From: Candidatus Latescibacterota bacterium | GTDB lineage: Bacteria > Krumholzibacteriota > Krumholzibacteriia > WVZY01 | DNA: 64,000 bases | Assembly (NCBI GenBank): GCA_963791045.1 | Contig: CAWBQK010000006.1 | Span: 32,001-96,000 of the forward strand | Reading direction: 5' to 3' | Shown here: piece by piece, positions 1 to 64,000 of the stretch | Layout of the letters: each line of letters begins with the position of its first letter | Position numbering within the stretch: the first letter of the stretch is position 1 | Position numbers and translations under genes: made by a program | The notes under the pieces: model-generated | Told to the model about the DNA's origin: nothing | What the model saw: the letters and a program-made list of their open reading frames with translations, nothing else | Databases searched by the model: none

Positions 1-114
1 TTTTAGCCATCGGGACCCTCCTCCTGACATTAAATAGGAATCACAATAAAGGGCTTATCATTTCTTGGTTATTATCTATAAATAACACCAGTTTGACTGA
101 ATCAGTTATGGTTT

Positions 115-1203
115 TTACTCTCCCAGAGTCATTCTCAAATAAGCTCTCAATAAAAGGATCCAGTTCTCCATCCAGAACAGCTTCAGTATTACCCATTTCA
201 AAATCTGTGCGGTGATCTTTGACCATATGATACGGATGCAGTACATAGGAACGGATTTGACTGCCCCATTCTGCTTTCTGGTATTCCCCCCGCAGCTCTT
301 CGATTTTTCCTTTTCTTTCTTGCTGTTTCAACGCCAGCAGCCGGCCTTTAAGCACTTTCAGGGCCATTTCTCGATTCTGAGTTTGAGAGCGTTCATTTTG
401 ACAGCTGGCAACAATTCCGGTAGGGATATGGGTGATACGGACCGCGGTATCATTTTTTTGTACACTCTGGCCGCCTGCACCTCCGGATCGGAAAGTGTCG
501 ATCCTCAGGTCATTGGGATTGATATCGATATCATTATCATCATCAACCTGAGGGAGGATTTCTACCAATACGAATGAAGTGTGCCTTCGGTTTGATGAAT
601 CAAAAGGAGAGATCCGCACCAGACGGTGGACACCTTTTTCTGATCGCAGATAACCGTAGGCATAGAGCCCGTTGATCGAGATAGTTGTGCTTTTTATTCC
701 GGCTTCTTCGCCCGGTGTAAGATCCAAGGTTTCTGCTTTAAAACCTCTTTTTTCTGCCCATCGGAGGTACATACGCTGAACCATTTCTGCCCAATCCTGG
801 GCGTCATTCCCCCCTGCACCAGCATGGATGGCGAGCAGGGCATCTCCCCGATCGTATTCTCCTGATAGCATGGCATCAAATTCTCTTTTTTCGATTTCTT
901 CCTGAAGGGCAAGGACTTCCTTCTGAAGGTCATCTTCTAGGCTTTCATCAGCCATTGCTGCTAATTCCATAGCATCATCAAGGCGCTCTTCAAGGGTTAC
1001 CCAGCCTTGCTAATTCATCCTCCAGGTTTGCCAGGGTTTTCATGATCTTCTTGGCTCGATTCTGGTTATCCCATAAATCTGTTGCCTGGGATTCCTTTCT
1101 CAATTTTTCAATCAGAGTTTGTTTTCCGGCTACGTCAAAGACGCTCCAGTAAATTCTGGATCTTCTTCTGACTTTCTACAAGGATGCTGGTTAATGATTC
1201 CAT
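115..1203 (-). CDS. prfB: Peptide chain release factor 2
   Basis: ORF 41-970 has SPF (RISPFDS), GGQ (GGAGGQ) and WGSQIRSY motifs. N-terminus MESLTSIL...LLERL read by hand from ATG 1203 to CTT-TGA at 1140-1135. Extra indels near 1010 and 148 look like errors; the corrected end FIEAYLRMTLGE* stops at 115. Confidence 0.95.
1134..1147 (-). promoter_or_regulatory. prfB programmed +1 ribosomal frameshift site
   Basis: Minus strand reads GGAG-CGT-CTT-TGA-C: internal SD-like GGAG 3 nt before the CTT TGA C shift site at codon 22. Confidence 0.93.
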
Positions 1204-1251
1204 AGATATTCTCCGTTTTCTGATCCCTGAATTGGGATGCTTCTTAAGTTT

Positions 1252-1978
1252 TTATGGGTTATTTTTCACCCAGAATTGATAAAGTGCTATCCCAACTGAT
1301 TGGGCCAGATTCAATGAATCCACGACATCTGCCTGGGGGATCCTGAGACTGGTTCCAAACTGATGATATTCATTCCCAAGCCAGCTGCTTCGCCACCAAA
1401 TACCAGAGCTCAGGCGTGTTGAGATTCACATCCGGAGGGCTATTTTACCATCGGTCATCAATGGATAGATCGTATGTTTTTTGGGAGCCCCAGTAATCTG
1501 TGAAGGATCGAAACCTCTGAAATTGTAAGTGGAAAATTGCTCCCATCGAGGCCCGGATCACTTTTGGATCAAAGGGGTCTGAGGTGGGTTCGATCATGGC
1601 CAGATCTTTGAAATCAAAACCCAACATTGTGCGCATGATTGTTCCAAGGTTTCCCATGCTGGATGGGTTAACCAGAACCAGATGATTAAGTGTGGGGTCC
1701 AACTCTGAATAGAATTTCTTAAAGACCCCGATTGCATAGGTATTTCCTCGTACGGCCAGTTTTTCAACAAGCCGATCATTTTCTATGATCTCGATTTGCA
1801 TATTCCCCGCCAGCAGGCGGATCTTCTCTATCCCCTCATTAAAGGAACCTTTGGAATGCAGCAGGACTGCCTGCACAGAATCCGGCCGAATATTGATCAA
1901 CTCCAGGGTCGGGTAGACACCCAGGCAATATGATATTTCAAAATCTTTTTGATACCTTTTTAATTTTTGTTGCATCAT
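1252..1978 (-). CDS. TrmH/SpoU family RNA methyltransferase (frameshifted in consensus)
   Basis: GNLGTIMRT and KVIRASMGA motifs in ORF 1445-1978; C-terminal SPOUT motif VDSLNLAQSVGIALY in another frame, ending at 1252. Confidence 0.85.
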
Positions 1979-1996
1979 ATCCTCATTCCTGGTGAA

Positions 1997-2893
1997 TTAA
2001 ACTGTTACAAATGATTCGGGATCAAACGGAACCAGGTCATCCGAGCTTTCACCCAGTCCTGCAAATAGTATCGGTAAGCCCAGTTTGTCCTGGATTGCAA
2101 ATGCCATTCCACCTTTTGCTGATGAATCCAATTTGGCTAGAACAATACCATCAAGGGGTATTGCTTGATTGAAAGATTCTGCCTGATGTATAGCATTTTG
2201 ACCGGTTGTTGCATCCACGACCAGCCAGCAGTGATGTGGGGCACAGGGAAAGGCCTTACCAGCGACACGATGAACCTTTTTAAGCTCTTCCATAAGGTTG
2301 TAGCGGGTATGTAGTCGGCCGGCGGTATCGATAATACCAGGTCCTTATTCCTGGATATAGCGGATTGAATCCCATCATAAACGACTGCGCCTGGGTCCCC
2401 ATTTTGCTGGCCTGCAGTGACAGGTATATTCAATCGTTCGCCCCAGATCTGCAGCTGCTCCACTGCTGCAGCCCGGTACGTATCAGCGGCGATGAATTGG
2501 ATATTGAATCCTTGATCCTGATAGAATTTTCCTAATTTTGCAATAGTGGTTGTTTTTCCTGATCCATTCACTCCCGCGATCAGGATCACTTGAGGTTTTT
2601 CCTTTATTATGTTTTCTGGAGGAGTGGTCAACCGGGAAGTCAATTCGTCAATTATCAAACTGCTAAGTTCCTCAGAATGGATGATTCCGATTTTTTCAGT
2701 GCGGGATTTTAGCTGATCAATGATCTCCAGGCTGGTTTGTGCTCCGAGATCCGATTGAATGGAGAGGATCTTCCAGCTTCTCCCAGGTATCGTTATCGAT
2801 CTCACTGGCACCAAAAAAAGTAGCGATTTTTCCAAAGGCCGATTTTCGTGTTTTGGATAGACCGTTTTGCCATTTCTCAAGGTTCTTTTCCAT
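1997..2893 (-). CDS. ftsY: Signal recognition particle receptor FtsY (split over three frames)
   Basis: GLSKTRK N-terminus, GVNGSGKTTTIAKL P-loop, AADTYRAAAVEQL, DATTGQNA and KLDSSAKGG across ORFs 2717-2902, 2137-2880 and 1997-2293. Confidence 0.93.
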
Positions 2894-3032
2894 CGAGAGC
2901 ATTATAACACGGGGGTACTTTCCTGATTGTGGCTAATCACTTCAATGAGAGGGGCTGCTTACGGTATAATTTCACCAAATATGATATTCAAATTTCATGG
3001 AAAACGGATAATTCTGAAATGAGTAAAGGCAA

Positions 3033-3283
3033 ATGATATCTGTTAGGATGTTCTTCTTTTCCACCATTCGGGCTCGGGTCGGCAAAAAAGAGCTGGAGCT
3101 AAGCCTACCGGATGGCTCATCCGTTAGTGATCTGAAAAAAGTAAATTGATCGATTTGTACCCTGCCGCAGCACCCACAGTGAGAAATATGCTTGGTTCGG
3201 TTAATCAGGTTTTCACGGGGGAAGAGGCGATCATCCCCGATCAGGCAGAGATAGCATTTTTTCCTCATGTTAGCGGCGGTTAA
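3033..3283 (+). CDS. MoaD/ThiS family ubiquitin-like sulfur carrier (not in ORF track; one indel at the A-run near 3135-3145)
   Basis: Manual translation: MISVRMFFFSTIRARVGKKELELSLPDGSSVSDLKK/LIDLYPAAAPTVRNMLGSVNQVFTGEEAIIPDQAEIAFFPHVSGG*. C-terminal FPxVSGG-stop and the size are typical of MoaD. Confidence 0.88.
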
Positions 3284-3327
3284 TGATTTAGAAAATTGCG
3301 TATAGGCAATATCATAATAAAGCAAGG

Positions 3328-4419
3328 ATGCGCATGATCCGATGCCGGGTATGTCATACATCTTTTCCAGTTGAAAACTTTTCCCCATCGCTGCCCAGAT
3401 TGCAAAGGTTTATATGGTTTCACAACTGGGCTTGACTTTGCAACTGAAAAGATTGAGCCGGGTCTTCCTGGAATTTGGCGATACGTTCTGGATTTTCCCT
3501 CCCTGATGGAGCCCAGTGATCAGTTTGGGTGAGGGGAATACACCCCTCGTTTGGGCAATGTCAAAGGAAAGAAGGTTGGTTTTAAACTGGAAAGCCAGAA
3601 CCCAACCGGCTCATTCAAGGATCGTGGATCAGCGGTATTGCTGAGTTGGCTGATGGCAGCTGGTATTCATGAAGCAGTAGAGGATTCCTCCGGGAATGCG
3701 GGAGCATCTTTTGCGGCCTATGCCTCAGGGCTGGTATTCGGGGAAAAGTATTTATTCCTGATTCTGCCTCTGGTCCAAAAAGGCACAGATCGAGAGTTAT
3801 GGATCGGAAGTGATTCCTGTACCCGGTCCCCGGTCCAAAGCGGCAGAAGCAGTCTGCAAGAGGTCGATCAGGGAGCGGTGTATGCCGTCCATGCCTATCT
3901 ACCTCACGGAACAGCAGGTATAGCTACGCATAGCCTATGAATTATATGAACAATATTGGAGATGCTCCTGGAACAGTGCTCGTACCGGTTGGTCATGGTA
4001 GTTTACTGCTTGGAATTTGGCTGGGATTCCAGGCTTTGTTAAAGGCAGGAGTCGATCTCCCAGCTTCCAAGACTGGTCGGTGTCCAGGCAGCGGTTTGTG
4101 CTCCTCTGTATGAAGCATTTCAGGCAGACAGCCTGAAAATTGATACTGTATCTGAAGGAAAGACATTGGCTGATGGCGTAGCATATCGGATCCATTTCAT
4201 GGTGAATGAGGTTCTCAAAGCAGTGCGCCACAGCGGCGGATCGTTCATAAGTGGTTGAGGAATCTGATATTCTAAGAGGTCATGAGCGTTAGCTGATCTT
4301 GGCTATATATGCGGAAATGACATCAGCCTTGGTGTGGGATGCCGTTAGAGCAAGTTCAACAATCAGCAGCCGAACCGATTGTCTGTATCATCACCGGCCA
4401 TGGATTGAAAAACGGTTGA
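3328..4419 (+). CDS. Threonine synthase-like PLP-dependent (fold type II) enzyme, several frameshifts
   Basis: N-terminal CxxC...CxxC (CRVC...CPDC), LGEGNTP, KLESQNPTGSFKDRG (PLP lysine), EDSSGNAGAS, PVGHGSLL and C-terminal TGHGLK, assembled across frames. Confidence 0.85.
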
Positions 4420-4550
4420 ACCGTTGCCTATCTTGATGCCATTGGGTATAATAAAATCTTACCGACTAGAAGAAATGGAACTGATGGACAGCGAAATTCT
4501 TGATACTACATTGAAGAGTTTGGCTGACCCTGAGTTCGACGGAGCAGGTC

Positions 4551-5267
4551 ATGGATCAGGTCATGGGTCAGAAAATTAGGAAACTCCCCTAGAATTCAAT
4601 CAAAGAGTTGGACTGGGTTTTATGAACATTGCGTTATTAACCCGGGCTTTGACCCATCGTTCTTACATCAACGAAAATCCAGATGCACTTGAAGATAACG
4701 AACGTCTGGAGTTCCTGGGCGATGCTGTACTGGATTTTATAGTTGCCGCCTGGCTCTACAACCATTATCCAGAAATGACCGAGGGGATTTGACCATGTTG
4801 AGAACAGCCCTGGTGAGGACAGAACAGCTGGCTGATTTTGCCCGTAAAATCGATCTTGGCAGGGCAATGAGGCTGGGTCAGGGTGAGATAGTATCTGGAG
4901 GCAGATCGCGGCGGGCATTCTTTGTGCGGGTTTTGAAGCCTTGATCGGTGGAATATATCTCGATCAGGGGATCAAAGCGGTTGAAGATTTCTTTGAGCCT
5001 TTTATCCAGGAAGCTGATTGAAGATATATTGGAGGACGGTCACCCCCGTGATCCGAAAAGTATGCTCCAGGAATGGACCCAGGCCCGAGGAATGGAACCG
5101 CCTGTATATCAGACTATCAGTGAATCTGGTCCTGACCATGAGAAAATTTTTGAGGTTAATGTCAGTGTGAACGGGATTGTGTCTGGTGTTGGAACGGTAA
5201 CAGTAAGCGGGAAGCATCAAAATTAGCGGCCCAGGAAGCATTGGAAAAACTGTCCCGAATTAAATAA
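4551..5267 (+). CDS. rnc: Ribonuclease III (frameshifted in consensus)
   Basis: ALTHRSY and NERLEFLGDAVL signature read manually from about 4645-4735; dsRBD DPKSMLQEWTQ...GPDHEKIF in ORF 4948-5226. Start codon uncertain. Confidence 0.92.
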
Positions 5268-5295
5268 TCAAAAGAATGAAGGTAACTGAGGTTTC

Positions 5296-8200
5296 ATGCG
5301 ATTAAAATCGATTGAATTAAATGGGTTCAAGACCTTTGCGAGCAAAACTAATTTTGAGTTTGCAGATGAAATCACAGTAATCGTTGGCCCCAATGGATCT
5401 GGGAAGTCCAATATCGCAGATGCGGTTCGCTGGGTGCTTGGGGAACAATCCTATAAGCTGCTGCGTGGAAAGAAAACCCTGGATATGATCTTTTCTGGGT
5501 CTGAGCAACGTCCCAGGGCAGGCATGGCAGCGGTTACAATCACATTTGATAACAGTGATGGTTGGCTTCCAATCGATTTTTCTGAAGTGTCTATTACACG
5601 GCGCGCATTCCGGGATGGAAAAAACGAATATCTCTTGAACGGACAGCAAGTGCTCTTGAGGGATGTGTATGAGCTGCTGGGTCAATCTGGTTTGGCGGAT
5701 CGGACTTATACAATAATCGGACAGGGCCTCGTCGATGCTGCCCTTTCCCTTAAAGCCGAAGAAAGGCGGATGCTTTTTGAAGAAGCTGCTGGCATCGGAC
5801 TGTATCGATCAAGAAAAGCAGATGCGGAAAGGCGATTGGAGAAGACCCATCGCAACCTGGATCGTGTAGAGGATATTCTTTCTGAATTAAGACCCCGATT
5901 GAAAAGTCTGCAGCGCCAAGCGGTCCGAGCGGAGCAGTATGATCAGGTAAAAGCTGACTTCGCGTCCTGCTTCAGGAATGGTATGGTTACCATTGGGCCC
6001 GGGTTCAGGATGATTTAAATAAAGCAAAAAACGAGGAAGCCAAATACCGGATAGAGTTGGATCAATCTCGCAGGAATCAGGCGGATTTTGACCGGGATCT
6101 ATCTGAAAATCAAGCTCGAGTGCAGAGCCAGCGTTCGCGCTTGAACACTTGGCACCGAGAATTATCTGAGCATCATAATCAAAAAGAGAATATCAGCCGG
6201 GAACGTGCAGTTGTAGAGGAACGAATACGTTCGCTGGAAATAAGGATCCAGGATCTGGAAACAGAACGAGTAAGACTTGAGGAACAAACAGTACTTACCC
6301 GAGAACGCCTTGATCATTCCCGGAATGATTTGACATCAGATAAAGCAAACCTGGCAGAGTTCCAGCGGAAAACAGACCAGGCCAAAAAGACTTTGGATGA
6401 AAAAAGATCCCGGATGGGAGCTATTGAAAAGGAAGCAACAACAGCTCAGAAGGATTTGAATGAGTTCACAAATCAACAGATCAGACTTCGATCCCAATTG
6501 GCTGACCGAACAGATCAGATCAATAAAAGGAGAGAACGTGTTCAATCGGCTGAAGAAAAAGTCCAGGAAGCCAAGAAGATCTTTGAGACCCTTCATGAAG
6601 AGTACTTAAAAGTCAAGGGCGAATTCGATCAGGAAAGTGGAGCGAAAACAAGGATTGAAACAGAATTAGATAAGATCCTGGTAGAAAAAGAGGAAGGGAA
6701 CAAGATCCGCCAGGATCTTTATCTTCAGCTTTCTCAGAATAAAACTGAATACAGCAAATTAACAGCAGAGCTGTTGGTTCTCCAGCAATCCGAGCAGAAA
6801 CTTGCAGGATATGCTGAAGGTGCCAAATTATTATTGACCAAATCACGTGATGGGAAACTGTCTGGAGCTCTGGGAACTGTCAGTAATTTCCTGGAGGTTC
6901 AAGAAGAATTTGAGAAATCCATCGCTGCGGTGTTAGGAGACTATTTGGATGCGGTTATCCTCGAAGAGGAAAAAGTAACAGATAAAGCTCTTGAGATACT
7001 GCTGAAGGAAACGACTAAAGGTGTTTTGCTGCCATTAAATCGGTTGGTGGCTCTTGAACGCCCAAAATTGGATGGAAATATTCCAGGATTACTGGGGATT
7101 GCGGCAGATCTGGTTAAAGCTCCTCCAAAATATCGTCCTGCGATCGAGCTGTTGCTGGGCCGAGTGTTTATTCTGAAAGATAAGAAAGATCTAAATCGGG
7201 TACTACGGAATCAACCACCCGGTACAAAAGCTGTGACATTGAAGGGCGAAGTTTTCCACACAACCGGAGAAATTGTTGCTGGAAATGAAGGACAGGCGGG
7301 AGTTCTGAGCCGATCACGCCAGACAAAAAATTGGCAGGAAAAGATCACATCCGCAGCCAGAGAAATAACGGAATTGGAAGATAGCCTTACCAAGGTCGAT
7401 AAGAAGCTATCCGAAATTTCCGGGGAAGAGAGCAGCCTTAAGGCAAAACTCTCGGAAGCAAAGCAAGCTGTCGATAAGATAGATGGAAAATTCCGTCAGA
7501 GTTCTCTTGAAAGAAATGAGGCTGAACAACGGGTTGAATGGGAATCAGCCCAGCATCAACTCCTCTTAAATGAAATCTTGGAAGCGGAAAAAGAGAGTCT
7601 CCAATTGAAGGGTGATCTGGAAAAGATCCAAACTGATATTACGCTTTCCCAGGAACGAGCCTCAAAATCGACCAGTGTTCTGAGCGGGTTTGCTCTTGAT
7701 GATGAACGGGAACAACTAGCTCATTGGGAAACTCAGGTAGCGGTTGCTCAAAGAGCCCTGCAAGATGTCAATCAGCGCGTGGATGAAAGAGAAAGGGCCT
7801 GGTCTGATGCGGATTCCAGGCTCAGAACGAATTCAACATTAAGTTCGGAATATCAGGAGCAAATCAAAAAGCTGAAAGAAGAATCTAATTTTCTGGAGGA
7901 TGGAGAGAAAACAATTCAACAGGAAATTACGGAATTAAGAAATTTAATTGATGAAACAGATCTTGAGTTGAGCAAGGATGAAGAAGAGCAGCGCGAATTA
8001 CAGATCAAAGAAGCGGAGGCGAGGCGAATATTGAATCAATCTGAGCGTACATATGCCCAGTCCGATATCAATTTCACCAGAAACAGGGAAAAGCTGGAAT
8101 CAATCCAGGAACGAATCAAAGAGGATATTGGCCTGGTGGAACTGGAATATAACGAAGATATCTCAGGACCTACCCCGCTGCCTCTGGAAGGTTATGTTCA

Positions 8201-8894
8201 AAAGCTCCCGGTGGTAAAAGATATACCAAAAGATCTGGGAGGCACTATACGTGAACAAAGAGCCCAATTGAAACGCCTGGGAGCTATCAATCCAGAAGCC
8301 CAACACGAATATCGGGAAGTCAATGAACGGCATGATTTTCTGACCGAACAGCTAGTGGACCTGAGAAAGGCTGAGGCAGACTTAAAAGAAGTGATAGCTG
8401 AACTGGATGTCTTAATGGAACGCGAGTTTAGAAAAACCTTTGATGCAGTAGCAATTGAATTTAAGGATATCTTCACTCAATTATTTGGTGGTGGAAAAGG
8501 TCAGTTAATCCTCTCAGACCCAGATGATCTAACAGGATCTGGTGTGGATATCAATGTTCGTTTGCCGGGACGCAGGACACAAGGGTTGTCGTTGCTGTCC
8601 GGTGGTGAAAGAAGTTTGATAGCTGCAGCCTTGATCTTTTCTCTGCTCAGAATATCACCTACACCCTTCTGCGTCCTGGATGAGGTGGATGCAATGCTTG
8701 ATGAATCAAATGTTGCCAGATTCAGAAAGCTGGTCCGAGAATTAAGTTCAGAAACCCAATTTATTGTAATTACCCATAACCGGAACACTGTGCAGGTAGC
8801 GGATATCATATATGGCATAATTATGTCCTCAGATTCATCCAGTCAAGTATTGAGCCTGAAATTGGATGAAGTTGATGAGGTCATTGATTCCTGA
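5296..8894 (+). CDS. smc: Chromosome segregation protein SMC (one frameshift near 5960)
   Basis: GPNGSGKSN Walker A, long coiled coils, hinge region, LSGGE signature, LDEVDAMLD Walker B/D-loop. Confidence 0.96.
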
Positions 8895-8939
8895 TCCAGC
8901 CTGGATACTGAAGTTCCAGGTATATTCAAAACGTCTTCA

Positions 8940-8975
8940 CAGAGATTGAACAACAGGTTCAATCTCTGATCTTTT
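8940..8975 (+). terminator. Probable intrinsic terminator after smc
   Basis: CAGAGATTGAAC-aacag-GTTCAATCTCTG 12-bp hairpin followed by atctttt. Confidence 0.6.
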
Positions 8976-9040
8976 ACTAATATATTTAAGAAACACTTTG
9001 TTCTTTTATTTATTTAAAGGTTAATCCACAGAGTTGGGTT

Positions 9041-9074
9041 TATAATTGATTTCGAAGAGGGGATCCTCTTCGAA
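9041..9074 (+). promoter_or_regulatory. TATAAT -10 box followed by a perfect inverted repeat (operator or 5' hairpin)
   Basis: TATAAT at 9041-9046; TTCGAAGAGG-ggat-CCTCTTCGAA at 9051-9074. Confidence 0.5.
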
Positions 9075-9109
9075 GAAGGTATTTTTTTTCTCATATTTGG
9101 AGTGTTCTT

Positions 9110-9481
9110 ATGGTTTTAACAACTTCTGCCCAATTGGATGTGATCTTAAATACATTTGAACGGAATGTACCGCATGTTCAGGCAACTGCTGTTGTCAGCA
9201 CGGATGGCTTAGTGATTGCTTCCAGGCTTCCAAAAAATGTTGAGGAAGACCGCATAGGTGCCATGGGGGCAGCAATACTTTCTATCAGTTCCCGAAGTGG
9301 AGAAGAATTGGATAGAGGAGAAATGACACGTGTACTAATAGAAGGAACAAATGGGTTTATCCTAATTCGGAGCATTGGTGAATTTGCTATATTGGTAGCC
9401 CTTGTTGAAAAGGAAGTCCGACTTGGTATGTTATTTTATGAATGTAAAAACTGTATAGAAAAACTTAGAGAAATTCTTTAG
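9110..9481 (+). CDS. Roadblock/LC7 (MglB-like) domain protein
   Basis: 123 aa with the characteristic AVVSTDGLVIAS...EDRIGAMGAAIL...VLIEGTNG...LGML pattern. Confidence 0.9.
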   Translation: MVLTTSAQLDVILNTFERNVPHVQATAVVSTDGLVIASRLPKNVEEDRIGAMGAAILSISSRSGEELDRGEMTRVLIEGTNGFILIRSIGEFAILVALVEKEVRLGMLFYECKNCIEKLREIL

Positions 9482-9516
9482 ATTTTTAGAAAGTTTGCAG
9501 CTTCAAGGAGAACAGA

Positions 9517-10023
9517 ATGGCAGACATGAAAAAAGTGGTTCTTGAAAGGGACTTAAACCCTTACCATTCGTTTTTTGCTGCTTTTTTTGGCGGGTTAGGT
9601 GAACTGGGAATGCTAAATCAGGGATCGATCAATATTGTGGCCAAACGAGCAGCTGAATACTTATATGCCTACCTTGATGCGAAGGAAATCCTTCCAGATA
9701 TGGGAAACGTACCTGGTAGATCGAAGGCGGAAGTCATTAAGAACTTGATCTTGTACATCAACAAGATTCTGAGTATGGTTGGAGAATATGACCTGCAAGA
9801 AACAGGTGATGACCAGGTTGTATTGTTAATTTCGGGACAAACCTGCCGTATTTGTCCAAAAGGTGTAGGTGGGGCGGAAGTTAAAGGAACCTTATGCCCG
9901 ATTCCGAGTCTGCTGGAAGCTTTAATCAATTTGATTGCTCAAAATGACATGCTTGAGTTGATTACATCTGGGATTGAAAAAGAAGGTTCCACCTGTAAGG
10001 CCTATTTCAAAGTCTTGAATTAA
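9517..10023 (+). CDS. Hypothetical Cys-containing protein, V4R-like fold suspected
   Basis: 168 aa, AAGGAG RBS; helical N-terminus then CRICPKG...LCP...C-terminal CKAYF, a Cys spacing reminiscent of V4R domains. Confidence 0.55.
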   Translation: MADMKKVVLERDLNPYHSFFAAFFGGLGELGMLNQGSINIVAKRAAEYLYAYLDAKEILPDMGNVPGRSKAEVIKNLILYINKILSMVGEYDLQETGDDQVVLLISGQTCRICPKGVGGAEVKGTLCPIPSLLEALINLIAQNDMLELITSGIEKEGSTCKAYFKVLN

Positions 10024-10050
10024 TCTAAAAAACTTGGGAGAGTATCATCA

Positions 10051-10926
10051 GTGGATAAACTTATTCATACATTTTCCATCGTTGCTTTCGATCCCCATAA
10101 AAGTGAGTGGGGAGTTGCAGTCCAGTCTAAATTTTTAGCCGCAGCGGCAGTTGTATCCTGGGCCAGGGCAAACGCCGGTGCTGTCGCCACTCAATCCTAT
10201 GCAAATGTAACGTACGGTTTCCGGGGATTGGAGCTGATGCAGGAAGGTTTATCAGCAGAAGAAACTATTCAACAGCTAATTAACAACGATGAGAATAAAG
10301 ACCAAAGACAAGTAGGCGTTGTTGATAAAGACGGGAAGGCTGCTTCTTTCACTGGAAAAGAATGCCATGATTGGGCCGGGCATATCGTAGGAGAAGGATA
10401 TGCCTGCCAGGGGAATATCCTGGTGCCAGGCACAGTTGAGGCTATGGCTCAAAAATTCGAAGAAGCACGTTGTGGAGATGGGGAGCTGGCGGATTGGTTG
10501 GTCTCAGCCCTTGAAGCAGGACAGGAAGCTGGCGGAGACAAAAGGGGCCGGCAGGCAGCTGGATTGCTGGTAGTAAGAGAGAAGGGAGGGTACGGAGGAG
10601 ATAATGACCGCTACCTCGATTTACGTGTAGATGATCACCCTTATCCAATTCTCAAGTTAAGACAGCTTACCGAGAATCACCATTTATTTTTTGGTGATGT
10701 GGATCCTGCAGATCTGGTTCCTCTTGATAGTGTTGTCCGGGAACTGCAAGGGATCATGAAAAAAACTGGCCACTTTAAAGATGAGAAAAACGGATTGATC
10801 AGTGAAGCTACTATCACAGCTTTAAAGGCTCTGGTTGGAGAAGAAAACCTTGAAGAACGTTGGAAAGGTGATGAAAATTTGATCGATAATAAAGTTGTCG
10901 AGTATTTAAGAGAGAAATTTTCTTGA
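10051..10926 (+). CDS. DUF1028 family Ntn-hydrolase-like protein with short C-terminal putative peptidoglycan-binding domain
   Basis: HTFSIVA...GVAVQSKFLA...GAVATQS...QGNIL...GGDKRGRQAA...DLRVDDH motifs. Confidence 0.88.
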   Translation: MDKLIHTFSIVAFDPHKSEWGVAVQSKFLAAAAVVSWARANAGAVATQSYANVTYGFRGLELMQEGLSAEETIQQLINNDENKDQRQVGVVDKDGKAASFTGKECHDWAGHIVGEGYACQGNILVPGTVEAMAQKFEEARCGDGELADWLVSALEAGQEAGGDKRGRQAAGLLVVREKGGYGGDNDRYLDLRVDDHPYPILKLRQLTENHHLFFGDVDPADLVPLDSVVRELQGIMKKTGHFKDEKNGLISEATITALKALVGEENLEERWKGDENLIDNKVVEYLREKFS

Positions 10927-10951
10927 CACGTTATGTATATGATGTTAGGAT
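10923..10951 (+). promoter_or_regulatory. Sigma70-type promoter
   Basis: TTGACA (10923-10928), 17-nt spacer, TAGGAT (10946-10951), with extended -10 TG at 10943-10944. Confidence 0.75.
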
Positions 10952-10966
10952 TTATGGCATGAATAT

Positions 10967-11089
10967 TTATTGTCTGCGTACACCTCATCATAAGTCTATG
11001 ATAAATCTCCTCTGACCGGAGACGGTGTGTGCATACAATAACCCGTCATTTTTCAACAAGGCATCCCCGGTCGAATCCGGGGATTTTTT
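10967..11089 (+). ncRNA. Candidate structured leader RNA (riboswitch/attenuator) or sRNA: three-way junction plus intrinsic terminator
   Basis: P1 10967-10984 pairs with 11024-11041 (one mismatch, two G-U); P2 ATCATA-agtc-TATGAT; P3 TCTCC-tctgacc-GGAGA; terminator ATCCCCGG-tcgaat-CCGGGGAT plus T-run at 11063-11089. Confidence 0.6.
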
Positions 11090-11195
11090 GTTCTATGGAA
11101 ACAAAAGGAGGATAGAAAAGAAAATATAAGGAGGCAAAATTGGTATATAATGAAGATGTTCTAGACCCATCCATTAACCTTAAGGAGGAATTAGT

Positions 11196-12998
11196 ATGAA
11201 GAAGCTATCTGTTCTATTGGTTTTTCTACTTATTACCGGGGTTCTTCTTGGAGCTTGCGCTCCAGCAGAAGAACCAGTAGTAGTAGATGAGCCTGTCGTA
11301 GTAGAAGACACATTTTTGGCCTGTCAGGTCACCGACGTCGGCGGCATTGACGACAAATCTTTCAACGCCACTGCCTGGAAAGGCATGGAAGACGCCGTTG
11401 CAGACCTCGGCATTGAAGCCAAATACCTCGAATCCCAACAGCAGACTGATTATGAAGCCAACATCAACGCTTTCCTCGAGGAAGGCTGCGATTTGATCAT
11501 GGCCGTCGGCTTCCTGCTGGGTGATGCCACAGCCGCAGCTGCTGGCGCGAACCCCGACCAGGCCTTTGGCATTGTTGATGTCGACTATCTGGCGTCAGAC
11601 AATCTGTATGGCTCCGGGTTTGCAGTCAATGAGTCCGCCTTCATGGCTGGCTACCTGGCTGCTGGTATGACTGAGACCGGCATTGTTGCCACCTACGGCG
11701 GCATCAATATTCCACCCGTTGCCATCTTCATGGACGGCTTTGTATTGGGTGTTGAATACTACAATGAAGTTAACGGAACAGCAGTAGAGGCTCTGGGCTG
11801 GGATCCTGCAGCACAGGACGGACTCTTTGCAGGGAACTTCGAAAGCACCGATGACGGCCGCACCCTGGGCGAATCTCTGCTGGACGAAGGCGCAGACATC
11901 ATCATGCCTGTCGCTGGTCCTGTAGGTGCTGGAACCATCGCAGTTCTGGAAGAGCGCGGCACCGGTATGGTTATCGGTGTTGACAATGATTGGTCCGTAC
12001 AGTATGCCAATCAGTCCGATATGATTTTGGCCAGTGTTCTGAAGAATATGGACGTTTATGTCTATGAGACCATTCAGGCTGTTATGGATGGATCCTTCGC
12101 TGGCGGCAATTACCTGGGCACCCTTGAGAATGGTGGTGTTGGCCTGGGTTACGGCGGCGCAGAGATCCCCGCTGATCTTATGGCTGAGGTTGATGCTCTG
12201 GCAGCTGGCATTATCGCCGGTGACATTGCCACCTTACCGGTGGTAGAGGAAGTTGAAGAAGTTGCACTTCCAGACCTTGCTGGAAGAGTAGTCACAGTAG
12301 CCGTTGAAAATGCCTATCTGCCTTTTAACTACATTGATCCTGATACCGGTGAACCTGCTGGTTGGGACTATGATGTGTGGAATGAGATCTGCGCCTTGCT
12401 CAACTGCACCCCGGAATTTGTTGAAGCATCCTGGGAAGGCATGATCCAGGCCGTATCTGATGGTCAATATGACGCAGCTGGTGACGGCATCACAATTACA
12501 GAGGAAAGAGCAGAACTCGTTGACTTCTCTGTAGGATACGTTTCAATCGAACAGCGCCTGTTGGTTCGTATCGACGAGGATCGTTTTGAAACCATCGAAG
12601 ATATTGTAGCCGATGAAGATTTGAAATTGGGGACCCAGACTGGAACCACAAACTACGAAACAGCACTTAACTACCTAGCTGCTGAACGCATTCAGGCTTT
12701 TGAGCAGTTCCCGTTTGCAGTTCAAGCTTTGATTGCAGGTGACATCGATGCAGTGATGATTGACGAGGTTGCCGGTCTTGGTTACCAGGGTGCGAACGCT
12801 GATGTCTTGAAGATCATTGGACCTTCCATGTCCAGTGATGTGCTGGGATTCATTTACCCTCTGGGTAGTGACTTGGTTGAACCAGTTGATCTGGCCATTG
12901 GTGCATTAGCAACTAGTGGTAGACTTGGTGAAATCAACCAGGAATACTTTGGCCCAGACTTTGATATCACTTACGATGATTTGTTCCCCGAGGAGTAA
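11196..12998 (+). CDS. Lipoprotein fusing a BMP/PnrA-type binding domain and a polar amino acid (SBP_bac_3) binding domain
   Basis: Lipobox LLGAC; N-half GGIDDKSFN...AGYLAA...AGPVGAG...IGVDND (BMP); C-half AYLPFNY...GWDYD...ITITEERAELVDFS...GTQTGTT (family 3 SBP). Confidence 0.9.
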   Translation: MKKLSVLLVFLLITGVLLGACAPAEEPVVVDEPVVVEDTFLACQVTDVGGIDDKSFNATAWKGMEDAVADLGIEAKYLESQQQTDYEANINAFLEEGCDLIMAVGFLLGDATAAAAGANPDQAFGIVDVDYLASDNLYGSGFAVNESAFMAGYLAAGMTETGIVATYGGINIPPVAIFMDGFVLGVEYYNEVNGTAVEALGWDPAAQDGLFAGNFESTDDGRTLGESLLDEGADIIMPVAGPVGAGTIAVLEERGTGMVIGVDNDWSVQYANQSDMILASVLKNMDVYVYETIQAVMDGSFAGGNYLGTLENGGVGLGYGGAEIPADLMAEVDALAAGIIAGDIATLPVVEEVEEVALPDLAGRVVTVAVENAYLPFNYIDPDTGEPAGWDYDVWNEICALLNCTPEFVEASWEGMIQAVSDGQYDAAGDGITITEERAELVDFSVGYVSIEQRLLVRIDEDRFETIEDIVADEDLKLGTQTGTTNYETALNYLAAERIQAFEQFPFAVQALIAGDIDAVMIDEVAGLGYQGANADVLKIIGPSMSSDVLGFIYPLGSDLVEPVDLAIGALATSGRLGEINQEYFGPDFDITYDDLFPEE

Positions 12999-13037
12999 TC
13001 AATCCAACGGAAAGCAAAACTTCTGTGATGAATGAAC

Positions 13038-13074
13038 AAACGGTGTGTGGGGATTATTTTCCCACACACCGTTT
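13038..13074 (+). promoter_or_regulatory. Intercistronic 14-bp stem-loop after the binding-protein gene
   Basis: AAACGGTGTGTGGG-N9-CCCACACACCGTTT. Confidence 0.65.
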
Positions 13075-13097
13075 CTAATATATCGAAGGAGCGGACA

Positions 13098-13965
13098 GTG
13101 ACTGATCAGCCTCAAGCTATAAAACCAATTATTGAAATTGAGGATTTTTCCTCAAAGAGAAAGTTTCGCGATCTCCCGTGGTGGTTTTTTGCTATTATTT
13201 TGATCGCTATTTATGCATTCATAGTCATTTCAACAAACGAAGAATACAACAGCGCGTTTAATTTTGATTAAGAAGGGTTTGGTAATTACGGTAAAAACTA
13301 CCTTGATAGCGTATGGTCTTGCTATCTTGTTCGGGTTGCTGGCTGGACTTGGCCGTATTTCAAAAAATGTAGTAGTAAATAATTTGGCCAGGCTTTATGT
13401 GGAATTAATCAGAGGTATACCTATCCTGGTATTGATATTTTTCATTGCTTTGGTCGGTGTCCCAGTTCTGGTTGATAGTATTAATAATTTTGGATTCTGG
13501 TTATCTGACCAGGGGTTGAGTTTCTTGGGGAAGATATTTACTGCAGTTACAAATCAGGATATACCCATGAACTCCAGGGCGATAATTGCACTGGCGGTAA
13601 CCTATGGAGCATATCTGGCAGAAATATTCCGGGCTGGAATTCAATCAATAGCCAGAGGTCAGATGGAAGCTGCCAGATCATTAGGTATGAGTTATGGTCA
13701 AGCAATGCGTTATGTCATTTTGCCCCAGGCTGTACGGAATGTCCTGCCCGCACTGGGAAATGACTTTGTGGCAATGGTGAAAGATTCCTCTCTGGTGTCT
13801 GTACTTGCGGTCAGAGACATCACTCAAGTCTCGAGATTATATGCTGGAAGCACCTTTCGTTTTAGGGAATCCTACGTAACCCTCGCTGTGATGTATCTGA
13901 CCATGACAGTTGTTTTGTCTTTAGTAGTACAGTTCATAGAAAGGCGGTTAAAAACCCATGACTGA
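13098..13965 (+). CDS. Polar amino acid ABC transporter permease (frameshift near 13262)
   Basis: YVELIRGIPIL, AYLAEIFRAGIQSIARGQMEAARSLGMS (EAA loop), KDSSLVS; GTG start after AAGGAG. Confidence 0.92.
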
Positions 13966-14705
13966 TCAAGACTACATTATTCAAGTTAAGGATCTGTATA
14001 AATATTTCGGCGATATAAAAGCTGTTGATGGTGTATCACTTGAATATCGGTCGCGGAAAAGTGGTAGTTGTAATTGGACCTAGCGGCTCTGGAAAATCCA
14101 CTCTTCTACGGTGCATTAATCACCTGGAAGAACCTACGAGTGGGGAGATATGGGTCGATGGCGAACGAGTTACAAAAGAAGCAAAAATAATAAATGAGAT
14201 CCGGGCAGAGATCGGAATGGTTTTTCAATTATTCAATCTCTTTCCGCATTTGACAGCCGTTGAAAATGTTACCTTGGCCCAAAAGATCATCCGGGGCAGA
14301 TCCCAGGATGAAGCTGTTGAAATAGCCATGGAAAAATTGAAGAGGGTAGGCATACCTGAAAAAGCTGATTCATATCCATCTAATTTATCTGGTGGCCAGC
14401 AGCAGCGAGTGGCAATTGCCCGGGCTCTGGCGATGGATCCTAAGATCATGCTGTTTGATGAACCCACCAGCGCCCTCGATCCTGAAATGATCAAGGAAGT
14501 GTTGGATGTCATGCTTGATCTTGCCCAGGAAGGTATGACCATGGTTTGTGTGTCCCACGAAATGGGCTTTGTCCGTTCTGCGGCTGATGAGGTTGTTTTT
14601 ATGGATTTTGGTAGAGTTGTGGAGCATACAACACCGGATGGATTGTTCAATAATCCCCAGAATGACCGGACAAAATTATTCCTGAGCCAGATTCTGGAAC
14701 ATTAA
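13958..14705 (+). CDS. Polar amino acid ABC transporter ATP-binding protein, GlnQ-like (frameshift near 14040)
   Basis: GPSGSGKST, MVFQLFNLFPH, LSGGQQQRVAIARAL, FDEPTSALDPE; ATG 13958 overlaps the permease end. Confidence 0.93.
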
Positions 14706-14740
14706 CCAATATTACGCTTTTCCATATGAAGAGGTAATTA

Positions 14741-15469
14741 ATGGAAAGAAATGATGGACGTGCGTTTGATCAGCTCCGTCCTGTAAGCATTGTCCCGGAT
14801 TATGTTGATTTCCCGGAAGGATCAATATTGATCTCTATCGGGAAAACTCGCGTGTTGTGCAATGTTAGTGTTGAAAATAACGTACCCGCCTGGATGGATC
14901 AGGAAGGATCAACGCAAGGATGGATAACTGCAGAGTATGCACTTCTGCCGCGTTCAACGTCAACCAGGGTAATGAGAGAAACCCGGGGGCTGAGCGGCCG
15001 AACTCAGGAAATAAAAAGAATAATTGGACGATCATTAAGAGCTGCGTTTAACCTGGATCTGATTGGGAAGAGGACCATGATCGTTGATTGTGATGTTATC
15101 CAGGCAGATGGAGGGACCAGAACTGCTGCCATAACCGGTGGATATGCCGCCCTTTCAATAGCCATTCAAACACTTGTCGATATGAATGAAATTCCAGGTG
15201 AAGTTTTTCTTTCTCCCGTGGCTGCCATTAGTGTTGGGCTGGTAGAAGGTCAACCGGTACTGGATCTGAATTACAGCGAGGATTCCCGGGCTGAAGCAGA
15301 TCTGAATATAATAATGAATCTTGACGGAGAATTTATTGAAGTCCAGGGAACAGGGGAAGGGGCAACTTTCTCAAGGGATACATTGGATGCGTTGTTGGAC
15401 CTCTCTGCTACAGGCATCCAGGATCTTTTTTTAGTTCAAAAACCCTGGCACTATTCTGAAAAGGATTGA
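14741..15469 (+). CDS. rph: Ribonuclease PH
   Basis: RNDGR...LRPV, GWITAEYALLPRST, GRTQEIKRIIGRSLR, DCDVIQADGGTRTAAITG. Confidence 0.96.
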   Translation: MERNDGRAFDQLRPVSIVPDYVDFPEGSILISIGKTRVLCNVSVENNVPAWMDQEGSTQGWITAEYALLPRSTSTRVMRETRGLSGRTQEIKRIIGRSLRAAFNLDLIGKRTMIVDCDVIQADGGTRTAAITGGYAALSIAIQTLVDMNEIPGEVFLSPVAAISVGLVEGQPVLDLNYSEDSRAEADLNIIMNLDGEFIEVQGTGEGATFSRDTLDALLDLSATGIQDLFLVQKPWHYSEKD

Positions 15470-15502
15470 TACTGTAAGCTAAAAAAGCCTGGAAAAAAAT
15501 GT

Positions 15503-15535
15503 AAAAAAACCTCGCAAATCCTTGCGAGGTTTTTT
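15503..15535. terminator. Bidirectional intrinsic terminator
   Basis: A7-CCTCGCAA-atcc-TTGCGAGG-T6 between convergent genes. Confidence 0.85.
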
Positions 15536-15545
15536 GTTTTAATTA

Positions 15546-16790
15546 TTATTCACTGACAGGCACATCTGGTGGAAGAGCGGGCTGCTCTAAAGATATGGAT
15601 TGAATATAAGCCAGATAATCCTGCGGTAGGGCAGGTTCAGATGGCACATACTTGCTCCAATCTTCATTGATGATAGGTTGATATTCAGTTTCTTTTTCTG
15701 TTATCCAGTCAGTGTACGCTTGATTACGGAGCTGCTGATAAGCTGAGGGATCGAGAAGCAGATCATCTTTTCCCAGGCTTTCCAGGATATGCCAACCAAA
15801 ATCAGTTTGAACAGGATCGCTGATCTCTCCGACATCCAGGGTGAAAGCTGCTTCTTCAAAAGGTTCAACCATGGCGCCTCTGGAGAACCAATCAAGATCA
15901 CCACCATTATCTTTGTTTGTGGTGTCCAATGAGTATTCCGCAGCCAGATCGACGAAATCCTCGCCGTTTTCCAATTTCTCAAGAACTTCATTGGCTGTCT
16001 CTTCATCAGCGACCAGAATATGGCGGATCCAGACGTGTTCTGCTTCCTGCGAGATATCAGCGCTGACAATTTCAATGACCTCATTACGAATGATGGATAT
16101 TTTTATAATATCCCGGATGGTTTGTTCGGTGATACCAACATCATTGACACTGAGCAGGAATTGTTCAAAATTGTTCTCAAATAGCTCTTCAGTGTATTCA
16201 GTAGGTTTGAGGAGTGGTGTTGCTGTTGGATCCGGTTCACCATCCTGATCATCAGTAGTTTCTGGCGTATTGGTGGGAGCCAGGGTCACTGCTGGCGTAG
16301 GTGTACCTCCAGCATAATATCCAAAGGCCTCCTGGATATCCTGGTCAATACGGGCATCATCGATGTTGATGCCCATCTTTTCAGCTTCAACCACCAGGAT
16401 AATATCCTGGGTGATTGCATTGAGAACTTCCTGGCCTATCATGAGAGGTTGTTGAAGCGAGGTAACAGCTACAAGCAATTGCTGCTCAAAGTAACCAAAT
16501 ACTTCTGGTGTACCTCCCAGCTGCTGGAATGTCATCAACATCTGATCGATATCCATGATCATGTTGCGCCTTCTCCACCGGATCTGCTCTTCAAATTGGT
16601 CAGCTGTGATTTTCTCCCCCTCCAGCTCGACAATTGTAATTTTAGGTGTGAGCACAAATCGATCGATAACTCCATAAGCTACCAGGCCCAGGACAATGAC
16701 CAGAACTGAAATGGTTGCGATAATAATGATGCGCTTCTGGCGATCTTCTCGTTGCTTCTGTGCAATAAATTTTTTATTCTGTGGTGGCAT
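15546..16790 (-). CDS. Membrane-anchored parvulin-type peptidyl-prolyl isomerase (PrsA/SurA-like)
   Basis: N-terminal TM helix; RHILV...FVDLAAEYSLD...GGDLDWF...MVEPFEEAAF...PVQTDFGWHI rotamase domain. Confidence 0.9.
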   Translation of the reverse strand: MPPQNKKFIAQKQREDRQKRIIIIATISVLVIVLGLVAYGVIDRFVLTPKITIVELEGEKITADQFEEQIRWRRRNMIMDIDQMLMTFQQLGGTPEVFGYFEQQLLVAVTSLQQPLMIGQEVLNAITQDIILVVEAEKMGINIDDARIDQDIQEAFGYYAGGTPTPAVTLAPTNTPETTDDQDGEPDPTATPLLKPTEYTEELFENNFEQFLLSVNDVGITEQTIRDIIKISIIRNEVIEIVSADISQEAEHVWIRHILVADEETANEVLEKLENGEDFVDLAAEYSLDTTNKDNGGDLDWFSRGAMVEPFEEAAFTLDVGEISDPVQTDFGWHILESLGKDDLLLDPSAYQQLRNQAYTDWITEKETEYQPIINEDWSKYVPSEPALPQDYLAYIQSISLEQPALPPDVPVSE

Positions 16791-16833
16791 AAGTTTACTC
16801 TTTTTTACTATCTGCTGTGATCAATAATATAGA

Positions 16834-17085
16834 TTAACGAAGTGATTCGCCTGTAAAAGGAAGCAATGCAAGATGCCGTGATCGTTTGATCTCACGAGCT
16901 AACTCGCGCTGATGTTTTGCACAGGTTCCAGTCTGTCGGCGAGAACGGATCTTTCCATGGTCGCTTACAAACCTGCTGAGGGTCTCGGTGTCCTTATAGT
17001 CGATCTTCATTTTGGGATTTCCACAAAATCTACATTGTCGTTCTTGTGGATACCTGTCTCGTTCATAATGATTTCTTTCTGCCAT
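16834..17085 (-). CDS. rpsR: 30S ribosomal protein S18 (zinc-binding form)
   Basis: CRFC...IDYKD...GKI...TGTCAKHQR...LALLPF. Confidence 0.96.
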
Positions 17086-17121
17086 GTGGTACTCCTTAAG
17101 ATTTTCTCGATCTTATCTAAA

Positions 17122-17508
17122 TTAAAATGGGTACTCATCCTCTGAAGGGGGTTCTTCTGTCATTGAATCCCCAGGACGACTATCTAACATGATCATTTCC
17201 TGTGTAATAATCTCAACAGATGAATGATTGGCCCCATCATCGTCCTGCCAGCGGCGTGTGTGTAAGCGTCCTTCAATATACACTTGCTTGCCTTTTTTCA
17301 AGTACTGGTTGCATATTTCAGCCAATTTTCCCCAGGCAACAACATTGAACCATTCCGTTTCGTTCTTTTTCTCACCATCGGTTGTTGTCCAGCTCCGATC
17401 TGACGCCATACGAAATTTTGTCAGCGGTTTGCCGGAAGGTGTGTAACGCATTTCAGGATCCTGTCCCAATCTGCCGATGAGTAAGACTTTATTCAAACCT
17501 CTGGCCAT
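17122..17508 (-). CDS. ssb: Single-stranded DNA-binding protein
   Basis: MARGLNKVLLIGRLGQDPEMRYT...; acidic tip EDEYPF; AGGAGG RBS before ATG 17508. Confidence 0.96.
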   Translation of the reverse strand: MARGLNKVLLIGRLGQDPEMRYTPSGKPLTKFRMASDRSWTTTDGEKKNETEWFNVVAWGKLAEICNQYLKKGKQVYIEGRLHTRRWQDDDGANHSSVEIITQEMIMLDSRPGDSMTEEPPSEDEYPF

Positions 17509-17579
17509 AAGCTTCCTCCTTAAACAGGAAAAGTGGTTCCAGGCGATTGTCACTGGAACTGGTAACCGATCGATAACGA

Positions 17580-17867
17580 TCAGTCATCCCTGTTGATAAT
17601 CAGGAAACGCAAAATTGATTCCTGCAAGCGGAAATTGCGTTCCAAGTTTACAACAGCGGTTGGCTCTAATTTGAGGTTGAAGAGGTAATATTGGCCTTCC
17701 TTGCTATTGCCGATCAAGTAAGCAAATTTTTGTCTTCCCCACTCTTCAAAAGACTCAATGGATCCCCCAGCATCAGTTATCCAGCTTTTTACTTTATCTA
17801 CTACTTCCGCCGTAGCGGTTTCATCAATTTCCGGGGTAACGATAATAACGAGTTCGTAATCTCGCAT
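17580..17867 (-). CDS. rpsF: 30S ribosomal protein S6
   Basis: MRDYEL...WGRQKFAYLI...ILRFLI; canonical rpsF-ssb-rpsR order. Confidence 0.96.
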   Translation of the reverse strand: MRDYELVIIVTPEIDETATAEVVDKVKSWITDAGGSIESFEEWGRQKFAYLIGNSKEGQYYLFNLKLEPTAVVNLERNFRLQESILRFLIINRDD

Positions 17868-17929
17868 CTCATCCTCCTTTCCACGGGTTTGTCTCCTGAC
17901 AGTGTGGTCAGTACGCAGGAAACGGAAAG
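17868..17929 (-). promoter_or_regulatory. Probable S6:S18 autoregulatory leader
   Basis: Minus strand CTTTCC...TCCTG...CAGGA-gacaaa-CCCG-t-GGAAAG-GAGG: hairpin with an unpaired CCG just before the SD, as described for S6:S18-binding leaders. Confidence 0.6.
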
Positions 17930-18061
17930 TTAATTTTTAGAATGACCGAGGGAGAGTTTAGCATAATTGGGTATATTTGGGAAGGGTTCTGAGGGATGGT
18001 GGTAATTTTGTTGGATAAACTGGAATTCTGAGAAAGGAATTGATATATTCTCCTTTGGATA

Positions 18062-19528
18062 TTAAGGATAGCCAGGCAGAGGAGGTAGTAGATCCATTCC
18101 CTCCGATCGAGCAGCTTGGGTAGTGATCTTTTTCAACTCAATTTGTACGTCGGGATGTAATGCTGGCGCTGGAGCAGATCCAAGTAATTCCTGGCGGAGA
18201 TCTTTGGCCCTGGACCAGGCAGATTTGGAATACCCTTGATCGGCTGGATCAAGTGGTTGGCGATCTATAACCAAAGAGGGATAATGGTTTTCTTCCTTAA
18301 ACCATTTAAACGTATGCTCAGAGGAGATGAAATCCCCCTTATGTCCAACTTCCCTGATGAGATCAACAGCGAGGGGATTTTCGCGAAATTGGATTCCCTG
18401 CGAGAAATGCTTGATAGAAGCGATCATTTCAGAGTCCAGTATTAACTTTTCGGGACTTTGGCTGTTCTCGTAAGCTAGCATTCCAGCACCAGAGATCAAA
18501 TTTGTGCCTGCCATGGATCCGAGCAATGCACCGGTTGCGGACTCCATACCTGCCTGTGCATCAACAATCTTTGCATCCGAAATTCCCAGATAGGCCTGGG
18601 TTGGCAGACCGAGTGATCTGCCAATTTGCACATAGGCAGCAGCAATTAACCAGGTTCCAGAGGAGCCCATTGGCGGTGTACTGTGTTTCATATCAAATAC
18701 TGCTGCCGATCCTCCCCAAACAATCTTAGCTCCTTTTTTGGCTAACTGAGCAATGACAATCCCGCTCAGGCATTCTGCTGCATGCTGTACAATTGTGCCA
18801 GCAAGCGTGACAGGGGAGGTGGCTCCAGCCATGGGCATTGATACTATCTGGATTGGTATCCCAGAACGAGCATTATCAAGAAGGTTCTGGCAGCTTGTAT
18901 TGCTCCACTCTAAGGGAGAAGTTGGACAAATATCGAATATTGCCAGTGGTTTGTCTAAAAGCCTCTGCTCACCACCAACAGCCGTTACCAATAATTCTTT
19001 CATTATTTTCCAGCTTTTGTTACGAAATATGCCAGTAACAATTGGTTTTGTCATATAACAAAGGGCAATATAGAGGCGGTAAAGATCTTGGATTGACTCA
19101 GGAACATCACTGGGAACCATGGCAGTACTTTGGGCATCAATAGCCGGTATAGATTCCACAAGCTGAATATATTGGACAAGGTCATTTGTGAGTACTTTAC
19201 GGGTTCTCTGGGTGTGGGAATCCAAGATGTATAAGGTTGAAGATCCTGGAGTGTAGAATGTCAGATCGCTGCCGTATCGAACTGCAGGATCACCCTTAAG
19301 ACTATAGAGGGAGAATTCCTTGGGGCAGCTTGCCAGTGCGTTGTGGATGAGTCCTTCCGGAATTGAGACTGCCATTGAATTAGGATTTACCTTGGCGCCT
19401 GCATCTGATAAGAGTTTGACTCCTTCTGGATTTGAGACGATAACCCCGGGATCATCCAGGAGTTGTATTGCCTCATGGATGATCGTCTTTTCCTCTTCTG
19501 CTGTTAGCACTTGTAGCAATGGTTTCAT
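18062..19528 (-). CDS. Trimethylamine methyltransferase (MttB) superfamily protein, non-pyrrolysine
   Basis: SPL...MAGATSPVTLAGTIVQHAAECLSG...DAQAGMES...AGTNLISGAGML; uninterrupted 488-aa ORF with no amber codon. Confidence 0.9.
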   Translation of the reverse strand: MKPLLQVLTAEEEKTIIHEAIQLLDDPGVIVSNPEGVKLLSDAGAKVNPNSMAVSIPEGLIHNALASCPKEFSLYSLKGDPAVRYGSDLTFYTPGSSTLYILDSHTQRTRKVLTNDLVQYIQLVESIPAIDAQSTAMVPSDVPESIQDLYRLYIALCYMTKPIVTGIFRNKSWKIMKELLVTAVGGEQRLLDKPLAIFDICPTSPLEWSNTSCQNLLDNARSGIPIQIVSMPMAGATSPVTLAGTIVQHAAECLSGIVIAQLAKKGAKIVWGGSAAVFDMKHSTPPMGSSGTWLIAAAYVQIGRSLGLPTQAYLGISDAKIVDAQAGMESATGALLGSMAGTNLISGAGMLAYENSQSPEKLILDSEMIASIKHFSQGIQFRENPLAVDLIREVGHKGDFISSEHTFKWFKEENHYPSLVIDRQPLDPADQGYSKSAWSRAKDLRQELLGSAPAPALHPDVQIELKKITTQAARSEGMDLLPPLPGYP

Positions 19529-19546
19529 ATCCAGTTATTCTAACCT

Positions 19547-19580
19547 AAAGAAAACCCCATCCTTGGAAATAGGAAGGGGT
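19547..19580 (-). terminator. Probable terminator after sufT
   Basis: Minus strand ACCCCTTCCT-atttcca-AGGATGGGGT then TTTCTTT. Confidence 0.6.
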
Positions 19581-19629
19581 AAGGTGTCTTTTCTATTTTA
19601 ACACAGCTGAGCTGGTTTTAGGTATTGTT

Positions 19630-19956
19630 CTAGTATAAACCCCAATCTACTGCATCATCTTCCATCATGGAGCGGTCCCAGAACTCACGTCCCATCTCTA
19701 TCTTTGTGGGGATACCGAGGACCTCTTCTGTTTTGCTTCGGCAAGCTTCCATAAGTTGGGGTGCATACGGGCAGAAAGGAGTTGTCAGGATCATGGTCAC
19801 CATAGCATCATCATCCTTGACCGTTACATTCCTGACCAAACCCAACTGGACAATATTCATTCCCAGTTCCGGATCCATAACTTCCTGCAGACCTATATGA
19901 AGGTTCTCAGCCAATCCACGATCCGCTTTTCCTAAATCCCATTGATCTACGATCAT
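19630..19956 (-). CDS. SufT/PaaD-like (DUF59) Fe-S assembly protein
   Basis: VMDPELGMNIVQLGLV...MILTTPFCP...W. Confidence 0.9.
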   Translation of the reverse strand: MIVDQWDLGKADRGLAENLHIGLQEVMDPELGMNIVQLGLVRNVTVKDDDAMVTMILTTPFCPYAPQLMEACRSKTEEVLGIPTKIEMGREFWDRSMMEDDAVDWGLY

Positions 19957-19960
19957 AAAA

Positions 19961-20596
19961 CTAAACCTTTTCTGCTTTCTCTTTTATTAGATATTTGCAT
20001 TGTTTGTCACCATCGAGGATACATTCAACCCGTTTTGGTGTTGTAGAAACAAAATGAGCGATCAATTCCTGGTCTACCACGCAAATCTCCGGGTAATCTT
20101 CGCCCACATGATGATAAGGGCAGCTGGCTTCAACAATATAGATATTACCTTCTTCTTCCTGGAGATCGACCATGAATCCTTCTGAAGTCAAAACTTCTTT
20201 TAGCAATTCCAGGCGTTGTTTAAGATTGAGATCCTCTAAATCGATATCATTAGTTATGTCGTTAGCTATTCCCTCTGCAACTTCCTTGAACAGATTCCCC
20301 AGGACTTTTTCTGGCAAACTGGCTTTTAACTGCTCAAGCAGTCTCATTGTAAGCTGTAAATAACGCTGCGGGAATTGCTCCATTCCTTTTGGTGTCAGGC
20401 TGAATATCAAGCGTGGGCGTCCAACTCCATGTCGCTCTTCTTCAGACACGATCAAGCCTTCAGCCTCCAATTTTGTAACATGGTGGCGTACGGATATGGG
20501 ATTGATATCCACGGATTCCGCTAATTCGTTTACTGTCCTTTTTTGATTGAGAAGCAGCGAACGAAGTACTCGATTTCTGGTGTTATTACTCATCAA
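19961..20596 (-). CDS. sufR: SufR-like Fe-S cluster transcriptional regulator
   Basis: N-terminal wHTH (VRHHVTKLEAEGL...GVGRP); C-terminal CPY...IC...C...C; divergent from sufC. Confidence 0.8.
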   Translation of the reverse strand: MMSNNTRNRVLRSLLLNQKRTVNELAESVDINPISVRHHVTKLEAEGLIVSEEERHGVGRPRLIFSLTPKGMEQFPQRYLQLTMRLLEQLKASLPEKVLGNLFKEVAEGIANDITNDIDLEDLNLKQRLELLKEVLTSEGFMVDLQEEEGNIYIVEASCPYHHVGEDYPEICVVDQELIAHFVSTTPKRVECILDGDKQCKYLIKEKAEKV

Positions 20597-20627
20597 GAGC
20601 CTTCACTAATCTACATTTATCACCAAA

Positions 20628-20712
20628 AGTCTATCATTGAACCCTCCATATGTCAATAATTTATATGATAATTATCTAAAATATTGACGCAGGTGATTAA
20701 TTATGCTACAAT
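20628..20712. promoter_or_regulatory. Back-to-back sigma70 promoters for sufR and sufC
   Basis: Plus: TTGACG 20684-20689, 17 nt, TACAAT 20707-20712 (TG extended). Minus: TTGACA 20656-20651, 17 nt, TAGACT 20633-20628. Palindrome GATAATTATC at 20667-20676 lies between them. Confidence 0.7.
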
Positions 20713-20749
20713 CTGCTTTGTCAAAAAATTGAATTGGAGCCAATTTATT

Positions 20750-21514
20750 ATGTCTGAACTAGTAATCAAGAATCTACATGTAAATGTGGAAGATACAGAG
20801 ATATTGAAGGGTGTGGATCTTACTATCAAACCTGGTGAAGTTCATGCTGTCATGGGCCCAAATGGCACGGGTAAATCAACGCTGGCTTATGCTTTAATGG
20901 GTCATCCAAAATACACCGTCACGAGTGGGGAAGCTATTCTTGATGGCAAGAATTTGTTGGACCTCGATCCTAATGAACGCTCAAGTTTGGGCTTATTCTT
21001 AGCTTTCCAATATCCGATTGCAGTACCTGGAGTTTCTGTGGCAAATTTTCTGCGCACGGCTGTCAATGCGCATAGAAAATATAAAGACCCGGATGATAAA
21101 GGCATATCTATCCCTGATTTCAGGAAAAAACTAAAAGAAAAGATGGCTTTGCTCAAAATGGATCAATCATTTGCGGGCAGGTACCTTAATGATGGATTTT
21201 CTGGTGGTGAGAAAAAAAGGGTTGAGATCCTGCAGATGGCCACGTTGGAACCGCGGTTTTCCATTCTTGATGAAACAGATTCCGGCCTTGATATTGATGC
21301 GTTAAAAATCGTGGCTGATGGAGTAAATGCTATCAGCGGTGAAAATCATGGTGTTCTGGTGATCACACATTATCAAAGAATCTTAAACTATATCAAACCT
21401 GATTTTGTCCATGTCATGCTGAATGGCAGGATCGCTCAATCTGGTGGACCTGAACTGGCTCTTAAACTTGAAGAACAAGGGTATGAGTGGCTTCGGGAAG
21501 AGCTAGCTGCCTGA
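20750..21514 (+). CDS. sufC: Fe-S cluster assembly ATPase SufC
   Basis: [45 protein letters not shown]. Confidence 0.97.
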
Positions 21515-21563
21515 CAGGTTTCTTTTCAGTAAATCCCAGATTATTTGTACAGGAGTTTTTCTC

Positions 21564-22970
21564 ATGTCAACAGACGAGAAATTAATTCAAAGTATTGGTG
21601 ATTATAAGTACGGTTTCAAAGATCCTGATGTGCATGTCTTTAAAAGCCAGAAAGGATTGAACGAGAATATAGTAAGGCAAATCTCCCAGATCAAAGAAGA
21701 ACCTGAGTGGATGTTAAAATTCCGCTTGAAAGCGCTGGAGCATTTCCAGGCAAGACCCGTACCTACCTGGGGACCCGATCTATCTGTACTGGATCTGGAT
21801 GACATTTATTATTATGTTAAGCCCACTGATGAAGAAGGAAAATCCTGGGATGATATACCAGAATCGATAAAAAGTACCTTTGACCGACTGGGAATTCCAG
21901 AAGCTGAGCAAAAATTCCTGGCTGGGGTTGGCGCACAGTACGAATCAGAAATGATCTACCACAGCATTCATGAGCAGCTGGCAGAGCAGGGTGTATTATT
22001 TAAGAGTATTGAAGATGGTTTGAAGGAACATCCAGATCTTTTCAGGGAATATTTTGGAAAGATAATTCCATTTACAGATAATAAATACGCCGCTCTGAAC
22101 AGTGCCGTTTGGTCTGGTGGTTCATTTGTTTATATACCACCTGGTTTAAAGGTGGATCTTCCACTTCAGGCATATTTCCGGTTGAATGTAGCTAATATTG
22201 GACAATTTGAACGTACCATTATTATCGCCGATGAAGGATCTCAAGTCCATTATGTCGAAGGCTGCACGGCTCCACAATATACTACCGACTCCTTCCATTC
22301 AGGCGTGATAGAGATCATGGTCAAGAAAAATGCCCGTGTTCGATATACCACAATTCAGAATTGGTCCAATAATGTCTATAATCTTGTAACTCAAAGGGCA
22401 AAGGTAGAAGAAAACGGCACGATGGAATGGGTCGATGCCAATTTAGGATCCAAGATAACGATGAAATATCCATCTTGTATGCTGGTTGGTAAAGGAGCTC
22501 ATGGGGAAATCCTTTCGATGGCGTTCTCTGGTAAGGGTCAGCATCATGATACCGGTGGCAAAGTAATTCACCTGGCTCCCGATACAAGCAGCAAGATCAT
22601 CTCAAAATCTATCAGTAAGGATGGAGGACGAGCTTCCTACCGTGGTTTGCTGCGAGTTAATAAAGGCAATACAAACGTAAAATCGAATGTAGTATGTGAT
22701 GCGCTGCTTTTGGATGATCATTCCCGATCAGACACTTATCCATATATTGAAGTCGATGAGCAGGATGTAAATATTGGACATGAAGCATCTGTATCCAAGG
22801 TGGAAGAAGAACAACTCTTTTATTTGATGAGCAGGGGATTGAGTGAAGAAGAAGCTACCAGCATGGTGGTTTCAGGTTTCATAGAACCTCTTGTAAAAGA
22901 ATTGCCCATGGAATATGCAATTGAAATGAACCGCTTGATACAGCTCCAGATGGAAGGATCGATCGGTTAA
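21564..22970 (+). CDS. sufB: Fe-S cluster assembly protein SufB
   Basis: [47 protein letters not shown]. Confidence 0.97.
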
Positions 22971-22982
22971 TCAAGGACAAAT

Positions 22983-24299
22983 ATGGCGAGAAAACAACCT
23001 GAGAGGGGATTTAAATTTACACGTGAAATGGTTTTAGATTCCAAGGATATGGCTCCTGTCCTTAGGAAATTCAAGAGTGATTCCTGGGACGCGTATCAGG
23101 AATTGCCATTTCCAACAATTAAAGATGAAGGCTGGCGTAGAACTTCCCTAAATGGTTTGGATTTTGGAACTATCCAACTACCGAATGGTCAAATCAAATC
23201 CCCCCCGGATTCTGGTAATAAATATGGCATTCTCAGCAAAGATGTCATCTCGGGAAAAACCTACTTCTTACTTGATGCTGCTGGTGTGCATGTAAAACAA
23301 TCTGACCAGCTCAAGAAAAAGGGTGTGATCTTGAGTAGTTTGAGTGAGGCGGCTGCCTCCCATTCAGAGCTGGTAGAAAAAGTATTAGGAAAGGTCATAT
23401 CTCCCAAAGATGGAAAGTTCGCAGCAGCAGTTGGTGCATTTGCTAAATTTGGTATTTTTATCTATGTACCAAAAGGCGTACAGGTTGAAGAGCCAGTTTT
23501 TGGTATTAGTAAAGCTTCCGGGCAAGGAACAGCTCATTTGTTCCAAACTTTGATCTACCTGGAAGAGGGAGCTTCTCTGAACTACATCCAGGAGACCATT
23601 TCAGCTAATGATGATTCTGAACAATCTTTGGCTGGAGAGAACCTGGAAATTTTCGTTGGTCCAAATGCGAATCTTCAAATTACTGAACTGCAAAATTACG
23701 GTTCAGGTGTTTGGAGTTTTGGCCACAAAAAAGCTGTGGTGGAAAGGGATGGTACGCTGGAATGGGAGATTGGTGCTCTGGGATCAGCACTCTGTAAACA
23801 TTTTGTATCCCTGGATCTGGTTGGGAATGGCGCGGAAGGCAGGGTATCTGGTTTGTTCTTTGCCGATCGTACTCAACACCTCTCGTATAATACTCTGCAA
23901 AGACACCTTGCTCCAAGGACTACCAGTGACTTGCTCTTTAAGGGTGCCTTGAATGGGACAAGCAGGTCTGTCTGGCGGGGAATGATCTATGTTGCACCGG
24001 GGGCCCAGCATATTGACGGTTACCAGGCTAACAGAAACCTAGTTCTGGACCCGGCAGCGAGATCGGATTCCATTCCTGGGCTTGAGATTCTCAATAACGA
24101 AGTTCGCTGCACTCATGGATCCACAATTGGAAAGATCGATCAGGAACAACTGTTTTATCTTCTATCCAGGGGTATACCCAGACCGGAAGCAGAACAGCTG
24201 GTTATCCAGGGTTTTTTCACTGATGTCCTGGCGCGGTTTTCGATCCCCGAAATAGGGGATGAGGTCTGGTCAGCTATCAAATCTAGGCTTTTGGATTAA
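22983..24299 (+). CDS. sufD: Fe-S cluster assembly protein SufD
   Basis: EGWRRT, beta-helix region, PGLEI...VRCTHGST...QLFYLLSRGI. Confidence 0.94.
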   Translation: MARKQPERGFKFTREMVLDSKDMAPVLRKFKSDSWDAYQELPFPTIKDEGWRRTSLNGLDFGTIQLPNGQIKSPPDSGNKYGILSKDVISGKTYFLLDAAGVHVKQSDQLKKKGVILSSLSEAAASHSELVEKVLGKVISPKDGKFAAAVGAFAKFGIFIYVPKGVQVEEPVFGISKASGQGTAHLFQTLIYLEEGASLNYIQETISANDDSEQSLAGENLEIFVGPNANLQITELQNYGSGVWSFGHKKAVVERDGTLEWEIGALGSALCKHFVSLDLVGNGAEGRVSGLFFADRTQHLSYNTLQRHLAPRTTSDLLFKGALNGTSRSVWRGMIYVAPGAQHIDGYQANRNLVLDPAARSDSIPGLEILNNEVRCTHGSTIGKIDQEQLFYLLSRGIPRPEAEQLVIQGFFTDVLARFSIPEIGDEVWSAIKSRLLD

Positions 24300-24385
24300 T
24301 TATTTCACTTTAACCAGGCTCTACTATTCACTTTTTAAAGAAGCCTGATAGAATTGTCTTGTTAACAACAAAGATGGAGGTAATC

Positions 24386-24664
24386 TTGTCATCAGTTCCT
24401 TTTTCTACTCCGCCCGCAAATGATAAGGATTTTGAGATTGGAGATCATGTTGAGGTCCTTTGTGACCATGATTTTGAAGATGATCGCGTACGTGATTGGT
24501 TAGAAGGTGTTGTGGTAAAGAAAGGGCATAAGAAAGTCGCAGTCCAATTTCATAAGAATGTATATTTAACCGATGGATGGATGGTACCCGATAGGGTCTT
24601 GTGGTGTGCTCTCGGTTCCCAAAATATTCGCAAGCCAATGAAAAGACGTCGGGCGAGATCGTAA
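24386..24664 (+). CDS. Small hypothetical protein within the suf cluster (SH3/Tudor-like beta fold suspected)
   Basis: GGAGG RBS before TTG 24386; FEIGDHVEVLCDH...WLEGVVV...VAVQF...LWC; basic tail. Confidence 0.7.
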   Translation: MSSVPFSTPPANDKDFEIGDHVEVLCDHDFEDDRVRDWLEGVVVKKGHKKVAVQFHKNVYLTDGWMVPDRVLWCALGSQNIRKPMKRRRARS

Positions 24665-24704
24665 TATTTCCAAATTGATCTGATAGTACAGCTGGAGCAA
24701 GACC

Positions 24705-25949
24705 ATGGCTGCCAAGAAAATCACCGGATATGACATAAATAAGATCAGAGAGGATTTTCCTGTATTAACACGAGAAGTGTATCCAGGGATTCCCCTTACT
24801 TATCTTGACTCTGCAGCAACCAGCCAAAAACCTAGTTCAGTCATCAATGCCATGAGTGCATATTATCAGGATACCAACGCAAATATTCATCGTGGTGTCC
24901 ATAAACTGGCTGAGGAAGCTACATTTGCATATGAATCCGCCCGTGAGCGGATTGCGGCTTTTATCAATGCTCCATCTTCAGAAGAACTGATATTCACCAG
25001 AAACACAACTGAATCAATCAACCTTGTGGCATTTACCTGGGGTAGAACTTTCCTAAAGGCTGGGGACCTGATCCTGCTGACCGAAATGGAGCATCATTCT
25101 AACCTCGTTCCCTGGCAGATGCTGGCAAGTGAACTCGATCTTGAGCTGGACTTCATTCCTGTGACTCCTGATGGCCTGCTTGACCTGGATATCTACCAGC
25201 AGCAATTAAAGAGAGAACCAAAACTTCTTGGTATTACGCATATGTCCAATGTGCTGGGGACAGTTAATCCACTGCAAGAGATCCTACAAGATGCTAAATC
25301 TGCTGGCGCTGTGACATTGGTTGATGGGGCCCAGTCTGTACCTCATTTCCGGGTTGATCTTTCTAGTTTGCCTGTTGATTTCTATGCATTTTCAGCCCAT
25401 AAGATGTGTGGACCAACGGCAATAGGCGCTTTATTCGGAAGGAAAGAGCTGCTAGAAAATATGCCGCCCTTCCTGGGTGGTGGAGAGATGATCAAACGCG
25501 TTGAGCTCCGATCCTTTAAAACCAATGATTTGCCACATAAATTTGAAGCGGGAACACCTGCGATTGCTGAAGCTATTGGTTTTGGTGCATCTGTTGATTA
25601 CCTGCAAGATATTGGTATGGATCAAATAGAGAGACATGAACGAAGTTTAACGGGCTATGCGATTGAAAAACTATCCCAGGTGCCTGATTTGCATATTCTT
25701 GGCCCTGATATCGAAGAGAAAGGGGGAGTGGTTGCTTTTTATATCAAAGGTATCCATGCCCATGATGTAGCACAGATCCTGGACAGTAGAGGAATTGCAA
25801 TTCGGGCAGGACATCATTGCGCCCAACCATTGCATCTGAAGTTCAATTTACCAGCAACCTCCCGGGCCAGCTTCTATTTGTATAATACAAGAGAAGAAGT
25901 GGACCACCTGGTGGATGGGGTTCATCGAGTGAAAGAAATATTTGCCTGA
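24705..25949 (+). CDS. sufS: Cysteine desulfurase SufS
   Basis: YLDSAATSQKP, ANIHRGVH, EHHSN, SAHKMCGP, RAGHHCAQP. Confidence 0.96.
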   Translation: MAAKKITGYDINKIREDFPVLTREVYPGIPLTYLDSAATSQKPSSVINAMSAYYQDTNANIHRGVHKLAEEATFAYESARERIAAFINAPSSEELIFTRNTTESINLVAFTWGRTFLKAGDLILLTEMEHHSNLVPWQMLASELDLELDFIPVTPDGLLDLDIYQQQLKREPKLLGITHMSNVLGTVNPLQEILQDAKSAGAVTLVDGAQSVPHFRVDLSSLPVDFYAFSAHKMCGPTAIGALFGRKELLENMPPFLGGGEMIKRVELRSFKTNDLPHKFEAGTPAIAEAIGFGASVDYLQDIGMDQIERHERSLTGYAIEKLSQVPDLHILGPDIEEKGGVVAFYIKGIHAHDVAQILDSRGIAIRAGHHCAQPLHLKFNLPATSRASFYLYNTREEVDHLVDGVHRVKEIFA

Positions 25950-25969
25950 TTAATGATTGGGAAGGATTT

Positions 25970-26359
25970 ATGGAAGACTTTTACAGGGAATTAATAATCG
26001 AGCGCTACAAAAATCCTCACTTTCGTGGTGTCCTGGATCCCAATGATATATCCTATGAAGATGATAACCCGTCCTGTGGGGATCATATTCAGATTGATGT
26101 TCGCCTGGACGAGAATGGACTTGTCACGGAAGCTCTCTTCAGTGGCGAAGGATGTGCAATTTCTCAAGCTTCTGCTGACTTGCTTCTTGAGTCTATCATT
26201 GGTAAAAGTGCCGATGAGATCAGAGAATTATCAAAAGAGGATATTCTGGAAAATTTGGGCATCGAACTTGGCCCCGTACGCCTCAAATGTGCTTTGCTGC
26301 CATTGAAAGTGCTCAAGGCTGGGATTTACGGAATAAATAAAACAGAAGAATCTGATTGA
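25970..26359 (+). CDS. sufU: SufU (IscU/NifU-like) sulfur transfer/scaffold protein
   Basis: NPSCGD, GCAISQASA, RLKCALL. Confidence 0.93.
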   Translation: MEDFYRELIIERYKNPHFRGVLDPNDISYEDDNPSCGDHIQIDVRLDENGLVTEALFSGEGCAISQASADLLLESIIGKSADEIRELSKEDILENLGIELGPVRLKCALLPLKVLKAGIYGINKTEESD

Positions 26360-26376
26360 TCAAAAGCTGATTATTG

Positions 26377-26418
26377 AAAAGCGAAACTTCATATTTGGAA
26401 TGAGGTTTCGCTTTTTTT
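26377..26418 (+). terminator. Intrinsic terminator of the suf operon
   Basis: AAAAGCGAAACTTCAT...ATGAGGTTTCGC followed by T7. Confidence 0.85.
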
Positions 26419-26558
26419 ATTTGAAATTCCTTTACTGTTTTGTTAGATGGATTCCCAGGATGCCGGGATAGTTTACAATCGAGAATGTGTTTCCTGTTTG
26501 GTCAAGGGCAAAAAAGGCAATAAGGTATAATCAGGAAGGATTTTAAGGAGCTTGGAAA

Positions 26559-28300
26559 ATGCCGTTTATCATAGGTGAGAATGTTGGTCCCTATCGCTTG
26601 ATAGAGAAACTTGGCAAGGGAGGAATGGCAACCGTGTTTAAGGCCTACCATCCAAGCCTGGATAGGTATGTTGCCATAAAAGCTCTCCATCCTGCATTTA
26701 TGGAGCACCCAGGATTTTTAGATCGCTTTGAAAGAGAAGCCAAAGTTGTTGCAAAATTGGAACACCCAAATATTGTTCCTATTTACGACTTTTCTGAACA
26801 TGAAGATCGTCCTTACCTGGTTCTAAAATACGTTCAAGGCGAAACCTTAAAAGCCCGCCTGGAAAAATCCAAACTTACTTACAAAGAATCCCGTCATATT
26901 TTCCGGGTGATCTCATCTGCTCTGGCATATGCCCACCAGGAAGGTGTACTCCACAGGGATGTTAAACCATCCAATGTGCTGCTGGACAAGACCGGTGGCG
27001 TCTATCTAGCGGATTTCGGGTTGGCAAGGATCGCGGAAACAAGCCAAACGACATTATCTGGCCAGATGATGATGGGAACCCCACATTACATTTCACCTGA
27101 ACAAGCTAAAGGTTTAGGGAACCTGGATAGCGGAACGGATATTTACTCTCTGGGTGTGATGATGTATGAGCTTTTAGTGGGAGAGGTTCCCTTCCAGGCA
27201 GACACACCTTTTTCAGTGATCCACGATCATATTTACAGCCCGCTACCCTTACCACGGGATATGAACCCGGATCTGAATGAGGAAATTGAGCGAGCGATAT
27301 TAAAAGCTCTGGCAAAGAAACGTGAGGACAGGTATGCCTCAGTGTCTGAGATGATGGCAGCCTTCTTAAAAGCTTTTGATCTCCTTATTAAGGATCATCC
27401 ATCCGAAGGTGAAGCGCCAACCCTTGCTCTGCATGAAGATGCCCGGAAAAAGACCCTTGAGCGCATCCAGGCAGAAAAGGAATTTACCGAAACTAAGGTC
27501 ATCGAAAAAGATAAAAAAGGGGATAAAGAGAGGAAAAAAAGCATTCCCGGATGGGTTTGGTGGATGGCTTCGCCTGCCCTTGTTTTGTTTTGTCTGGTGT
27601 TCAGTATTTACCAGAATGCTCTTGAAGTCCCGGGTCCGGATTTGATCACCTCAGAAACATTGACCCAGGAAGCAAACTTCCAATTAGCTCCAGAATTGAA
27701 TGAGATCAAAATCTTGAACGAGCAAATCAGGGAAAACCCGCAGGATCCCTTCCTGCGATACACCCTGGGAGTGGCCTATCTTGAGGCTGATCGTCCTCAA
27801 CTGGCTCGAGAAACGTTCCAGAAGGCATACCAATTAGCAGAGGATAATCCTCAAATCATCCTGGATTTGGGTGAAGGGCTGACGGATATCAATATCTGGA
27901 CCTATGCTGCATATAGTTTCTTAAAAGTAGAACAGCTTGGTTCACCAATCCCTGAGCAAGAACTGACCGATAAAATAAGCGAGGCAGTCTTCCAGGCGGC
28001 CTTCGAGGATTTTTCATTGGAAGTTCTTTCCGATATTCAAGATGTTGAATTAGACTCATATTTGCTCCATTTATTGGAAGCCCGGAAAGCTTTATTAATG
28101 GAAGAGTTGATGTAGCTGAACGTTTGGTTGATCAAGTAATGGCAGAGCGACCGGATATGCTGGAAGCTTACTTGCTAAAATCAGATATCATGTTTGCCCA
28201 GGAACGATTTGAAGAGGCCCGGGATTTACTCCTGGAATTGGAACAATACGAAAATTTACCAGTCTGGATTCAAGAAGAATTAAGATTACAACCAGAATAG
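26559..28300 (+). CDS. Hanks-type Ser/Thr protein kinase with TM helix and C-terminal TPR-like region (frameshift near 28100)
   Basis: GKGGMATV, VAIK, HRDVKPSN, DFG, GTPHYISPE; TM WVWWMASPALVLFCLVF; frame continues to TAG at 28300. Confidence 0.92.
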
Positions 28301-28320
28301 AATAGCTTTATGGAGGATTA

Positions 28321-29076
28321 ATGCGGAGAGCCTGTGTTGCGGGAAATTGGAAAATGAATAAATCAGTCCAGGATTCTATATCGCTGGTGAAGGAACTTAT
28401 GTCGGGATTAGATAGTATCGAAAACGTTGACAGTATCATTTGCCCACCTTTCATTGCGCTGGCTACAGTTTCTGATCTAGTTAAGAAATCAAAGATAGCC
28501 CTTGGTGCTCAGAATCATTATTGGGAAGAAAAAGGTGCTTTTACTGGAGAGGTTTCATCGGGAATGGTTGCTGAAATCGCAGAATATGTCATCCTGGGTC
28601 ACTCAGAACGCAGAGCTTATTTCCAGGACACGGATGAGGCTGTGAATAAGAAAGTCTTGGCTGCTTTGAAAGTAGGATTAAAACCAATTCTCTGTGTAGG
28701 TGAAACCCTCGATGAGAATGAAAGCGGAAAAACAGGCGAAGTCGTAAAACGCCAATTAACGAATGCTTTGACGAACGTCAGTATTGAGGATTTTGGAAAT
28801 ATTATGATTGCCTATGAACCTGTCTGGGCTATAGGCACTGGCAAAGCTGCGACTGCTGAGGGTGCTAATCAGGTCATTAAGGAATTTATCAGGGATGAGG
28901 TGTCTTCTCTTTATTCGCCCGAAGCTGCCGACAAAGTCCGTATTCTGTATGGTGGATCAGTAAAGCCTGAAAATGCTAAAGAATACTTCCAGCAGCCAGA
29001 TATTGATGGCGCGCTGGTAGGTGGAGCCAGCCTGAAGGCAGATGCCTTTATTGAGATCACCCGGGCAGCAGCTTAG
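28321..29076 (+). CDS. tpiA: Triosephosphate isomerase
   Basis: AGNWKMN, GHSERR, AYEPVWAIGTG, YGGSV, LVGGASL. Confidence 0.98.
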   Translation: MRRACVAGNWKMNKSVQDSISLVKELMSGLDSIENVDSIICPPFIALATVSDLVKKSKIALGAQNHYWEEKGAFTGEVSSGMVAEIAEYVILGHSERRAYFQDTDEAVNKKVLAALKVGLKPILCVGETLDENESGKTGEVVKRQLTNALTNVSIEDFGNIMIAYEPVWAIGTGKAATAEGANQVIKEFIRDEVSSLYSPEAADKVRILYGGSVKPENAKEYFQQPDIDGALVGGASLKADAFIEITRAAA

Positions 29077-29091
29077 TATCAAATCTTAAAT

Positions 29092-29126
29092 AAAAGAGGC
29101 TTCGATTATCGAAGCCTCTTCTTTTT
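29092..29126. terminator. Bidirectional terminator between tpiA and upp
   Basis: AAGAGGCTTCGAT-t-ATCGAAGCCTCTT flanked by A and T tracts. Confidence 0.8.
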
Positions 29127-29137
29127 AATGAGCAGGT

Positions 29138-29766
<629 letters not shown>

Positions 29767-29898
29767 GGCTCGCTCCCATAGATCTGAATTCGTATTCCAG
29801 AATTTTTTCAATTTTGTTATGATGCTGATTATATCCTGATGGTGTCTATTTGTCCCACATTCCTACGCATTTAGGTCTACTTCGGTATAATCTTAGGC

Positions 29899-30924
29899 AT
29901 GGATGACAAACAACCAGACCGCCTGGTGGATTCTGATCCGAAACCGGGCGATCATCTTGATTATGCCCTTCGTCCCCAATCTTTCGATGGTATGATCGGG
30001 CAGGATACGATCCGGGAAAATCTTGAGATATTGATCTCTGCTGCACAACACCGGGAAGAAGCCCTGGACCATGTGCTTTTTTATGGTCCCCCTGGTTTGG
30101 GAAAAACCACCCTGGCTCACATCCTGGCAAATGAGATGGGTGTAAATATTAAGATCACTTCTGGTCCAGCAGTGGAGAGAGCAGGGGATCTGGCGGCTAT
30201 CTTGACAAATCTTAATGAAGGGGATATTCTGTTTATTGATGAGATCCACAGACTGGGCAGGGCGGTTGAAGAAGTCCTTTATCCGGCAATGGAAGATTAT
30301 TCCCTGGATATTATCATTGGAAAAGGTCCTTCTGCCCGATCTGTCCGGTTAAATCTGCCGCGGTTTACGATCGTGGGGGCAACAACCCGCCTGGCGCTGG
30401 TCACAGCTCCATTACGGGCTCGATTCGGAGCAGTATACCGCCTGGATTATTACACAAACGATGCCGTCAAGAAGATCATCCAGCAAGCTGCAGAACAGCT
30501 TGAGGTGCCATCTGAGTCTGAGGGAATCAATGAGATCGCTTCCCGGTCTCGGGGGACACCCCGGGTTGCTCTGCGATTTCTCCGCCGCGTGCGGGATTTT
30601 GCCCAGGTGAGAGGAGAGGGAATGATCACCTCCTCAATTTCCAGGCAGGCGCTGGATTTATTGAAAATTGATGATAAAGGTTTGGACTCCATGGATCGGC
30701 GTGTGCTCCAGGCGATTGTAGTGAAATACCAGGGCGGACCAGTCGGATTAAAAACGATAGCAGCCTCGATTCGGGAAGATCCAGATACGATAATGGATGT
30801 GGTTGAGCCTTATTTACTCCAGTTGGGATTTATGCAGCGAACCTCCCAAGGCAGGGTGGCTACTCAGCAGGCATATATCCATTTGGGGTTGGAACCTCCT
30901 CCAGACGCAGTCAGCCCAGATTGA
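29899..30924 (+). CDS. ruvB: Holliday junction branch migration helicase RuvB
   Basis: [39 protein letters not shown]. Confidence 0.98.
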
Positions 30925-30940
30925 TCAATTGAGGAAAGAT

Positions 30941-31174
30941 ATGGATCTGATGTCATTGCCCGGATCGTGGCTGTTTTTGCTGTTGATTCTTCTTGTTGTT
31001 GCTGGTCTTTTATTTTTGGCTGTAAAATTCAATATCTCACTGGGAAACTTACCAGGCGATTTTGTGTATAAGCGTGGAAATTTGACCTGTGTGATTCCAT
31101 TAGTCTCTTCACTTCTGATCTCGGTTGTGATCACGATCATTCTCAATATCCTATTATCCTGGATAAAAAAATAA
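30941..31174 (+). CDS. DUF2905-like small membrane protein
   Basis: Two hydrophobic helices around LGNLPGDF; sits between ruvB and queA. Confidence 0.75.
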   Translation: MDLMSLPGSWLFLLLILLVVAGLLFLAVKFNISLGNLPGDFVYKRGNLTCVIPLVSSLLISVVITIILNILLSWIKK

Positions 31175-31183
31175 AGAAGTGAT

Positions 31184-32210
31184 ATGTTGAAAACATCTGA
31201 TTTTTCTTATGATTTACCGAAAGAATATATTGCCCAGCATCCCGTTTATCCCCGGGATTCTTCCAGGTTGCTGGTCTATAACCGGGAACAGGAGACGGTT
31301 GCTCACTATCGTTTTCACCAACTTGTAGATCTGCTGCGGGAAAATGATCTCCTTGTGATCAATCAAACCCGGGTGATCCAGGCTCGCTTATTTGGCAAAA
31401 AAATACCAACTGGAGGAAAAGCAGAGCTTCTGCTTCTGCGGGCGTTAAAGAAGGATGTATGGGAAGCATTGGTTGGTGGTAAAGGGATCAGGCCAGGTAT
31501 TACAGATTCAGATTGATAATGGTCCGGAGGTTCATGTTGAGGAAGACCTGGGAGGATCTTTAAGGAAGATCAGATTCCTTGATCCGATCGAGCCAATACT
31601 TGATCTGATCGGGCACGTACCTCTGCCTCCCTATATCCATGAACATCTTGATCAACCCGAGCGCTATCAGACAGTATATGCCAGGGAATCCGGTTCAGCA
31701 GCAGCTCCAACAGCTGGCTTACACTTTACACCAACTCTAATTGAAAGCATCCAACAAAAAGGGATCCAGCTTGCAAAAGTCACATTGCATATCGGCCTGG
31801 ATACCTTTGCCCCTGTGCATGAAGATGACCCCAAGGATCACAAGATACATCAGGAATGGTGTCATGTTTCAGAAGAGACCGCCGCCCAGATCAATCAAAC
31901 GAGAAAATCCGGGGGAAGGATCATCGCTGTGGGGACAACATCGGTAAGGACATTGGAAACAGCTGCCAGGAATAGTGATTTGGGGGTTGGCATTGCTCCT
32001 TTCAAAGGGAAAACCGATCTATTCATCCTGCCTGGGTTTGAGTTCCAGGTTGTTGACAGCATGCTGACTAACTTTCACCTTCCTGAATCGACCTTAGTGA
32101 TGATGGTCAGCGCTTTTACCGGCAGGGAAAAGATCCTTGAGATCTACCAACTGGCTATGAAAGAAGGATATCGATTTTACTCATTTGGAGATGCAATGCT
32201 GCTGGAGTAA
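31184..32210 (+). CDS. queA: S-adenosylmethionine:tRNA ribosyltransferase-isomerase (frameshift near 31500)
   Basis: DFSYDLP...IAQHP, PLPPYI, YQTVYA, AAPTAGLHFT, VGTTSVRTLE, TNFHLPES, YRFYSFGDAM. Confidence 0.96.
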
Positions 32211-32242
32211 GAAGACGCGAATTATTTGTTTGGGAGAATGAT

Positions 32243-33196
32243 GTGGAAGAAACGAAAAAAATCACCCCTGCGGGGTTGATAAACCTGACGATTGTATATT
32301 TTGTATGGGGAAGCACCTATTTGGCTATCAGGATTGGTATCCGGAGTGGATCCGGGTTTCAACCCTTCTGGTTTGGTGGACTGCGGGTTCTGGTAGCCGG
32401 GGTTATTCTGCTGCTCCTGGGTGTGATGAGAGGTAAGGATATTCGCCCAAATAAAATGGACCTCAGCGTATTGATTGCTTCTGGATTCCTGCTCTGGATT
32501 GGAGGAAATGGACTGGTTGTATTGGCTGAGCAGCGGGTCGACTCAGCTATTGCAGCACTGGTTGTTGCCAGCACGCCAATTTGGGTGGCACTATTTGAGT
32601 CCATTTTGGATAGAAGGATGCCGTCTTTATTGTTGATCGGCTCACTGATTGTAGGTTTTGGCGGGATTATTGTGCTCAGTTTACCGTTATTAACCTCGGG
32701 AGTAAGGGCTGATATCTTATCTATCCTGGCTTTGTTGTTGGCCAGTTTCTGCTGGTCTTCGGGCCTGGTCCTCCAGACCCGAAGACCTGTAAGCTTGAGC
32801 AAAGGTATCAGTTCTGCCTATCAACAGTTATTCGGGGGATTGTTTTTTGCTTTGATCGCCCTGATAGTCAGGGAACCATTGCCAACGCCTACAACGGAGG
32901 CCTGGTTGGCCTGGGGATATCTGGTGTTGTTTGGATCGATCCTGGCTTTTACGGCTTTTGTGACTGCTCTCCAACAACTGCCTACAAGTTTGGTTACAAC
33001 TTATGCCTATGTCAATCCTGTTATAGCTGTGCTGTTGGGTTGGATGATATTAAGGGAACCGATTACTCCTTGGACTGTTGTTGGCGGCCTATTTGTATTA
33101 GTAGGAGTAACAGGAATTTTTCGAGTAAATAATAACAAAGCGGATGGGAAGAAGCATAGAAAAAAACAAGAAAAACTAGATGAGGGTTATTCTTGA
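32243..33196 (+). CDS. EamA/DMT family transporter (YedA-like)
   Basis: YFVWGSTYLAI...YLVLFGS...YAYVNPVIAV; multiple TM segments. Confidence 0.9.
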   Translation: MEETKKITPAGLINLTIVYFVWGSTYLAIRIGIRSGSGFQPFWFGGLRVLVAGVILLLLGVMRGKDIRPNKMDLSVLIASGFLLWIGGNGLVVLAEQRVDSAIAALVVASTPIWVALFESILDRRMPSLLLIGSLIVGFGGIIVLSLPLLTSGVRADILSILALLLASFCWSSGLVLQTRRPVSLSKGISSAYQQLFGGLFFALIALIVREPLPTPTTEAWLAWGYLVLFGSILAFTAFVTALQQLPTSLVTTYAYVNPVIAVLLGWMILREPITPWTVVGGLFVLVGVTGIFRVNNNKADGKKHRKKQEKLDEGYS

Positions 33197-33248
33197 TACG
33201 GTATAATCAAAAATCATCTTATTATGATAGACAAGGTTTGGAGTTCTA

Positions 33249-34553
33249 ATGCGCGCAGTAGATATCATCATCAAGAAACGTGATCGGCAGGAATTAACGA
33301 AAGAGGAGATCGATTTTTTTGTCCAAGGGTTTACGGATGGATCAATTCCTGACTATCAAGCTTCAGCCTGGGCGATGGCTGTCTTACTAAATGGTATGAC
33401 TCCCCAGGAAACAACAGATCTTACTTTGGCCATGGTGAATTCAGGAGATATCCTTGATTTATCTTCTGCTGTTCCTCTGGCGGTGGATAAACATTCCAGT
33501 GGTGGAGTGGGTGATAAGACAACTTTGGTTGTTGAGCCCTTGGTTGCTGCTTGTGGATTGCCAGTAGGGAAGATGTCGGGCAGGGGGTTGGGTTTTACTG
33601 GCGGCACATTGGATAAAATGGAATCAATACCTGGGTTCAGAGTCAATCTGACCGAGGTTGAATTCTTATCCCAATTGAACGAGATTGGATTGGTCTTGGC
33701 TGGCCAAACAGCGGATTTGGCACCCGCAGATGGTAAATTCTACGCCCTTCGCGATGTCTCCGGCACTGTGGATTCCATCCCTTTGATAGCGTCCTCGATC
33801 ATGAGCAAAAAGATCGCAGCCGGTGCGCAGGCTATTGTTCTGGATGTCAAGATCGGTTTAGGTGCGTTTATGGATACTCAGGAAGAAGCTAAACATCTGG
33901 CTAAATTTATGGTGGATATAGCTCACCTGGCCGATAGGGAAGCTGTCGCCCTGATCTCGGATATGAACCAGCCCTTGGGAGTTGCCGTAGGTAATATTTT
34001 GGAAGTAAAGGAAGCGATCGATACATTGCAGGGAAGGGGTCCCGCAAGTTTTGTAGAACACTGCCTGGATGTTGCAGAACAGATGTTAATCCTTGGAAAA
34101 GCAGCTGCAGCTAATGGAGAAGGTCGCGAAAAAGCAGAACAGGCCCTCAAAGATGGTTCAGCCTGGCAGAAATTTCTCAAGCTTGTTACGGCTCAAGGTG
34201 GTGATGTCTCCTTTGTTGAAAATCCTGATAAATTTCCGAAAGCAGCGATCATTGATATAGTACCATCTCCAAAGACCGGTTATTTGAGCCAGATCCATGC
34301 TCGTATTGTTGGAGAAACATCAGTCGATCTTGGTGCTGGCAGGGCAAAAAAGTCTGATGAGATAAATCATTCAGTGGGTGTTGAGATCCTGAGGGAAGTC
34401 GGAGATCATATAACGAAGGGTGATGATCTTTTTATCCTCCATGCGGCAAATCAGGCTGATTTTGATTTGGCAAAAGAACGCTTATTAGGCGCTCATAAGT
34501 GGAGTGATACTCCTGTAGAAAGGCTGCCATTGGTTTATGAGATAATCAGCTGA
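33249..34553 (+). CDS. pdp: Pyrimidine-nucleoside/thymidine phosphorylase
   Basis: DKHSSGGVGDK, KMSGRGLGFTGGTLDKME, SIMSKKIAAG, LGAGR. Confidence 0.94.
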   Translation: MRAVDIIIKKRDRQELTKEEIDFFVQGFTDGSIPDYQASAWAMAVLLNGMTPQETTDLTLAMVNSGDILDLSSAVPLAVDKHSSGGVGDKTTLVVEPLVAACGLPVGKMSGRGLGFTGGTLDKMESIPGFRVNLTEVEFLSQLNEIGLVLAGQTADLAPADGKFYALRDVSGTVDSIPLIASSIMSKKIAAGAQAIVLDVKIGLGAFMDTQEEAKHLAKFMVDIAHLADREAVALISDMNQPLGVAVGNILEVKEAIDTLQGRGPASFVEHCLDVAEQMLILGKAAAANGEGREKAEQALKDGSAWQKFLKLVTAQGGDVSFVENPDKFPKAAIIDIVPSPKTGYLSQIHARIVGETSVDLGAGRAKKSDEINHSVGVEILREVGDHITKGDDLFILHAANQADFDLAKERLLGAHKWSDTPVERLPLVYEIIS

Positions 34554-35613
34554 TGTTTTTGGTTGAATTAATTCCCTTTTTGCTAGCAGCTATTTGAGAT
34601 ATGTACTTTTCTTGCCCAAGGTTATAAGTTTCCAGGGGTAATTCTTTATTAATTAATGAAATTAGGGTGTTCGTTAAGAAAGTATTCACAGGAGTAGAAA
34701 TAAGATATTCAATCCCGGCCCTGACAACCGCACCGTTGAGCTGATCGACCTCACTCTGGTCCCTGCCGCTGTATAAATCGTTGTGAAATGAGGGCATTTT
34801 CTTCCCCCTTCCACTTCCTATCATGCTCGATAAAAAGGGTTGGGAAAGTCTGTCCGGCACATATTTTATTATTGCTGCAAGAATTTTTACTGGAACGCCT
34901 GGCAAATTGACGACTTTAATTCCCTGAATATCCATCACTTCCAGTGCTTCGCGAACCTGATCCAATTCTATTCTATAAAGATCTGGATCTGAATAGATTT
35001 GGGTCGGAGTCATATCAAGGATGGCAGAACTGGCATTCCCAAGCAGATTGGTTATAAGCTTGGACCATTTCATGCTCTCGGCGCTAGGATACAATTTGCA
35101 AGATATGCCTGCTTCCATGAATATTTCTACTAGATCTCTGGAAATCGGATGGTTGTCGGCAATACCCATCCCCCGTTTTTTTTGAAGAATAACTTTACCC
35201 TTGCCTGGACAATCGACAGCTGATGTGACTGTGCCGGGAATAATCAGATCAGATCCAAGAGCTTTGGCTAATCTTTTTTCACTTTCAACGCCATTTTGCA
35301 GACAGAGCAATGGAGGGAGTTTTTCATGGAGGCGGAGAAGGTCCGGCAGGATGGTTCCAAGGTGATAAGTTTTGACAGCCAGGATAATCAGATCCAATTC
35401 TTTGTTGAGGGCCAGGTCCAGCGAACTGGTGAATTCAGGAGAGGATAGGGTAGATATTTTTCCTTTTATCTCCATTACTATTCCCTGATTTTGAAGCGCG
35501 GTGATGGAATCTTCCTTTTCCAGGAACAACACATCGTGTCCATTAAGAGCCAGAAAACCGCCCAGGTATGAACCGATTGCCCCAGCACCCAGGACGAGAA
35601 ATCGTTTAATCAT
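34546..35613 (-). CDS. Ketopantoate reductase family protein
   Basis: GAGAIG Rossmann motif, LAVK, LQNGV, KWSKLITN, SEVDQLNGAVV. Confidence 0.85.
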   Translation of the reverse strand: MIKRFLVLGAGAIGSYLGGFLALNGHDVLFLEKEDSITALQNQGIVMEIKGKISTLSSPEFTSSLDLALNKELDLIILAVKTYHLGTILPDLLRLHEKLPPLLCLQNGVESEKRLAKALGSDLIIPGTVTSAVDCPGKGKVILQKKRGMGIADNHPISRDLVEIFMEAGISCKLYPSAESMKWSKLITNLLGNASSAILDMTPTQIYSDPDLYRIELDQVREALEVMDIQGIKVVNLPGVPVKILAAIIKYVPDRLSQPFLSSMIGSGRGKKMPSFHNDLYSGRDQSEVDQLNGAVVRAGIEYLISTPVNTFLTNTLISLINKELPLETYNLGQEKYISQIAASKKGINSTKNIS

Positions 35614-35628
35614 AAGTACAAGAGTGTT

Positions 35629-36276
35629 TCATGCGTTCGTAAGGTGACTGGTGTTATTGTGTTCAAGAAAGATCCAGTTATCATTGCTTGGTTTGTATTG
35701 AATCGTAGTATATCCAGTATTGGAAAAGTTGAAATTTGGCCCCTGAAAATTAGAGCGTGGTGCCTGCCCTAGAATTGCATGAATAACCATATTCAAAAAC
35801 CCACCGTGAGAGACAATCAAATAGCGTCCCGATGGATATTTGACCAGCTTATTAACTGCTGTGGCAGCTCTTAAGAACAGGTCCCATTGGCTTTCACCAG
35901 TATTGGCAATAGGTTGATGGATGGGGATGAATTCAGGAGGGGGAAGGGACTGGATGGCTTCTTTATGGAGCAAACCAGCCAGTTCACCATTATCTCGTTC
36001 CATCCAGATCGGATCAAACTCAAGGTTTGTTTTAGTAGCACCGGTAATTATTTTTGCGGTCTGTTTAGCCCTGGTTTGGGGGCTGGATATCGCCAGGTCA
36101 AATTGGACTCCCGCTCTGGACCAGGTGGATGCCAGCTGCTCCGCCTGGAACACCCCGACATCGGTCAGTGGAAACTCAGCTTGTCCTTGATGCCGGTTTT
36201 CTGCATTTCCGATGGATTGCCCATGCCGTAACAGCACAATAAGTTTATCGGGATCTTTGTTTTCAACTTCCTTCAT
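35629..36276 (-). CDS. Histidine phosphatase family protein
   Basis: LLRHGQS, SSPQTRA, VSHGG. Confidence 0.9.
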   Translation of the reverse strand: MKEVENKDPDKLIVLLRHGQSIGNAENRHQGQAEFPLTDVGVFQAEQLASTWSRAGVQFDLAISSPQTRAKQTAKIITGATKTNLEFDPIWMERDNGELAGLLHKEAIQSLPPPEFIPIHQPIANTGESQWDLFLRAATAVNKLVKYPSGRYLIVSHGGFLNMVIHAILGQAPRSNFQGPNFNFSNTGYTTIQYKPSNDNWIFLEHNNTSHLTNA

Positions 36277-36317
36277 ATGTTGTTTGCTTCCCTGAGTTAG
36301 GTACCTATTGGTTCAAA

Positions 36318-37232
36318 TTAAGAACTCCACTTAGGATTTCCGTTTAAAAAGACAGGACCTGTTACTTTTTTCTTCCCTGCTTTTTGGAGCTGATCCAAAA
36401 GGAGGATCCCTGCGCCCGTTCCAATTGCAGGGTATCCATCATATGTACATAACACTCCAACCCCGGGAGAGGTTACGGAAACCGCCCTAGCTTGGTGTAT
36501 GATCAACCGTTCATCATTCCAAAGAGTAAATGTACCAGGCCAGGGAGAATATGCCCGGACTGTTCGAGCAAGTAATTCTGCGCTAAGTTCGAAATTCAAT
36601 TCCCCTGCACTCTTTTTTAATTGGGATGCGTAGGTAGTTTGAGAAGGATCTTGTACTACCGGTGTGATCTCACCTTCAAGATAAGATGGTATTGTGTCAA
36701 TCAATAGACATCCACCCAATTGGGCCAATCGATCGGATAATCTTCCAGCGGTTTCATCTGGCAGGATTTCAATAGACTGCTGAGCCAGGATTGGACCATC
36801 GTCTAATCCTGGACCCATTTTCATGATCGTTACACCAGAATGGGAATCTCCGTGGAGTATTGCTGCATTGATCGGTGAAGCTCCACGCCAGCGGGGAAGC
36901 AAAGAGGCATGTACATTAATACAGCCGAACTGAGGCAGGTCTAGCAATGCGGGTTTCAAGATTTGGCCATACGCTGCTACGCAGATCAAATCCGGACTCC
37001 ACTCATGAATTTTCAGGAGAGCGTCCTTTTCGTTCGCATTTTCTGGTTGGAAAACATCAAGTCCACACTGTACAGCTGCATCCTTGACCTGTGGTGCGAC
37101 CAGCTCCCTGCCCCTTCCGGAAGGTCGATCAGGTTGTGTGATCACGCCAACGAGCTGAAATTTCTCAGCTAACATGGTAAGTGATGGCACAGCAAAATCT
37201 GGTGAACCCATAAACACGATCCGACTATCCAT
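36318..37232 (-). CDS. fmt: Methionyl-tRNA formyltransferase
   Basis: FMGSPDFA, TQPDRPSGRG, NVHASLLPRWRGASPI, LDDGP. Confidence 0.97.
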   Translation of the reverse strand: MDSRIVFMGSPDFAVPSLTMLAEKFQLVGVITQPDRPSGRGRELVAPQVKDAAVQCGLDVFQPENANEKDALLKIHEWSPDLICVAAYGQILKPALLDLPQFGCINVHASLLPRWRGASPINAAILHGDSHSGVTIMKMGPGLDDGPILAQQSIEILPDETAGRLSDRLAQLGGCLLIDTIPSYLEGEITPVVQDPSQTTYASQLKKSAGELNFELSAELLARTVRAYSPWPGTFTLWNDERLIIHQARAVSVTSPGVGVLCTYDGYPAIGTGAGILLLDQLQKAGKKKVTGPVFLNGNPKWSS

Positions 37233-37302
37233 GCTCCGATTTTAACATAGGAGCTGAACAGGAGGTAGGAGTGGATTCAAAATTCAAGAGCTGGGAGAGC
37301 TG

Positions 37303-39401
37303 TCAGTCAGAATCTGTTGCCTGCTGTTCTTTGGGTTTAGAAGGGATCCCCACCGCAACCTGGTCTCGACCTCTTGCTTTTGAACGATATAAGGCTCGAT
37401 CAGCAATTACGACGAGATCATCAATGTCAATGGTGTGATCTGGTAGTGTTGCGATTCCCTGGCTGATGGTCGGTTTTGGAATGGTATTGCCTTCCACGTT
37501 GAATAAGGGAAGTTCGGAGAGGGTTCTTCTGATCCGGTTGGCAACCATATTGGCCTGTGTTGTGGTGGCATTTGGCAGGACAATACCGAATTCCTCTCCA
37601 CCCCAACGCCCAACAGTATCCGTTTTCTTAATATGAGATTCTATGGCCTGTACTGTCAACCGCAGTACCTGGTCGCCGATAGTGTGTCCATACGTGTCAT
37701 TATATAGTTTGAAGTGATCGATATCGAGCATGATCAATGAGAGAGGTGATTGGGCGGCGAGGGAGATCTCTGCTTCCTGATAAAGGATCTCAATGAAGTG
37801 ATTGTGGTTGCTAACGCCTGTTAAAGAATCCAATTTCGCTTGGCGTGTGATTTCTTCATAGTGATGGGCATTTTGAATGCTCAGGACAGCTTGCTGGCTA
37901 ATTTGCTCCATGAGTAACTTGTCGGTATTATCGAACATATAGGGTTTGTAACTGGCGACTGCAAGCAAGCCTATCAGTTTATCCTCGGTCAGTAAAGGCA
38001 CACCTAACCAAGATCTGGAAAGCTTTTTTTCGCCGACCAGAATTGGCCTCATAGAAATGGAATCAATTTCCTGTCTGAGATCTTGGATCAGGAGGGGTTG
38101 TTTGTTTTCAACGATCCAGCTAGAAAGGCCTTCGTTGGCATCAACGATAGATGATGGAAAACGCTTTCCATCATCATACAGGATGCGTATATCCATCTGA
38201 TGGGTTTCTGGCAGATAGAGAGCCACAAAATAGGCTTCACAACGGATGACTTTCGATAATTGGGTGTAGATGAGCTCCAAGAGGGTATCAATATTCAGCG
38301 TGCTTGTGATGGCTTTTCCGATTTCGTAGAGAACAGCTAACCTATCAGCCTGGTCTTTCAAGCTCTTATGTAGAAGTTGAGTCTCAGTATTATCGTGGAA
38401 AATAATCGTATAGCCGACCAATGATTCCTGAGCATCTGAAAGGGGGAGCAGGTTGAGGACAAAGTATTTTCTATCACGTCCCTCACCTTTGGTAATAACT
38501 TTTACTGGTGTCCGATCTTCTTTGGAAAAGGATATCCAATCCGCCAGATCTGTGAGCACTTCCGAGGTGGGCTTTCCAACTATCTCGGAAAATTTTAGAT
38601 TGATTATCCCTTCAGCCGCGGGATTGATATCAACAACACGGTCGTTCAGATCTACGACAATAATGCCATCCCGCATATTTTCAATTGTAGTATCTCGGGC
38701 AATTGGAATGATATCCAGAAATTTTTGAGCGAAAAGTATGTAGACTAGTATTATGCCGGTTAACAAGAAACTCAGCGAGTTCAGATCAAGATAAGGGTAA
38801 GGATTAAGGTCCAAAAGGAATAATAGGGTTGCGATAGCGGGAAGTAATCCTGCTAAAAGGATAAGGCGTACTTGATTTCGAAGTAATTTTGGGTCTTAAG
38901 GTAGTGCTGTAAAAGTAAAAATAGTCCACCTAAGTACAGCAAGTAGGAGTATGAAATAAGTATCCAGAACCATAGTCCATAAACATTTTCAAAAACGATC
39001 ATACCAAAAGCAGTCGTCAGATTATGTTCAGACCAAAATAAATTATGGTATTCATTTGTAAAGGCAAGAATGATCGAAATCATTGGAAACCAGGAAAACC
39101 ATGAGAAGAATTGTCTTCCTGTTAGAGCAAACCTACTTGTATAGCGGATGCAGAACAATATCCAGAACGTAGTTATCCAGCAAACACCGATAAACTCCAG
39201 TTTTAACCAGATTGTTTTTCCAGGGAATCCGGGAACCATTTGCTCAAGAGCATATCCGAACGACCAAACTGAAAGTGAGAAAAACAATAGTATCAGGGCT
39301 TGGGCTGTTTGCTTTTTCCGGTGTGCCCAGAGCAGATAACCAATATATATACTTAAAAATCCTGCAAGTATAGATGGGATAACTATTATTGAAAATTGCA
39401 T
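37303..39401 (-). CDS. Membrane diguanylate cyclase: 7TM sensor, PAS, GAF, GGDEF (split by a frameshift near 38870)
   Basis: ORF 38853-39401 is a HisKA_7TM-like membrane region; ORF 37303-38814 continues with PIARD, PAS, GAF, DSLTG, DIDHFK..ND.YGH and RWGGEEF. Confidence 0.88.
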
Positions 39402-39473
39402 CGTATTAATAACACTCTATGGATCCTGATGGGTAATTGCTAGCTAAAAACCAATTTCATTATATTCTTCTTG

Positions 39474-41792
39474 TTATGAAGGAGTTCGTTCAAGATCAAA
39501 ATAGAAAGTTGCCCCTTTCTTTTCGATAGCTTCAACCCAGATATCTCCGCCATGGCGTTTGATGATCTTCTTTGTCAGAGCCAATCCTATTCCTGTACCA
39601 TGGAACTGATCCTGACTGTGAAGTCGTTGAAAAGTTTCAAAGATTTTCTCCTTATCCTCCATGTCAAAACCTATACCATTATCCTGAACATAATAAATAA
39701 TGCGTTTACTTGATTGGTGGGGCTGGTAGCCAATGGTGATTGTTGGATCCTTTTGTTTTTCTGTGAACTTAATTGCATTACTAATCAGGTTGTGTAGTGC
39801 CATTTTCATTAGTTTTTCATCTGCAAGGCATTTTGGAAGGTCTTTGATATTGATCCTGATCTTGCGCTTTTTGATTTGATCAGAAAAATTGTTGAGAATT
39901 TCTTCAACCATGAGCAAAGGGTCGATTTGGATCGGATCGATAGTTTGTCTGCCCAACAGGGATAACTTAGTCAGGTCATCGATCAGGTTGTCCATTAAGA
40001 GGGCATGATTCGTTAAGCTTTCAATATGGTCCAGAGCTTTTTTATCTATATTTTCGGGATATTTTTGGAGCAAAGTTTGGGATGTTTCTTTTACCCGTTT
40101 TAATGGAATCCTGAGATCATTTGATACAGAATATGTAAAGGCCTCTAACTCTTGATATGTGTCTGTCAGGTTGGCACTCACAGACGAAAGTTTTTCATTT
40201 GCGGTTTGATAATCGTCCAATATATTTGTCAGAGCCGCATTAAGTCTTTCAACTTCTGAAATGCGCTCATTCAGCCGTTGGGTTCGATCCTCAACGATCT
40301 CTTCCAGTTGCTTCTGGTAATGACTTAATTCATCCTCAACAGATTTCTGGGCACTTATATCGGTATGGGTGCCCACGAAACGTAGGGGATTACCATACTC
40401 ATCCTGTTCTGTTATCTTTCCTCTACCCAGAACCCAGAGCCAGGAACCGTCTTTCCTTTGAAACCTGAACTCGACGATAAACTTCTCAAGAGAACCAGAT
40501 AAATATTCCTCGGCGTGCCTGAAGACTTTTTCAACATCATCGGGATGAACCCTTTTTCTGAATTCTTCCAGATGGTGGGGATACTCATCAACTTCATACC
40601 CTGCCATGGTGTAATATAAAGGATCGAAATGTACAGTGTCTTTTTGAAGATCCCAATCCCAAATACCGTCATTCGTAAGCAAACTGAATTTGGATAGGTT
40701 TTCCTCACTTTCCCGCAGGGCTGATTCCACATCTATCAGATTGGTCATATCTGAGGCGATAGTGAGAATTAGATTTCTGCCATCAAGGAGCTGAGGTAGC
40801 TGAGTCCAGCGCAGTACCCAGCTAAGAATACTTCCATCTTCACTATAGAGCTTGTATATACCTTCCCGTTGTTTTTGACTGGATTGGATGAGCCGGCCGA
40901 TCTCTTCTGTCACCTGAACTGCATTTTCACGGAAACAGTATTTCAGCCACTCTTCGGCAGTTCGCAATTGTCTGGGAGAATAGCCACTTTTTTCGATCCA
41001 GGCTGTGTTCACGATGATGATCTCGCCATCATCCGCATGGAGCATAGTGGGGAAGGGTGAATTCATCAAAGCGGATTGAAGTTGATCATCACTTTTCTTT
41101 TTTAAGATTTCGGCAGCATCCCTGGCTTCCATTTCCAGGCTCAGTTTCAGGTTTGCCTGTGATAAGGATACCTCCTTTTCGTTTAGTTCATTGAAATTCT
41201 CTTCATATCTTGTGATCACCATGATAAGAGTTATTGCTGCCAGTAGGATCGCCACGAACAATAGGATAATAATAGCAAGAGGTGTGAAGATAATGACCGG
41301 ATCTGGCATATAGCCCAGTGTGTTCAGTAAAAATAAGAGCAACAACGAAAGGGTACTGATGCCAGCAAAATGATAAGCGGCCATGCCACCTAGTATCAAC
41401 CCCCCCATAACTGTGATCGTAATGTACTCGGAAAGAAATGGGCTGTATAAACCATTACTCAGCACAATGATAACTGTAACCAGGATCCAGATACCATAGC
41501 CGAAAATATGTGCCGCAAGATTTACCTTCCCCCTCCGATTCAGGAATTGGACCAGGAGTATAAATGTCAGGACCGATCCTGTGGTTGCGATCCCAATAAC
41601 TGTATTGGAAAAAATAAAAGGAGTAACGCCGAGAGCTACAATACCGGTAAGCAGGATGATAGTAGAAAGCGTGTGAAGAGTTTCGGCGACTCGATAATCT
41701 TTAGAGTCTGGCAGCCGAGGGAACTTGAGATATTTTTCTAAGATTCTGGCGGTGAATTCTGAGAATCTTGAGGGTTTTTTATCAGTATTCAT
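39474..41792 (-). CDS. Membrane PAS-PAS sensor histidine kinase-like protein lacking the phospho-acceptor His
   Basis: TM region, PAS_3 (GIWDWD...VHPDD...GTHTDIS), H-box SVSNDLR, N-box NLISNAIKF, DNGIGFD, GTGIGLA. Confidence 0.88.
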   Translation of the reverse strand: MNTDKKPSRFSEFTARILEKYLKFPRLPDSKDYRVAETLHTLSTIILLTGIVALGVTPFIFSNTVIGIATTGSVLTFILLVQFLNRRGKVNLAAHIFGYGIWILVTVIIVLSNGLYSPFLSEYITITVMGGLILGGMAAYHFAGISTLSLLLLFLLNTLGYMPDPVIIFTPLAIIILLFVAILLAAITLIMVITRYEENFNELNEKEVSLSQANLKLSLEMEARDAAEILKKKSDDQLQSALMNSPFPTMLHADDGEIIIVNTAWIEKSGYSPRQLRTAEEWLKYCFRENAVQVTEEIGRLIQSSQKQREGIYKLYSEDGSILSWVLRWTQLPQLLDGRNLILTIASDMTNLIDVESALRESEENLSKFSLLTNDGIWDWDLQKDTVHFDPLYYTMAGYEVDEYPHHLEEFRKRVHPDDVEKVFRHAEEYLSGSLEKFIVEFRFQRKDGSWLWVLGRGKITEQDEYGNPLRFVGTHTDISAQKSVEDELSHYQKQLEEIVEDRTQRLNERISEVERLNAALTNILDDYQTANEKLSSVSANLTDTYQELEAFTYSVSNDLRIPLKRVKETSQTLLQKYPENIDKKALDHIESLTNHALLMDNLIDDLTKLSLLGRQTIDPIQIDPLLMVEEILNNFSDQIKKRKIRINIKDLPKCLADEKLMKMALHNLISNAIKFTEKQKDPTITIGYQPHQSSKRIIYYVQDNGIGFDMEDKEKIFETFQRLHSQDQFHGTGIGLALTKKIIKRHGGDIWVEAIEKKGATFYFDLERTPS

Positions 41793-43516
41793 CAGTCAAA
41801 ATAATCCAGGTCTTTTAATGGGTCTTGAACTGCAGGCTCAATATCAAGATCAATAAGCTGCTGATGTAACTCTTCGATGACATTCTTTAACTCAGCCATG
41901 CGTATCTCTCGACCGGCCATGTGATCCACCATTTTTGTTAGTTCTTTTGTCCGGTCTTTAATTCTAGACTCCAGTGAATCAGCATGAATTCTCAACCGTT
42001 CGTAAAGTCGTGCATTGTGGATTGCATGAGCCGCCTGAGAGGCAAACAAGTTGGCAAGTTTAGCTTCTGGTGAGCCAAATGCGGATTGTTTCCTGCTGTC
42101 CATAGTGATGTAGCCAATAAAGTTATCATGAATTACAAGGGGTACTCCCATCCAGCCTTTGACATGATGCATTTCTCCCCAACCTTGATAGCGTGAATCT
42201 CGCATGGCATTGTCTATGATGATAGGTTTCTTTTTTTCTATCATTTCCTGGCACAGAAGGTTTGTGGTTGGAAATGTTTTGCCAACAACTAATTCTGGAT
42301 GGGGATGATTATGAACTGTTTCTAAATGCAGTTCTCCATCCTTCAAGAGGAAAATAGAAGCACTATCAAATGATAGGGTCTCCTCCAGCTTGACAAGAAC
42401 TAGACTCAGAAGCTCCTCCAGAGAAAGAGTGGAAGATAGAGAATTGGTCACGACATGCAAAGCTTCCAGTTGGTCAGAGAAATCCTGTATGTCTTCTCTG
42501 ATCATTACTCTTTCAGAGATATCCTGGGTTGTTCCTACCATTCGTAATGGAGAACGATCAGGTCCCCGTTCAACGACCCGGCCTTGATTTAGGACCCAGA
42601 TCCAGTCACCAGATTTGTGTTTCATGCGTATTTCTGTTTGAAAATGAAAGGTATCTCCCGCAAAATGTTTGAGGATCATTTTGTTGGATTTCTCCAGATC
42701 ATCCGGATGGGAAAGTTTTTCCAAGATATCAATTGTCATTGGATCGAGCTCAGTTTTTCTATAACCGATAATTTCTGCAAATCGATCATTGATCAAAATG
42801 GTATCAGTTTGCAGATCCCAATCCCATAAACCTGAACCTGTACTGGTCACGGCCAGTTCAAGGGTTTCCGCTCTTTCTTCCATTTTTTTTCCTGCTTCAA
42901 TCCAGTCGGTATTATCCCGGATGGTACCCTGGAAACCAGTTACTTCACCCTCGCTGTTTGTTATCGCTGTTGAGGTTAGAAGGGTATGGAGGATATTGCC
43001 GTCTTTGTCTACCATCTCCACAGGGAGATCCTTGATAAAACTGCTATGTAATATTCTGGATTGTTCATTCGGGTTCAAATAAGCCTGGATAGCCGATGTA
43101 TTTAATAGATCTTTCTTGGTTTCGAAACCAAAAAGATTTACAGTTGCCTGATTGGCGTCTACCCATTTTCCATCTTTGGTAGTGACAAAGACTGGATCTT
43201 TTGAGGTCGTAAAGAAACGGTGTAATTTATCTTCACTATCTTGAAGAGAGCGGGTTTTTTCGCGAATAGACTTACGGAGAACGAGGATATAAAGGAAAAG
43301 GATAATGATAAAACCGGCTGCCAATGATAACCCGATTGTAAACCAGGGAGAGGCACTCTGGCTTAAGGAAATCCAATGGGGTGTCAGATCTGGATTGAAA
43401 GTAGAAAAAGTACCCGTGATAAAACCACCCCCCAATAGGAATTGAAAGGATTTCCCAGGTCCATTATGAGGATCGTGAAGATCTGGTTGAGTCCAGCATC
43501 TGAGAAAATATTTCAT
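41792..43516 (-). CDS. Membrane-anchored PAS-PAS-GAF protein with C-terminal coiled coil and no recognisable output domain
   Basis: TM helix, two PAS domains (GTIRDNT, GTTQDIS), GAF (WMGVPL...AIHNARLY), ends MAGREIRMAELK...; stop overlaps the next start. Confidence 0.82.
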   Translation of the reverse strand: MKYFLRCWTQPDLHDPHNGPGKSFQFLLGGGFITGTFSTFNPDLTPHWISLSQSASPWFTIGLSLAAGFIIILFLYILVLRKSIREKTRSLQDSEDKLHRFFTTSKDPVFVTTKDGKWVDANQATVNLFGFETKKDLLNTSAIQAYLNPNEQSRILHSSFIKDLPVEMVDKDGNILHTLLTSTAITNSEGEVTGFQGTIRDNTDWIEAGKKMEERAETLELAVTSTGSGLWDWDLQTDTILINDRFAEIIGYRKTELDPMTIDILEKLSHPDDLEKSNKMILKHFAGDTFHFQTEIRMKHKSGDWIWVLNQGRVVERGPDRSPLRMVGTTQDISERVMIREDIQDFSDQLEALHVVTNSLSSTLSLEELLSLVLVKLEETLSFDSASIFLLKDGELHLETVHNHPHPELVVGKTFPTTNLLCQEMIEKKKPIIIDNAMRDSRYQGWGEMHHVKGWMGVPLVIHDNFIGYITMDSRKQSAFGSPEAKLANLFASQAAHAIHNARLYERLRIHADSLESRIKDRTKELTKMVDHMAGREIRMAELKNVIEELHQQLIDLDIEPAVQDPLKDLDYFD

Positions 43517-43751
43517 AGTTGCCTTCTAACTTCATGTGAAGTTGAAGATTTGAAAAAAGGTTGTTTTAATTATAGTAGAAACTCATTGATTTTTCTTACA
43601 TAAACAATGTACCTTTCCATTTTGCACGCCTGAAAAGATCCCTTAACGTGAGGATAACAAAGTTGTAGGTCGAAACCCACTCTGGAGATAGCGTTAATCT
43701 GGAAAATTGAGATAAGAATAAAAACGGATGAGTCCGCTTTTATTCAGAGAG

Positions 43752-43833
43752 TAGGGCGGGTGGGACTCGAACCCACATGGGTTGAACCGGGGGATTTCAA
43801 GTCCCCTGCGTCTGCCAATTCCGCCACCGCCCC
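43752..43833 (-). tRNA. tRNA with Leu-type body; anticodon reads UGA (Ser) as given
   Basis: GGGGCGG-TG-GCGGAATTGGCAGACGC-A-GGGGA-CTTGAAA-TCCCC-CGGTTCAACCCAT-GTGGG-TTCGAGT-CCCAC-CCGCCCT-A; full cloverleaf, CCA not encoded. Confidence 0.92.
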
Positions 43834-43896
43834 AAACTCTGCCCTTTATTGTACCCATCCTCTGATTTGGGTCAAGGTATATTCTATGGAGAGGGA

Positions 43897-44727
43897 TTAA
43901 AAAAGAGCGTTTGCCAACTGGGCGCGGTAGTCAATGACCAGGGGATGATCATTCTCAAATAACTCAAAAACCCCCAATATGATCTTTCTTGGCTGGCCAC
44001 TTCGATAGCCTTTATCTTTTTTTAGTATTTCAAGCATTCCATCCAGGGCTGCTTCTATATTCCCCACCTGGATCAAATGCAAGGATCGGTAATAATGAGG
44101 ATCAAGTGGGTTTTCAGATTGTTGGCCAGGTTCGAAATTATTCAACAGTTCTTCCACCAATGGCCTCAACCTTTCTGCGCTCTGATACTCGGTGCTGGTT
44201 GGGAAATGGTGGATAATTGTTAAAGCTTCCAGATATTCGCCCTGCCAGATCAAGCTTTTTGCGAGGAGTAACTTGGCGCCAGGATTACCCGGGTCATCCT
44301 CTAAGATCTCCAGACAGGTATCCTCCACTTCTTCGTAACGGCTGGATTCCAGATAACTTGCAGCTTTTTCAAGAAGCAAGTTTTCAGGGCCGGGAGCAAA
44401 GCTCCGGACAAAGTCGATCAGCTGTAAATTGGTTTGAAGGCCTTCCAGTTGGTGGGTGATCATTCCATTTTGGAAGGTCTTAAGTGTGGGGACGGTATGA
44501 ACCTGGTATCGCCCGGAGAGTTGAGGATTTTTATCCACATCCAGATTCGCCAGGCGAAACCGTCCGGGATTTTCCAATACTAGAGATTCTAGCTGGGCAT
44601 TGGTCCGTTTACAGGTATCATTCCATTTGGCCCAAAAGTTTACCAGTACCGGAATACGATCTGAGTAGACCAGTACCTCAACTTCGAAATCCAATTCGCT
44701 AACTGATATGATATCTGGCTCTTCCAT
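43897..44727 (-). CDS. Thioredoxin-like plus TPR co-chaperone (YbbN/CnoX family)
   Basis: PVLVNFWAKWNDTCK (degenerate CxxC), TPR helices, C-terminal YRAQLANALF. Confidence 0.85.
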   Translation of the reverse strand: MEEPDIISVSELDFEVEVLVYSDRIPVLVNFWAKWNDTCKRTNAQLESLVLENPGRFRLANLDVDKNPQLSGRYQVHTVPTLKTFQNGMITHQLEGLQTNLQLIDFVRSFAPGPENLLLEKAASYLESSRYEEVEDTCLEILEDDPGNPGAKLLLAKSLIWQGEYLEALTIIHHFPTSTEYQSAERLRPLVEELLNNFEPGQQSENPLDPHYYRSLHLIQVGNIEAALDGMLEILKKDKGYRSGQPRKIILGVFELFENDHPLVIDYRAQLANALF

Positions 44728-44735
44728 AGCTTTGC

Positions 44736-45155
44736 CTATTCATCTTCAGCGATCATTCCTGGCTGTTCAAGGTCAACAACTTCACCGTGATGGTCGATGA
44801 CTATTTTAAAGCCTGTCATCCCCATATATGCCCGACCATCTTCTGGCAGGCCTTGTTAAATCAATTGATCAAATTGGCGATCGATATTTTTCAATTGTTC
44901 GAGGAAAACTGCCCGGGAGAAGATGTCGTCCTGCCCGGTCATTTTTGCTGCTTGATCGCTGATGATTTCCTCGTGGCCTTCAATTCCGTTTTTCATCAAA
45001 TTTAACACCTGGCGGTCAACATCCGCGGAAGGTATGTGTCTTTTAAACCCATTGTCATCTACAACATAGCAAGGTTCTGGACCAATAAAAGTAGTTTCTA
45101 CCTGCTGGTCATCCTCGTCAAATACCAGCCCGGCAAATAGAGGTTCCGTGGGCAT
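44736..45155 (-). CDS. Hypothetical protein (frameshift near 44855)
   Basis: GGAG RBS; MPTEPLFAGLVFDE... continues in another frame as GLPEDGRAYMGMTGFKIVIDHHGEVVDLEQPGMIAEDE*. Confidence 0.7.
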
Positions 45156-45290
45156 AAATCAAATCACTCCAAATCTAATGACTAATCTTTACCCGCTAAT
45201 TGTATGATGCCTGGAGCATGTGAACAATAAGATATTTATAAAATCGTTTAATTTACCCTTGAGAGCTGGATTCACCCTGATCGAAGCAGG

Positions 45291-46309
45291 TTAATTGAAG
45301 ATATCGACGTGAGTACCTGAGACATTATATATAGATTGCTCATTATAGGGCACACTTGGCAGCGTCCAGCGGTAAAGCCACTTGGAAGCTTTGGATGGAA
45401 GGTTAATGCAACCATGACTGCGGGCTTTTCCAAAATCATTATGCCAGTATGTCCCGTGGAAAGCAATTCCGCTTTCGGTGATATATATGATCCAAGGAAC
45501 TCCTGGCAGGTCATAGCCATTATAGGCCAGGTTGCCGGCTGCCATATGCCGGGAAGGGCGCTTGTAATTTGTGATGTGATGGCCTGGTGGTGTGATGTAT
45601 TTGCCAGTGCTAAAATCTGCACCCGTAGCTGCCTTAACCATATAAACAGGATTATTGTATTCAAATGCGATCACAGTTTGGGTTTTTGTATGGACCTCGA
45701 TGCGTTTGAATATACTGGGTACATTGGGAGAGATTAGGCTCAGTTCGCTTTCAGGAATGACCCGCAAATGAGAAGCAGGGACGTAATAATCCAGGTCCCA
45801 TTTATCTTCCAGGATGTGATAATAAGGGATCCCGTCCGGTCCATTTACAAGACCCTTGATCCAGTGAGTGGTCTCGTAATAAAAGCGGTATGCTACGTGG
45901 TATCGTTCACCGGGGTTCCAAAGAGCATCTGTAAAAGGTACTGTGACTTCAGCCAATATTCCTGCGGCAGGAATATCATATAGGACAGGATTTGGGTCTG
46001 TGCGGACTGGTTGAATACCCCCTGAGTGGGCGTATCCTTCTGTTCCGACTTTATACCAGATCCTATTGTGTTCTGGTTCACCATACCCAAGCTCAATATT
46101 GCTGATTGGGAAGACTAAATCTTTCCAGTGGATCCGAATGCGCTCACTGTCAAATGTGGGCTTTCTATAGGTATAGATCCTCTCGTAAATCACTCTTCCC
46201 TGCTGGCCAGCGTAAATATTAAAGGCAGGGTTAATTGGCGGCCAACAAGACTGACAAGCCCTAATCCGCTCAGATTTAAAAAGTCCTTACGATTGAATTT
46301 TTGGCTCAT
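45291..46309 (-). CDS. L,D-transpeptidase (YkuD) with Tat-like signal peptide (frameshift near 46200-46240)
   Basis: AFHGTYWHNDFG...SHGCINL catalytic motif; upstream MSQKFNRKDFLNLSGLGL Tat-like leader from ATG 46309. Confidence 0.85.
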
Positions 46310-46311
46310 AA

Positions 46312-47307
46312 TTAATAATGGATATTAACCAGTGTTCCCACACTACCAAAGTTGAATGCCCATTCAGCGTCTTCATTTCTCATATTTACACAGCCATGAC
46401 TCATTGGATATCCGAAATTATTATGCCAATAAGTACCATGAATACCATACGAACCATAGAAGTACATTGTCCACTGAACGCCGGGGAGATAATATCCCGG
46501 GCCAGCCATTAAAGTTGAGGTGTATTTGACATAAACCCGAAAACGTCCGGTGACGGTTGGCGTCCCGGGGAGACCGGTGGAAACAATAAAGGTATTGATC
46601 AATTTGTCCCCATCATAGGCGTACATGCGCTGGGTGGTTAGGTTTATATCAAACCAGCGCTCATCCGGGTATACACCGGAAGGTAAAACCGATTTTATAA
46701 GAGAAGAATAGGTATTCGGAATAGGGGTAGGTTTTGGTGTTGGAGTGATTGTCGGTGTAGGTGTGTTTGTCGGTGTTGGTGTCGGCGTTGGTGTATTGGT
46801 CGGTGTGGGGGTGAAAGTAACCTTACGAACATTATCCTGGGCAGACAATGTCGTCTGGGCAGTAGCCTGGAAGTCGGGTAAGGCGAAGGAACCATCCGGA
46901 GTCCAGAGCCAGATCAACAAAACGCCGATCAGGATCACGGCAATTGTGGACAAGGAAAGAATGGCTGGCTTGTTAGATGTCAAAGCTTCCTTAGCAATAG
47001 AAATTGGAAGTTTGACGCGTTTAGGTTTTTGCCCGGGATTTGTTTTCCGGAAGCGTTGGATAGCCCAGTGCATGCCCTTTTTTGCTTGAATACTGGCAGG
47101 ATTGATTTTCAGCGCCCTTTTTAGATAAGAAATACTGGCTTCTGGTGAAGAAACAGAAGCGAGGTATAGCCAGGGTTCTTCAAAATCTGGAGCAAGTTGG
47201 ACTGCTTTTAAAGCCAGGCGCCGGGCCTGCTGAAGTTCGCCCCTGTTCAGGGCGTACTTGGCTTCGTTTAATGCTTCGAATGCTCCTTCCGGCAATTTTT
47301 GGGACAT
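46312..47307 (-). CDS. L,D-transpeptidase (YkuD) with N-terminal TPR, TM helix and Pro/Thr linker
   Basis: IHGTYWHNNFG...SHGCVNM; TPTPTNTP repeats; TPR-like N-terminus. Confidence 0.88.
   Translation of the reverse strand: MSQKLPEGAFEALNEAKYALNRGELQQARRLALKAVQLAPDFEEPWLYLASVSSPEASISYLKRALKINPASIQAKKGMHWAIQRFRKTNPGQKPKRVKLPISIAKEALTSNKPAILSLSTIAVILIGVLLIWLWTPDGSFALPDFQATAQTTLSAQDNVRKVTFTPTPTNTPTPTPTPTNTPTPTITPTPKPTPIPNTYSSLIKSVLPSGVYPDERWFDINLTTQRMYAYDGDKLINTFIVSTGLPGTPTVTGRFRVYVKYTSTLMAGPGYYLPGVQWTMYFYGSYGIHGTYWHNNFGYPMSHGCVNMRNEDAEWAFNFGSVGTLVNIHY
46718..46815 (-). repeat. Pro-Thr low-complexity coding repeat
   Basis: Degenerate ACACCG/ACACCA units encoding TPTPTNTPTPTPTPTNTPTPTITPTPKPTP. 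Confidence 0.8.
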
Positions 47308-47309
47308 AA

Positions 47310-48083
47310 TTATTCCAGTGAAATAACTTCTCTGTTCAAGAAACACATAATTCCCGCAGTAATGCCGCGGGCAACAAGCGCTGGATTTTGCGTCAGTAAT
47401 TCCCTGTCCTGGTTCATGTAGCCGGTTTCTATGATCACTGCAGGTGTATTGGGATCCACTTCTCCAAAGGCATGATAACTGGTCATATCATCGGTTATGC
47501 GGTAGTCATCATACCTAAGACCTGTGGCTTCGGCATAGCGGTTCTTTATACATGCCATCAAGCGGGCAGCCTGCTCAGGGCGTTTGTTATCTGCCGCTTC
47601 GGCAATTTTGAACCCGGTTCCCAGTTCTGGAATATATTCACATGTATCAGCATGGATCGAGATCAGGCCATTGCTCTTATATCCGTTCAAATTGGCATCA
47701 AATTCCTGCAGCATATCTACCTGGATCCCTTCGCTTTCCAGATATTGGCGGGTCAGGTCAGCTATAGTGTAATTGATATCCACTTCCTTATAACCACCCA
47801 GGCTTTCGGAGCAAACCGCACCTACATCATCTCCATGGCCCCAGTGACCGACGACCAATCCGACATGCAGATTTATCTGGGGAGTTGCCGCGTTGGCATT
47901 CTCCCCGCTACCATTCATAGATTGGAAGGGGGATGGACTTAACCCGATGCCCGTAGCGGGCAGTGCGGTAAATAATGTAGCGGAGAGGATGGCAGCCAAC
48001 AAAACGTTGAGTATACCTTTTGTGGTTTTACTCACCATATTACTGGCCGGCTGCATTCCATGAGGATTTATTTGTGATTTCAT
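47310..48083 (-). CDS. N-acetylmuramoyl-L-alanine amidase (Amidase_3)
   Basis: Zinc and catalytic motifs VGHWG, E (KEVDIN), ISIHAD, IIETGYM; N-terminal hydrophobic segment. Confidence 0.85.
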   Translation of the reverse strand: MKSQINPHGMQPASNMVSKTTKGILNVLLAAILSATLFTALPATGIGLSPSPFQSMNGSGENANAATPQINLHVGLVVGHWGHGDDVGAVCSESLGGYKEVDINYTIADLTRQYLESEGIQVDMLQEFDANLNGYKSNGLISIHADTCEYIPELGTGFKIAEAADNKRPEQAARLMACIKNRYAEATGLRYDDYRITDDMTSYHAFGEVDPNTPAVIIETGYMNQDRELLTQNPALVARGITAGIMCFLNREVISLE

Positions 48084-48300
48084 TCCGTTATAATACTGGT
48101 AAAAGGCATTCCGGAACCCAGTTTAATTTTACCTTACTTTTCGTATAGAAACAGTAAAATGCCGCTGCCAGGTAGCCCTTAGTTATTGGAATATGGGCTT
48201 AATATAGGACAAATCGATCATCTTTATCCAGTTTTGGTCGATTTTCTTACCCAGATATGCCAAATTCTTAAAATCAGTTATTTCTCATAGGTGCAAGAAT

Positions 48301-48876
48301 ATGACCAAAAAGCTCACTCCCCAGGAAGGTCAGATCCTTCTTCACACTGCCCGCCAGGCAATAGAAGGCCATCTAAAAGGAGAAGGTACTCCCCCCATCA
48401 AATTGGATGAATACCCTTCGCCTTTAGCACAGAAAGGGGCATGTTTTGTCACATTAACCATTGATGGGGCCTTGAGGGGTTGTATTGGGTCCATTGAAGC
48501 ATCCCAACCGTTGATCAAGGATGTCCAGGAAAGAGCAGTTGGGGCAGCTTTTAATGATCCAAGATTTCCTGAACTCAGGTTGGATGAGTATCCTGACTTG
48601 AATATTGAGGTTTCACGATTAACCCCACCGGAAAGTTTGCAGTATTCCTCGCCTGATGAACTTGTGAAAAAATTGCGACCAGGCATTGATGGAGTTATCC
48701 TCCGCGCTACCTTCAGAAGAGCTACATTTCTTCCTCAGGTTTGGGAAGGGCTGCCTGAGCCAGAACAATTCCTGGGGAGATTATGCGTGAAGATGGGAAT
48801 GGATCCAGCAGCTTGGAAGCATCAGCACCTGGATGTGGAAATTTATCAGGTTGAAAAGTTCATTGAACAGGATTAA
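48301..48876 (+). CDS. AMMECR1 domain protein (AmmeMemoRadiSam protein A)
   Basis: ACFVTL...LRGCIG...AAFNDPRF...ATFLPQVW...LCVKMG. Confidence 0.92.
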   Translation: MTKKLTPQEGQILLHTARQAIEGHLKGEGTPPIKLDEYPSPLAQKGACFVTLTIDGALRGCIGSIEASQPLIKDVQERAVGAAFNDPRFPELRLDEYPDLNIEVSRLTPPESLQYSSPDELVKKLRPGIDGVILRATFRRATFLPQVWEGLPEPEQFLGRLCVKMGMDPAAWKHQHLDVEIYQVEKFIEQD

Positions 48877-51194
48877 TTTAGATCGATCTGGAAGTTTGCT
48901 GATTCGGACAGCGAAATAGTGTCCTTGCCTGAGTGTGTGATAGTCGTTTGATGTTTTTCGCGTCTAATTTCATATCCTTTAAACTTTAGCGTAACAGGCC
49001 AGGGAAAAGGGTTTTCTCCTTCAATTCTCAGTTGGTTATCTTGAAGAAAACTTATACCGAGCACTTCGAGAAAGAATTTCACAGGGAAAAGTGATTCTAG
49101 GCTATTTTCTATGCCTTTCCCTGTGCCTGTTTTACTTCCATAACCCGGGAAAAACCCCCCTGATTGTCTAAGAACAGGAATGATTGCAGCCATCCAGCGA
49201 CCGATCAACTCTGCTGCTGTATGATGCCATCCAACACTTAGCAGCGAGTGCCCCAAGAGCAGATTCCAGAAAAGTTGCATCGTTGACTCTCCTAGAATCA
49301 GTGACAGGACTGAATCCAAAAGGGGAATAGTAACATTCTGGGTCAAGTAGTATCTGCTTAAAATATCACGGGTTTCATCCTCGGGCAGAACCCCGGCCCA
49401 GAGGGGAAGGAATTGGATAATATCCTTGCCAGAAGTGGTGGGGGCGATCAGGTTTATTTGGCCATTCGGGGCATTTGTGTTTAAAATACAGTAGTCTAGT
49501 TTTGAATATACAGTCTCGGATATTTCCCAATCAAATTCTCCTCCCCAGGTAAAATTTCCGGAGTTAAATTCCTCAATTCGGTACTTTCCTAACCGATCCA
49601 GTCCGTGACATATGATGCTGAATTCTTCTGAAGTATGGTCCGCACTCTGCCTGTGATGTAAGATCCCAATTCTGGAAGCTTGTGAAAAATCAGTCCTGAG
49701 GATATTTAATCCTGGATGCAAGTTATCGAAAATATCAAATCCCTTGACAACTTGATGGCTGTGACTGTCCCGGTTTTGAAATTCGTGATCTTTAATATTC
49801 CAGGACTCTTGCAAGAATTTGGAAAGTATTTTTTTTCTCTCTTGTGTTTGATGATCAGAATTATTCCCGAATATTTGAAGAAGATTTTCGATCCTGCAAA
49901 TATCATTGTAAATAATGGCACACAGTCCGGGCGATTCAAGATAAGGATAGGAGATAATTTGGTTTGCTGATGGTAGCTCAGCAGGAGTATCTGATCCACC
50001 GACATACAATATGCCAGGATGGTTTAACTCAGGGATACCATCAGCGTCCCTGTCCAGACCGGGTGAGAACCATTCTTCCAACCATTCAGTGGTTTTTTCA
50101 AGATAATTTGACCAGATATCCCCGGAAAAATTACAACGATGGATCTGCCACAACAGCTCTGCGGCTAATATGGGTGGACTGGAGTTATTATTGGAATTTC
50201 CCCTGCCGGGATTCGAATAACTACTTTGATTGAATACAAGATCAAGGATAGTACTTGCTGTTTCAGAAGTCTGGTTTTCGCGGGATTGTAGCAGCATCAG
50301 CGCCTGAATTGGAGAAATATTTATATCGTGGGGGCGATTGTGTTTTTCTTGAAAAGCAAGCTGATGATATCTCAAAATGCTTTGTTTTTGAGACATAGCC
50401 AGAACAAAATCCCAATCTGGATCTCCGGTGATGATCTCTAATTGGCTTTGATGGGTGACTTTTCGATGAGATATCTCGCCGGCCCAATCCAGTTGAATAA
50501 TATTTTCCAAACTTTCAAGAGCTGCTTTTTTGGAATTTGAACTTATGCATATCCAGCGCACATTTTCAGTACTGTTTGGCGTAAAAGTGAGTTTGGTTTG
50601 GAGAAAAGGGGATGGATCTTCCTTAAAGTATGTATTACCAGCTAAAAACAGGACCAGGTTGTGATTATTAATGTTCCCGGTCAGGATGGAGCGACCATTT
50701 ATTTTCTCGGATGTGATCAGATTTCCAGCTCCATCCATTTTCAGCATACAGACAATGTCTTGTAAAATATCCCTATTTTGATCCCTATGGTTGGTAATCC
50801 AGCTATCCCCACAGATCACACCCGGGTCTGGGGACCAGTAGATTGACTTAACTTCCAGATCTTCTAGAGGGTGGTGTTTGAATTCGATCCAATCCCAAGA
50901 GAAACACTCTAGATGAAGTGATGGATCGTAATCCGTGTTTTTGACCTGAGACCGGAATGGCTCATTGAAGCGAGGAAAAAACTGGAAGGTGATCCCCGGA
51001 TTCTCATTAATTAATTCAACCGCTGGATAAAAGGGGTTGGCTTTTGTTAGGGGCAAAATCCAGCCCTGATTTAGCTGCGAGCCTTTTGATGAGTAAAGGT
51101 CTCCGCATCCCAGGAGAAATTTCTCAGGTTGGGGATAATTCCAGTTGCTTGATCCCATATCACCTATTCTAAAGTCAGGCTGGAACCCAGTCAA
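48873..51194 (-). CDS. Hypothetical protein, divergent GH63/MGH1-like (alpha/alpha)6 glycosidase fold
   Basis: PPILAAELLWQI, WLEEWFS..LDRDADGIPE and FLPLWAG segments resemble GH63/trehalase-like enzymes. Confidence 0.55.
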   Translation of the reverse strand: MTGFQPDFRIGDMGSSNWNYPQPEKFLLGCGDLYSSKGSQLNQGWILPLTKANPFYPAVELINENPGITFQFFPRFNEPFRSQVKNTDYDPSLHLECFSWDWIEFKHHPLEDLEVKSIYWSPDPGVICGDSWITNHRDQNRDILQDIVCMLKMDGAGNLITSEKINGRSILTGNINNHNLVLFLAGNTYFKEDPSPFLQTKLTFTPNSTENVRWICISSNSKKAALESLENIIQLDWAGEISHRKVTHQSQLEIITGDPDWDFVLAMSQKQSILRYHQLAFQEKHNRPHDINISPIQALMLLQSRENQTSETASTILDLVFNQSSYSNPGRGNSNNNSSPPILAAELLWQIHRCNFSGDIWSNYLEKTTEWLEEWFSPGLDRDADGIPELNHPGILYVGGSDTPAELPSANQIISYPYLESPGLCAIIYNDICRIENLLQIFGNNSDHQTQERKKILSKFLQESWNIKDHEFQNRDSHSHQVVKGFDIFDNLHPGLNILRTDFSQASRIGILHHRQSADHTSEEFSIICHGLDRLGKYRIEEFNSGNFTWGGEFDWEISETVYSKLDYCILNTNAPNGQINLIAPTTSGKDIIQFLPLWAGVLPEDETRDILSRYYLTQNVTIPLLDSVLSLILGESTMQLFWNLLLGHSLLSVGWHHTAAELIGRWMAAIIPVLRQSGGFFPGYGSKTGTGKGIENSLESLFPVKFFLEVLGISFLQDNQLRIEGENPFPWPVTLKFKGYEIRREKHQTTITHSGKDTISLSESANFQIDLN

Positions 51195-51317
51195 TCACTG
51201 CTTCCATATCGATCTGATTTCTTATACTGGGTTAGGGGTTAGAATGCTTAATTTATGCTAGAATACCTCCAGAACGAGGAGCTTAGATTGCGGATAGTTT
51301 AGCGCTGTCCTAATATT

Positions 51318-54300
51318 ATGAATGATAAAGAAAACCCCCAGGATCCGAAGGATCGTTCAAAAAAACCGATAAATAGGTCTGAGATCCCTGGAAAACGTCC
51401 CAAACAGGATGTTTTTGACCTGTCTTCAGAAAATCTTCCAGAGAAGGATTCAGCTCTCGATGGGGATAGTGCCCTGGATAGAGCGATTGGCTCTGCAAGA
51501 AGAAGACCCGTAGCTTATCAGCGCACACAAGCCCACTTACCCGGTGAATTCCAATCTGAGAAAGATAAACAGGATGCAGCTTCAGAAAATCATTCTCCTC
51601 AAAAACGGTCACCATTGGATGACACACCGCCGCCTTCTTTAGGATCAACCCCCTTCACTCCTCCTCCGGCTTTAGATGAACGTGGGATGCCCTTACCGCG
51701 CAGGATGGATGAACCTCCTTCTCCTGGAAGGACATCTCCATCATCAGTAAACAGAACAATAACATCGACTATCCCTGTACAACCGCAGTCAAGACTAAAA
51801 AAGTGGTGGAAGGCCAATGGTCCTGGCAGTTTGTCTCGAGGGCAGAGTTGGGGATGTGTTATGCGTATGGTTGTGATCGGGTTGTTTGTCGGCATTATCT
51901 TGGCCATCATTGGTGGATCTCTTGCTGTTTTCTATTACAATCGGATCGCTTCTACCCTGCCTGAAGTACAAGATTTACGAGATCAGGCGGCCCAATTTGA
52001 AACTACCCGGATTCTGGATCGAGATGGCAATGTATTATATGAGCTCGTAGATCCCAATGCGGGTAAAAGAACCTATGTTCCCCTGGATCAGATTTCACCT
52101 TTCCTGGTCGCAGCAACGATTGCTACCGAAGATGCGAATTTCTACAGCCATCCCGGATATGATGTGATGGCAATCGCCAGATCTTTCTATTACAACCTGA
52201 TCAGTGACCAGATCGTATCGGGTGCTTCCACGATCACCCAGCAGCTGACAAAAATGCTGTTACTTGCCCCTGAAGAACAGGTCAGTCGAACATATACCCG
52301 GAAATTGAGAGAAGCAATCCTGGCTGCTGAGATTACCCGCCAATACAGCAAGGATGAGATCCTGGAGCTATATCTGAATGAAATCAATTTTGGCAATTTG
52401 GCTTATGGTGTTGAGGCGGCTGCCCAGACCTATTTCAATACCTCTGCGAAAAATTTACTCTTGGTCAAGCCTCTTTCCTGGCTGGATTTCCGCAGCTTCC
52501 TGCAGTTTATGATATTTACACCAATCGGGATGTGACCTTAGGGCGACAGGAGAGTGTATTGGTTTTGATGTATCAAACAAGTCTGGAGCAGGGCTGTATT
52601 CTATGTCAGCAACAACCAGCAGCCGATTTGTGTTGGGGCAGGGGAAGCCACCGCGCGGCGGAAGAGATCAAAAAATATGATTTCCAGGCCCTACCTGGAG
52701 ATTGATCCATCCCCACTGGGTCTATTACATTACTTCCATCCTGGAAAACACTTATGATCCGCAGACTATATATCGATCTGGCTTTACTGTATATACAACC
52801 CTAGATCCAGATTGCAGGATAATGCCCAGGAAGTTGTCAAAGAACAGGTGGGAATCCTCGAGGCAAAACATGTAACAAATGGAGCTTTGATTGCCATTCA
52901 GCCAAATACCGGTGAAATTTTGGCCATGGTTGGTTCAGCCGATTTTGAAAATAAGGATATTCAGGGTGAGATAAACATGTCTGTCAGCCCGCGCCAGCCG
53001 GGATCTTCAATTAAACCACTTACTTATGTGGCAGCTTTTGAAAAGGGTTGGACTCCCGCAACTTTGATCTGGGATGTACCTTCCGAATTTCCTCCTTCGG
53101 GAGACCCCAATGATCCCCGGGATCCCTATGAACCTGTCAATTATGATGAAAAGTTCCATGGTCCGGTTACTGTCCGATCTGCCCTGGCAAATTCCTATAA
53201 TGTTCCTGCCGTAAAAACTCTTGATTTTGTTGGAATTTATGATGATCCGGAAACAGAAAAAGAAGAGGGATTGATCCCCTTTGCCCAGCGCCTGGGGATT
53301 ACAACATTGAACAGGAATGATTATGGACTTGCTTTAACTCTGGGAGGGGGAGAGGTGACATTACTGGATCTAACAGGTGTTTATGCTACATTTGCGAATG
53401 GGGGCAGGCAGGTTCCACCAGTAGCTATCACCCGGATTGAGGATTTTCAAGGAAATCTGATCTACGAATATCAAACGCCAGCTGGAGAGCAGGTTATTCG
53501 TGCTGAACACGCCTTCCTGATATCGTCGATACTGTCGGATACAAATGCCCGAGTTCCCGGATTTGGTACCAGCCCGGTGATCAATTTGCCTTTCAGGGCA
53601 GCTGCCAAGACAGGAACTACAAATGATTTCAGGGATAATTGGACCTTGGGTTATACGCCTGATCTTGCTGTTGGCGTTTGGGTTGGAAATGCGGACTACA
53701 CCCCCATGCAAGATACAACAGGATTGACAGGAGCAGCGCCGATCTGGGCTGAAGTTATGCAGCAGGGTATCCAGCAATTGACAGGAGGAAATCCCTCTGG
53801 TTTTTCAAGGCCGGCTGGAATCATTGAACGTGTGATTTGTTCGGTCTCTGGAACTGAACCATCCAAGTATTGTCCAAGCCAGCGCAGTGAATATTTTGCT
53901 GCTGATCAACCACCACTGCCCAGCGATCAGGACCTGTGGGAAGAGGTAGTTGTAGATACCTGGACAAATAAATTATGGACATCGGAGTGCAGAGATTATC
54001 ATACTGAAAAACTGGGTATTCATGTGGATGACCCATGGGCGAGAAAATGGCTTAAGGATGATAAAAACGGCAAGGAATGGGCAAAAAGCATGGGGTTGAC
54101 GAAAAAACCCTATATCATTGATGAAACTAAATTATGCAGCGATTCTGATCCGAGACCATTACTGGAATTCGGCTCTCCAAGGAATGAGGATATTATCATT
54201 CTCAGCCCCCTGGATATTTTTGCCAGAGTGGATGCTACCAGTGGTTTTAAGAATGCCAGACTTGAGTATGGACCTGGTAATGATCCGGTTCAATGGAAAG

Positions 54301-54617
54301 TCCTTCAGGAAATCAATGAACCGGTTACATCCATTTCAGAGATACTGTCTTGGGATATCAGTGATTTTCCCAGCGGTTGGTTGACTTTGAGGTTGTATTT
54401 AGAGGGATCGAATGAGGTTTATGCTGAGAGGAGAATTCAGGTCAACATCCAGGTTCCATCACAAACGCCAACCCCAACATTCACTCCCTCACCGACTGAA
54501 ACCTTGACGCCAACGATCACACCAACTCCAATTCAGAGTGCTACACCTACACCCACTGAAACACCTACACCCACAGAGACACCTAACCCATCCCTCACGC
54601 CTATTCCACCGCCGTGA
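51318..54617 (+). CDS. Class A penicillin-binding protein (PBP1A family), frameshifted between about 52450 and 52812
   Basis: Transglycosylase motifs EDANFYSH, GASTITQQL, RKLRE, KDEILELYLN; transpeptidase motifs SSIK, SYN, KTGT; Pro/Thr tail. Confidence 0.93.
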
Positions 54618-54646
54618 GCTTGATAATGAAATATGATCTGAATAAG

Positions 54647-54676
54647 AAACCCGGATGTGAAAAGATCCGGGTTTTT
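54647..54676. terminator. Terminator between convergent genes
   Basis: AAACCCGGAT-gtgaaaag-ATCCGGGTTTTT. Confidence 0.8.
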
Positions 54677-54737
54677 GTTAATTTTGGTTTTAGTTATTTG
54701 AAAAGCGAAATAGTCTACAAATGGTAGGAAGATTAAA

Positions 54738-56942
54738 TCAGATAAGTGAAAGCTGAGGAGAGTCAGATTGGAAGGGGTCCAGGTCTAACATTTCCAGGAA
54801 GTCAGGGCTCCTGACTTCTGCCAGATGCCTGATATGCCGAAATTTTACCAAACCCCATCCTTCATGAATGTTTTCCGCCAGGGGAGGATGGTGATCCAGT
54901 TTGTAGTGGATCAGTCCAGCCCGGCTGCCTGGTAAAATGATCCAGCGCTTTTCGGCACTGCTATCGATTTGTTTAAGTATTCTGCTCAACAAACCGGATG
55001 CGGAAATAAAAAAACTGCAAGCCGGGGTCAGATTATTGATCCATTGCAAGTGGACGATCTTTCCGGGAGCGTTTATCCTGGAAATTTTATAACCCAATTC
55101 TTCCCCTATCCCATTCAGTAAATCTTCGATCTCAATGAGATCCTGGACACGCTGGCCCGGATCTTCGTTTGGGTTTAGCTGCCAGGTGCAGAGCGGTTCT
55201 GGCGTGTTACTAGCATAGGATGTTAAACAAGCCTGGATCAATCCTTCGCGGGGCGTCAGGAGAGCTGGAAAATTGTGATAGATATGTTGGTAGATCTCCT
55301 CTTCAGGGATAGGGTAATCTCTTTTGACCAATAATTCAACAATCTTTTGTTCCACAAGGTCAGATCTAGGAGTTGAGGAGATCTTCAGTTCCTGATGCCA
55401 CCAGTTTTTAGATTTTGGGTAATGGAGGAAGCCTTGCCGATAGGCGATATTGTCATTAAAATCTTTCAGCAGCTGGGGAAAATACAGCTCAGCGTCCTTG
55501 CCATCCTCAGGAAACCCCGCTGTTTCAAGCCTGCTTAATGCTGCGGAGAAAATCGTCAGGGTATGGATCGGTTCACCAGCTTCCTGGAGTATTTCTAACC
55601 CCGCTTCACGGATATTTTCCCGATGATCTTCGGTGTTCCCAGTGTCTAGGTTCCTCCCTTGAGAGATCCAGTAAGTTTCCCCTAAAAGAATATCTGGATC
55701 CAGAGCAATATTTTCAAGTTTAAATCCTGCCTTTGATGCTGCACTGATTGCTGCTAGGAGGGATTTGACTTCGATTTCTGGAAGCAATCCAAAACAGGTT
55801 GTTCCAGGTATCAATATATTGTGGATTTCGGATAAAGTGAGCTCTATGGCCTTTGTCATCCAGGGCCAATCAAAATTCTTTATATTGAGAATACTGCGTA
55901 AAGGAGCGGCAGCTTCCTGCCCCCACAACCATCCGGTCCATAGTGCTGAAAGAGCCCAGAAGGATGGTGTAGGTTTAGGAAAAACCATCACTACCGATTG
56001 GAGATGAATATTATTTAGCTGTGGAATTAACTCCCTGATCCTTCCAGGAAATAGACATATTCCGCCGGTCTGGGGAGGAAGATCAGGCCAGGTTGTAACA
56101 GGTACGGGATCTTCATTTCCACACCAGACATCTAGTGCTTCCTCCAGGGCAAACCACACATTTTCTTCAACGTAGAATTCATCGAGTTCATTATCCTGGT
56201 ATTGAAGATCCAATGGTTGTCTGCAGCGATAAAAAGAATGGAGCAAGAGAATTTCCAGGAGATTTAGTTCTTTTTCTGGTAGGTTTGAGCCAGTCAGTTT
56301 ATTTAATACAATGAATAAGGCATAAACTGAACGTGGGGGATAGGAACTCAATGCGTTCTCCACTTGAAGTCGAATAGGATCATCCGGTGCTGCAACACGG
56401 GTTAGTGCTCGGGCATGTGTAGGACTGCTCTCCTTGAATCCCAAAGCATTCTGAATATCATCAGACGATACATCTCCCTCTGTTATCTCACCACACTGAC
56501 TGCATCTGCATTTTTTATGGACCGGTTCTAGAGTGATCCTGGACCAGGTGAAGGAACTGGCGTGGGTTTTACCGCCGCATAGGGGGCATTCTGTTTCGTA
56601 TAGAGATAAGATTAGGGGTTTTAAACGGTCTTTGCCCTTGTAACTAGAGGCTAAGTTGACCAGAGCGCTGCTTAAATCTGCTCTGGAGGGTGGGTTTGCA
56701 AGGGATTCTATTAAAAAACGCAAGATCGGATTATGGACTGGCGTCAGGATTTGAAATCCATTCCTGGCAGCTTCAAGAACAGTCTGAGGAGAGCTGCCGA
56801 ATGGGCAGAGAATGATTCCTTCAGCCGCTGAGTTTTGTTTTAACCAGGTGCTTACAACCTGCGGTCTGTACGCTGGCAGGCATGACTGCAGGGGATACCC
56901 AGAATTTAGCTGTTCACCACTAATAAAAGGCTGTTTGTTCAT
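54738..56942 (-). CDS. Hypothetical protein resembling a degenerate adenine DNA methyltransferase with zinc ribbon
   Basis: ILCPFGSSP...LEAARNG (motif I-like), CPLCG...CRCSQCG, VMVFPKP (motif IV position), LSEIHNILIPG. Confidence 0.55.
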   Translation of the reverse strand: MNKQPFISGEQLNSGYPLQSCLPAYRPQVVSTWLKQNSAAEGIILCPFGSSPQTVLEAARNGFQILTPVHNPILRFLIESLANPPSRADLSSALVNLASSYKGKDRLKPLILSLYETECPLCGGKTHASSFTWSRITLEPVHKKCRCSQCGEITEGDVSSDDIQNALGFKESSPTHARALTRVAAPDDPIRLQVENALSSYPPRSVYALFIVLNKLTGSNLPEKELNLLEILLLHSFYRCRQPLDLQYQDNELDEFYVEENVWFALEEALDVWCGNEDPVPVTTWPDLPPQTGGICLFPGRIRELIPQLNNIHLQSVVMVFPKPTPSFWALSALWTGWLWGQEAAAPLRSILNIKNFDWPWMTKAIELTLSEIHNILIPGTTCFGLLPEIEVKSLLAAISAASKAGFKLENIALDPDILLGETYWISQGRNLDTGNTEDHRENIREAGLEILQEAGEPIHTLTIFSAALSRLETAGFPEDGKDAELYFPQLLKDFNDNIAYRQGFLHYPKSKNWWHQELKISSTPRSDLVEQKIVELLVKRDYPIPEEEIYQHIYHNFPALLTPREGLIQACLTSYASNTPEPLCTWQLNPNEDPGQRVQDLIEIEDLLNGIGEELGYKISRINAPGKIVHLQWINNLTPACSFFISASGLLSRILKQIDSSAEKRWIILPGSRAGLIHYKLDHHPPLAENIHEGWGLVKFRHIRHLAEVRSPDFLEMLDLDPFQSDSPQLSLI

Positions 56943-57012
56943 TTACTTCCTCCGGTGGTGAAAATGACCCTCCTCTCAGGTGGTTTTTTTAACGGAGAAT
57001 TGATGATAGATA

Positions 57013-58452
57013 TTATTGGTTTGATTGGACGGTATGGAGCAGTGCCAAGTTGGGAGCGACCATTTTTTGGATCGGGAATCCGGCAATTATAACTATTTCC
57101 TGTCCGGCTTCTACTGGTGTTCCTTCGATCACGGCTGCGTCAACATGATTGATCATCTCTTCAATGGTTTCTGCATGAGGGATGAGGTAAGGAGTGGTTC
57201 CCCACAACATGGAAAGATATTGATAAGTTCGGAGATCTGGTGTAAATGCCAGGATAGGAACGTTCGGCCTGGCTTTTGACATCAGACGGGCTGTCCGTCC
57301 ACTGCGAGTGAAGACAGCAATAGCTGCAACTGCGCGGTCCTGGGCTAACTCGCGGGCCGCCCTTGTGATATACACTGCATCATCATGGCTGGAATCATCA
57401 CTTATATCAAGATTTAACCGGCCCCAATCATCACTGTGTTCCTCGCTTTGGCAGATGATCGAAGCCATCATTTCAACAGTTTTCACGGGGAACTCACCGA
57501 TAGCAGTTTCTCCGGAGAGCATCACTGCATCGCTGCCATCAAGAACTGCATTCGCCACATCTGACGCTTCAGCCCGGGTGGGGCGGGGGCTGTTGATCAT
57601 CGAATCCAGCATTTGGGTAGCGATGATCACGAAGCTGAGATGTTTATTTGCAGTTGCTATGATCTGTTTTTGGACAATTGGAACGGATTCGGGGGGCATT
57701 TCAATTCCGAGATCTCCCCGGGCAACCATCACACCGTCTGAGGCATGAATGATCTCATGCATGTTCGTTATTGCATCAGGGTGTTCAAGCTTGGCGATGA
57801 TCGGGATCCTGGACCTATCGGGTTTGATTGTCAGGATAGCTTCTCTGAGCCGTTTAATGTCTCCAGCTCTGCGTACAAATGATAAGGCAATCACATCTAT
57901 TTCATGATTAAGACCAAATTCCAGGTCTTTCAGGTCTTTTTCAGTTAATGCCTGGAGTTTGAGATTTGCTCCCGGCAAATTGACACCCTTATGTGCTTTT
58001 AAGAGACCGCCCTGAACTACCGTGGTTATGACCTGTTGACCTTTGATCGCCCTGACCAAGAGCTCAAGCTGCCCATCATCCAACAGGATCCGTCCATCAA
58101 CGTTTACGCTCTGAGGTAATTCAGAGAAGCTTACCTGGACAATATCGGAAGTCCCAGGTGTATCTTCAGTTGTAAGGATTAATTGGTTTCCTTGGATCAA
58201 GTGTACAGGTCCATCTGCCATCTCCCCGGTACGAATCTTGGGGCCAGATAGATCCTGCATAATGGTTACTGGACGATTTAATTCAACAGCACATTCGCGC
58301 AAGGTCTCGATGACGCGGGCATGTCCCTGATGGGTTCCATGAGAGAAATTGATCCGGGCTACATCCATGCCAGATTCAAGTAGGCTTTTAATGATTTGCT
58401 TGTCCTCACTCGCAGGACCCAGGGTGGCAATAATCTTCGCCCGGCGTTCCAT
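57013..58452 (-). CDS. pyk: Pyruvate kinase
   Basis: KIIATLGPAS, RINFSHG, DLSGPKIR, MVARGDLG, ATQMLDSM, MLSGETA. Confidence 0.98.
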   Translation of the reverse strand: MERRAKIIATLGPASEDKQIIKSLLESGMDVARINFSHGTHQGHARVIETLRECAVELNRPVTIMQDLSGPKIRTGEMADGPVHLIQGNQLILTTEDTPGTSDIVQVSFSELPQSVNVDGRILLDDGQLELLVRAIKGQQVITTVVQGGLLKAHKGVNLPGANLKLQALTEKDLKDLEFGLNHEIDVIALSFVRRAGDIKRLREAILTIKPDRSRIPIIAKLEHPDAITNMHEIIHASDGVMVARGDLGIEMPPESVPIVQKQIIATANKHLSFVIIATQMLDSMINSPRPTRAEASDVANAVLDGSDAVMLSGETAIGEFPVKTVEMMASIICQSEEHSDDWGRLNLDISDDSSHDDAVYITRAARELAQDRAVAAIAVFTRSGRTARLMSKARPNVPILAFTPDLRTYQYLSMLWGTTPYLIPHAETIEEMINHVDAAVIEGTPVEAGQEIVIIAGFPIQKMVAPNLALLHTVQSNQ

Positions 58453-58485
58453 AAATTCCTCTTGTTCTTATTTCAGGTAGATTAC

Positions 58486-59780
58486 TTATATGTAGTGTAA
58501 TTCCCGGGCTTGTTCTGTCAACTCTTCTGTAAAATCAGGATGAGCGACATTGATAAGCGCTTGGGCTCGTTCACGAATGGTTTTACCATATAAACTGGCA
58601 ACCCCGAATTCAGTGACAACATAGTGAACGTGATTTCGGGTGGTGATCACACCCGCCCCGGTTTTTAGTGTTGTAACAATACGGCTGAAATCTTTTGCCT
58701 TGCTGGGAAGGGCGATGATCGGTACACCTCCCTTGGACCGGGAAGCACCGTAAATGAAATCCAACTGTCCGCCAACACCACTATATAACTTGGTGCCAAT
58801 GCTGTCAGCGCAAATCTGTCCTGTCAGGTCAACTTCAATAGCTGAATTGATTGCGACCATACGGTGATTTTGTGAAATGACAAACGGATCATTTACATAT
58901 TCTGTGCGCAGGAACTCGATCAACGGGTTATTGTGGACCCATTCATAAAGCTTTTTGGTGCCCAGGATGAAACCCGCGATGATCTTGCCGGGATGGATCG
59001 TCTTTTTGGCGTTAGTAATAACGCCTGCTTCCACCAGATCGATCACACCATCAGAGAAGAGTTCTGTGTGGATGCCAAGGTCTTTTTTATCATAGAGGTG
59101 TTTGAGGACTGCATCTGGCACTGCTCCGATACCCATTTGCATTGTTGCTTCATCCGGAATCAGATCAGCAATGAATTTGGCAATTTTCTCAACTTTTTCT
59201 GATGGTTTCCCTTCTCCCATTGCCAGCTCCGGGAGATCATAATCGACCGGGACTATGTAATCGATGTCACTGATATGAATGAATGTATCTCCCAGAGTGC
59301 GGGGCATTTTTTCATTAACTTCGGCAATGATGATCTCAGCAGACTCCGCAGGACTTTTACTCAGACCAACTTCCACACCAAAGCTGCAATAACCATGGGC
59401 ATCTGGCGGAGAGAGATGTACGAAGGCCACATTCACTGGCAAAACTTTATTCTTGAAGAGCAGCGGAAATTCAGAAAGCAGGACGGGGGTAAAATCTGCC
59501 CGACCTTCCTGAACAGCATTTCGTGTATTATGACTGATGAACATCGTATTGACACGCAGATGACCTTTAATTTCCGGAGCAACATAATCGGCAGAACCAA
59601 CAGTTAAAGCCTGATTGATCTCCACATCTTTAATTCTTGAGCGCGGTCAACCAATGCTGCCAGGATCTGGCTGGGCACTGAGCAGTTGCCGGTCAGGAAG
59701 ATCCGATCACCAGATTTTACAGCTTTTACCGCTTCAGCCGGAGTACATACTTTTTGTCGATATTGATCTTGCCAACTCAT
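58486..59780 (-). CDS. Acetyl-CoA hydrolase/transferase family protein (4-hydroxybutyrate CoA-transferase-like), frameshift near 59640
   Basis: QMGIGAVPDA, GIHTELFSDG, SGVGGQLDF, VVTEFGVA, AHPDF; N-terminus MSWQDQY... from ATG 59780. Confidence 0.9.
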
Positions 59781-60876
59781 AATTCTTTCCTGCCCTCCAG
59801 GGCGTTTTTATAAGCTTGATTTATGATTTTTCCCTGAGAAGTATAGACTCCGCTTTGAAGGGCTGGATTTTCTTTGAGGGAATTTTAATGCCAAGTTCGG
59901 CGATTTGTTTGATAAATGGCCAGGTGGCATTGCTCATGGCGTGGGTTGCTGTCCGCCCCAATACACCGGTCATATTTGGAACGCAATAGTGGATCACATT
60001 TTCTTCAAGATAGGTGGGATTACTGTGACTTGTCGGTCGGCTGGTTTCTATGCAACCTCCCTGGTCAATAGAGCAGTCGATTACGATCGAATGGCTGTGC
60101 AGCAATTGAACCATCTCTCTGGAAACGACAATCGGAGAAGGAGCACCTGGTACCAGGACAGCACCAACAAAAACATCAGCAAAGGAGCACACCTTCCTAA
60201 GGTTGAACGGATAGGAAACCAAGGTATTTATACAGCTTGAAAATTCCTGGTCGATCTCCTGCAAAACCTCTAGGGAATTGTCTAGAAGATGAATATTAGC
60301 ACCCAATCCGAGGAAAGAGCGGGCTGCGTTGCGGCCGACTGTTCCACCGCCAAGAATGACAACATCTGCAGGCGGTACACCGGGCACGCCGGAAAGAGAG
60401 AAACCTTTTCCTCCATAATTATTCTGGGCTAATGTAGCTGCAATCTGGGGCACCATTCTGCCGGTCAATTGGCTGAGGGGTTTTAAAACCGGAAGGCTGC
60501 CATCTTCTTCTTGTATGATCTCGTAGCCAATAGCAGTGATATTTTTATCGATCAAAGCGTCGACTTTATCTGCCCAACCTGCGGAAAGATGAAGGAAGCC
60601 CAATAATGTTAATCCATCTGGCATCCAGGTATATTCTTCTTTGACCGGACTTGTAACCTTAAGGATCAAGTCTGCCCGACCATATATTTCCTCACCGCTG
60701 TAAACGATGGTAGCGCCAGCTTTCTGGTACGTATGATCAGGGAAGCCGCTTCCCAGGCCGGCTTCCTTCTCCACAAAGCAAGTATGGCCCTGTTGGGTTA
60801 GCAGTTGAATGCCAGCCGGAGTGAGACCTGCCCTATATTCGTTATCGCGACGTTCTTTTGGAATACAGATATTCAT
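59777..60876 (-). CDS. ald: Alanine dehydrogenase family protein (C-terminal frameshift near 59885)
   Basis: IPKE...NEYRAGLTP, FLHL, GGGTVG, GAVLVPGA, IDQGGCIETS, HYCVPNM. Confidence 0.85.
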
Positions 60877-60899
60877 AAAGTTCACCTCATCGTTGTTGA

Positions 60900-61817
60900 T
60901 CAGGTTAATAATTTGACCAGGATGGATTTTTGAGCGTGGAGACGGTTGTGAGCCTGGGGGAAGAGGCGTGAATGAGGTCCATCAGCAACTTCATCGGTGA
61001 TCTCCTCACCGCGGTGAGCCGGCAGGCAGTGCAGTACAATCACATCTTTGTCAGCACCCTCCAGTAGTTTTTGGTTGACCTGATAAGGAGGAAAAACTGC
61101 TTTGCGTTTCGCTTCTTCCTCGTCCTGGCCCATGCTAACCCAGGTATCTGTGTATATGACCTGGGCGCCTAGAACTGCTTCAATGGGATCCCTAAGCTGG
61201 CGAATCTTGCTGCCGCTTTCCTGAGCGAATTCCTCACCCAGGGCGACGGCTTCCTGGTCCATGCCGTACCCTTCCGGATTGGCGATGGTGAAATTCGCAC
61301 CAAGTTTGGCGCAAATATGCATCAGTGATACTGATACATTATTCCCATCTCCGATATAAACGACGTTAAGTCCTTTAATTTTCCCAGGTTTTCCTGGATC
61401 GTGAGGGCGTCTGCCGCAGCCTGACAGGGGTGGTTGTAATCACTCAATCCATTAATGACTGGAATATCAGCCCATCTAGCTAACTCAAGCACGTGTTGAT
61501 GATCAAAGACGCGCGCCATCACCACATCAACGTATCCAGAGATCACACGGGCCACATCAGCGATGGATTCCCTTTTTCCCAATCCGATTTCTGCTGGTGA
61601 AAGGTAAAGGGCATCTCCACCCAAATGGCGCATTGCCATATCGAAGCTAACCCGGGTCCGAAGACTGGGTTTTTGGAAGATCATAGCTAAAATTTTGTCC
61701 TTAAAATATGGGGGGATTGCCTTTATCATTCCATTCTTTTTTCAGCTCAACAGCCAGATCGAGGATGGCTTGAATTTCCTCCGGGGAGTAATCAGCAATT
61801 GCCAGAAAATCTTTCAT
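60900..61817 (-). CDS. argF: Ornithine carbamoyltransferase (two frameshifts)
   Basis: MKDFLAIAD start; [37 protein letters not shown]. Confidence 0.92.
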
Positions 61818-61962
61818 AGCACACTCCTGTATTTGAAAATCGCTTGTAGTGAAGTATAACATGTCAATACCAACCTCGAAGGCCTCCGTATTGAAAATAA
61901 TGCTTACATAAAAAACAAAACTCCCGGAAATAATCCATTTTCCGGGAGGCTTTATTCATGAG

Positions 61963-62034
61963 AGCGGGTGACGGGATTCGAACCCGTGAATGTTAGCTTG
62001 GGAAGCTAATGCCTTACCACTTGGCCACACCCGC
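61963..62034 (-). tRNA. tRNA-Gly (CCC)
   Basis: GCGGGTG acceptor stem with U73; anticodon arm TTAGC-TTCCCAA-GCTAA; T arm ACGGG-TTCGAAT-CCCGT. Confidence 0.96.
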
Positions 62035-62198
62035 AATTTTCTAGCGAGAGCATTATAACAATAAGATCAGGTCGGGTCAACTTCCCCTATGTTTAGAGAT
62101 GTATTATTATGTTTGATCAGAAAATATTCAATCTCAGTTATCTGAGATATGAAGATTTCATTCATAAAACCTAATTATTTTTGGCCATACACGAAGTG

Positions 62199-64000
62199 TC
62201 AATCCTTTATCGAAAATTCTGCAATGACTGGCAAATGGTCTGAGGCTGGAGTTTGAAGTACCTCGATCTTACTGACTTCCAAGTCCGGGCTGTGCCACAA
62301 GAAATCTATCCGTTCATCAGGTTGTGTGGCATAGTAGGTGAAGCCATCTCCAGCGCCTGACTTCGCCCAGGAATCTACCAGACCAGTCCTGGCGATCAAT
62401 TCCATTTCGGCTGAATCCGGACCAGCATTTAGATCACCCATCAATATGGTTTGCCCACGGCCGTCCCAGAAATCCAGGATCACTGGCACCTGAATTTGGC
62501 GGACCTGACTATCTGCGACAATATGATGAAGGTGAGTTACGATTACCAGCAGTGGTTCAGCTTCTCCCACATCTATGGTTGCCCACAGGTATCCCCGTTT
62601 GATAAGAGTGCCATCATCAGGCAGCTCGCCCATTCCTGATTCTATGATCGGATATCGTGAAAGCAAGGCATTACCCCAGGTTGGTTCTCCAGTTCCCAGG
62701 AAGAGGACTTGCATATCTAGTCGTCTGGAGAGCCATGAGGTCATATCAACAGCACCATCCATCAGTCGGACTCTGGAAACTTCCTGAAGCCCGATAACAT
62801 CCGCCCCGGAATTCTCGATCACCCGGGCAATAGCATCGAAATCCTGGCGTCCAGACACGTCATATCCGGAATGAATATTGTAGGTCATTACCTTTACAGG
62901 GAGACCTTCTGACTGGGATGGGATTGGAAGAGGTCCCCAATAGATCCAGCATATTATTGGGATCAGTACCAGGATCCCCGCCAAAATGGTTCCCGAATGA
63001 TCCCAGATTTTGTTGGGTTTATCCCTGTTCTGGAACGCGCCTGCGGTGATGAGAATGCCGAGGATCCCGGCAGCGATAGCCGGGAAACTGTCCCGCGGAA
63101 TTGGCAATGCTATGTCCAGCGCCAGATAAAAAGCAAATGACAGTGCTAAGAATAGGACCATTCCACCGGTGGTTGCCAGGGTTGTCCGCCAAATTCCTGG
63201 CTTTGATCCAAGATCATTATTTAATCCAATACCTGCCAGGCCCCAGCCGAGGAAAAACTGCCCAACAAGGAGAGTTAGTATAGCAAATCCTGCTAAATGG
63301 TTAGCATTGAAGAGTGCTATAACCAGCAGGATCCCTAAACCTAATGCAAGCAACGGGTGCAAGAGTCTGGGATTGGAGTAGCCTAATCCTAACCCGCGGG
63401 CTGCAACCAGATACCCCAACATAATAATAATAAATCCTATAGGAAATCCTAATCCGGCCACTTCTTCCAGCCACCCCGAACTTTGGAAATAAAGTAACTG
63501 TAAGACCATGTATGAACCGATAACCATTAATCCCAAGCTGAACTTACCCTCTGAATCAAAATTCAACTCCTGGGTTAGTTCGTTCTCCCGGATCAGAGCA
63601 ATGAATATCAAACTGGCAATGATGAGGATGATAGCCAGGGGTAAAAATCCAGTAACAGTGCTTAGATCGCGAGGACCAAAAATACCCTTTAGTCCTGTAT
63701 CTATGGCGAACCCCAGGACCAGACCGTAGGTCCAGCGTCCAGATGAGCTAGTTTTTGATTCCCGGGTGTAGCCAATGAATATAGCAATAAAATTGAGGAA
63801 TAATCCGATCCCAGCGATGTTGAGCCAGAGATCGATCCCAGGTTTGCTGTTGATCTGCTCAAGGATCCTCAATAAGGACAACCCGCCAGCAGTGATCCAG
63901 AGAGCTTTTTTTGTTCCCGCGATGCGACGAAGCAGAGGTGCTAGAAAACCAAGGGCAAAGGTGCCAAAAGCGTAAGGTATCAAGCTTAATGTTCCTACAG
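62199..64000 (-). CDS. Polytopic membrane protein with C-terminal endonuclease/exonuclease/phosphatase domain (probably extends beyond the window)
   Basis: Many TM helices, then MTYNIH, GLQEV, GNALLSRYP, THLH, MGDLNA, RIDF, SDHLPV. Confidence 0.88.
   Translation of the reverse strand, partial: VGTLSLIPYAFGTFALGFLAPLLRRIAGTKKALWITAGGLSLLRILEQINSKPGIDLWLNIAGIGLFLNFIAIFIGYTRESKTSSSGRWTYGLVLGFAIDTGLKGIFGPRDLSTVTGFLPLAIILIIASLIFIALIRENELTQELNFDSEGKFSLGLMVIGSYMVLQLLYFQSSGWLEEVAGLGFPIGFIIIMLGYLVAARGLGLGYSNPRLLHPLLALGLGILLVIALFNANHLAGFAILTLLVGQFFLGWGLAGIGLNNDLGSKPGIWRTTLATTGGMVLFLALSFAFYLALDIALPIPRDSFPAIAAGILGILITAGAFQNRDKPNKIWDHSGTILAGILVLIPIICWIYWGPLPIPSQSEGLPVKVMTYNIHSGYDVSGRQDFDAIARVIENSGADVIGLQEVSRVRLMDGAVDMTSWLSRRLDMQVLFLGTGEPTWGNALLSRYPIIESGMGELPDDGTLIKRGYLWATIDVGEAEPLLVIVTHLHHIVADSQVRQIQVPVILDFWDGRGQTILMGDLNAGPDSAEMELIARTGLVDSWAKSGAGDGFTYYATQPDERIDFLWHSPDLEVSKIEVLQTPASDHLPVIAEFSIKD

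Follow-up and report, generated by a model that had tools for sequence, protein, structure and literature searches.

The element lying between positions 10923 and 11089 of the window (the whole stretch of 64,000 nucleotides analyzed here; all features described are on the forward strand) is very probably a transcription attenuator that works through ribosomes translating a leader peptide, built on the classical four-segment plan and carried on a leaderless mRNA, as judged from comparative analysis and modeled folds. Such a leader most likely works like the his and trp attenuators rather than as a metabolite-binding riboswitch, and the operon under its putative control encodes a polar (probably basic/His) amino acid ABC transporter. 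Its host belongs to the Chloroflexota (Anaerolineae-type). The first-pass annotation had proposed a novel ligand-sensing riboswitch at this site: its conserved cis-regulator with a promoter, a terminator, and a mutually exclusive, covarying antiterminator holds up, but ligand sensing by the RNA itself is not supported. What resembled an aptamer core is explained by a predicted leaderless ORF of 16–24 codons (ATG, H/R/K codons, ATGCC read as Met-Pro, and a stop codon within CTGACC) together with the antiterminator strand. From sequence we infer that this ORF is translated, that ribosomes stall on it, and which amino acid is sensed. A false riboswitch candidate is thereby removed, and a testable mechanism takes its place.

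The three-way junction and terminator reported in the first-pass annotation constitute the minimum free energy (MFE) fold of the element, at -50.2 kcal/mol compared with -28.3 +/- 3.8 kcal/mol for 200 shuffled sequences, none of which was as good (z = -5.79). In this fold, the 5′ strand of stem P1 (10967–10984, within leader codons 3–9; segment 1) pairs with the 3′ strand (11024–11041) when the leader is ribosome-free. Hairpin P2 (ATCATA-AGTC-TATGAT, 10987–11002) falls inside codons 10–15, and hairpin P3 (TCTCC-TCTGACC-GGAGA, 11006–11022) carries the leader stop codon TGA (11013–11015) in its loop. The intrinsic terminator (11063–11089) has an 8-bp GC-rich stem (ATCCCCGG/CCGGGGAT, 11063–11070/11077–11084), the loop TCGAAT, and a T-run to 11089, and it includes segment 3 (CCGGTC, 11067–11072, the 3′ strand of helix A) and segment 4 (11077–11084). 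From the end of the T-run to the transporter ATG at 11196 is 106–107 nt, in agreement with the 106 nt given earlier.

Conservation of this fold is uneven along its length. In relatives, 93–100% of cells are paired in P3 and 96–98% in the terminator, and pairs of the 18-position stem P1 show both-sided changes; the structure of P2 is weakly conserved, with 66% of cells paired across 34 members, and its loop has the consensus ATGCC, which reads as Met-Pro codons. The terminator-state covariation score was 0.248 (reached by 0 of 500 shuffles) versus 0.145, and 0.244 versus 0.131 in the 34-member alignment, the alignments in both cases having been fitted to that structure. RNAalifold on a plain MAFFT alignment recovered P3 and the terminator only; an in-frame indel and a longer P2 in distant members misalign P1 there. 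The kissing interaction between the AGTC loop and the GAC of the P3 loop suggested in the first-pass annotation could form in the window but is not conserved, since in seven close relatives (alignment A3) the P2 loop is TGCG, AACC, or TGCC, with the P3 loop remaining CTGACC throughout except for TTGACC in L138.

The alternative state is formed by segment 2 (11014–11025), which contains the antiterminator 5′ strands GACCGG (11014–11019; helix A) and GACGG (11021–11025; helix B). Their partners had been named as CCGGTC in the terminator and CCGTC at 11043–11047 (the helix B 3′ strand); both pairs are complementary as claimed, and both covary. Across 34 sequences, helix A was paired in 94.9% of 195 cells versus at most 61% when slid, with a compensatory AU/UA outer pair in four sequences. 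For helices A and B together, 88.7% of cells were paired versus at most 61% when slid (alignment A4), and 8 cells had changed on both sides, a number matched by 1 of 500 shuffles; helix B covariants include GACAG/CTGTC in L147 and GATGG/CCATC in L116 and L098. The antiterminator excludes the terminator, the protecting P1/P3 fold excludes the antiterminator, and covariation was found in both states.

Masked folds placed these helices in the context of a translating ribosome, whose footprint size was taken from general knowledge. Masking the 5′ part of the leader to mimic a ribosome positioned on the His codons produced a fold of exactly helices A and B (-17.6 kcal/mol). Masking to mimic a ribosome that has reached the stop codon, which overlaps the first bases of helix A, left the terminator alone. 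Across members, the masking test gave at least four helix-A pairs in 17 of 18, the 18th using another antiterminator. Counting against the attenuator model, the terminator fold wins at equilibrium (-30.6 kcal/mol), and the model therefore needs kinetic coupling.

The 5′ end of the leader is marked by a promoter (10923–10951) with the -35 box TTGACA (10923–10928), a 17-nt spacer ending in TG-T (TG at 10943–10944), and the -10 box TAGGAT (10946–10951). The near-consensus promoter reported earlier is thus present, and the promoter scan scored it 10/12 with a TG extension. The same layout, a TTGAC-type -35 and a TANNNT -10 box 6–10 nt 5′ of an ATG, was recognized by regular expression in 32 of 34 family members and by eye in the strings of the other two, and the -35 is retained in L102 and L130 although the stop codon of the upstream gene sits elsewhere. 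All 34 members have an ATG at this fixed place beside the -10 box, with a gap of exactly 7 nt in 15 of them; in the window the gap is 7 nt. Because the ATG is only 7 nt past the -10 box, the leader ORF would be leaderless, with no room for a Shine-Dalgarno sequence; transcription most likely starts at or beside ATG 10959, which would make the leader mRNA leaderless.

The ORF that begins there (10959–11015) has 18 codons and a TGA stop and putatively encodes the peptide MNIYCLRTPHHKSMINLL. An ORF starting at the aligned ATG occurs in 20 of 22 distinct relatives; this frame has no internal stops, while the other two have 27 and 13. His, Arg, and Lys make up 111 of 358 leader residues (31%), versus about 8% in the other frames. 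The sole indel within the leader ORF among close relatives is 3 nt and in-frame, the stop codon in L102 has changed from TGA to TAA, and TGA itself sits within the near-invariant P3 loop CTGACC. The two copies lacking the leader ATG are otherwise decayed, L026 having no recognizable promoter and L072 no stable fold. Within the peptide, the proposed main stall site is the tandem of His codons CAT CAT (codons 10–11, 10986–10991), flanked by Arg codon 7 (10977–10979) and Lys codon 12 (10992–10994), and the corresponding peptide-alignment columns are H/R/M/P-rich in all members. In the hisG-linked relatives, HHH to HHHHH occupies the equivalent position.

Some observations count against the model. 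Pairwise codon differences numbered 1039, 1628, and 1623 at positions 1, 2, and 3, and do not show the excess at position 3 expected when purifying selection acts on a protein. An ORF of ~18 codons behind an ATG is not improbable by itself, and because the H/R-rich (CAY/CGN) part of the leader coincides with the C/A-rich 5′ strand of P1, composition and structure are confounded in the H/R/K enrichment. The window leader has just two consecutive His codons, with Arg and Lys among codons 7–12, so that His is only the likeliest candidate for the sensed amino acid; clear runs of HHH to HHHHH were seen only in the six hisG-linked relatives.

Those relatives came from a covariance model, R2, run on 151 genomes of the order to which the relatives belong (Anaerolineae-type); 15 of these genomes yielded true elements, 16 in all. 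The model gave 27 matches, of which 11 places in 8 genomes were dropped as bare terminators lacking the promoter/ATG/CTGACCGG context; L177 was dropped likewise, and the counts leave out L158 (one base from L066) and seven loci with cores identical to others. Six of the R2-found elements precede hisG and carry HHH to HHHHH in frame with a leaderless ATG; one of these hisG leaders, L191 (MKTNFCTPHHHNKPSA), has TPHH and the CTGACCGG stop context in common with the window. Whatever the upstream neighbor, the element always lies directly upstream of, and co-oriented with, amino acid uptake or hisG genes. One architecture ties a hisG attenuator to an amino acid uptake attenuator. Among relatives of the window's own bin, searches with DNA, the 600-aa transporter protein, and R2 gave nothing useful (R2 matched 2 of 151 genomes, one of them at a bare terminator), because the bin is chimeric; a search re-centered on G151 succeeded. 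A search of sequencing runs for expression returned shares of at most 0.08 and Logan contigs, which came from relatives and were without transcript starts or ends. One RNA-library contig in X6 spans ~10987–11092 and then continues from 11163 onward, and does not show transcription.

Downstream of the attenuator, the regulated gene (11196–12998, ATG at 11196, preceded by the Shine-Dalgarno sequence AAGGAGG at 11182–11188) encodes a lipoprotein-type substrate-binding protein of 600 aa in which a Bmp/PnrA-like domain is fused to SBP_bac_3 (Pfam). The top NCBIfam match of the SBP3 domain is a Lys/Arg/Orn-binding subfamily, at a score under its cut-off, and the PDB chains closest to the protein are AncCDT-1, AncQR, GlnH, and ArtJ. 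The unusual Bmp-SBP3 fusion belongs to a family that abounds in uncultured Anaerolineae (6335 matches at E <= 1e-20), and the leader codons provide a rare hint, drawn from sequence, that its substrate may be His or basic amino acids. The operon continues (13098–14705) with a polar amino acid ABC permease (13098–13965; Pfam, NCBIfam), which is split over two frames by a frameshift in this assembly and is a single 306-aa ORF in the L023 ortholog, and an ABC ATPase (14025–14705; Pfam, NCBIfam).

Between the terminator and this operon, a Shine-Dalgarno-like AAGGAGG (11105–11111) just 3′ of the terminator is conserved in alignment A1; no start codon lies behind it, and relatives have no conserved ORF downstream of it. 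A second small ORF past the terminator (TTG at 11141, 19 codons, ending on the main ATG) was rejected, its start and frame being unconserved in relatives. The second TATAAT-like box pointed out in the first-pass annotation (11146–11151, in an invariant TRGTWTATAAT) was confirmed and does not vary among the aligned relatives (13 of 13). It lacks a recognizable -35, and the promoter scan did not pick it up. It is retained in L072, whose attenuator has decayed, and as a possible second, unattenuated promoter it could bypass the attenuator.

The sensor is most likely the translating ribosome, because the ORF and the antiterminator explain the core and the hisG relatives carry 3–5 His codons. Under the attenuator model, the transcript would begin at or beside the ATG of the 18-codon ORF. 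In a leader free of ribosomes, segment 2 would be locked in P1/P3, and a ribosome that reached the TGA would cover segment 2 while terminating; with segment 2 unavailable, the terminator would form and a transcript of ~130 nt would be released. Scarcity of a charged tRNA (most likely tRNA-His, possibly tRNA-Arg or tRNA-Lys) would instead stall the ribosome at codons 7–12, melting P1 and freeing segment 2 to pair with CCGTC and the terminator 5′ arm before the 3′ arm is made. RNA polymerase would then read through into the Bmp-SBP3/permease/ATPase operon, and amino acid uptake would rise. A broader scheme, which we consider unlikely, is a "ribulon" in which one homologous mobile cassette (leaderless promoter, basic/His sORF, CTGACCGG stop-antiterminator, and CCCCGGT terminator) has been put to new use within Anaerolineae-type Chloroflexota, ahead of hisG and of varied substrate-binding-protein fusions, is read by ribosomes, and senses His, Arg, and Lys at once; the ~130-nt RNA or the basic peptide may then also act in trans.

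Alternatively, the leader peptide itself could be the sensor, as in TnaC or SpeFL: a free amino acid in the exit tunnel would hold the ribosome on or close to the stop codon of the basic 18-aa peptide (Leu-Leu or Leu-Pro before UGA), and the ribosome's position would select terminator or antiterminator. The strongly basic peptide, the stop codon within the antiterminator strand, and the conservation of L-L or L-P before UGA in most close relatives are consistent with such an arrest peptide. However, the peptide is poorly conserved beyond its H/R/K-rich stretch, the stop is lost in L130, L124, L117, L181, and L184 while the element is kept, and the plain His-codon runs of the hisG relatives are a signature of tRNA-charging control. 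Moreover, a ribosome at the stop would favor termination, so the ligand would have to prolong the stall to switch uptake off, which takes more assumptions. Nascent-peptide arrest therefore seems improbable to us.

We give still less credence to a stand-alone or dual-function sRNA of ~130 nt, running from the promoter to the terminator and acting in trans, with the transporter driven from the TATAAT at 11146. The unit does have its own promoter and terminator, the downstream TATAAT is invariant and persists in L072 despite decay of the upstream element, and terminated attenuator RNAs and leader peptides with functions in trans have been described in Sinorhizobium. Yet the element's constant position and orientation ahead of amino acid uptake or hisG genes counts against such an RNA, and a covarying antiterminator overlapping the terminator would be useless to a pure sRNA. 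Since terminated attenuator RNAs exist in other bacteria, a released ~130-nt RNA is possible as a by-product of attenuation.

That the P1-P2-P3 junction binds a nucleoside or amino acid and so stabilizes the terminator state, as a metabolite riboswitch would, is very hard to credit. In favor of a riboswitch, the three-way junction folds stably, P1 and P3 are both conserved and covarying, and the antiterminator/terminator pair is an expression platform of the riboswitch type. However, neither the junction strands nor the P2 loop is constant, P2 is paired in only 66% of cells, and the stop codon together with the antiterminator explains the invariant CTGACCGGAG. No conserved unpaired core was left without another explanation; what is conserved is the ATG, the codons, the stop with CTGACCGGAG, and the terminator. 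The ATG beside every -10 box, the open frame with in-frame indels, and the His-codon runs of the hisG relatives likewise argue against an aptamer. The Rfam comparison called for in the first-pass annotation yielded no family at gathering score in this region, and nothing useful was matched in 10850–11250 even at E <= 10 (best E 0.82, to unrelated sRNA/snoRNA models). His_leader (RF00514) and T-box models matched neither the window nor, at E <= 1, eight related loci including the six hisG leaders, and no other family matched the window or those leaders. This case illustrates a general trap, in that leaderless sensory sORFs inside well-folded leaders can pass for aptamers. Protein-mediated antitermination (PyrR/TRAP/ANTAR-like), with a regulator bound to the nearly invariant P3 hairpin loop, is the least credible reading, as the window holds no linked regulator gene, the stop codon and helix A explain the loop's conservation, loop and terminator vary together, and the two-hexaloop layout of ANTAR targets is absent.

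Leader-peptide attenuation has been described for Proteobacteria, Actinobacteria, Firmicutes, and Deinococcus, and the literature searched held no description from Chloroflexota. The his (hisL), trp, leu, thr, and phe leaders of Escherichia coli and Salmonella are leader-peptide attenuators (PMC9413887) and, as outlined there, resemble the window element: a short ORF holds the regulatory codons, 1:2, 2:3, and 3:4 helices alternate, an intrinsic terminator precedes the first structural gene, and the stop codon lies where a terminating ribosome would cover segment 2. Unlike hisL, to which it has no sequence or Rfam relationship, the window element is predicted to be leaderless and without a Shine-Dalgarno sequence, mixes two His codons with Arg and Lys, targets an uptake ABC transporter, and resides in a Chloroflexota host.

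Leaderless leaders are also known. Deinococcus deserti has 14 predicted leaderless attenuation leaders on biosynthesis and synthetase genes (PMC4007540); as that report presents them, their transcripts begin directly at the AUG of a short ORF in which the cognate amino acid is abundant, ahead of amino acid or tRNA-synthetase genes, and the start predicted for the window is placed in the same way. The two differ in phylum, in their unrelated sequences, and in the transporter target here, where covariation supports the element and the transcription start site is a predicted one. In mycobacteria, leaderless polycysteine sORFs at several loci share a signal and form a "ribulon" (bioRxiv 10.1101/834739). 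These too are leaderless sensory sORFs in which a ribosome stalled on codons for a single amino acid changes the RNA structure downstream, as predicted here, but the mycobacterial system, as described in that preprint, is translational and unmasks a ribosome-binding site, whereas the terminator and antiterminator of the window point to transcriptional control.

Leader peptides similar to those before hisG are predicted in Firmicutes, with 3–5 His codons followed by an attenuator/terminator and antiterminator (PMC9413887; PMC2965389). In the accounts given by these sources, the His-codon attenuators sit on his biosynthesis genes or hisS/hisZ and histidine transporters are under T-box or HisR control, whereas in the window it is the transporter that bears the putative attenuator.

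The intergenic region 5' of the Bmp-SBP3 ABC-transporter operon appears to carry a transcription attenuator governed by a leaderless leader peptide. Upstream, a DUF1028 and PG_binding_2 gene has its 3' end at 10926; downstream, the operon encodes first a 600-aa lipoprotein with a Bmp/PnrA-like domain fused to SBP_bac_3 (11196-12998), next an ABC permease for polar amino acids and then an ATPase. All features listed in the first-pass annotation are present in the sequence. The promoter (10923-10951; TTGACA-17-TAGGAT, TG-extended) agrees with the consensus at 10 of 12 positions, and the RNA at 10958-11095 comprises an 18-position stem, P1 (10967-10984 with 11024-11041), around two hairpins, P2 (10987-11002) and P3 (11006-11022), and then a terminator with a GC-rich 8-bp stem and a T-run (11063-11089). 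This RNA folds at -50.2 kcal/mol, against -28.3 +/- 3.8 kcal/mol for 200 dinucleotide shuffles, none of which was as good (z = -5.79). The element could also stop readthrough coming from the upstream gene. No Rfam family matches it: a permissive scan of 10850-11250 gave chance-level matches to unrelated sRNA and snoRNA models only (best E = 0.82), and a scan of the whole window at gathering score returned only two tRNAs and a PYLIS_3 match, all elsewhere. The PYLIS_3 match (18484-18583; 43 bits versus a gathering score of 38) falls within a minus-strand ORF of 488 aa (18062-19528) for an MttB-family methyltransferase, which has no in-frame TAG. The ORF appears to encode a non-pyrrolysine MttB homolog, so that gene homology probably accounts for the match.

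Neither the element DNA nor the 600-aa protein was found in the relatives assigned to the window, because the genome bin looks chimeric. The RNase PH of the window (14741-15469) is 82-86% identical to those of two Anaerolineales-labelled MAGs (G151 and G152) but only 50-55% identical to those of the assigned relatives, and a second RNase PH, of the assigned-relatives type, lies on another contig of the bin, whose estimated contamination is 5.8%. A protein-guided search of genome and metagenome contigs gathered 160 loci, about a dozen of which conserve the whole intergenic region at 71-82% identity (blastn with 10900-11200 as query). In all, 22 distinct elements were left once identical cores and one near-identical copy had been removed. 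Conserved blocks in the alignment are the promoter, a nearly invariant CTCCYCTGACCGGAG, the terminator, AAGGAGG after it and, about 45 nt 5' of the main ATG, a TATAAT box that does not vary. The Shine-Dalgarno-like AAGGAGG (11105-11111) has neither a start codon nor an ORF behind it. The TATAAT box (11146-11151), set within an invariant TRGTWTATAAT, lacks a -35, and the promoter scan did not call it; it may act as a second promoter that escapes attenuation.

The supposed aptamer appears to be a small gene, which argues against the riboswitch reading of the first-pass annotation. In the aligned sequences, an ATG directly 3' of the promoter opens a frame that closes at a TGA within the loop CTGACC; in the window it runs from 10959 to the stop at 11013-11015 and encodes MNIYCLRTPHHKSMINLL. 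This ORF is kept in 20 of the 22 distinct elements, at 16-24 codons, with no internal stops in frame 0 as against 27 and 13 in the other two frames, and His, Arg and Lys make up 111 of its 358 residues (31%) versus about 8% in the other frames. The eight closest sequences differ by only one indel, of 3 nt, which falls inside the ORF, a G-to-A change in the L102 loop converts the stop TGA to TAA, and the conserved ATGCC of the supposed P2 loop can be read as Met-Pro codons. In 32 of 34 family members the leader ATG follows the end of a -35/-10 pair by 6-10 nt (by exactly 7 nt in 15), and in the remaining two a promoter fits by eye with an upstream in-frame ATG. Since this spacing leaves no room for a Shine-Dalgarno sequence between -10 and ATG, we infer that the mRNA is leaderless. 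The coding reading is weakened by the coincidence of the CAY/CGN richness with the 5' strand of P1, and pairwise codon differences at positions 1, 2 and 3 (1039, 1628 and 1623) are unlike the pattern of a conserved protein; we therefore regard the peptide as a sensor that the ribosome reads rather than as a functional protein. The two elements lacking the leader ATG look decayed: one (L026:2548-2686) has no recognisable promoter, and the other (L072:2764-2902) has no stable fold (z = 0.47) and retains the TATAAT box and the transporter-gene 5' UTR.

Covariation in relatives supports two folds that exclude each other, the proposed terminator state and the antiterminator with both alternative pairings. 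The terminator state (P1, P2, P3 and terminator) was 84% paired in an 18-sequence alignment versus 32-48% when slid, with covariation of 0.248 versus 0.145 in 500 shuffles, none of which attained the observed value, and 80% paired with covariation of 0.244 versus 0.131 in a 34-sequence alignment, although both alignments were fitted to that structure by model and their pair counts lean towards it. They were not fitted to the antiterminator, which consists of helix A (GACCGG 11014-11019 with CCGGTC 11067-11072) and helix B (GACGG 11021-11025 with CCGTC 11043-11047) and was 88.7% paired in the 18 sequences versus at most 61% when slid; eight cells carried changes in both partners, which 1 of 500 shuffles equalled. 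Helix A alone was paired in 94.9% of 195 cells across 34 sequences (at most 61% when slid), its four central CCGG pairs never varying and thus being uninformative in either direction. Its outer pair is GC in 18 cases, AU in three, UA in one and GU in two, and covariation is seen as AACCGG/CCGGTT in L102, L181 and L183 and TTACCGG/CCGGTAA in L130; for helix B, examples are GACAG/CTGTC in L147 and GATGG/CCATC in L116 and L098.

Ribosome position would select between these folds. Without a ribosome, P1, P2 and P3 would form before the CCGGTC of the terminator 5' arm is transcribed, and the terminator would follow. We masked RNA using the generally known footprint size of a ribosome. When RNA is hidden to 11003 (second His codon in the A site) before the terminator 3' arm has been transcribed, 11004-11076 folds at minimum energy into precisely helices A and B (-17.6 kcal/mol), whereas masking to 11027 (ribosome at the stop codon) leaves the terminator alone. 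Because equilibrium favors the terminator state (-30.6 kcal/mol), the switch must be kinetic, like classical attenuators. The stall-masked fold keeps at least four helix-A pairs in 17 of 18 members; in the exception, L141, GGAGGCAUC pairs with that locus's own terminator arm.

Codon content matching the downstream gene is the strongest argument for a ribosome-read family. A covariance-model search of 151 genomes of the order containing G151 returned 27 places in 23 genomes (E <= 0.01). By inspection, 16 places in 15 genomes are true elements with promoter, leaderless sORF and stop/antiterminator context; the other 11, in eight genomes, are bare terminators. Among 20 downstream proteins scanned, SBP_bac_3 is present in 11 (singly, in two copies or in fusion with Bmp) and six are HisG, the rest being one Bmp protein cut off at the locus end, one SBP_bac_1 and one aminotransferase. 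In each of the six HisG leaders, the frame opened by the leaderless ATG contains an unbroken run of 3-5 His (HHHHH in L187 and L188, HHHH in L199, HHH in L191, L195 and L196), and the L191 leader (MKTNFCTPHHHNKPSA, with its stop inside CTGACCGG) is similar to the window leader (..TPHHK.., stop inside CTGACCGG). The hisG-linked and related leaders do not match Rfam His_leader or T-box. The element before the class I/II aminotransferase ORF (331-1626), at L193:63-210 on the plus strand, has the same architecture and a Thr/Met-rich leaderless leader, MSKRMNSDVNTTTTMMTNPLFPG, and may be a Thr/Met-responsive attenuator. By eye, distant loci (L141 ~2680-2715, L095 ~2560-2600, L090/L086) have a second short ORF 3' of the terminator, such as MNKNNNRSPP and MMKKESRSPPRN, each ending in a stop, with a common CGCAGTCCRCC (R-S-P-P); this may be a further sensory or stalling sORF.

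The leader codons also hint at the transporter substrate. By geometry, stall-competent codons of the window leader are about 2-13, including Arg7, His10, His11 and Lys12. Within NCBIfam, the SBP_bac_3 domain scores highest against the Lys/Arg/Orn-binding subfamily (109.6 bits, below the 256-bit cut-off), followed by cystine- and Gln-binding families, and the nearest solved chains are AncCDT-1, AncQR, GlnH and ArtJ. Together, these suggest His or basic amino acids as signal and substrate: scarcity of charged tRNA-His, perhaps also of tRNA-Arg or tRNA-Lys, would induce the uptake system. Whether His is the main signal we regard as about evenly balanced.

In this lineage, substrate-binding proteins are built as modular fusions (Bmp+SBP_bac_3, SBP_bac_3+Bmp or two SBP_bac_3; window 11196-12998, L024, L095, L141, L181, L184), and many MAGs share the SBP_bac_3 module at 75-80% identity (of 8000 scored, 6335 were hits at E <= 1e-20). 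A strong inverted repeat between the binding-protein and permease genes (13041-13075; AACGGTGTGTGGG … CCCACACACCGTT) may be an intercistronic stabilizer or a partial terminator that sets how much binding protein is made relative to the membrane parts. The permease gene (13098-13965) is split over two frames (13098-13271, then 13264-13965), and its L023 ortholog is a single 306-aa ORF (…NDAFNFIKIGLMITVKTT…), which suggests a one-base frameshift near 13262-13270 that reflects either pseudogene formation or a mistake in the assembly.

The element corrects a riboswitch call and widens the phylogenetic range of leader-peptide attenuation. According to Naville and Gautheret (2010; PMC2965389), leader peptides were known only from Proteobacteria and Actinobacteria before their Firmicutes cases, and His-codon attenuators have been predicted in Firmicutes (PMC9413887). 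Full-text searches of main texts outside subscription journals gave no description of leader-peptide attenuation in Chloroflexota, which does not prove that there is none. Leaderless sensory sORFs have also been described for Deinococcus deserti, for which 14 leaderless attenuation leaders are reported as predicted (PMC4007540), and leaderless polycysteine sORFs described in mycobacteria act on translation (10.1101/834739). The element most likely shares its working principle with the enterobacterial his and trp attenuators but has no sequence membership in any Rfam leader family.
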